Shown here: positions 1 through 33,954 of the stretch, in pieces
Layout: each line of letters begins with the position of its first letter
How positions within the stretch are numbered: position 1 is the stretch's first letter
Source: an uncultured Methanoregulaceae archaeon
GTDB lineage: Archaea > Halobacteriota > Methanomicrobia > Methanomicrobiales > Methanospirillaceae
DNA: 33,954 nucleotides
Direction of reading: 5' to 3'
Assembly: GCA_964530035.1 (NCBI GenBank)
Contig: CAZGXZ010000002.1
Location: forward strand, 1 to 33,954
Translations under genes and position numbers: made by a program
The notes under the pieces: generated by a model
Database searches by the model: none
What the model was told of the DNA's origin: nothing
The model's input: only the letters and a program-made list of their open reading frames with translations

Positions 1-552
1 AAAGGAATGCGCTTCGAGCCTGTCAAAAAGTGCCCGTTCCATCCTGACCTCCTCGGTCTGGAGGGTGGCAAGAACCCTGTCAACGTCCCGGACCTCCTCG
101 AGGACCGTTTCAAGGTGGTGCAGGGCCTGACGCCCGATCCGGCCAATCCCTGCGACCTCCCTGCGGAGCTCGCGCTTGGCACAGTCCATACAAATTTCCT
201 CCTTGCCATAACGAACCCCGTTCCTGCTATCGACCAGAGTGACACGGTCTTCCATGGCACAGACCCGGCAGAGGCGGACGATGGAAAAGGGGATCTGAAG
301 GTCATGGAGAAACGCTTCAAAGTCCTGGTCGCGCCTGACCAGTTGGATCTCGGCGTTCCTGAGCACCATGACAAGGTCACGGGTGGGTGTATTCCGGTAG
401 TCCTTTTTTCCGGCCCACCTTATCCGATAAGAGACGGGACGGACGCCTTTGGGAGTTTTTGACAGTTCGGTGTAGCCAGTCGCCCGGACCTGCTTCCAGT
501 CTATGAACATCAGCCGGTAATTCCGCTTCTGCGGGGATACAATGACCTTCAT
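1..552 (-). CDS. N-terminal part of a probable archaeal DEAD/DEAH-box helicase; runs off the left edge of the window
   Basis: Not in the ORF track because there is no stop in the window. ATG at 552 overlaps the upstream stop (ATGA). Manual translation MKVIVSPQKRNYRLMFIDWKQVRATGY...LCRVC...EICMDCAKRELRRE...LEEVRDVDRVL is open to base 1. The two CxxC pairs and 'CAKRELRRE' resemble the N-terminus of euryarchaeal helicases; the helicase motifs lie outside the window. Confidence 0.6.
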   Translation of the reverse strand, partial: MKVIVSPQKRNYRLMFIDWKQVRATGYTELSKTPKGVRPVSYRIRWAGKKDYRNTPTRDLVMVLRNAEIQLVRRDQDFEAFLHDLQIPFSIVRLCRVCAMEDRVTLVDSRNGVRYGKEEICMDCAKRELRREVAGIGRIGRQALHHLETVLEEVRDVDRVLATLQTEEVRMERALFDRLEAHSF

Positions 553-1355
553 GAAGTGATCAGGTCATGGATCTGGTACGCAAGGCCGACCTCCTCCAGG
601 CGCTTCAGGAAATCAGTAAACTCCCAGTCGACGATTACGACCACCGGGGATATCCCATGAAAAGCCGCTTCTATCGCACCTTCACGGGAACCAAAAAACA
701 TGTCCGGCTGCCGCCCTGCCCGGGTTAGCGCGATGTATGATTCAAGGCCCACCGCCAGCACGAAACCTGCTCCCTCGATGACGGGTTGGAGGAGGTCGTA
801 CCGGACCTTCCTCGACCCTCCCCGTTCTATCCTCGGGACCTTGCAGACATGGACGGTCCCTTCCCGGTGATCGATGATCCCGTTCAACCGGGATACTCCC
901 ACGTCCTCTCCGGCCCTGGCATCACGTAATACGGTCCCGCTCGCAGAACGATGCTGCCGGGATGCATAGAGCCAGCCGTTCTCCATATAGACCCCTACCT
1001 CTTCACCTGCCTTGAGGTCCTCGTGGGCGACAGCCGCCCATACCGACACCTGGTGAATGATATCACGTCGTACGTGACGGGCATACGTCTCAAGACGCTC
1101 GGTATGAGCAAGAACCCATTCAATCCCTGAACGGGTGACTTCATATCGCCCCCGCCCCTTCGCGCTGACCATCCCCTCTTCCACGAGTTCCCTGATATAC
1201 TCTGAAACGGCCTGGGGCGTGACACCGAGTTTGCCTGCAATCTCCTGCTGCCTGACGGCGGGCTGGTGCTCGGCAATTTCAACGAGGATCTGGAGACGTG
1301 TAACGTCGCGTTTGCTACGAAGAATGGTTGAAAGAGGGTCGTTATCTTGTTCCAT
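549..1355 (-). CDS. Winged-helix (MarR/Crp-like) transcriptional regulator with a C-terminal domain, 268 aa
   Basis: HTH RQQEIAGKLGVTPQAVSEYIRELVEEG. Start moved from 1664 to ATG 1355 (MEQDNDPL) because the upstream extension lies inside the neighbouring gene. Confidence 0.85.
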   Translation of the reverse strand: MEQDNDPLSTILRSKRDVTRLQILVEIAEHQPAVRQQEIAGKLGVTPQAVSEYIRELVEEGMVSAKGRGRYEVTRSGIEWVLAHTERLETYARHVRRDIIHQVSVWAAVAHEDLKAGEEVGVYMENGWLYASRQHRSASGTVLRDARAGEDVGVSRLNGIIDHREGTVHVCKVPRIERGGSRKVRYDLLQPVIEGAGFVLAVGLESYIALTRAGRQPDMFFGSREGAIEAAFHGISPVVVIVDWEFTDFLKRLEEVGLAYQIHDLITS

Positions 1356-1854
1356 CAAGCAGGACCAGACCCTGCCCTTTGACATCCATATGGGGAATAC
1401 GTTTTGCAAGTCCCTTGATGAACATCGGGCTAACATTGAACTTCCGGGCCATGTCGTTGATGGAAGAGCTGCCGTTCCGGAGCTCGGACTCCATCTGTTC
1501 GGCGATGTCCCTGAGGTCCGCGTCGTTCGAACTCGATATGTACAGGAGATCCGACAGCTCGTTGAAGGCACACTGGAAGTTTGCCCTGAACTTGCTGTAT
1601 GATGCATGGAACTCCCGCTCTGGTTTCTTACCGGGTTCAGGCATCCGCCATTTCTCCTCGACAAGGTTCCCCTTGCGCAGGATCATCAGGCAGTCCGATA
1701 CCACACCCGGTTCATAATGACTACACAACTCACCCTCCGTCATCCAACCCCTGATGAGCATGTCATAGATCTCCTTGTGATGGACCTGGTTGAAGGTGAT
1801 AAGCAGCGGCACCAGTTCCACTGCATCATTCACAATCCGGATATGCCCCGTCAA
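1342..1854 (-). CDS. Archaeal ArsR-like transcriptional regulator, 170 aa, TTG start
   Basis: IVNDAVELVPLL and LVEEKWRMPEPGKKPEREFHASYSKFRANFQC match the methanogen ArsR-type family as I recall it; overlaps the next gene by 14 bp. Confidence 0.75.
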   Translation of the reverse strand: MTGHIRIVNDAVELVPLLITFNQVHHKEIYDMLIRGWMTEGELCSHYEPGVVSDCLMILRKGNLVEEKWRMPEPGKKPEREFHASYSKFRANFQCAFNELSDLLYISSSNDADLRDIAEQMESELRNGSSSINDMARKFNVSPMFIKGLAKRIPHMDVKGQGLVLLDGTR

Positions 1855-1911
1855 AAATAAAACCCTATATCTATATTCCTGCTAAAATCAATAAATCTTG
1901 GGTCGAGGGCG

Positions 1912-4131
1912 ATGAAAAAGGGAGGTGTCATCCTCGTGGAAGGTGTTGTCCAGGGGGTTGGATTCCGTCCTTTTGTCTATTCATCGGCCATGAAATTCAG
2001 GATGACCGGTTCGGTCAGAAATCTTGGGGGCACGGTTGAAATAACCGCTTTTGGAAACCGTTTTTCCGAATTTCTTGAAGAGATTAGAAGGGGGCCTCCG
2101 CTTGCCCGCATTGACCGTATAAAGGTACAGGAGATTGAAGGGACACCTCCTGCGTCCTTTACGATAGAACACAGTGAAAAAGGAGTCATTTCAGGGATGA
2201 TCCCCCCTGATGTCGCAATATGTGATGCCTGTCTTTCAGATATCTCGGACCCGGGTGGACGGTATGAAGGATACTGGGCTACCTCCTGTGTGAATTGTGG
2301 CCCCCGATACAGCATTATCAGGGGCATTCCGTACGACAGGGAGCGTACCTCCATGTCTCATTTCGTCATGTGCAGGGCTTGCGGGGTGGAATACCAGGAT
2401 CCCTGCTCACGCCGCCACCACGCCCAGACCATAGCCTGTGCCGCCTGTGGTCCCGCCCTGTCACTCCTTGATGCCCGGGGAAATCCTGTCATCTGCGGGG
2501 ACGTGATAATAAAAGCAGCCGAATTCCTCGATTCAGGATCCCTGGTGGCCATCAGGGGTATAGGCGGGTTTCACCTCTGCTGTACCGAGGAGGGCGCACC
2601 CGAGCTGAAGCGTCGTCTCGGGAGGACTGAACAGGCATTTGCCGTCCTGGTCAGGCCTGATGCAATTGACGGTATAGCAGACGTCAGCCCCGATGAGCGA
2701 AAGGACCTCACCGGCCCTGAAAGGCCTATTGTTGTCCTTGACAAGAGGGATCCTGATGCTCACCGTGCGATCAGCAACCTCCATACAATCGGTTGCATGC
2801 TCCCGTATACCGGGTTTCATCACCTCCTGTTCAGCCATCTGAAGGCCCCGTTTATCGTCATGACCAGTGCAAATGTCCCCGGAGACCCGATGATCACCTC
2901 TATAGACAAGGCTATGGAACGCCTTTCCGGGTCGATTGATTTCTTCCTCACCCACAACCGGCCGATCATCAACCGCTGCGACGATTCGGTCGTAAGAAAC
3001 GGTTTTATCATCCGCCTTTCACGGGGATATGCACCAAAAAGAACCAGGATCAACCTTGGAGACCGGTGCATCCTCGGTGTCGGCCCGGAGCTGAATGCCA
3101 ACATTACCATCTACCGGGATGGTTTCACGACCACGTCTCCTCATATCGGCAATGTCAGGAACCCGGCAACATTCGGTTACCTGAAAGAAACGATACAAAC
3201 GTTTACTGAAATCATGGGCGCGGAATATGACATTATTGCTCATGACCTCCACCCCCAGTTCCTTTCAACCAGGTATGCCCGCGATCTTGCCCGTGAACAT
3301 GGCGCCGTGCTTATCCCTGTCCAGCACCACAAAGCCCATATCGCAGCGGTCACCCGGGAACCGTGTATAGGTATCGCCATTGACGGGGTCGGGTACGGGG
3401 ATGACGGTTCTGTCTGGGGAGGAGAGGTCTTTGCGGGCCAGGTTCCTGATCTGGTCAGGGTGGCACACCTGGAACCGGTTCCCATGCCCGGCGGAGACCT
3501 GGCGACACGCTATCCGGAGAGAATGCTCTACGGGTTCCTGCCAGACGATCTGACCCGCGATCTCCTCATGGAAAGGGGCTGGACTGATCTGGCAATCGGT
3601 GCCATGGACCGGCAGATCACCCGCACCATCAACACGGTCATGACCAGCAGCACCGGGAGGGCGCTTGACGCAGCTTCCGCCCTCCTGGGGATCTGCACTG
3701 AAAAGACCTACGATGGTGAGCCGGCGATGAAACTTGAGTCTGCTGCAGCCTCAGGACATTGCGAGGCATGGGAGGTCCCGGTACATTGTGCCTCAGGTTC
3801 AACGGTCCTCATGACGCGGGAACTGATGCGACAGGCCAGGGAACGGTACCTCGAGGCTGCAGGAGACAGAAGAGCGTCATATGACATTGCTGCTTCCTTC
3901 CAGTACAACCTGGCGCGCGGGATTGCCAGACTGGCGGTTGATGCCGCAGGGACTGCCGGGCTTGATACCGTGGCGGTGAGCGGAGGGGTGGCCATCAACA
4001 GGGCCATACGACACACGATACAGGACGAAATCCAGGGGGCAGGCCTGACCTGCCTTTTCAACCGCGAGTACCCCCTCGGTGACGGCTGTATCTCGTTCGG
4101 GCAGTGCATTACCGCATCTTTTTACGGTTGA
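1912..4131 (+). CDS. hypF: [NiFe]-hydrogenase maturation carbamoyltransferase HypF
   Basis: Acylphosphatase motif GVVQGVGFRPFVY; zinc fingers CDAC, CVNCGPRY, CRAC, CAACGP; YrdC-like TSAN; Kae1-like HDLHPQF, QHHKAH, DGVGYGDDGSVWGGE, PLGDGCISFGQ. Confidence 0.97.
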   Translation: MKKGGVILVEGVVQGVGFRPFVYSSAMKFRMTGSVRNLGGTVEITAFGNRFSEFLEEIRRGPPLARIDRIKVQEIEGTPPASFTIEHSEKGVISGMIPPDVAICDACLSDISDPGGRYEGYWATSCVNCGPRYSIIRGIPYDRERTSMSHFVMCRACGVEYQDPCSRRHHAQTIACAACGPALSLLDARGNPVICGDVIIKAAEFLDSGSLVAIRGIGGFHLCCTEEGAPELKRRLGRTEQAFAVLVRPDAIDGIADVSPDERKDLTGPERPIVVLDKRDPDAHRAISNLHTIGCMLPYTGFHHLLFSHLKAPFIVMTSANVPGDPMITSIDKAMERLSGSIDFFLTHNRPIINRCDDSVVRNGFIIRLSRGYAPKRTRINLGDRCILGVGPELNANITIYRDGFTTTSPHIGNVRNPATFGYLKETIQTFTEIMGAEYDIIAHDLHPQFLSTRYARDLAREHGAVLIPVQHHKAHIAAVTREPCIGIAIDGVGYGDDGSVWGGEVFAGQVPDLVRVAHLEPVPMPGGDLATRYPERMLYGFLPDDLTRDLLMERGWTDLAIGAMDRQITRTINTVMTSSTGRALDAASALLGICTEKTYDGEPAMKLESAAASGHCEAWEVPVHCASGSTVLMTRELMRQARERYLEAAGDRRASYDIAASFQYNLARGIARLAVDAAGTAGLDTVAVSGGVAINRAIRHTIQDEIQGAGLTCLFNREYPLGDGCISFGQCITASFYG

Positions 4132-4137
4132 ACCTAT

Positions 4138-5736
4138 TCAAAGGCCTTTCTGCCATTCCCTCACCACGGCGATAAGGCCTTCAGGTCGTTCCTTCCGTAC
4201 GTCAACCTCCCCGAGGTAGACGGCCCCGGTTGTTCCGTCAAGACTGATCACATCTCCAGATGCAATCCTCGTCCCGGCTATGCTGCAACCCGACCCGTTG
4301 TCTTCAATTATCAGGTCCCGGCACCCGATGACACAGGCTTTCCCAAGGTGACGTGCCACAACCGCTGCATGGGAGGTCCGCGATCCCTCCCGGGTGAGGA
4401 TACCTCCCGACGCGATGATTCCCGCCATGTCATCAGGGGAAGCGGTTTCCCGGATCAGGATAACCGGGCCATCCCGAGAAGCCCTGACGGCCTCTTCTGA
4501 TGAGAAGACTGCCCGCCCGGATGCAATACCCGATGATGCAGGGATCCCGGTATATAAGGGATCGCCTGGTGAGCTGACCAGGTTTTCGAAGACGGTATCC
4601 AGGTCAATATCCCGAAGGTGGAGGAGGGCATCGTCGGAGGTGATAATTCCCTCGCGGCACAGGTCAACCGCGATCCGCAGAGCTGCAAGAGGGGCACGCT
4701 TTCCCGCACGCGCCTGGAGTATGAACAGGCGTCCTTCCTGGATGGTGAACTCGATGTCCTGCATATCATGAAAGACGGTCTCAAGCCTCCGGCCTATCTG
4801 GTCCAGCTCTTCTGCACTGCCGGGCATGGTTTCACTCAAAGGGAGGAATGACGCTGTTGCCCGTCCCGATACAACATCCTCCCCCTGACCGCCATACACA
4901 AAATCAATGACCGGATAGGGGGCTCCGTCCGACGGGTCGCGGGTGAAAAGGACACCGGAGCCTGAACGGGGACCGGCATTGCCAAAGACCATCGCCTGCA
5001 CAGTAACGGCGGTCCCTTTCATACCGGAAAGGGGGGCAACGCCCCGGTATGCCACGGCACGCGGTGCGTTCCAAGACGCGAGAACCGTTTCGGTCGCCAT
5101 GATGATCTGTTCCTGCGGGTCTGCCGGGAAGGTATCACCCGTTTTAACGCGGTAGATTCGTTCCAGGGTTTCTGCGAGGCCGGAAAGAGCCATCGCATCA
5201 AGATCCCGGATATCCTCTGCACCTGCTGATCTGCAGGCATTCTCCCATGCGTCGTGATAGGATGCGGCATCGTGGGAATGTACCACCGTTCCAAACTGTT
5301 CGATGAGACGGCAGTACGAATTCCATGCAAGACGCGGGTTTCCATACATTACGGTGAAGCCCCGGATAGTCTCCCGAGATAGCCCCACATTTAATACCGT
5401 TTCCATCATTCCGGGCATAGACGTCGCCGCCCCGGATCTGACTGATACGAGGAGGGGGCGCCTCCTGCTGCCGAACTGGCACCCGGTCACCTCCTCGAGG
5501 AAACGAATCCCCTCATGGAGCAGTCCTGGTATATCCGGTGGGATTACCTTCCCTGAACTGAAGTACTGCTCGCATATGGAGACGTTCAGGGCAAACCCAG
5601 GGGGGACAGGGATTCCTATGGCCGCCATACGGGCGAGGTGGGCGGCTTTGGCACCAAACCATCCAGGTTCAGGTATCCCGGGAACACCCGGGCCGAAGGT
5701 CATGATCCGCGGTCCTTCCTGTTCCATGGGGATCAC
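4138..5736 (-). CDS. Pyruvate,phosphate dikinase-like protein with nucleotide-binding and phospho-His domains only (no C-terminal pyruvate/PEP domain), 532 aa
   Basis: GAKAAHL, PVPPGF, LLVSVRSGAATSMPGMMETVLNVGL, VQAMVFGN, GEDVVSG, DMQDIEFTIQEGRLFILQAR, and His motif GSRTSHAAVVAR. Ends after SLDGTTGAVYLGE...VREW. GTG start overlaps the upstream stop (GTGA). Confidence 0.9.
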   Translation of the reverse strand: MIPMEQEGPRIMTFGPGVPGIPEPGWFGAKAAHLARMAAIGIPVPPGFALNVSICEQYFSSGKVIPPDIPGLLHEGIRFLEEVTGCQFGSRRRPLLVSVRSGAATSMPGMMETVLNVGLSRETIRGFTVMYGNPRLAWNSYCRLIEQFGTVVHSHDAASYHDAWENACRSAGAEDIRDLDAMALSGLAETLERIYRVKTGDTFPADPQEQIIMATETVLASWNAPRAVAYRGVAPLSGMKGTAVTVQAMVFGNAGPRSGSGVLFTRDPSDGAPYPVIDFVYGGQGEDVVSGRATASFLPLSETMPGSAEELDQIGRRLETVFHDMQDIEFTIQEGRLFILQARAGKRAPLAALRIAVDLCREGIITSDDALLHLRDIDLDTVFENLVSSPGDPLYTGIPASSGIASGRAVFSSEEAVRASRDGPVILIRETASPDDMAGIIASGGILTREGSRTSHAAVVARHLGKACVIGCRDLIIEDNGSGCSIAGTRIASGDVISLDGTTGAVYLGEVDVRKERPEGLIAVVREWQKGL

Positions 5737-7685
5737 CGGTTCAGTTGTTCAAGCAGGGAGTCCCGGAGTATAAAGCCTGCTTTCATAAGGGCATTCGTTG
5801 ACTCCTCTATCATCCTCCCACACTCGAATGCCGCCCGGAACTCCTTGTAATCAGTGCTTTCCATGAAGGTAAGGTTGGACATCTTCCGCAGCCCTTCATC
5901 CGCATTATGTTCAAGTGACGCAACCCTGTCGACCGCCTCAAGGAACTCCTGCAGGTCTTCACGGCTGCCCCTGGCCTGGACCTCCTCGGCTGCATAGAGT
6001 GCCTTGAGAAACTCCCGTGACGCACTCAGGCTGTCCTCTGCAAGGAGGGTTAGTGATTTCTGGATCTTTACCGAGCGGACATGCCCCCCGACAAGTGTTG
6101 TGAAAAAGGCAGCCTCCTCAAGGGCGTCGATGGCATCATCCATCATGATGATCAGCCCTGCATAGAACTCCGCCGTCTCAACCCTGTGGGAGAGGGCCCT
6201 GACCTGCGAAACAATGAAATCGGCGTCGCTCTCCCAGCCCTTCACCCTGGCAGAAAGGTCGGGGCGCATCTCCCCGGCCGCACCACGTTCGATCCAGAGG
6301 AGGGTATCCCGCACGGCTGTGGCGACCTCGACCGTCAGGGTGGCATGGACCTGGCATCTCCCGATGAGGTCTTCATGGGCTGATCGGAAGGACCCAAGGA
6401 GCTCTGCCTTGATCTCATCGGAAATGAGCAGTCGTGACAGCTTCCTGCTCAGGCCCTCAGAGGAGAGGGCGAGGACCCTGCAGATAAAGGAGAAGGTCTT
6501 CTCACGTCCAAGGATGGAATGAAGCGGTTCTCCATACTTCAGGGGCATGTGGGCAGTCAGCTCAAGCGCGTCATACACCAGCCGCTCTCCTCCGAGCTCG
6601 AGAAAGGCCATGTGCCCTACTTCCTTATCGGCAGCCCATTTGAGAGCGGCAATGGCATCACGGTTTGGGAGGAAGTTTCTCAGGCGTTTCCTTGCCCTGT
6701 TCCAGTCGATCAGAAAGACAAGCCTGGAACCAAGGTAGGTAAGAAAGCGGGACAGTTCTAGAGGATTTGCCGCGTTGTACCGGCCTACGGACAGGTGGAA
6801 CAGGTCAGTATTCAGTTTACTCCCTCCCTGCCGCGAACGGGTCTCCTGCCATGTCACCCCCTGAGACTCGAACAGTCCCTGGAAGAACACGAGGCGGTTC
6901 AGATGGACATCACTGTATGTAATCGTTACTTCTCTTTCGCTGATGTTTATGACAATGACATGTGCATCCGTCATCCCGATGTCATTCTGCAGGACGAGGT
7001 GGTCTCCGCTCCGTGTCGCCGTCGTGGTCAGTCCGGGGTGGGCAAACCTCAGGGGGGCGGTACGGTTGACTCCTGTCATGAATGCCCTGACCAGGACGCG
7101 GTCATCTTCAGAGAGCATATAGGCCCGTGCCCCGTCGATGACCTCTGTCGATAACCCGGCCTGGACCGTGTTGAGGGCCTTGTGGAGGTCCATCACGAGG
7201 AGGTGGAGGCTGTCACCTGCCCGGGAGTCCCCTGATGTCACGGCACGGATGGCAGAACCGCTGATAACACAGTCCTCTGCCTTGGGCAACAAGGTATAGA
7301 GGCTATCCTTGCGACGTTCAAATCCTGCAGCGCTTTCCGGGTCTGCAATAGATACCGGACGGATCATGGCCTCAAGCGAGTCGCCTATCCTCATGACGAT
7401 CTCGTTGGACATCGGGATGAAAATGGTGGTCTGGCTGACGGCCTTTGACCCTCCAACGACATGGTCCAGCCGGGAATCGCGTATCCCCGAGGCTTCACGC
7501 TCAGTCCTGAGCGGAGGATACCTTCCTTCAGGGTTCGACGCTCTCTGGGCGGCTGTCTGAAGGAGGGAGAAATAATACTTGATCCGGTCGTTGGCTGCCA
7601 GGGCTTCATTGACCAGTGCCGGAAGGAGGAGTTCCGCGGCACCAAGTTCCTCGACAATGCCGGTCTTCGCGGTCACGTTCTTCAC
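5733..7685 (-). CDS. Large protein with an uncharacterised N-terminal region and a C-terminal DUF47/PhoU-like (phosphate transport regulator) helical domain
   Basis: The C-terminal ~210 aa carry paired ExxAD / DxxDxxE motifs (WESDAD, MDDAIDALEEAA, LEHNAD) typical of DUF47/PhoU bundles. Start is GTG 7685 or GTG 7676. Confidence 0.7.
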   Translation of the reverse strand: MKNVTAKTGIVEELGAAELLLPALVNEALAANDRIKYYFSLLQTAAQRASNPEGRYPPLRTEREASGIRDSRLDHVVGGSKAVSQTTIFIPMSNEIVMRIGDSLEAMIRPVSIADPESAAGFERRKDSLYTLLPKAEDCVISGSAIRAVTSGDSRAGDSLHLLVMDLHKALNTVQAGLSTEVIDGARAYMLSEDDRVLVRAFMTGVNRTAPLRFAHPGLTTTATRSGDHLVLQNDIGMTDAHVIVINISEREVTITYSDVHLNRLVFFQGLFESQGVTWQETRSRQGGSKLNTDLFHLSVGRYNAANPLELSRFLTYLGSRLVFLIDWNRARKRLRNFLPNRDAIAALKWAADKEVGHMAFLELGGERLVYDALELTAHMPLKYGEPLHSILGREKTFSFICRVLALSSEGLSRKLSRLLISDEIKAELLGSFRSAHEDLIGRCQVHATLTVEVATAVRDTLLWIERGAAGEMRPDLSARVKGWESDADFIVSQVRALSHRVETAEFYAGLIIMMDDAIDALEEAAFFTTLVGGHVRSVKIQKSLTLLAEDSLSASREFLKALYAAEEVQARGSREDLQEFLEAVDRVASLEHNADEGLRKMSNLTFMESTDYKEFRAAFECGRMIEESTNALMKAGFILRDSLLEQLNR

Positions 7686-7704
7686 GTGAAGGAATGACAG
7701 GGGG

Positions 7705-7712
7705 TGTATAAA
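7705..7712 (-). promoter_or_regulatory. Putative TATA box for the DUF47-like/PPDK-like operon
   Basis: TTTATACA on the minus strand, 20-27 nt upstream of GTG 7685, consistent with a leaderless or short-leader archaeal transcript. Confidence 0.5.
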
Positions 7713-7866
7713 TAGATGCAGTACGGGACAGCAGCAACCTTTGTTTTCGGATTCACAAAAAACGGTCTTCCAGGGCTTGTACGAAAGCTATGGATGGCGG
7801 CTGGTGAAACTTCTTATAAAACCGGATCACATAGGAAACATTTTCAGCCCTTCAGGACCTCCCACG

Positions 7867-7885
7867 CCGCCTGGCCGGCAGGCGG
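7867..7885. terminator. Small GC-rich hairpin downstream of the PEGA gene; possible 3' end signal
   Basis: CCGCCTG-GCCGG-CAGGCGG inverted repeat about 30 nt past the stop at 7917, with a minus-strand T run just after the stop. Confidence 0.3.
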
Positions 7886-7916
7886 GCTCATAAGACCGAT
7901 GAAAAAGAGTATGTGG

Positions 7917-9356
7917 TCAGAGGAAAGGAATAAGGGCGGATATTCCGGATTTTCCGATCTTATGGAGCCAGATCCTGCCCATGAACGTTATCTGGTTGTC
8001 TCTCACGAGGACTTCCCTGTTGAAATTCTCGTACCCGTCCATCTTCAGCGTGACAAGATACCGTCCCGGCTTCAGGTTCATGATCGTGGCTGGTGTCTGG
8101 CCGCTCAGGACATTATTGACATACACCCCTGCTCCCACAGGGACCGACCCGATTGAGATCCCCCCGTTACCCGCAGGGAGTGGGGAAGGGGTCGGCGTGG
8201 GAGTGGAGGAGGTCGGGACCACCGATGTAGGCACAACGGTGGTCGGGACCACCGTTGTCGGGCTCACGGTAGTCGTTCCCGTCGGGGTAGGGGTAGGGGT
8301 AGGTGAAGTTGTTGTTGGCGTCGGGGTGGGGGCCGATGTCTGTGTCGGCTGTGGCGATGACCCCTTCACCAGTGCAACATTACCGAGGTAGACCGTCTGC
8401 CCCTGGGATATTGTTATTGTGCGTGAAAAGGTCTGGTACCCCTCCTTCCATACCTGTACAAGGTGGGTCCCGACAGGGACGCCCTGGCCTATGAAGGTCG
8501 TGGTCCCTACTTTTACCCCGTCAAGATACACATTCGCCGGTGCCGGGCTCGATCCCACTGCAAAGCCGCCGGTCGCTACCGGGGGTACTGGCGTCGTGGG
8601 AGGAACGGTAGTAGGGACCGTGGTGGGTGTCGCTGTTGGTGTACTGGTTGTTGTTGCGGTAGGTGTGGGGGTCGCAGTGGTGGGCGTTGTCGTCACGGTT
8701 GTCGTCACCGTCGGCGTGGGTGTCGGCGTATCGGTGGCAGTTGCCGTGGGTGTCGGCGTACTGGTCGGGGTCGGAGTCGGGGTCGTCACCGTCGGCGTCG
8801 GTGTTGGCGTATCGGTGGCCGTAGCTGTGGGTGTCGGCGTACTGGTCGGGGTCGGAGTCGGGGTCGTCACCGTCGGCGTGGGTGTGACTCCGCCAACCGA
8901 TATGCTGCCGCCGGAGAATGTCACCGGTATGTCCGCTCCGTTCGTTGCCTTCAGCTCCCTGACGGTAACGCCGATCGAGGTGGATCCAGCTGACAGCCCC
9001 TGGACCTTCAGGGTGACGAGCGGGACATTGGTTGTGGGTGGCGGCTGGGTCGTATCAGCCAGGGCAGTAACGTTGACAGTACCGCTCGGGACCGCCGGGA
9101 TCGAATGGAATACCGGCCAGGAGGGGTAGGTCACCTGGGTGAATGTGGCAACCGAAGGATTGGCAACAGCTATCTGCAAGTCAAAATCAGCTATGCCTGG
9201 TGAAGCATCACTCAGGATCAAGGTTGTCGTGGCCTCACCGCCAGGGGCGACGATTATGTCGCCCATGGTGATCTGGGCTGCCGACGCAGTCGCCGAAAGG
9301 GCAACCGCCGAAAGCAGTACGATAATAAGTACGAGGAATGGTGGTTTCTGGATCAT
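7917..9356 (-). CDS. Secreted surface protein: signal peptide, cohesin-like domain, Pro/Thr linker, PEGA, Pro/Thr linker, PEGA (479 aa)
   Basis: Start moved to ATG 9356 (MIQKPPFLVLIIVLLSAVALSATASAA) after a GGAAGGAG RBS. PEGA motifs SSPAPANVYLDG...GTHLVQVWKEGY and SVPVGAGVYVNN...GRYLVTLKMDGY. The N-terminal all-beta domain resembles methanogen cohesins. Confidence 0.85.
   Translation of the reverse strand: MIQKPPFLVLIIVLLSAVALSATASAAQITMGDIIVAPGGEATTTLILSDASPGIADFDLQIAVANPSVATFTQVTYPSWPVFHSIPAVPSGTVNVTALADTTQPPPTTNVPLVTLKVQGLSAGSTSIGVTVRELKATNGADIPVTFSGGSISVGGVTPTPTVTTPTPTPTSTPTPTATATDTPTPTPTVTTPTPTPTSTPTPTATATDTPTPTPTVTTTVTTTPTTATPTPTATTTSTPTATPTTVPTTVPPTTPVPPVATGGFAVGSSPAPANVYLDGVKVGTTTFIGQGVPVGTHLVQVWKEGYQTFSRTITISQGQTVYLGNVALVKGSSPQPTQTSAPTPTPTTTSPTPTPTPTGTTTVSPTTVVPTTVVPTSVVPTSSTPTPTPSPLPAGNGGISIGSVPVGAGVYVNNVLSGQTPATIMNLKPGRYLVTLKMDGYENFNREVLVRDNQITFMGRIWLHKIGKSGISALIPFL
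8701..8885. repeat. 81-bp coding tandem repeat (~2.3 copies) in the Pro/Thr stalk
   Basis: GTCGTCACCGTCGGCGT recurs at 8701, 8782 and 8863; the unit encodes PTVTTPTPTPTSTPTPTATATDTPTPT. Confidence 0.9.
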
Positions 9357-9570
9357 ACGTCTCCTTCCTTCCATCTGCCCGGGGACCAGCGTGATCGGGC
9401 AAAACGGAAAATACGATGTAATACTTCTTTTGTTTTTTCTCCCATAATAAAGGTTTCCCCAAAATGTGTAAAATAACGGCCAGTTTTGTGGATCGAAGGC
9501 TGGGAATGCCCTGTTGATGAAGCGTGCAATATGTACGGGATCTTTCAATAGCCCAAAAAATGAGGCGGTA

Positions 9571-12500
9571 TCAGGGCCAGACCCCGAGATAATGGTTATA
9601 ATGGAGATAGACATCGTATGCAGTGATAAAACCGTCCCCATTATAGTCGATCATACCCACCGGCCAGTTTGCCTGGATGGTCGGGAGGTAGTTGAAGAAC
9701 AGGTAGACGTCGTACAGCTCAAACTTCCCGTTCCCGTCCATGTCATCGATCAGCCCGTCACCATCGGTATCCCAGGGTATGTTCGTCCCGGGAGCTCCCG
9801 TCGTGAAAGAGGCAAGCGGGGGATAATTGTAGAACTCGAACTGGACCGGGACACGGGTCAGGGTATACGCCACGCCGTTATCCCCCCGGACTTCCGTCCG
9901 CGAACCTGGTGCATATTCCATGTCAAGTATCACGGTAGCGACGGTACCGGTTACTGGGCTGGAATTTGTCACATTAATCGAACCGAACGGCACTCTCCCA
10001 TAGCCATAGCTGATGTAATCGTACCCGTCAATTCCGGTGAAATTGACATATTCTGACGGGAGGGGTGGAACGTACGAGAAGTACGTAGGTCCGTAGTACG
10101 GCGGGAACCAGACGGGAGCATTGATCTGGTCGTATACTGACGATCCGAACTGGCCGACCCCCGAAGTTGTAAACCATGAGTAGACATTATAGGATGCAAC
10201 CCCTGCATCCGCCTGGGAGAGGTGGAACGTTCCCATGAGCGGTCTTCCCGCAACCGTTCTGTTCGTTGTGGTGTTGAAGAACAGGGTCGCGTTCATGTCA
10301 ACGTTCCTCGGGGTGAAGAACGCCGAAATGTTCGTCGAGTTCGAACAGCCACAGGCGTTCGTCACCGTCAGGTTGACCCAGTAGGGTGTCCCGATCGTGT
10401 AGAACGAACTGTTGATATTGACCTGCACGCTCTGGCCGCTCCGGCTCAGCGATCCGGAATCGGTCGCAATAACCCAGTCCCACGCGACATTGGTCCCGGG
10501 GGTGTTGTCCGTAAAGGTAAGGGTCTGACCAAGGACCGGGGTCAGGTTGGACGCTGTGAAGTTCGGGACGGGTGAGGAACAGACGGTAACTGGCCAGGTT
10601 GCTGTCGATGACCCGTCGGAGTTCGTGACCGTAAGCCTGACATTGTATGTCCTCGTGATGTTCGGGAACGTATGGACAATGAATGACTGGTAAGTTGCGG
10701 TTGTAAAGGTCGTCGTGTTCCCGTCATCGAAGTTCCACGACCAGTAGGTCGGCAGTCCTCCGGAAGAGAGGTCGGTGAAGTTCACGATGACCGGCATGCA
10801 CCCTCCGGTGGAGTTCGCCGTCATTTGAGCGGTCGGTGCCGCAGTTCCCACCTTGAGGATGAAGGCGTCCCTCGGGTTGCCGCCGTATGTCTGCTGGAAC
10901 CCGCCGCGTGCTCCTCCGGGGAACATGCCAAAGAAGTCGTAGCTCTCGGTGAACCCGGTGATATACGCCGACCCTTCACTGTCAAGGGCTATTGCATTGG
11001 CCTCGTCGTTGCAGCAGCCTCCGAATGGTGTGGCAAAGGTGTAGAATGTCCCGGTCGGGTTGATCTTGACCAAAAATCCATCGGTGAGGTTGACCTTCCA
11101 TATCCAGGGGTTTCTCCATCCCTGGCAGAACTCGTTCGAGTTGGTGGCGCCGGTGACATACGAATAGCCGCTTCCGTCCACTGCGATGCCGTTGCCGCTG
11201 TCACCCTGGATTCCTCCGAGGTAGGTGGAATACGCCCCTCCGCCTGACAACGACCCGTCACAGTTGAACTTTGTCACAAAGGCGTCGGGGATGGAGACAT
11301 CGTGGTTGCACTTTGTCGGCTGGAAGACCCCTGCCGTAATCGGGAAATCAACTGATGTCGTCTTCCCGGTGACATATGGTTCGCCCTGCGGGTTGACATC
11401 GATCGCCTGTCCCCAGTCCTCGGCATATCCTCCAAGGTAGGTGGAATAGATCGGGAACCCGGTTGTGTTCATCTTGGTGATGAAGGCATCGGTGAACCCA
11501 TGGATCATCGGCTGGTACTGATTCTTGAGCGGGTAGTCGCCAGACTTGGTGAACCCCGTGATGTAGGCGTTCGTCTCGAAGTCAAGGGCAATTGCCCTTC
11601 CCTGGTCATCGCCCGTCCCGCCGAGGTATGTTGAATAGACAAGGCTGCTCCCGGTAGGGTCGATCTTGGTGAGGAAAGCGTCCTTGAACTGGGATGGGGA
11701 CGGGTCGTTGCCCTTCAGCTGCTGGAACGCCTGGCCGACCGGGTAGGTCGGGAAATTGTTCGAGTAGGTGTCACCCGTGACATAGGCATTGCCGCCAGAA
11801 TCAACCTTTATCCCGAGGCCCTGGTCATGATCGGCACCTCCGAGGAATGTCGAATAGCTGTCACCGTAGGAGGGGGGGATCGAGTTGATCTGGCCTGAAG
11901 CATTGAGTTTTAGGATAAACGCGTCGTATCCTCCCCGGAGAGTTCCCTGGTAGGGGTTGCCCGAGATAGGGAAGTTCAGCGAGGCTGTTTTACCGGTTAC
12001 ATAGGGTGACCCGGTGCTGTCCACGGCAATCGCAAGGCCCTGGTCATCGTTGTTACCGCCGTAGTAGGTAGAGTAGACGATGTCAGCCCAGGTACCGTTG
12101 TAACCGATCTTGGTGATGAAGGCGTCGCGGAGACCGTTGCAGGTGCTCCCCGAACAGCCACCGATAGATGTCCAGTTCCTCGTCGGGAAATTCGAAGACT
12201 GGGTATACCCGGTCAGGTAGGCATTGCCGTTTACGTCCACGGCTATACCGGTACCCGAGTCCTCGTTATCGCCGCCCAGGTACGACCCATAGACGAGGGA
12301 GGGGTCGATGACGAGCTCACGGGATGTATCATATTGACCCACTAGGAACCCTACCCGGTTCGCGTCAAGTATGACATATGAAGAAGATACCGGGACCCGG
12401 GTATCTCCGGTCACCTGGTAGCTGAGCGGGGCCTGCTCGGTGAGGCTCCCGGACGGGGTCGTGACCGTGAGTGAGCCGTCATGGTTCAGCCTGAGTGAGC

Positions 12501-13002
12501 TGATCCCCTCGTATTTCATCACTATTCCCGTTGGAGAGACACCCGGGGCCACGATGAACTCACGCTTCAGGACTCCGTCGGTTCCCTTGTATACCTGGTC
12601 GATCCCGGGAAGGACGTCCCTGTAGACAATTGCGCCGTACGTCGGGACATCCAGGTACCATTTTGACGGGTCGTCGCCGATAATGAAGTTCGCGACACCC
12701 GGCAGGAGGCCCTCGCCTTCGACAACGGATGGGTTCTGGCCATCGACGCCAAAGGTAAAAGCCGCCGGCCCATCGACCCCTTCACTCACGAGATAGGCCT
12801 TGTCAGGGGCAAAAACAATCGAATACCCTGCCCCGCCGGCGGTAAAGGCGACCCCCGGGTCTGCTTGCCCAATGTTCTTGATAAAACTCAGCGGTACTTT
12901 CGAAAGACTCACTGAAGGCTGTTCATCGGCGGATACAAAGGTTCCCGCAAAGAACAGGAGAAGTACAACTGCCACGAGTGGCATACACGCTCTGCCATTC
13001 AT
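9571..13002 (-). CDS. Large secreted surface protein: signal peptide, N-terminal domain, seven SBBP beta-propeller repeats, two PKD domains, cohesin-like domain, C-terminal dockerin-like module
   Basis: PLSFIKNIGQ N-terminus; seven YSTYLGG..D.G..IAVD..G..YVTG.T.S..FP-type repeats; PKD motif VNFTDLSSGGLPTYWSWNFDDG; paired Ca-loops DMDGNGKFELYD and DYNGDGFITAYD. ATG 13002 is preceded by GGTGA. Confidence 0.88.
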   Translation of the reverse strand: MNGRACMPLVAVVLLLFFAGTFVSADEQPSVSLSKVPLSFIKNIGQADPGVAFTAGGAGYSIVFAPDKAYLVSEGVDGPAAFTFGVDGQNPSVVEGEGLLPGVANFIIGDDPSKWYLDVPTYGAIVYRDVLPGIDQVYKGTDGVLKREFIVAPGVSPTGIVMKYEGISSLRLNHDGSLTVTTPSGSLTEQAPLSYQVTGDTRVPVSSSYVILDANRVGFLVGQYDTSRELVIDPSLVYGSYLGGDNEDSGTGIAVDVNGNAYLTGYTQSSNFPTRNWTSIGGCSGSTCNGLRDAFITKIGYNGTWADIVYSTYYGGNNDDQGLAIAVDSTGSPYVTGKTASLNFPISGNPYQGTLRGGYDAFILKLNASGQINSIPPSYGDSYSTFLGGADHDQGLGIKVDSGGNAYVTGDTYSNNFPTYPVGQAFQQLKGNDPSPSQFKDAFLTKIDPTGSSLVYSTYLGGTGDDQGRAIALDFETNAYITGFTKSGDYPLKNQYQPMIHGFTDAFITKMNTTGFPIYSTYLGGYAEDWGQAIDVNPQGEPYVTGKTTSVDFPITAGVFQPTKCNHDVSIPDAFVTKFNCDGSLSGGGAYSTYLGGIQGDSGNGIAVDGSGYSYVTGATNSNEFCQGWRNPWIWKVNLTDGFLVKINPTGTFYTFATPFGGCCNDEANAIALDSEGSAYITGFTESYDFFGMFPGGARGGFQQTYGGNPRDAFILKVGTAAPTAQMTANSTGGCMPVIVNFTDLSSGGLPTYWSWNFDDGNTTTFTTATYQSFIVHTFPNITRTYNVRLTVTNSDGSSTATWPVTVCSSPVPNFTASNLTPVLGQTLTFTDNTPGTNVAWDWVIATDSGSLSRSGQSVQVNINSSFYTIGTPYWVNLTVTNACGCSNSTNISAFFTPRNVDMNATLFFNTTTNRTVAGRPLMGTFHLSQADAGVASYNVYSWFTTSGVGQFGSSVYDQINAPVWFPPYYGPTYFSYVPPLPSEYVNFTGIDGYDYISYGYGRVPFGSINVTNSSPVTGTVATVILDMEYAPGSRTEVRGDNGVAYTLTRVPVQFEFYNYPPLASFTTGAPGTNIPWDTDGDGLIDDMDGNGKFELYDVYLFFNYLPTIQANWPVGMIDYNGDGFITAYDVYLHYNHYLGVWP

Positions 13003-13322
13003 CACCAATCACCACGAAGTCACATCCGGCCGGCCGGCATTGCACCAGCTGCCGGGCGGCAGGGAAGGGGGAGGACATGATATGTGCATGCCTCAAAGCA
13101 CCGGACACGCTCGTGTGTCCATCAATTACCCTGATTTCATACTACCGGCTGGCCGCGGGCGCCATGAAGGATCCGGATATGCTATTTGCACAACCTCTCT
13201 TTATCATAGTATATGAACGTTGCTCCAATTGATTTGTATTGATGCGAACCGTCCGAAAAAACACCGGTTCTTCCCTTTTTATAATGATTCGCCCTCAACA
13301 CCGGCGGCCCCCTGGCGGATGG

Positions 13323-15023
13323 TCATGCCCGGGCTATGGTAATGATCTCGACCTCCTGTCCCCACATGTATATACCCATACCCCCTTCATCCGGTCTGAC
13401 GGTCGCAGAAACCTGCAGACCGTCTTTCTTCCATAGAGAACCCAGGTTAACCGGGTGATACCGTGACCCGTTCTTCCCGACAATGCCATAGAAACCTCCC
13501 TCGAGGTCGATATACCGGACGGTGCCCAGCAGGCTGAAAACTTCGCTATCAGGCTTGCGTGTGAAGGTGACAAGAGTTGCCCCGTCAGGCCCGAATGCGG
13601 TGAGCACGCTGTTATCAACGCTCAACCTTGTCGTCTTTCCAAAGGTACCAAGATACAGGCTCTCCTGGTCCATGACTCCATCAGGGGAGTTGCAATACAT
13701 CCGCGTTGACACAAGTGGCGAGAGGGATACCGTTCCCCCTTCCTGAACCGTGATCGATCCGCCATACAGGTTACAGCCGGCTTTCCCGGAAACCGTCCCG
13801 TTTTCCGCTATCATGAGGGTGATTTCTGAACCGGCAACGAGGGGAACCATCTTCCCGGTGCGGCTCCTGACCGAGTCGGTGTTCCAGGTTGTCCCGGAAA
13901 TTCCTTCGAGGACTGGTTTTGTTCGGGCACCAGTCCTTTCGAACACCACGGTCGGAGAACCTGAAGCATCATATCCTGATAGCAGACCATCACCAGGAAT
14001 AAACTGGGTCGTTTTCTCTAGAAGAGCAAGATATCGTGTTTCCTGGGCCATCACGCCAGAACGGCTGCAATACATCTCTGTTGAATACATCGGACCGAAA
14101 ACGACAGCCCCGTCAGAGCCCCGGGTAACCGTTCCTCCGTACTGGTTGCAGCCGGCTTTTCCTGTGATGCTATCGCTGCTGATGGACAGGGTCACTTCTG
14201 TTCCCTCGAGAACGGGGCTCATCCGGCCTTTTTCAGAGACCATACTGTTTAAAAGATATGTCCCGGTGAGGTCCACGGGCCCATGGCCGGCAGACCCGTT
14301 CGGCGTGTTCATGATGATCCCAAGAAGCTCAAGCACAGGTTCCAGCTGTCGAGGAACTGCGGTGTCCTCCGTGATGATGGTTTTTCCACCGTACGTGGTG
14401 GTGTACCTGAATGCATCTGCCACGGGTCTTGTTGAAAGAGACCTGTCCTTAAGACGCTTGAAGCCGGATTTTTCAAGTGCCGACCTCAGGTCTTCCATCA
14501 GTGCAGGTTCCAGGGTGAACCGGTCGATCCTGCCTTTCTGGTCAAGGAGCACAGTACCGTTCGGATAGACCGCCATCTTGTCTGAAAAACCGGCGAACCC
14601 CCCGGTCCTTTCATACACGACAAGAGGGACCTGACCTGCAGGTGTCGTCATAGTCCTTTCCCTGATGGAAATGATGGTCACCGGGAGACCCCACATCTGG
14701 ACATCCGACTGGTTTCTTGCAGGGACCATCTTCACGGTGACACCAAGTCCGTCATATGCGAAGCGTTTTGCGAGGCTCTTCGGGACATACCTTGAGCCGT
14801 CTTCTGCAATAATCCCGTAAAAACCCCCTTCCAGGTCTACGTAGGCAACGGTTGCATCGGCCGTAATAGCTTGTGATAGTGATGACGGCGATAGGACCCT
14901 GGATGAAGCCGCTGCAGAAGCAGCCGAAACCGGATACAATACGATTGTACTGGCCACAAGGATGAAGAGCAGAATGATCCAATGAAATTGACGCGCGCTT
15001 TTTCCTGGCACCCTGAACGACAT
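13323..15023 (-). CDS. Secreted multidomain protein with two META (HslJ) domains, an emfourin-like domain and terminal 'DLEGGFYGI' repeat domains
   Basis: Hydrophobic N-terminus; META motifs GKAGCNQYGG...STEMYC...QETRYL and GKAGCNLYGG...STRMYC...QESLYL; YERTGGFAG...ADAFRY; VDLEGGFYGII and IDLEGGFYGIV at the two ends. Confidence 0.8.
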   Translation of the reverse strand: MSFRVPGKSARQFHWIILLFILVASTIVLYPVSAASAAASSRVLSPSSLSQAITADATVAYVDLEGGFYGIIAEDGSRYVPKSLAKRFAYDGLGVTVKMVPARNQSDVQMWGLPVTIISIRERTMTTPAGQVPLVVYERTGGFAGFSDKMAVYPNGTVLLDQKGRIDRFTLEPALMEDLRSALEKSGFKRLKDRSLSTRPVADAFRYTTTYGGKTIITEDTAVPRQLEPVLELLGIIMNTPNGSAGHGPVDLTGTYLLNSMVSEKGRMSPVLEGTEVTLSISSDSITGKAGCNQYGGTVTRGSDGAVVFGPMYSTEMYCSRSGVMAQETRYLALLEKTTQFIPGDGLLSGYDASGSPTVVFERTGARTKPVLEGISGTTWNTDSVRSRTGKMVPLVAGSEITLMIAENGTVSGKAGCNLYGGSITVQEGGTVSLSPLVSTRMYCNSPDGVMDQESLYLGTFGKTTRLSVDNSVLTAFGPDGATLVTFTRKPDSEVFSLLGTVRYIDLEGGFYGIVGKNGSRYHPVNLGSLWKKDGLQVSATVRPDEGGMGIYMWGQEVEIITIARA

Positions 15024-15285
15024 AGGAGACTCCTTGAAAGATATAAACGGCCCTCTTTAATGGGATTGTGTTGAGTGCAACCGTTTTTGCATCTATGGTC
15101 AGTCGCTCCCTGATAATGCGTTTCTTCTCCGGCCGCCGGAGGGACGATGAATTGGAACGCGAGTTTGATTAACCTTTAATCACGGGGAAAGTTGTCATGG
15201 AACCTGTTTTTACCCGGGATTAAATATAAGCCGGACCATAGCAAACATAATTTACCGCAAGTGCGGTACGAACAGGTGATTTGTC

Positions 15286-15789
15286 ATGGTTTTACTTGCA
15301 AATGCCGCGGTTGGCATACTCCAGCTCATCATAGCTATCATACTCGCGGTAATAGCACTCTATATCGGTTTCTCAGTACTTGGACGGATTTTCAAGGATC
15401 TGAACCTTCAGAAGGAACTGACGAGGGGTAATACGGCAGTCGGGATAATCGTCGCCGCAGTCTTCTTTGCCATCGCCCTTGTCGTCCAGTCAGGGGTCAC
15501 CGGGATTACGAACGGACTTCAATCGGCCATCACGTCAGGGCTTTTCTCTGTTGACGGGATGCTCGCCATCGGGACCGCAATCTTCCAGCTTGTACTCGGT
15601 ATCGTCCTTGCGATTCTCGCCATATACATAGCTCTCGCAGTCCTTGACAGGCTGACCAAGGGAATAGAGGAGTTCGAGGAACTCAGGAAGGGAAACGTTG
15701 CCGTGGCCCTTGAAATGGCAGCGGTAATCGTTGCCGTTGCAGTCATCATCCAGTCCGGGGTCATGGGCATTACAGCCGCCCTTATCTGA
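15286..15789 (+). CDS. DUF350-family membrane protein with two internal repeats
   Basis: Four hydrophobic segments; duplicated ELTRGNTAVG and ELRKGNVAVA motifs; AGGTGA RBS before the ATG. Confidence 0.85.
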   Translation: MVLLANAAVGILQLIIAIILAVIALYIGFSVLGRIFKDLNLQKELTRGNTAVGIIVAAVFFAIALVVQSGVTGITNGLQSAITSGLFSVDGMLAIGTAIFQLVLGIVLAILAIYIALAVLDRLTKGIEEFEELRKGNVAVALEMAAVIVAVAVIIQSGVMGITAALI

Positions 15790-15892
15790 ATACACTTCCA
15801 GTTTCTTTTTTTCGATAGAATTCCTGTCAGAGACCTGCCCTGGCCGTACCTCCAGGGATAACCGCAAAAAAACAGGGAAAATAGCTTCCGGT

Positions 15893-17404
15893 CTACTCGG
15901 ATGATTCCTTGTCAGGGATCTCCATTGTTTCCCTCCGCATCGAGGGAAACAGGATGACCTCCTTTATCGAGCTGTTTCCGGTGAGCAGCATGACCAGGCG
16001 GTCTATCCCGATACCCACCCCGCCCGTCGGGGGCATTCCGTGGGCAAGGGCCGTGATGAAGTCATGGTCGATCATCTGTGCTTCCAGGTCGCCGTGCCGG
16101 CGTTTATCGTCCTGCTCCCTGAACCGCTCTCTCTGGTCAACCGGGTCGTTCAGTTCTGAAAAACCGTTTGCAAGTTCCATCCCGCACACGAACAGTTCGA
16201 AACGCTCTACATATCCCTCTTTTTCACGGTGGCGTTTCGCAAGGGGAGAGTTTTCCACCGGGAAGTCCTGGATGAAGACCGGCTGGACCAGTTGTTTTTC
16301 GACCAGTTCTTCGAACAGGATGACGAGCATTTCACGTACACAGGTGGCCTTCTCATACTCCTCGACCTTCCGTTCCCTTGCGATTTTTCTAAGGTCATCA
16401 AGGGATGAAACCGAGATATCGATTCCGGCGAACTGGAGGACCGCATCGGACATGCTGATGCGTTTCCAGGGGGGCTTGAAGTGAAGTTCCTGTCCATCGT
16501 ACATGACATCGTAGCTGCCGTGGACGCGGAAGACGATCGTTGAGATCATTTCCTCGGTGAGCGCCATCATGTCCAGGTAATCACGGTAGGCCTCGTATAT
16601 CTCCACCATCGAGAACTCGGGATTGTGTTTCGTATCGACGTCCTCGTTCCTGAAATTCCTGGCTATCTCGTATACTTTCTCGAACCCACCGACGACGAGC
16701 CGTTTCAGATACAGTTCAGGGGCGATGCGGAGGAACAGGTTCTGGTCGAGGAAGTTGTGGTAGGTCGTGAATGGCCTGGCGTTGGCACCGCCGTACACGG
16801 GCTGGAGGATGGGCGTTTCAAACTCGAGAAAACCCCTTTCATTCAGGAATTCCCGGATATGGGCGATGATCCCCGACCTGGTCCTGAAGATCTTCCTGCT
16901 CTCCTCGTTTACGATAAGGTCGAGGTAGCGCTGCCTGTACCGTTTTTCGACGTCCCGAAGACCGTGGAACTTCTCAGGGAGGGCACAGAGTGCCTTGGAG
17001 AGGAGGACGATGTCATCCACCCATAATGTGAGCTCCCCCACCTTCGTGGTGAACAGGTGGCCGCTGACACCTACGATGTCTCCGCGCTCGATGTACCGGT
17101 TGAAAAACCCAAATTTTTCATCCCCGATGTCGTTTTTCCTGATGTACAGCTGGAGCCTGCCCGTCTCATCGGTTATATCGGTAAAAATGGTCTTTCCATG
17201 GTTCCGTGGTGTCGACAGCCTGCCTGCAGTGCTGACCCGCTCGCTGCTTTTTTCATGGCCGGCACCAGCGAACGACTCCCTGATTTCAGATATCCTGTGT
17301 GTCCTTTCATACTTTGGAGGGAAAAGGGGATAGTCCTGGTCTTTCAGCTCCTCCATTCTGGCGAGGCGCTGCTCGTCCATGTTCTGGGTCTCTGCGGGGT
17401 CCAT
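15893..17404 (-). CDS. lysS: Lysine--tRNA ligase, class II
   Basis: OB-fold; LPEKFHGLRDVEKRYRQRYLDL; GGANARPFTT; LRIAPELYLKRLVVGG; motif 2 RNFRNE...HNPEF; motif 3 GMPPTGGVGIGIDRL. Confidence 0.98.
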   Translation of the reverse strand: MDPAETQNMDEQRLARMEELKDQDYPLFPPKYERTHRISEIRESFAGAGHEKSSERVSTAGRLSTPRNHGKTIFTDITDETGRLQLYIRKNDIGDEKFGFFNRYIERGDIVGVSGHLFTTKVGELTLWVDDIVLLSKALCALPEKFHGLRDVEKRYRQRYLDLIVNEESRKIFRTRSGIIAHIREFLNERGFLEFETPILQPVYGGANARPFTTYHNFLDQNLFLRIAPELYLKRLVVGGFEKVYEIARNFRNEDVDTKHNPEFSMVEIYEAYRDYLDMMALTEEMISTIVFRVHGSYDVMYDGQELHFKPPWKRISMSDAVLQFAGIDISVSSLDDLRKIARERKVEEYEKATCVREMLVILFEELVEKQLVQPVFIQDFPVENSPLAKRHREKEGYVERFELFVCGMELANGFSELNDPVDQRERFREQDDKRRHGDLEAQMIDHDFITALAHGMPPTGGVGIGIDRLVMLLTGNSSIKEVILFPSMRRETMEIPDKESSE

Positions 17405-17550
17405 GGAAAGTATTCTCCGGCATTCAGACCGCCGGTTTGCGATTATGAGGGTATCATAAACCAGCTGATGCTCTCCTGATCATTCGCATGCGGGGATAAT
17501 AATCGTGGGGGATCCCCCTCATGGCAGGGTATCATTATCCACTCCTTCAG

Positions 17551-17895
17551 TTACCTGGGCGGCTTTTCGGGCAGTCCCGCACTTCTCCGGGAAATACGGT
17601 CCAATACCTCCATTATCATCTCGCGGACACCCTCACCTTCACCCCTGAACATGGTTTTCAGTGGCGCGATGGGCCGGGCATCGCCAATTTCTCCGAGGCC
17701 CCAGGCTGCCTTCTGTCTCACCCTCCAGTCAGGGTCATTGAGGGCAGATATGAGGAGGTCCATGGCTGCATTGCCCCCAAGACGGGTGAGGGCCTCCACC
17801 GCCCGCCACCGCCTGCTCACATCTTCGCTCCCGAGCTGCGATTCATAGTAATCAAGCCTTTCCCGGAATCCGGGATCACCTGCGGGAGAGTCCAT
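17551..17895 (-). CDS. Small HEAT-repeat (PBS-lyase-like) protein
   Basis: RWRAVEALTRLG and LNDPDWRVRQKAAWGLGEIGDARPIAPL repeats. Confidence 0.8.
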   Translation of the reverse strand: MDSPAGDPGFRERLDYYESQLGSEDVSRRWRAVEALTRLGGNAAMDLLISALNDPDWRVRQKAAWGLGEIGDARPIAPLKTMFRGEGEGVREMIMEVLDRISRRSAGLPEKPPR

Positions 17896-17976
17896 CAGGG
17901 ATTCGTATTCTCACCAGGCCATTATAATTCCTGAGGGGGAACAATGCCATAACCCTTCACCGTCAACCATCAGTAC

Positions 17977-18543
17977 ATGCAGAAAGTTGTCCTGCTCTGT
18001 GGCAGTCCGCGCCCCGAGGGAAACACCGCACAGGTAATCGGGGAGTGCGCACGGATAATCAGGGATGCCGGTCTCGAAACCGAGGTCATCTCCTTTGCAG
18101 ACAAGCAGATCCAGTCATGTATCGCCTGTTACAAGTGCAAGGGCACGGGCAGGTGTGTACTTGAGGATGGGCTGAACGAGATGATTGATTCCATCAGGAG
18201 TGCGCAGGGCCTCATTGTAGCATCCCCGGTCTACTTCGGTACGGCACGGGGTGATGTCATGTCCGCACTCCAGCGCATCGGGATGGTTTCCAGGTCGAAT
18301 GACGGTTTTCTGGCAGGAATGGTCGGTGGTCCGATCGCAATCGCCCGCCGCGGCGGACATACCGCAACCATCCAGGAAATGCTCATGTTCTACCTTATCA
18401 ACGAGATGATCGTAACCGGTTCAACCTACTGGAACATCGTTTTCGGTCTTGCACCGGGCGAGGCATGGAAAGACGATGAGGGCATAGCTACTATCAGGAT
18501 CTTCGCCGGAAATGTTGCTGAGCTTGTCAGGAAACTGAACTGA
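17977..18543 (+). CDS. Iron-sulfur flavoprotein (Isf-like; flavodoxin / NADPH-dependent FMN reductase fold)
   Basis: GSPRPEGNT FMN loop; compact CxxCxxCx5C motif (CIACYKCKGTGRC); ASPVYFG; RRGG. Confidence 0.9.
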   Translation: MQKVVLLCGSPRPEGNTAQVIGECARIIRDAGLETEVISFADKQIQSCIACYKCKGTGRCVLEDGLNEMIDSIRSAQGLIVASPVYFGTARGDVMSALQRIGMVSRSNDGFLAGMVGGPIAIARRGGHTATIQEMLMFYLINEMIVTGSTYWNIVFGLAPGEAWKDDEGIATIRIFAGNVAELVRKLN

Positions 18544-18567
18544 TGGCCCTGGGGAGGCCTTTTTCAC

Positions 18568-19554
18568 ATGCCAGACACGGTCATATCCGTCAACGGGCTT
18601 GTCCACCGTTATGGCGTTACCGAGGCGGTCCGGAATATCAGCTTTGGTATTGCCGAAGGTGAGATTTTTTCATTTCTTGGGCCGAACGGGGCCGGAAAAA
18701 GTACCGTCATCAATATCCTGACGACACTGCTGCCGGTACAGGAAGGGTATGCCACTATCGCAGGCTTTGATGTCATGCTCAACCCGGCAGAGGTACGGAG
18801 GAGGATCGGGATAGTGTTCCAGGAGGTGACCCTCGACCGGGACATGACCGTTTCAGAAACGCTGGCATTCCATGGGATGCTGTACAACATGCCCCGTGAA
18901 GTGATGAAATCCAGGATACAGGAACTGATCGGAATCGTGGAGTTGTCCGGGAAACGGGACACTCTGACAAAACATCTGTCAGGGGGTATGAAACGCCGGC
19001 TTGAAATCGCCCGCGGCCTCATGACACGGCCCAGGGTACTATTCCTGGACGAACCCACCATCGGCCTTGACCCCCAGACCAGGATGCGGATCTGGGATTA
19101 TATCCGCCAGATTAACCGGGAAGGGACCACTATCTTTCTGACCACCCATTACATGGATGAGGCTGACCAGCTGTCCGACCGGATTGGCATCATTGACCAC
19201 GGGCGGATTATCACCGCAGGAAAGCCAATAGACCTGAAGAATGCCCTCGGCCAGGATGTGATCTACCTCGAAACAACCGACAATGCCGCAGCAATACGCA
19301 TGGGTGCCACTCAAAACGCGATTATTTCCAGTGAACAAAAGAAAAACGGCGTTCTTTTTACCGTCAGCGAAGACGGTACCCGCATCCTTCCGCGGATAAT
19401 CGATCTCCTTCGAAACAACGGTATCGGCGTCCTGACAATCAACATGAAAAAACCGTCCATGGACGACGTCTTCGTGCACCATACGGGAAGGGAGATCAGG
19501 GACGCCGGGCCGGACAGGTTACCTGGCCTTAAGGCCGGGACCGGGCGGAGGTGA
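18568..19554 (+). CDS. ABC exporter ATP-binding subunit (DrrA-like)
   Basis: Walker A GPNGAGKST, signature LSGGMKRR, Walker B LFLDEPT, TTHYMDEA. Confidence 0.95.
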   Translation: MPDTVISVNGLVHRYGVTEAVRNISFGIAEGEIFSFLGPNGAGKSTVINILTTLLPVQEGYATIAGFDVMLNPAEVRRRIGIVFQEVTLDRDMTVSETLAFHGMLYNMPREVMKSRIQELIGIVELSGKRDTLTKHLSGGMKRRLEIARGLMTRPRVLFLDEPTIGLDPQTRMRIWDYIRQINREGTTIFLTTHYMDEADQLSDRIGIIDHGRIITAGKPIDLKNALGQDVIYLETTDNAAAIRMGATQNAIISSEQKKNGVLFTVSEDGTRILPRIIDLLRNNGIGVLTINMKKPSMDDVFVHHTGREIRDAGPDRLPGLKAGTGRR

Positions 19555-19557
19555 CCC

Positions 19558-20397
19558 GTGGGGACTCCCGGGTTCATGGTGATTTTCTGGCGGGACATGC
19601 TCCGTTTCGTTCGTTTTCGTACGCTGCTCTTTTCTTCGCTGGTCCAGCCGGCACTCTGGATGGCTTTTTTCGGGATAGCGATGTCTGCCAGTTTCAACCT
19701 CCTCACTGCAGAAATCCCGGTGCCGCCCGGACTCAATGGAGTTAATTATCTTACGTTCATGAGTGCCGGGGTTATCGCGATGACCACCCTGTTCACAAGT
19801 CTGTACGGGGGCATAACCCTCCTGTTCGACAAAAACTGGGGCCTTCTCAGGGAAGTATTTGCGAGTCCTTTGAGACGTGCGGATATCATTATTGGAATAG
19901 GCCTTTCGGTCGTCGTGAAGTCCGTGCTTCAGGCGTTGATCATCCTTGGTTTCGGGATACTCCTTGGGGTCCAGTACTTCCCCGGGTACTCACCGTCCGG
20001 GGTCACGGTTGCCATGGCGGGCATTATCCTGTTCGTGACGGTCTTTGCACTTGGGTTTGTCTTTCTGTCCTCCGCAATATCCATCTCCATGGAAAGCCCG
20101 GAAGGTCTCCAGGGTGTCATCACCCTGCTCACGATGCCCATTTTCTTCGCATCAAACGCCCTCTATCCCATCGAGGCATTTCCTGATGTCCTGAAAGCCA
20201 TATCCGCATGCAATCCTCTTACCTTGCTGGTGAACGGCATTCGGTATTTTGCCATCGGGGATTCGTTCTTTGCTCTCGGGAGGACGTACACCTACGGGGC
20301 CCCGGAAGTCATCACCTCGCTTGCAGGTCTCGTGGTTTTTGCCGCACTAATGTTCTTCATCGCCCTCTGGAGGTTCAGACGTGCAGTTGTCACCTGA
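19558..20397 (+). CDS. ABC-2 type exporter permease
   Basis: About six transmembrane segments; YLTFMSAGV, FFASNALYP and NPLT motifs; directly follows the ATPase gene. Confidence 0.93.
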   Translation: MGTPGFMVIFWRDMLRFVRFRTLLFSSLVQPALWMAFFGIAMSASFNLLTAEIPVPPGLNGVNYLTFMSAGVIAMTTLFTSLYGGITLLFDKNWGLLREVFASPLRRADIIIGIGLSVVVKSVLQALIILGFGILLGVQYFPGYSPSGVTVAMAGIILFVTVFALGFVFLSSAISISMESPEGLQGVITLLTMPIFFASNALYPIEAFPDVLKAISACNPLTLLVNGIRYFAIGDSFFALGRTYTYGAPEVITSLAGLVVFAALMFFIALWRFRRAVVT

Positions 20398-22515
20398 AGG
20401 AACGGCACTTACGCGGGCATTCCTGAACCATTCCATCACAGAAGGGACCAGATAGTAGTCTGAAAAGACCATTTTTTCGAACTGGTCCTCGGTGAGCATC
20501 CCGGCGAATTTCCAGGTCTTCCGTGCAGGTGCCGGAAGCCTTCGGGACAGTTCGTCAGGAGGAAGAGAACAGGCACGTGAAACTGCCATGGCTACCGACT
20601 CTGCCGTTTCGCCTTTTCGCACGCGAGGAATATTGACAGAAGTATCATCATACCCGATCCTGTATGACGCCGGGAGTTCATCCCTGATCAGAAGTGAAAG
20701 CAGACGGTTCGCTTCTCCCCCCGCAAAGGTCACGATCCTGGCGGCCCGGCCTTTTGGACCATTATATACTCTGCACACAATCCTATCCGGACCTGACCCC
20801 GGCGGATAGTCCAGTATCGCCGAGTCGAGGGCATCGCTCTCGGATTTCCCCAGCTTAACCACCGTCCCGCCCCGTTCCGCAATACGCCCCATGGAGCGTG
20901 TGACAAGCGGGGAAAGCCAGCCCCGCCCACCTGACCAGAACACTCCGCCCATGGAGCCGTCCCCGGGCCCAAGGACCACGACCTTGCGGGTATCATCCGT
21001 CCCGAGGACCTCCCAGCCAGCCCCGCCAAGGGGGAACGTGCCCCTCTTTTTTCCGGCGGCTACAAAGCGGGCATCAAGTGTCCCCACCACATCACCATCG
21101 GGGGTGACTGCCCGGTAACTCTCGCCACCTGTGATCAGCGAGAAGATCTCCTTCCAGTTTGCCTTTCCAAACTCCTCCTCGGCCAGCCTCCCAGGCATCA
21201 GGAGATCCCCATCTGATGAAAAGTATCCGAGGAAGACAGCATGGGATACCAGCTTCCTCACTTCGTCCTGACCAATCATTGAAAACACGGGGAGGGACGC
21301 CACCTCGCGTATGATCCGTTCCCCCGGTACTCTCCTTCCCCTGATTACAGACAGGAGGAGCTGTTGGGCGATGGCAGGGTATGGATATGCGGGAGGAGAT
21401 AACGGTTCTGCCTCCCTGCGCTCTGCAGATTCCAGTATTGCCACGCTCACGAGGAGTTCATGCGGGTCCCTGACTACGAATGCCGTTGTAGCCGGCTTTC
21501 CCCGTCGCCCTGTTCGCCCCAGGCGCTGCAGAAAGGAGGCGACCGTCTGGGGAGGACCGACCTGGACCACGGTATCGAGCGCACCGAGGTCAATCCCAAG
21601 TTCGAGGGTTGACGTGCATATGATGCACGCGGAACCCTCCCCGTTCATAGCTTCTTCAGAAGCCCTTCGCTTCGCCGGTGAGAGTGAGGAGTGGTGCACG
21701 GACACGTGGGACGCCGCACCGGTCAGGCCACGGAAGAGTGTCTCTGCGAGGCTCCGGCTGTTGACGAAGATAAGCGATTTTTTACCTGATACAACCCTCT
21801 GGATCACCTGGAGACGGGTTTCAGGGTCTGCCGCGATGAAAAAACGGACATGTTTTTCCTTTGGGACGGAGGGAATGTGGACAAGCGCCCTTTCCTCCCT
21901 CCCCCCGGCAATCCAGGCAAGGATCTCTTCAGGGTTCCCTACGGTTGCAGAAAGGGCAATCCTCTGGACATGCCTGCATACCTTCTGGTCTATCCTGTCA
22001 AGGAGCGCTATCATCTGGACTCCCCGTGAGGATTCAACAAAGGCATGGGCCTCGTCTATTATGACCGCCTGGAGACCGGAAAGGTCTTCCGCTGCTCCCT
22101 CGTCCTGGAGGAGGACCGACAATGACTCGGGGGTCGTCATGAGGACGTCGGGGGGTTCATCCTTATTCCAGGTCCTCTCGGCACGGGGGATATCGCCATG
22201 CCATGCCGAGACAACCAGGCCGGAAGGACTGCAAAAATCCGTGAACCGTTCCATCTGGTCATTGATAAGGGCTTTGAGAGGAGCGAGGTACAGGCAGCAG
22301 ATACCCCCTGAGCCGGTTTTCATAAGCCGGTCGATAACCGGGATGAGGGCGGCCTCGGTCTTGCCCCCTGCCGTCGGGGCGATGACAAGGACATCATACC
22401 CCTTCCCGACCGCACGGTATGCCTCTTCCTGCACTGGGCGTAGCGAGTCCCACCCGAGGCGCTCCATGAGGATACCCTGGAGGGTTTCATGCAGGTGTGA
22501 GAATACCGCGGCCAT
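20347..22515 (-). CDS. Lhr-like SF2 DEAH-box helicase
   Basis: APTAGGKTEAA, PLKALIND, TTPESL, IIDEAH, SATVGN, HHSSLS, TSTLELGIDLG, QRLGRTGRR. Overlaps the convergent permease gene by 51 bp. Confidence 0.92.
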   Translation of the reverse strand: MAAVFSHLHETLQGILMERLGWDSLRPVQEEAYRAVGKGYDVLVIAPTAGGKTEAALIPVIDRLMKTGSGGICCLYLAPLKALINDQMERFTDFCSPSGLVVSAWHGDIPRAERTWNKDEPPDVLMTTPESLSVLLQDEGAAEDLSGLQAVIIDEAHAFVESSRGVQMIALLDRIDQKVCRHVQRIALSATVGNPEEILAWIAGGREERALVHIPSVPKEKHVRFFIAADPETRLQVIQRVVSGKKSLIFVNSRSLAETLFRGLTGAASHVSVHHSSLSPAKRRASEEAMNGEGSACIICTSTLELGIDLGALDTVVQVGPPQTVASFLQRLGRTGRRGKPATTAFVVRDPHELLVSVAILESAERREAEPLSPPAYPYPAIAQQLLLSVIRGRRVPGERIIREVASLPVFSMIGQDEVRKLVSHAVFLGYFSSDGDLLMPGRLAEEEFGKANWKEIFSLITGGESYRAVTPDGDVVGTLDARFVAAGKKRGTFPLGGAGWEVLGTDDTRKVVVLGPGDGSMGGVFWSGGRGWLSPLVTRSMGRIAERGGTVVKLGKSESDALDSAILDYPPGSGPDRIVCRVYNGPKGRAARIVTFAGGEANRLLSLLIRDELPASYRIGYDDTSVNIPRVRKGETAESVAMAVSRACSLPPDELSRRLPAPARKTWKFAGMLTEDQFEKMVFSDYYLVPSVMEWFRNARVSAVPSGDNCTSEPPEGDEEH

Positions 22516-22588
22516 TGTATCTCATGTTGGTCCCGTCCCGGTAATCCTTCTTGCGGCATGGTGCAGGAGGTCAGGGACGCAAACAGTC

Positions 22589-22596
22589 TTAAATAT
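22589..22596 (+). promoter_or_regulatory. Putative TATA box for the symporter operon leader (may also serve the divergent helicase)
   Basis: TTAAATAT preceded by a BRE-like CGCAAA; predicts a start near 22618-22622. Confidence 0.45.
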
Positions 22597-22627
22597 CCCC
22601 GTATCAAAAATAATTTCGGGTAATCCT

Positions 22628-22702
22628 ATGCCGGTACGACAAGACCGGTGGAGCAGCACCGCTCCAAGTGTATCGGTGTTTTTTTTCTTCCTCTTTAGGT
22701 AG
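22628..22702 (+). other. Candidate upstream ORF / leader peptide MPVRQDRWSSTAPSVSVFFFFLFR
   Basis: ATG 22628 to TAG 22702, starting just after the predicted transcription start; five of the last seven codons are Phe. Translation is unproven. Confidence 0.35.
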
Positions 22703-22767
22703 GGGACCGGTTTTTGACCGGGTTCCCCTGACAGGAGCCTGTTCCGGAGGTTACCGGAGGTTTTTCC

Positions 22768-22890
22768 ATGCTCGGAATTTCTGATCCACAAATCATTCTC
22801 GGCTATGCCCTTGCCATCGGGCTCGCAATAGCCTGTGTTGTCTACGGATATATCACGAGAAACGAGGGAGCTGATCCCAGTGGCCGTTGA
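22768..22890 (+). CDS. Symporter small accessory membrane protein, 40 aa (below the ORF-track cutoff)
   Basis: MLGISDPQIILGYALAIGLAIACVVYGYITRNEGADPSGR; GGAGG RBS at 22756-22760; the MLGI.DP...CVVYG pattern is typical of small proteins preceding SSS transporters; overlaps the symporter start. Confidence 0.85.
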   Translation: MLGISDPQIILGYALAIGLAIACVVYGYITRNEGADPSGR

Positions 22891-24451
22891 TACCGTTGTC
22901 CTCACCATCGCCACGATCATTTACATCATTATCACGATAGCCCTCGGATATGCAGGGTACAAGAAGACAAAAGGCGCGGAGGACTACCTTGTAGCCGGGC
23001 GGTGCAGCCACCCGGTTGTCATCGCTTTAAGCTATGGGGCGACCTTCATCTCGACCTCGGCAATCGTCGGGTTCGGGGGGGCGGCTGCAAGCCTGGGAAT
23101 GGGACTCATCTGGCTTACGGTTTTCAATATTGGCGTCGGCATCCTCATCGCCTTCGTTGTCTTCGGCAGAAAGACCAGGGAGATTGGGCTGAAACTGAGG
23201 GCAATTACCTTCCCCGACCTGATGTGCAAGATCTACCGGTCACCGCTCCTGCAATATATCAGCGGATTTATCATCCTGGTCGGGATGCCCCTCTATACCG
23301 CGGCAATCCTCATAGGTGGTGCACGCTTCCTTGAACCGACCCTTGGTATTTCGTATACTTATTGCCTGCTCCTGTTTGCCGCGATTGTCGCGGTATACGT
23401 GATGTACGGTGGCCTTATTGCGGTAATGTACACAGACGCATTCCAGGGGGCCATCATGCTCGTCGGGATGGCCCTTCTGCTCGTCCTCACCTATGCCCTG
23501 CTCGGCGGAGTAACTGCTGCAAACAACGCCCTCACCACCATGTCAGATCTGGTACCTGCCGCACTTGCATCACAGGGAATGACTGGATGGACCTCCATGC
23601 CGGTCCTTGGCTCGCCGATATGGTTCAACCTGGTCACGACCCTCGTGCTCGGCGTCGGCATCGGTGTCCTGGCGCAGCCCCAGCTGGTCGTCCGTTTCAT
23701 GACCGCCAGCGATAACAAGTCCCTGAACCGTGCAGTGATGGTCGGGGGACCGTTCATCCTGATGATGACAGGGGTTGCCTTCACCGTCGGGGCACTTACC
23801 AATGTCTATTTCTATCAGACCTCGGGCCAGATATCAACCGTTGCCGCAGGAGGAAACATCGACGCCATCATTCCGCTCTTTATCAACAGCTCGATGCCTG
23901 GTCTCTTTGTTGTCATCTTCATGCTGACGCTTCTCGCCGCAGCAATGTCCACCCTGTCATCCCTCTACCATGCCATGGGCACGGCGCTCGTGTGTGACAT
24001 ATGGGGGCGTGGAAGGGCCTGTGCTTTGAGTATGACGGCAAACAAGGCGGGAGTCATCATCATGATGCTTGCAAGCCTCGCCCTGGCCTTCGTGCTCCCG
24101 GGAAGCATAATCGCGCGGGCAACCGCCATGTTCATGGGCCTGTGCGCCTCCGCATTCCTGCCGGCCTTCGCCGTGGGCGTCTACGCAAAACTGCCTTCCA
24201 CGCGGGCCGCCCTGGCGAGCATGCTCTCCGGCGCGGTTGTCTGGTTCCTGTGGACGGCCTTTGTCCACACGGCTGAGTCGAAACCTCTCGGGATCTCCCA
24301 GGCATTATTCGGCGTCCCCCAGGTCCTCGGGTATCCATGGAATGTTATCGACCCGATTGTCATCGCGCTTCCAGTCTCGACGATTGTCATGGTTGCGATG
24401 CAAAAACTGGCTTCTGAAAAACAAATATCAGAAACCTCATCCATTTCATAA
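22880..24451 (+). CDS. Sodium:solute symporter (SSS / PutP-like)
   Basis: DYLVAGR, SYGATFISTSAIVGFGG, GGLIAVMYTDAFQG, QPQLVVRF, LAAAMSTLSS; many transmembrane segments. Start moved to GTG 22880 (GGAG upstream). Confidence 0.93.
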   Translation: MAVDTVVLTIATIIYIIITIALGYAGYKKTKGAEDYLVAGRCSHPVVIALSYGATFISTSAIVGFGGAAASLGMGLIWLTVFNIGVGILIAFVVFGRKTREIGLKLRAITFPDLMCKIYRSPLLQYISGFIILVGMPLYTAAILIGGARFLEPTLGISYTYCLLLFAAIVAVYVMYGGLIAVMYTDAFQGAIMLVGMALLLVLTYALLGGVTAANNALTTMSDLVPAALASQGMTGWTSMPVLGSPIWFNLVTTLVLGVGIGVLAQPQLVVRFMTASDNKSLNRAVMVGGPFILMMTGVAFTVGALTNVYFYQTSGQISTVAAGGNIDAIIPLFINSSMPGLFVVIFMLTLLAAAMSTLSSLYHAMGTALVCDIWGRGRACALSMTANKAGVIIMMLASLALAFVLPGSIIARATAMFMGLCASAFLPAFAVGVYAKLPSTRAALASMLSGAVVWFLWTAFVHTAESKPLGISQALFGVPQVLGYPWNVIDPIVIALPVSTIVMVAMQKLASEKQISETSSIS

Positions 24452-24514
24452 TTTTTAAAAAAGGCGGTTATTGAGCCCGGACGGATGATTCCCGGGGGAT
24501 AGCAGGGTGCCCTT

Positions 24515-24931
24515 TCATCCCATCCGGAACGCCCTTTTTATTCGGTCGCGGAGCACATCTATCGGGCAGGCCCCGATCACCTTGTCCACGATTTTTCCCT
24601 GGGAGAAGAGAAAAATGCTTGGGATTGCAGAGATACCGAACTGCGATGCGAGCCTCTGACAGTGGTCGGTATTGCATTTTGCAAACGTGATCCTTCCTGC
24701 AAACTCCCGTGCGAGCTCTTCGACGACGGGTCCCACCATCCTGCACGGGCCACACCACTCTGCCCAGAAGTCCACGACAACCAGGGGATTTTGTGAAAGC
24801 AGTGCTGAAAAACTGCTTTCATCAACAGGGACAACTCCGGCGAAGGGTTTTTTCTCCGCGGGGCCTCCTTTCATTTTTTCTTCCATCTCCCTGAGCTTTT
24901 TCTCCCGTATCCTGGCCAGTTCCTCATCCAT
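24515..24931 (-). CDS. trxA: Thioredoxin with a charged N-terminal helix
   Basis: VVDFWAEWCGPCRM active site; FGISAIP cis-Pro motif. Confidence 0.93.
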   Translation of the reverse strand: MDEELARIREKKLREMEEKMKGGPAEKKPFAGVVPVDESSFSALLSQNPLVVVDFWAEWCGPCRMVGPVVEELAREFAGRITFAKCNTDHCQRLASQFGISAIPSIFLFSQGKIVDKVIGACPIDVLRDRIKRAFRMG

Positions 24932-25045
24932 AGGATTAGATAGCCCTCATGAATGATTAAGGGTCTACCGGCCCCGTCACTGAAAAAATCTTGCAGGCGA
25001 GGTAAACTATATCAATCAACGCAGCGAATTGATAAAACCTCAAGA

Positions 25046-25120
25046 AGCGAGGTGGGGTAGTCAGGATATCCCGACGGGCTCATAACCCGTAGATCGATGG
25101 TTCAAATCCATCCCTCGCTA
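25046..25120 (+). tRNA. Initiator tRNA-Met (CAT)
   Basis: Acceptor stem AGCGAGG/CCTCGCT with A1-U72; anticodon arm ACGGG-CTCATAA-CCCGT with three consecutive G-C pairs; T arm GATGG-TTCAAAT-CCATC; no intron; CCA not encoded. Confidence 0.96.
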
Positions 25121-25308
25121 TGCGGTTCTTAATGCTTAGATCACGACAGGTTTTTTGGCGCGCTTTTGCCATGAAACCCGTTTCCGGGTCATTGATGGGA
25201 TCCTGATGAACCATACCGTTACCCGTACGAGGCCCGGGTCCTGGTTGGCTTAATTTAATTGCAGATCCACAGGACTATTCTCGCTATCACAGGGAGAAAG
25301 AAAGAATG

Positions 25309-26742
25309 TCAGAGGTCTTCCTCCTCGGCAAAGGTGCCGAGATTTGTCTGGAAGGATCCGTCGACGAAGTTCACTGCCCTCGGCGTATCAACCTCGCCTT
25401 CGATCTGCACCGGGTAACAGCCGGTAAGACATCCGGTGCAAAGGTGTCCATGAGGCATGCCTATCGCCTCGACGAGGGCATCGATGCTGATATGGTGGAG
25501 GGTTGTCGCTGTAATGCTCTTCCTGACCTCGTTCTCAGCCTTGTTCGATGCGATCAGCTCCTCCCGGGTCGGCATGTCGACACCAAGATAGCAGGGTGCC
25601 TTGATTGCAGGTGACCCGATGCGCATATGGATCTCCCGCGCTCCTGATGACCTCATCAGCTCGATGATGCGACGTGAGGTCGTTCCCCGGACGATGCTGT
25701 CATCGACGAGGACGATTGATTTCCCCTCGAGATGTGAGCGTACCGGGTTGAGCTTGATCCGCACGGCCTGCTCGCGGGCCTTCTGGTTGGGCATGATGAA
25801 GGTCCTGCCCATGTACCGGTTTTTAATCAGGCATTCGACGAAGGGAATCCCTGATTCCTCGGCATAGCCAATGGTATAGGCAGTCCCTGAATCAGGGACC
25901 GGGGCGACGGAATCTGCGGTAACCGGGGCTTCTTGATACAGTTTGCGGCCGATCTTCCGCCTGACCTCGTATACCAGGGCCCCGTCTACTACGGCATCGG
26001 CCCTTGAAAAATAGATATATTCAAAAATGCAGTGCGCAGGGCAGTTCGCCACGGCGATCTGGGAACATGCAATTCCGTCTTCGGACACCTTTATGAGTTC
26101 CCCGGGCCGCACATCCCGGACGAGGGTTCCCCCGAGGGCATCCACCGCCACGGACTCCGAGGCGAGGATATATCCCGTCCTCGTCTTTCCAATGCAGAGC
26201 GGCTTGATGCCAAGCGGATCCCTGAAACTGTACAGGACCCCGTCGATAATCATGACGACGGAGTATGAACCTCGGAGACGGCGCATACACAGGTGGACTG
26301 CGTCCTCGACTGATGACCCACCGCGGATCTCATCGGTGAACACCTTGGCGATGACCTCGGTATCGGTGGACGACCAGAAAATCTGCCCACGCTGTTCGTA
26401 TTCCTCTCTTAGTTCCGTGTAATTGACGAGGTTTCCATTGTGGGCGATCGCAATATGGAGGTCCTGGAACTCAAATAAAAAAGGCTGGATATTTTCCGGA
26501 CGGTTCGTTCCGGTTGTCGGGTATCTGACATGCCCGACACCGCAACGCCCTTTCAACCGTCCGAGGGTCGGAGTATCAAAGACTTCTGCAACGAGCCCTT
26601 CCCCACGGTACTTATTGATAGTGGTTCCATCAAAGGTCGCGACACCTGCGCTTTCCTGTCCCCTGTGTTGAAGGGCGTACAGGGCGTAATAAAGAGAAAA
26701 TGAGACCTCGCCAGCATCAAGGATGCCAACGATACCACACAT
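25309..26742 (-). CDS. purF: Amidophosphoribosyltransferase
   Basis: N-terminal MCGIVG, QHRGQESAG, GHVRYPT, PRPP site VLVDDSIVRGTTS, Fe-S cysteines CTGCLTG. Confidence 0.98.
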   Translation of the reverse strand: MCGIVGILDAGEVSFSLYYALYALQHRGQESAGVATFDGTTINKYRGEGLVAEVFDTPTLGRLKGRCGVGHVRYPTTGTNRPENIQPFLFEFQDLHIAIAHNGNLVNYTELREEYEQRGQIFWSSTDTEVIAKVFTDEIRGGSSVEDAVHLCMRRLRGSYSVVMIIDGVLYSFRDPLGIKPLCIGKTRTGYILASESVAVDALGGTLVRDVRPGELIKVSEDGIACSQIAVANCPAHCIFEYIYFSRADAVVDGALVYEVRRKIGRKLYQEAPVTADSVAPVPDSGTAYTIGYAEESGIPFVECLIKNRYMGRTFIMPNQKAREQAVRIKLNPVRSHLEGKSIVLVDDSIVRGTTSRRIIELMRSSGAREIHMRIGSPAIKAPCYLGVDMPTREELIASNKAENEVRKSITATTLHHISIDALVEAIGMPHGHLCTGCLTGCYPVQIEGEVDTPRAVNFVDGSFQTNLGTFAEEEDL

Positions 26743-26751
26743 GGTCCGGCC

Positions 26752-26934
26752 TCAATGGGTTGGAATTTTTGGTCTCTTTGAGATCCAGTCGTAGTGACGG
26801 AGCCGGCTGCTTCTTCCGAAGCCGCAGGCAGAACAGACTTTGTGGCGGGCATGGAACGAGATCCTTCCGCACCTTCGGCAAGCGATGTGAGTATGCTTGT
26901 TCCGCTTGCCCATCGAGGGAGTTCCTTTCGACAT
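26752..26934 (-). CDS. rpl37e: 50S ribosomal protein L37e
   Basis: [23 protein letters not shown]...CSACGFG zinc ribbon. Confidence 0.97.
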
Positions 26935-26949
26935 CCTAGTTCACCTCTA

Positions 26950-27237
<288 letters not shown>

Positions 27238-27403
27238 TTACCCTGCCCGCAAACCGTGAAAATAGATGGAATGTGCTTAAATCACAAAAATAAATTTGTT
27301 TCGCGGTTTGTAGGGGAACCCGTGCGGTTCACGCCCGTGACGACCCACCTCGAACATTTATTGCCACAAAGGGCGAGATGTGAGCAGCAGAGCGTTGCCT
27401 CAT

Positions 27404-27904
27404 ATGAAACAGATAGTTCCCAAAAAACGGCATATCCTCCGCAAGGACGATGCCATGATGGTGTATGAACGACTCCGGGGGGAGATTGGAGATTCATCCC
27501 AGCTGTTTTTCACGCCACAGCCAGAGATCCTCGAGACCAATGGGGATATCGTCCTTTACCTCGTGAACAGGAAACCGTATCTCATGGCTTTTGACGGGTT
27601 TATCTTCCCAACGCTCAAGGGGGCGGTAGAGCGACCTTTTCCTGAACGAAGGGTGGTGGTGGACATGGGGGCCGTACCGTTCGTTATCAAGGGTGCGGAC
27701 ATCATGAGGCCGGGAGTGATCTCATGCACACCCGACGTACAGGCAGGGCAGCCGGTGCAGATTGTTGATGAACGGCATGGGAAGGCCCTCGGAATCGGTA
27801 TCGCCCTTGCCGATGCACCAGCGCTGATGGGAGCGGAGGGAGGAAAGGTAGTCAAGAACCGTTTCCATATCGGGGACGAACTCTGGAACCTCGACCTCGG
27901 CTGA
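27404..27904 (+). CDS. PUA-domain RNA-binding protein (MCT-1/Tma20-like)
   Basis: FPTLKG, VVVDMGAVPFVIKGADIMRPGV, HIGDELW. Start moved to ATG 27404. Confidence 0.9.
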   Translation: MKQIVPKKRHILRKDDAMMVYERLRGEIGDSSQLFFTPQPEILETNGDIVLYLVNRKPYLMAFDGFIFPTLKGAVERPFPERRVVVDMGAVPFVIKGADIMRPGVISCTPDVQAGQPVQIVDERHGKALGIGIALADAPALMGAEGGKVVKNRFHIGDELWNLDLG

Positions 27905-27974
27905 ATCCCATGGAGGCTGGAAGATTCTCCGGGGCAGTCAGTTCCGTGGTACAAGGAAACAATAACAGATATCA

Positions 27975-27981
27975 TTAAATA
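27975..27981 (+). promoter_or_regulatory. Putative TATA box of sepF-zpr1
   Basis: TTAAATA in an AT-rich spacer about 25 nt upstream of the sepF ATG. Confidence 0.45.
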
Positions 27982-28005
27982 AAAATTAACGGAAAAAAGA
28001 CAGGT

Positions 28006-28374
28006 ATGGTAAAATTTATCGATACGCTCCTTGGGAAAACAGCCGGAGTTCACGAAGACGACTACATGGACCTCGACCTTGAGAGCTACGAGCTTTCCGA
28101 CGAGGGGTCCCCGGCCCTTTTTGTCAAGATCGCCGTAATCGGTGATATCAAGGAGAGCCCGAAGATCAAGGACGAAGTCTATAACGGCAACATCGTAATC
28201 GTCGATATTTCCCGTCTCAAGATGGACAAGGTCATGTACGAGCGGGTCCTGAAGGATTTAAAAGAGGTCGCAAAGGATGTCAACGGTGATATCATCGGCC
28301 TCGGGGACCAGCGATATGTCGTCGTGACCCCGAACTCAGTCAAGATATCTCGCGACAGGGTCGGGGGCGCCTAG
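28006..28374 (+). CDS. sepF: Cell division protein SepF (archaeal)
   Basis: IKDEVYNGNIVIVDIS, VNGDIIGL, VVVTPNSVKISR; short amphipathic N-terminus followed by an acidic linker. Confidence 0.88.
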   Translation: MVKFIDTLLGKTAGVHEDDYMDLDLESYELSDEGSPALFVKIAVIGDIKESPKIKDEVYNGNIVIVDISRLKMDKVMYERVLKDLKEVAKDVNGDIIGLGDQRYVVVTPNSVKISRDRVGGA

Positions 28375-28892
28375 TGCGGACCGCGGTGCGCGGTCCGTGC
28401 CCAGTCTGTGAGAGCGATATCGAGTATATTTACGAAACCGACAATATCCCCTATTTTTACGATACCCTGATCATCTCGACGGTGTGCCCGTCATGCGGTT
28501 ACCGGTATGCCGACACGCAGCCTTTGAAGAGCGGTGAACCATGCCGGTGGGAATTCCCCATCGAGAGCCCCGATGACCTCTCGGTGAGGGTGGTCAGGAG
28601 TGCACAAAGCCGTGTATCTATCCCGGAGCTCGGGGTGAACATTGATCCCGGCCCGGCGTGTGAAGGATTTGTTTCAAATATCGAGGGGCTGCTGGAAAGG
28701 GTTACTCAGGCGGTCGTGCTCCTGGTCACCTGTTGCGATGACCCGGGGGAAAAGGAGAGGGGGGAGGAGTTCCTGGCCAGGATCGTTCAGGTAAAAGAAG
28801 GATCCCTCCCTGTCACGGTAATCATCGAGGACCCATCGGGGACCAGCTCGATAGTATCTGAAAAAGCGAGAAAAACGAGTATTGATGCCTGA
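28374..28892 (+). CDS. ZPR1 zinc-finger domain protein
   Basis: CPVC...IPYF...CPSCGYR, RVVRS, IPELG, EGFVSNIEG, IEDPSGTS; GTG start overlaps the sepF stop. Confidence 0.93.
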   Translation: MRTAVRGPCPVCESDIEYIYETDNIPYFYDTLIISTVCPSCGYRYADTQPLKSGEPCRWEFPIESPDDLSVRVVRSAQSRVSIPELGVNIDPGPACEGFVSNIEGLLERVTQAVVLLVTCCDDPGEKERGEEFLARIVQVKEGSLPVTVIIEDPSGTSSIVSEKARKTSIDA

Positions 28893-28901
28893 TAACCGCT
28901 A

Positions 28902-29894
28902 TCAGACGATTTCCTTCCCATGGAGGGACACCCCTGCTTTTCCGGTAACCTCTCCCACCACCCGTGAACCCGGGACCTGTTTCCGGATGATCGCGACTGA
29001 TTCCTCAGGTGCGATGAATGCATACCCCATCCCCATGTTGAACGTCCTGTAGAGCTCGTTCTCTGAAAGGCCGCCGGCTTCTGCCATCCAGGTGAAGATC
29101 TCCTGGGGGGGCAGGGGGTCGGTAAAGGAGAATCCATAGGGGGATAATCTCTTGAAGTTCAGGAGTCCGCCACCGGTAACGTGACACATTCCGTGAACTT
29201 CACACGAGGAAACAACGCCAAGAGCCTCGTGATAAATCCGGGTCGGTTTCAGGAGCTCCTCCCCGAATGTCATGCCGGATTTCATTTTTTCATTATACAC
29301 CGCATGGTCCTCGACGATACGGCGTGCCAGGGTGAGACCGTTGCTGTGGATTCCTGACGAAGGAACTCCGATTATCCTGTCCCCGGGACGGATTTTCTCC
29401 CCGGTAACGACCTTGTCCTGCTGTTGTATCCCGAGGCAGGTCCCCGCGAGGTCAAGACCGTTTACCAGCCCGGACAGTGTTGCTGTCTCCCCGCCAACGA
29501 TTGAGATGTTGGCGATCCTCGCCCCTTCGTTGAGGCCTTCGCCAATCTCTTCCATCTTCGAAACAGAGAGCATATCAGTAGCAATATAGTCTACAAAAGC
29601 AATGGGTTCGAGGTTCATGACATACAGGTCGTTGACATTCATTGCGATGCAGTCAATCCCGACCGTTTTCCAGTTCCGAAGCCTGTCAGCCACCAGCATT
29701 TTCGTCCCGACGCCATCGACGGTCAGGGCGAGGACATGGTTCCCGAAACGTATCATACCGGCGAAATGGCCCACCGACCCGTCCATCTCGAACGATCCCC
29801 TGCGCCGGTAGGTCAGCCGGGATATGAGGGCTCTGACTGCTGTGGCTTCGAGGTCGATGTCGACCCCGGCGGCACGGTAGGCATCCTCAGTCAT
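28902..29894 (-). CDS. purM: Phosphoribosylformylglycinamidine cyclo-ligase (AIR synthetase)
   Basis: YRAAGVDID, DGVGTK, GIDCIAMNVND, GGETA, SSGIHSNG, HVTGGG, RTFNMG. Start moved to ATG 29894. Confidence 0.97.
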   Translation of the reverse strand: MTEDAYRAAGVDIDLEATAVRALISRLTYRRRGSFEMDGSVGHFAGMIRFGNHVLALTVDGVGTKMLVADRLRNWKTVGIDCIAMNVNDLYVMNLEPIAFVDYIATDMLSVSKMEEIGEGLNEGARIANISIVGGETATLSGLVNGLDLAGTCLGIQQQDKVVTGEKIRPGDRIIGVPSSGIHSNGLTLARRIVEDHAVYNEKMKSGMTFGEELLKPTRIYHEALGVVSSCEVHGMCHVTGGGLLNFKRLSPYGFSFTDPLPPQEIFTWMAEAGGLSENELYRTFNMGMGYAFIAPEESVAIIRKQVPGSRVVGEVTGKAGVSLHGKEIV

Positions 29895-31287
29895 CGGACT
29901 CCTCTGAAAGCCGGTATTCCTCATGCAATATACGGACCGCCCTGGGACCGTCGTCCTGTGAAACGACAAATGAGATGTTCGCCTCTGACGACCCCTGCGA
30001 GATCATCATCACGTTGATGCCTTCACGGCCAAGGGCTGAAAATATTCGACCTCCGGTCCCTTTTGCCCCGGCCATGCCCGCCCCGACCGCTGCAACGGCT
30101 GCGACATCACGGTTTGCAGATACTTCCCGGACAACCCCCTGGGAAACAAGGGCCTGGAGGGCTTCGACAGCACATCCAACCTGGGACTCGTCGATAACCA
30201 GTGAGATGTTCGCCTCTGACGACCCCTGCGAGATCATCATCACGTTGATCTCGTGATCTGCAAGGGCTGAAAAAATGGCACGGGCTACACCGGGGCGTCC
30301 GATCATCTGGGCACCGCATATCGCGATAGTGGCCACATTGCCGATATAGGTGAGCGCCTTGACGACGCGCCGGTCTTTCTCGGCATGACGGACAATGCGG
30401 GTCCCTTCGAAGGACGGGTTGAAGGTATTTCTCACGAGCACAGGGGTACCTTTCCGCATGGCCGGCTCGATCGACCTCGGGTGCATCACCTTTGCCCCGA
30501 AAAAGGATAGTTCCATGATCTCGAGGTAGGACACGGAGGAGAGTACTCGTGCAGACGGGACCAGTCTCGGGTCGGTGGTCATGATCCCGTCAACATCAGT
30601 CCATATCCATATCTCGTCAGCATCGATTCCGCAGCCGATCAGAACCGCGGAATAGTCTGATCCGCTCCGTCCGAGCGTTGTGACGATCCCATCGCGGGTA
30701 TATCCCATGAACCCCATGATGACAGGGACGGCTCCAGGCAGGATTGGGATGATGCGGCCTGATATCCTCTCTTCGCTCTCAGGCAGGGCAATCGCCTCAC
30801 CGTGGTGGTCCGTTGTCAGGATACCCGCTTCCCCTCCGTCGAGGACAGGCGCGTTCATTCCCTTCTGCCTGAGGGCAGCTGCAACAACCGGGGCGTTCAT
30901 GCGTTCGCCAAAGGTGATGATGTAGTCACGGGACCGGGGAGTCAGCTCACGGAGGTTGTACACCGCCTGCAGGATGTTCCTGAGTGCATCGAGCCGTTCT
31001 TCGATGACCGTGGCCGCATCTTCAGCGAAATCCGGGGCCACCGCGTCGAGGACACGGACATGGCGGAGTCGGAGCGACTGGATAAGCGGGTCAATCCCGT
31101 CAGTACCGGTTCCTGATGCCACTTCGTCCGCTATTGTAATCAACTGGTCCGTAACACCCCGCTGTGCCGAGATTACCACGGCGACCTCATCTCCTGCCTC
31201 ACGGTGTGCGCCGATGATGGCTGCAGTCCGTCCGACCGATTCGGCATCAGCAACCGATGTCCCTCCAAACTTCATTAAAAGTCTCAT
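29887..31287 (-). CDS. lysC: Aspartate kinase with two ACT domains
   Basis: MKFGGTSV, TTLGRSGSDYSA, IWTDVDGIMTTDPR, FGAKVMHP; two INVMMISQGSSEANIS ACT segments. Confidence 0.95.
   Translation of the reverse strand: MRLLMKFGGTSVADAESVGRTAAIIGAHREAGDEVAVVISAQRGVTDQLITIADEVASGTGTDGIDPLIQSLRLRHVRVLDAVAPDFAEDAATVIEERLDALRNILQAVYNLRELTPRSRDYIITFGERMNAPVVAAALRQKGMNAPVLDGGEAGILTTDHHGEAIALPESEERISGRIIPILPGAVPVIMGFMGYTRDGIVTTLGRSGSDYSAVLIGCGIDADEIWIWTDVDGIMTTDPRLVPSARVLSSVSYLEIMELSFFGAKVMHPRSIEPAMRKGTPVLVRNTFNPSFEGTRIVRHAEKDRRVVKALTYIGNVATIAICGAQMIGRPGVARAIFSALADHEINVMMISQGSSEANISLVIDESQVGCAVEALQALVSQGVVREVSANRDVAAVAAVGAGMAGAKGTGGRIFSALGREGINVMMISQGSSEANISFVVSQDDGPRAVRILHEEYRLSEESDD
29971..30249. repeat. 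Perfect 48-bp direct repeat inside aspartate kinase (29971-30018 and 30202-30249)
   Basis: TGAGATGTTCGCCTCTGACGACCCCTGCGAGATCATCATCACGTTGAT occurs twice, 231 bp apart. Confidence 0.95.
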
Positions 31288-31349
31288 TCAGACCTCCCCT
31301 GCCCGGATACTCCTTATTTATGTACTGGTACGACGAACCTAATACTTAA

Positions 31350-32975
31350 ATGGTGGCGGAGGGGGTCGTAAAAACCCATGTCCTCGTCATTGGCAGCGGA
31401 GGCGCGGGCGTAAGAGCGGCGATCGAGGCGTCACGGTATGGCAGCTGCGCCCTCGTATCGAAGACCATAATAGGCAAGGGAGGATGTACCACGATGGCCG
31501 AGGGGGGTTACAACGCGGTCCTTAGGGAACAGGACGGCTGCGAAATCCACTATGGTGACACCCTGAAAGGCGGCGCCTACCTGAACGACCCCGATCTGGT
31601 CCGGGTTCTTGTAGGGGAGTCTCCTGAACGGATCCGGGACCTCGTGGAGTGGGGGGCGGTCTTTGACCTGACTCCCGAGTGCCAGATCGCACAACGTCCC
31701 TTTGGTGGCCAGCGATTCCCGCGGACATGTTATGCAGGAGACCGTACCGGTCACGAGATCATGGCCACCCTGGTAGAACGGCTTGGGTCAACGGATGCCG
31801 AGTGTCACCACGAGGTTTCAATCATCGACCTCATGACCGGCGCTGACGGGGTCACGGGAGCCATCGGCCTCGACCGCAACGGCGAAATCCAGGTGTTCCT
31901 TGCAGACCAGACCGTGCTGGCAACAGGAGGGGGGACCCGTATCTTTGACATATCGACCAACTCCACGAGTGGCACGGGAGACGGGTATGCAATGGGGTAC
32001 CGTGCCGGGGCTGAACTTATTGACATGGAACAGGTGCAGTTCCACCCGACAGGCGCAGTGTATCCCTACGATGCCCGGGGCAGGCTTGTCACGGAAGCGG
32101 TCAGGGGAGAGGGGGGCGTTTTGAAAAATGCCCTCGGAGAGCGGTTCATGAAACGGTATGACCCCGAGCGTATGGAACTTTCAACCCGCGACGTGGTCTC
32201 GCGGTCCATTGCCACCGAGATCCTTGAAGGCCGTGGGACAGTACATGGCGGCGTGAACCTTGACGTAAGCCACCTCCCCCGCGAGGTCATCGAAGCCCGT
32301 CTCCCGGTCATGCTCGAACAGTTCATGCGATACGGGGTTGACATCAGGGACGTCCCGATGGAGGTCGCTCCGACGGCACACCACATCATGGGCGGGCTCA
32401 GGATAGGTCCCGAGTGCAGGACAACGAAACCCGGCCTCTTCGCCTGCGGAGAGGTTTCCGGCGGAGTCCACGGAGCTAACCGGCTTGGTGGAAACGCCCT
32501 GGCTGAGACCCAGGTCTTTGGAAAGAGGGCGGGGGAATATGCCGGCAGATCCCCAAAACGGGATCTCGAAGTCAACACGTCGCAGGTCGCCGCCACGGAG
32601 GTCCTCCTCGAATCCTTCGAGCAGGGATCTGCCAGTCCTGCAGCCCTGAGGGACAACCTCAAATCGGCGATGTGGGAGGGCGCCGGTATCTTCAGGACCG
32701 CTGAAAAGCTGAAGGCGACCCTCATGACGATAGAAAGGCTTCAATATGAGCACCCGGTTTCGAAGGGCCGCCAGGGGCTCGCTGACTGCTGCACGCTCAG
32801 GAACATGCTCGGGACCGCGAGGATGATCGTGTCCTGTGCACTCCTGAGGGAAGAGTCCCGTGGAGCCCATGTCAGGTCGGATATCAGGCAGGACTGGGAA
32901 CCCCAATCCTCTCCATACGGGCATACCTGGATCTCAGTTTCAGGAATGGGGATCGAGCGGGTGGTGCGTTCATGA
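31350..32975 (+). CDS. tfrA: Thiol:fumarate reductase (CoM/CoB-dependent) flavoprotein subunit
   Basis: FAD motif GSGGAG, QFHPTG, EAVRGEGG, RDVVSR, HHIMGG, HGANRLGGNAL; lacks the covalent-FAD His (GGCTTMAEGG); followed by a CCG-domain Fe-S subunit. Confidence 0.92.
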   Translation: MVAEGVVKTHVLVIGSGGAGVRAAIEASRYGSCALVSKTIIGKGGCTTMAEGGYNAVLREQDGCEIHYGDTLKGGAYLNDPDLVRVLVGESPERIRDLVEWGAVFDLTPECQIAQRPFGGQRFPRTCYAGDRTGHEIMATLVERLGSTDAECHHEVSIIDLMTGADGVTGAIGLDRNGEIQVFLADQTVLATGGGTRIFDISTNSTSGTGDGYAMGYRAGAELIDMEQVQFHPTGAVYPYDARGRLVTEAVRGEGGVLKNALGERFMKRYDPERMELSTRDVVSRSIATEILEGRGTVHGGVNLDVSHLPREVIEARLPVMLEQFMRYGVDIRDVPMEVAPTAHHIMGGLRIGPECRTTKPGLFACGEVSGGVHGANRLGGNALAETQVFGKRAGEYAGRSPKRDLEVNTSQVAATEVLLESFEQGSASPAALRDNLKSAMWEGAGIFRTAEKLKATLMTIERLQYEHPVSKGRQGLADCCTLRNMLGTARMIVSCALLREESRGAHVRSDIRQDWEPQSSPYGHTWISVSGMGIERVVRS

Positions 32976-33954
32976 TATCCCTCAAGGTAAAGGTGAGCCG
33001 GTTCAACCCGGTAACCGATACCGGGCCGCGCCTTGTCGAGTACGAGGTAAGGGTCCATGAAGGGGCAAGAATCCTCCATGTGCTCCATGCAATCCACGAT
33101 ACCATCGACCCCACCCTCTCCTTCAGGTCATCCTGTGAAGCCGGGCAGTGCGGGAGCTGTGCGGTCGTCGCTGACGGCATACCTGTCCTCGCCTGCTACG
33201 AGGAGGCGCGCGACGGAATGGTCATCCAGCCGCTCGCGCTCCCCGTCATCCGCGACCTGGTCGTTGACCTTGTTCCGGCCCTGAATGATATCCCGGGCCT
33301 CGTGCCGAAACAGGGCTGCCAGCCGCCGTCATACGAGGAGATGGAGGCCATCAAGCCGCTCCGCAGCTGTATATCCTGCCTTGCGTGCCTTTCTGTCTGC
33401 CCGGCGGTTCGTGTTATCCGGTTTGCCGGCCCGACCGCCATGAGACAGGAGATGCGGCTTGCCCTTGACCCCCGTGATGACGTGGACCGTGTGACCCAGG
33501 CGGTCGAAAACGGTCTTTTTACCTGCACGTCATGCCAGGCGTGCTGGAAGGTGTGCCCGAAGGACATCCGGATACCGGGAAAGGCAATCGAAAAACTCCG
33601 AGCCCTTGCAGGCCGGAAGGGACTCACCCTCCCACGGCACCTGGAAGTCAACGAACTCATCAGGACCACGGGGAGAAGTGTTGCACCTGAAGGTCCTTCA
33701 TTCCTCGAACAGGTCGACGAGGTGATAGAACCCGACGGGGAGGTGAAGGGAACGGTCGGCTTTTTCGTCGGGTGCATGTACACCATGCGGCTCCCGATGA
33801 CACCCCACGACGCCCTCTCGGTGCTGAAAAGAAACGGTATCAGGGTCATCATCCCGAAGGAACAGATATGCTGCGGGTCGCCATTGATCAGGACAGGGCA
33901 GCCGGATTATGTCAGGACCCTCCAAAGGCGCAATATCGACGCATTCGCCTTCAG
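32972..33954 (+). CDS. tfrB: Thiol:fumarate reductase Fe-S / CCG subunit; runs off the right edge of the window
   Basis: Not in the ORF track. ATG 32972 (ATGA overlap). Manual translation gives [2Fe-2S] SCEAGQCGSCAV...LAC, [4Fe-4S] CISCLACLSVCP and CTSCQACWKVCP, and an HdrD-like CCG domain FFVGC...QICCGSP. Confidence 0.93.
   Translation, partial: MISLKVKVSRFNPVTDTGPRLVEYEVRVHEGARILHVLHAIHDTIDPTLSFRSSCEAGQCGSCAVVADGIPVLACYEEARDGMVIQPLALPVIRDLVVDLVPALNDIPGLVPKQGCQPPSYEEMEAIKPLRSCISCLACLSVCPAVRVIRFAGPTAMRQEMRLALDPRDDVDRVTQAVENGLFTCTSCQACWKVCPKDIRIPGKAIEKLRALAGRKGLTLPRHLEVNELIRTTGRSVAPEGPSFLEQVDEVIEPDGEVKGTVGFFVGCMYTMRLPMTPHDALSVLKRNGIRVIIPKEQICCGSPLIRTGQPDYVRTLQRRNIDAFAF

Follow-up and report, generated by a model that had tools for sequence, protein, structure and literature searches.

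We describe a two-gene unit in an uncultured methanogen lineage, in which a pyruvate, phosphate dikinase (PPDK) homologue ending before the pyruvate barrel is encoded with a 650-aa partner. The two genes form one conserved, sometimes fused unit. Judged by its sequence, the 532-aa protein is the ATP-grasp and phospho-histidine half of PPDK with its motifs intact. We propose that the pair may be a dikinase of two subunits, in which the partner takes over from the barrel and works on polyphosphate (polyP) or phosphate (Pi); we put this reading close to, but short of, an even chance. The analysis establishes the anatomy, the intact motifs, near-obligate pairing, fusion, an old origin and the association with polyP genes; a complex of the two proteins, catalysis by the middle domain of the partner, the acceptor and the direction of the reaction are inferred.

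Organization of the locus

The window, that is, the whole stretch of DNA analysed, is 33,954 nucleotides long. Both open reading frames of the original prediction were confirmed, and hypF, which converges on the pair, has its end at 4131, 6 bp short of 4138, as described. The features are as follows.

7707..7712, minus strand: TTTATA, a TATA-like hexamer and candidate promoter element, 31-36 nt upstream of GTG 7676, the likely start
5733..7685, minus strand: open reading frame of the partner, 650 aa as called, 647 aa if the start is GTG 7676
7140..7646, minus strand: partner residues 14-182, predicted four-helix bundle (AlphaFold2 models)
6681..7139, minus strand: partner residues 183-335, alpha+beta domain, candidate active site (conservation)
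6390..6680, minus strand: partner residues 336-432, predicted helical connector with G357-H358 (AlphaFold2 model, conservation)
5736..6389, minus strand: partner residues 433-650, DUF47/PhoU-type bundle (profile and fold)
5733..5737, minus strand: GGTGA, partner stop codon and probable ribosome-binding site for ATG 5727
4138..5736, minus strand: open reading frame of the PPDK homologue without a barrel, 532 aa in the called frame or 529 aa if translation begins at ATG 5727
4702..5679, minus strand: ATP-grasp nucleotide/phosphate-binding domain, about residues 20-345 (aligned to 1kbl)
4192..4569, minus strand: swivelling phospho-histidine domain, about residues 390-515, with the H456 codon at 4369-4371 (PF00391, E 1.8e-19)

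The GTGA at which the two genes were said to overlap is present at 5733-5736, but it is probably not the start of the dikinase. We favour ATG 5727, since GGTGA (5737-5733) lies 5 nt ahead of it and is probably its ribosome-binding site. Among 22 archaeal junctions compared, the closest relative (L001) alone has the same layout, and most others have a spacer with GGAG or GGTG ahead of the start. The partner probably starts at GTG 7676, because its relatives begin at query residue 4. The proposed TATA-like box occupies a plausible place; however, TTTATA occurs six times in the window against 4.3 expected, which is the chance level, and comparison by eye showed no conserved box upstream of the partner gene in relatives. 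A sigma-70 promoter scan at the operon start gave nothing, with a model unsuited to an archaeon.

The dikinase lacks the pyruvate barrel

Residues 27-528 of the dikinase align with the ATP-grasp and central His domains of PPDK (E 1.4e-118). All the PPDK motifs named in the original prediction were found, including the swivel-domain T-S-H. In the ATP-grasp domain, K30, R100, Q247, G261, D287, E329, Q341 and R343 are invariant in 52/52 aligned short proteins, as are T454 and H456 in the swivel domain, and position 327 carries D in 36 of them and E in the other 16. We take the ATP-grasp residues to have their catalytic and binding roles in the dikinase, and G261, E329 and R343, in dikinase numbering, to be the Pi site of PPDK.

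The protein stops where the barrel should begin, as had been claimed. The PPDK match ends at profile position 511 of 865, and the match to 1kbl ends at residue 526 of 873. Its score against TIGR01828 is 507 bits, below the PPDK cut-off of 843. The PEP/pyruvate barrel (PF02896) is absent from all 71 complete copies, every one of which ends within -2 to +32 residues of the end of the 532-aa protein. In the tree, a 100/100 branch separates the short dikinases from the methanomicrobial full PPDKs. The dikinase is therefore not a recent truncation, and the loci of relatives do not carry a full-length PPDK in its place. In the source genome, which is 86% complete, we found neither a stand-alone pyruvate barrel gene nor the PPDK regulatory protein (PF03618). 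The sole barrel found there is part of a PpsA-type gene on contig C131.

The original prediction also held that the phospho-histidine forms only when Pi is present. VadK (Rv1127c), a barrel-less PPDK of Mycobacterium tuberculosis with the operon partner Rv1126c, took up 80 Da when given ATP and Mg in a Tris/NaCl buffer for which no Pi is listed (PMC13400623). By this analogy, strict Pi dependence is doubtful.

The partner and the dikinase form one unit

The dikinase lies directly behind the 650-aa gene in 74 of 80 related loci, and the six misses are contig ends. All 33 short dikinases in 201 Methanomicrobiales genomes adjoin a partner, as do the three found in a bacterial phylum sample of 301 genomes, in which the family is patchy (3/301). 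Moreover, every one of 86 long homologues is a fusion of partner and dikinase. The suggested co-occurrence of PPDK homologues of about 530 aa with the 650-aa family is thus borne out, and the pair is conserved as a unit. A full-length-frame PPDK occurs alongside the pair in at least five genomes (G146, G187, G204, G544 and G758), so the pair is not a stand-in for PPDK. A homologue search centred on the genome of L063 returned mostly full PPDKs.

The partner contains a conserved domain without a known family

The partner consists of three parts: the four-helix bundle, a His/Asp-rich domain without a known family and the DUF47 bundle. The four-helix bundle has the conserved residues N32/K36/[ST]40/Q43, R125 and D158-S-x-H161-x4-D166-L-H168, with H161 kept in 104/109 and H168 in 103/109 partner sequences.

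The middle domain (residues 183-335) is the most conserved part of the partner. It holds 41 near-invariant positions (at least 90% of 109 sequences) versus 8 in the DUF47 tail, and its conserved residues include H216, N234, D235, H242, D259, H261, R264, D327-W-N329, R332 and K333. No Pfam family for this domain is common to more than 4 of 70 members. Residues 12-432, searched as one piece with Foldseek, gave no PDB or BFVD match at E <= 0.001. With VIA-align on the same residues, the best fold match of the middle domain was the C-terminal domain of T4 MotA (Z 8.4, rmsd 3.4, 105 aligned), and the other matches were generic bundles with Z up to 9.6. The ESM Atlas returned a single unnamed match (0.81) for residues 1-440 and none for residues 14-182.

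The DUF47 tail was predicted correctly, with a profile match to 3l39 at E 1.4e-7 and a fold match of Z 23.8 (rmsd 2.9, 205 aligned). The Pfam DUF47 score of the partner is 15.8 bits against a gathering cut-off of 24.4; several homologues score above it, for example P0123 with 34.6. The E-x3-D acidic motifs are present in both halves (E485/D489 and E592/D596, in 98-104 of 109). Residues kept among the 109 sequences are E485 (104), D489 (104), D520 (102), E523 (103), E592 (98), D596 (100) and E627 (94). We assume E-x3-D to be the DUF47/PhoU_div motif, as is also visible in the 3l39 alignment. The most conserved part of the partner resembles an active site and not a pure sensor.

Gene context suggests a link to phosphate and polyphosphate

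The neighbourhoods of the pair are mostly variable, and a clear polyP enzyme lies within the 6-kb flanks in only 6/80 loci. Pi and polyP metabolism is the sole functional theme that recurs across lineages. PPK1 is present in 35/35 partner-bearing Methanomicrobiales genomes versus 86/166 others, an enrichment that is overstated because related genomes are not independent. In four families where PPK1 is rare, it occurs in 7/7 partner genomes versus 13/84 others. On the other hand, PPK1 does not imply the pair, since family f6 has PPK1 in 29/30 genomes and the partner in none of the 30. In 8/35 partner genomes, ppk1 lies within 11 kb of the pair. We notice the co-oriented gene strings ppk1-ppx-partner-dikinase (L199, L200) and pit-DUF47-ppk2-orf-partner-dikinase (L197). 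Bacterial neighbours include PPX and CYTH-CHAD (L022), and PPK2 (L028, L070). In the source genome, ppk1, CHAD, ppx and pit are located on another contig than the pair. No partner fused to a polyP enzyme was found among 42 homologues scanned or 86 long matches. The postulated link to phosphate is backed by gene context, in which polyP genes figure no less than Pi transport.

A possible two-subunit dikinase

On the basis of these observations, the short protein could act as the motor, with its ATP-grasp domain taking phosphoryl groups from ATP and His456 carrying one of them. The partner would stand in for the pyruvate barrel, in trans where the genes are separate and in cis where they are fused. 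Its N-terminal bundle may engage the dikinase, the His/Asp-rich middle domain may be a second active site, and the DUF47 bundle may bind Pi or metal and gate the enzyme. There is a precedent in rifampin phosphotransferase (RPH), since swivel dikinases are able to exchange their acceptor domains (PMC4844700). Modelling of partner residues 12-650 together with dikinase residues 341-532, which omit the ATP-grasp domain, scored 0.00 without folded controls and gave no verdict on a complex.

We speculate that the acceptor comes from phosphate storage, most likely polyP. The reaction would then be ATP + Pi + polyP(n) = AMP + PPi + polyP(n+1). It keeps the number of anhydride bonds, and a reverse run is therefore possible, in which AMP and PPi from biosynthesis would yield ATP as stored polyP is spent. 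Within the two-subunit reading, polyP itself as the acceptor takes slightly more than half of our confidence, and Pi or another compound of the phosphate pool the rest. Against the two-subunit dikinase, fold searches gave nothing informative for the middle domain, for which a DNA-binding domain came out best, and VadK, the closest tested relative, is described as a regulator that lacks a small-molecule acceptor (PMC13400623).

With more reserve than for the two-subunit dikinase as such, we suggest a still wider arrangement. The pair might be a reversible polyphosphate, phosphate dikinase, combining a PPDK motor with a new catalytic fold, within an unrecognised class of barrel-less PPDK- and PpsA-type dikinases. 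These would dock on a shared two-histidine bundle wired to different outputs, namely an enzyme with DUF47 here and a DNA-binding winged helix in actinobacteria.

The N-terminal bundle and a possible regulatory relay

The N-terminal bundle of the partner probably shares ancestry with the C-terminal domain encoded by the Rv1126c-like gene that neighbours VadK-type dikinases. In order to compare the two, we used the mycobacterial orthologues L149 and L150, picked by NF004531 score and gene order, in place of the M. tuberculosis sequences. Alignment of the bundle with the Rv1126c-like domain by hhalign gave Prob 79.6, E 1.5e-5 and a score of 36.3, against decoys of at most 18.9. A narrow mycobacterial alignment gave Prob 5.6 and E 0.0068, with Prob 0.9 and the wrong register in the reverse direction, and global alignment of the bundle pair gave Prob 38. 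Scores with a single-profile HMM stayed low; 12/270 partner proteins exceeded 5 bits, 11 of them within the N-terminal 200 residues, versus one in the reversed control. Residues corresponding to H161 and H168 occur in the Rv1126c-like domain; that domain is attached to a winged helix and not to an enzyme.

Because the bundle is common to a winged-helix protein, a regulatory relay fits equally well. His456-P would pass its phosphoryl group to H161 or H168 of an HPt-like bundle, and the state of the bundle would set the action of DUF47 on a Pi transporter or PPK/PPX, reporting ATP, Pi or PPi status. We regard such a VadK-like relay, the main rival and close to what the original prediction proposed, as possible, though on balance improbable. 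The two conserved histidines are consistent with it, and in 12/22 loci a PPDK-like gene is found no more than 1.5 kb from an Rv1126c-like domain, with a fusion of the two in 2 loci. At L189, this domain sits beside a barrel-less dikinase of a separate PpsA/RPH lineage. The pit, pst and phoU genes near the pair in L197, L198, L200 and L202 also suit a relay. VadK phosphorylates itself and has been proposed to work through protein binding, but no phospho-acceptor of it is named in the consulted part of the report (PMC13400623). A relay also leaves the conservation of the middle domain unexplained, and 7/15 wider Rv1126c-like loci examined have no PPDK-type gene nearby. The bundle matches CheA P1 with Z 7.1-7.5, level with unrelated bundles (up to Z 9.6), and no Pfam HPt match was found in 70 partner members.

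Other readings of the pair

The pair could instead be a kinase of an organic small molecule outside phosphate storage, like RPH or PigC, for which the DUF47 tail would serve as a scaffold. Exchange of the acceptor domain is frequent in this superfamily, and the variable neighbourhoods and patchy family would agree with this. Yet the partner does not match the NCBIfam RPH or PigC models, no biosynthetic gene recurs beside the pair, and Pi/polyP is the only recurring theme. We consider such a kinase unlikely.

A module that makes or consumes PPi seems slightly less probable still. The partner would discharge His456-P to Pi or water; the net reaction would be ATP + 2 Pi = AMP + 2 PPi in the first case and hydrolysis of ATP to AMP + PPi in the second. 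The invariance of the presumed Pi-site residues and the kept DUF47 acidic motifs are compatible with this; however, it does not require the enriched polyP genes, no PPi-using neighbour recurs, and hydrolysis would presumably cost methanogens, which are short of energy, ATP to no benefit. A split or decayed PPDK, by recent truncation or with a separately encoded barrel that may be missing from the incomplete assembly, is very improbable and largely refuted by the old, uniform C-terminal end, the invariant catalytic residues and the separate branch, the only barrel found being that of the PpsA-type gene.

Comparison with known systems

In agreement with the original prediction, our literature search found no description of the partner-dikinase pair; a barrel-less PPDK as such, however, has already been described, namely VadK. 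Only this one has been studied, and the pair adds a second, widespread lineage with a fixed, sometimes fused partner, so that both halves are open to purification and direct assay. If the partner is an acceptor subunit, it would provide a new active site for phosphotransfer and might let energy-limited methanogens recycle AMP + PPi with stored polyP in a new way. If the polyphosphate, phosphate dikinase reading is true, it would be a new polyP-to-ATP route in methanogens and would suggest a missing cognate partner for VadK. A specific prediction about how barrel-less dikinases generally reach their targets follows from the shared bundle with its two histidines.

The dikinase and VadK both have the PPDK-derived ATP-grasp and His domains without a pyruvate barrel, and both have a co-encoded partner. 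VadK was more soluble when co-expressed with Rv1126c, from which washing with 2 M NaCl separated it (PMC13400623). Against the VadK-type NCBIfam model (NF004531/PRK05878), the dikinase scores 422 bits with a curated cut-off of 456, and L149 scores 913; this cut-off is a weak test, because full-length PPDKs pass it too. A common origin with mycobacterial VadK is possible: a 29-row tree has both on the same side of a branch (84/84), a grouping that a 74-row quick tree does not resolve. VadK-type proteins lack an ATP-grasp segment that the 532-aa dikinase keeps, have ASH where the dikinase has TSH (Thr two before His), and carry a tail of about 70 aa that is absent from the dikinase. The gene adjoining the dikinase is the 650-aa partner and not an Rv1126c-type winged-helix gene, and the resemblance is limited to the N-terminal bundle. 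Where the partner has the His/Asp domain and DUF47, the Rv1126c type has a winged helix. The context is Pi/polyP for the pair and the methylcitrate cycle for VadK, and no methylcitrate genes recur beside the pair.

PPDK (EC 2.7.9.1; TIGR01828; PDB 1kbl, 5jvn) shares the ATP-grasp and central His domains with their catalytic residues; it differs in its PEP/pyruvate barrel, and it coexists with the pair. RPH, PigC/RedH and glucan water dikinase combine the same two modules with a non-pyruvate acceptor domain (PMC4844700). In RPH, PigC and glucan water dikinase, that domain is in the same chain, whereas the candidate acceptor here is mostly a separate gene. In those enzymes water takes the gamma-phosphate (RPH yields AMP + Pi), whereas the motor of the pair is PPDK-type, and the short dikinase lacks the RPH-type insert between the ATP-grasp and His domains. 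The last 218 residues of the partner share the fold (Z 23.8 and 20.6) and acidic motifs of DUF47/PhoU_div (PF01865; 3l39, 2iiu). Ordinary DUF47 proteins are separate chains of about 210 aa encoded next to pit, for example on contig C18 of the source genome, whereas 430 residues of other domains precede the DUF47 bundle of the partner.

The gene pair and its neighbours

Both open reading frames, the shared GTGA and the convergent hypF end lie where the original prediction placed them:

5733-7685, minus strand: partner, 650 aa, with a DUF47/PhoU tail
4138-5736, minus strand: short dikinase, 532 aa, a PPDK homologue without the pyruvate-binding barrel (phospho-His, H456)
5733-5736: GTGA shared by the two frames
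4131: end of the convergent hypF
7917-13008, minus strand (a further observation): genes for two large surface proteins, upstream of the pair

The GTGA of the predicted overlap is thus present, but the start sites as called are probably wrong. The proteins of relatives begin at query residue 4, so the called partner start is probably misplaced. GGTGA resembles, and is probably, the ribosome-binding site of an ATG at 5727, which would move the start of the short dikinase. The proposed TATA-like hexamer is suitably positioned but no more frequent than expected by chance. Of the surface-protein genes, the first encodes a protein with a PEGA domain and long Thr/Pro repeats; its true start is probably some 96 codons further in, where a signal-peptide-like stretch lies. 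The second encodes a DUF7948/SBBP/PKD protein with DxDGDG repeats at its end.

Judged by source names, the close homologues belong to Methanomicrobiales. Databases label the partner 'DUF47 family protein' or 'phosphate transport regulator' and the short dikinase 'PEP/pyruvate-binding domain-containing protein'. Our literature searches, which leave out most subscription journals, returned no paper on the pair.

Pairing and fusion

A scan of GTDB genomes yielded 441 stretches related to the partner. Among the best 80 of these 441, the short dikinase directly follows on the same strand in 74, and the remaining six stop at a contig edge. Of 201 Methanomicrobiales genomes, 35 carry the partner and 33 the short dikinase, which always adjoins the partner. 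One of the two other partner genomes (G167) stops at a contig edge; the other, G180 (95% complete; partner locus L090, G180:C19:12645-14582), is the one clear exception, with no short dikinase within 3.9 kb downstream or elsewhere in the genome. At L057 and L058, and in G161 and G200, one or the other gene is broken into two frames, through sequencing error or decay. In a bacterial phylum sample of 301 genomes, the partner is found in three (one being the centre genome), each with an adjoining short gene and a full-length-frame PPDK elsewhere. The long homologues, 86 in all, measure 1148-1243 aa, and each is a fusion of partner and dikinase; those with a taxon name come from Solirubrobacteraceae. 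Judged from these comparisons of sequence, the pair is old and fixed.

The short dikinase compared with PPDK

Residues 27-528 of the short dikinase align to Clostridium symbiosum PPDK, the alignment ending at the start of the barrel, and of the 865 positions in the PPDK model the protein spans 18-511. The dikinase motifs recognized originally are confirmed. K30, R100, Q247, G261, D287, E329, Q341, R343, T454 and H456 are invariant in 52 aligned short proteins. We presume for these residues the roles assigned in PPDK work, on which the literature search found no primary papers. Loss of the barrel is general: all 71 complete short copies end -2 to +32 residues from the end of the window protein. 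A single branch sets off the partnered short proteins, separate from methanomicrobial full PPDKs: 32 rows with SH-aLRT 97 in a quick tree of 74 rows, and 11 rows with 100/100 in a careful 29-row subset tree. Neither a full PPDK nor a free barrel was found in the genome of the window (86% complete), where the search turned up a PpsA-type gene alone, on contig C131.

Other PPDK variants were also observed. Two genomes each carry two PPDK genes with full-length frames, separated by about 3 kb (G187:C1:348038-352791; G074:C5:35770-40417). At L120:3727-6754 (G201), the barrel of another PPDK front half is replaced by a tail of about 270 aa with no known identity, and the following ORF has a C-x5-R motif, which we take to be like that of protein tyrosine phosphatases. 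A PPDK-like gene at L122 (G205:C11) likewise has no barrel; it is highly diverged and falls in neither the DUF47-partnered nor the VadK group.

Architecture of the partner

The AlphaFold2 model of the partner is confident (pLDDT 91) and contains three regions.

Table. Regions of the partner
Residues; region; remarks
14-182; four-helix bundle; AlphaFold2 model
183-335; alpha+beta domain; 41 near-invariant positions
433-650; DUF47/PhoU bundle; Z 23.8 to 3l39, acidic motifs kept

The near-invariant positions of residues 183-335 include H216, N234, D235, H242, D259, H261, R264 and D-W-N-x-A-R-K, and the conserved residues may share one pocket. Family-model searches found no family describing this domain; its best fold match, T4 MotA (Z 8.4), falls inside the range of common arrangements.

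Relation to VadK and Rv1126c

VadK (Rv1127c of M. tuberculosis) is described as a barrel-less PPDK whose His422 is autophosphorylated with ATP and Mg, with a mass shift of 80 Da, in a buffer listed as Tris/NaCl/glycerol without Pi; the main text names Rv1126c solely as the operon partner, which improved VadK solubility, and mentions neither archaea nor DUF47 nor PhoU (PMC13400623). We chose VadK-type loci by their score to the NCBIfam model NF004531, which has 534 positions, is titled 'pyruvate, phosphate dikinase' and describes VadK-type short proteins. Front halves of full PPDKs exceed its cut-off (204 of 251 genomes), so the model cannot separate the two.

At L149 and L150, a 201-aa winged-helix gene lies directly downstream of the VadK-type gene; from gene order and length we take it to be the Rv1126c orthologue. 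Its C-terminal domain carries N-x3-K-x3-T-x2-Q and D-S-Y-H-x4-E-L-H, which have counterparts of equal spacing in the partner, N32-x3-K36-x3-[ST]40-x2-Q43 and D158-S-L-H161-x4-D166-L-H168. A profile of this domain matched partner residues 14-182 with Prob 79.6, E 1.5e-5 and score 36.3. It was built from 20 diverse sequences; of the 23 loci behind it, two gave partial rows and one an unpublished row, all three omitted, and nothing stated here depends on genomes flagged as unpublished. Decoys scored 9.9-17.1 (five other partner windows), 11.3 (reversed profile), at most 18.9 (30 block shuffles) and at most 17.4 (84 windows of other neighbourhood clusters). Locally, the match extends over 70 columns and ends in the second motif; the first (N-x3-K) aligned in global mode only (Prob 38), and a narrow alignment in place of the diverse profile yielded little match. 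Homology of residues 14-182 to the Rv1126c-like domain is probable, not proven. The partnered short proteins join four VadK-type rows with branch support 84/84 in the 29-row tree, and a single origin is neither shown nor rejected.

A PPDK-like gene lies within 1.5 kb of the Rv1126c-like domain in 12 of 22 loci, and the two are fused in two: L192:3742-5916 (G259) and L193:5178-7373 (G481) each hold the domain and a short PPDK-like protein in a single open frame, the L193 copy lacking the usual His motif pattern. At L189:5151-7474 (G404), an Rv1126c-like gene adjoins an ATP-grasp and His-domain protein of the PpsA/RPH lineage without an acceptor domain, by its predicted domains a second, independent case of a barrel-less dikinase beside this type of neighbour. 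Three co-oriented genes at L151:5077-8764 (G325) encode an Rv1126c-like protein, a short PPDK and an RPH-like protein of 563 aa, which has acceptor and His domains but no ATP-grasp match; at L186 and L190, comparable RPH-like halves are found close to the Rv1126c-like gene.

Polyphosphate context

Methanogens produce polyP and have PPK1, PPK2 and PPX homologues (PMC6864096, in part). PPK1 is present in 121 of 201 Methanomicrobiales genomes, 35/35 with the partner versus 86/166 without, a count over kin genomes that are not independent. By family, the figures are 7/7 versus 13/84 in f2-f5 and 27/27 versus 44/52 in f1; in genus g2, PPK1 and partner are missing from the same 3 of 11 genomes, and family f6 has PPK1 in 29/30 and the partner in none. 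In 8 of the 35 partner genomes (six genera), no more than 11 kb separates ppk1 from the pair, with about 0.4 expected by rough arithmetic. We fetched seven of these eight loci and G031, selected as positive-looking, with Pfam run on 43 of 105 ORFs. ppk1, ppx, partner and dikinase share one strand at L199 and L200; at L197, pit, DUF47, ppk2 and a small ORF precede the pair on a single strand. Genes for CHAD, phoU and pst also turn up repeatedly. Against this link, a clear polyP enzyme flanks only six of the best 80 of 441 loci, three of the six being bacterial (tblastn over all 80; 148 ORFs examined out of 154 in 40 loci); this set overlaps the genome sample, so the polyP counts are not additive. 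Neighbourhood comparison found no third gene accompanying the pair across lineages.

A 115-aa DUF498 gene recurs near the pair in archaea (L016, L017, L021, L058, L197, L202), and the window's genome has one on contig C76. There the polyP locus is on a contig other than the pair's: L203 (G000:C18:1-18000) carries DUF47, pit, ppk1 and CHAD followed by ruvC-ruvA-ruvB and, after these, a metallophosphoesterase gene and ppx. RuvABC is mainly bacterial.

Possible mechanism and comparison with known systems

Swivel dikinases have two active sites connected by the His domain (PMC5371819, in part). The short dikinase is a motor without the second site, always with one partner and fused to it in one lineage, so the partner would most simply serve as that site. 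The most conserved part of the partner looks catalytic, which together with the polyP context leads us to favour, tentatively, a two-subunit dikinase acting on a phosphate store; that the store is polyP itself is a distinctly weaker prospect. The main rival, a VadK-like relay through H161 and H168 of the partner, draws on the motifs shared with the Rv1126c-like domain and leaves the conserved alpha+beta domain aside; we consider it rather unlikely. An organic acceptor unrelated to a phosphate store seems improbable. The PPi module of the original prediction is slightly less probable still. A broken PPDK is very improbable beside the uniform ends and invariant motifs of the short copies. In its presumed working, the pair is like PPDK, RPH and VadK; by their defining features, it is a member of none.
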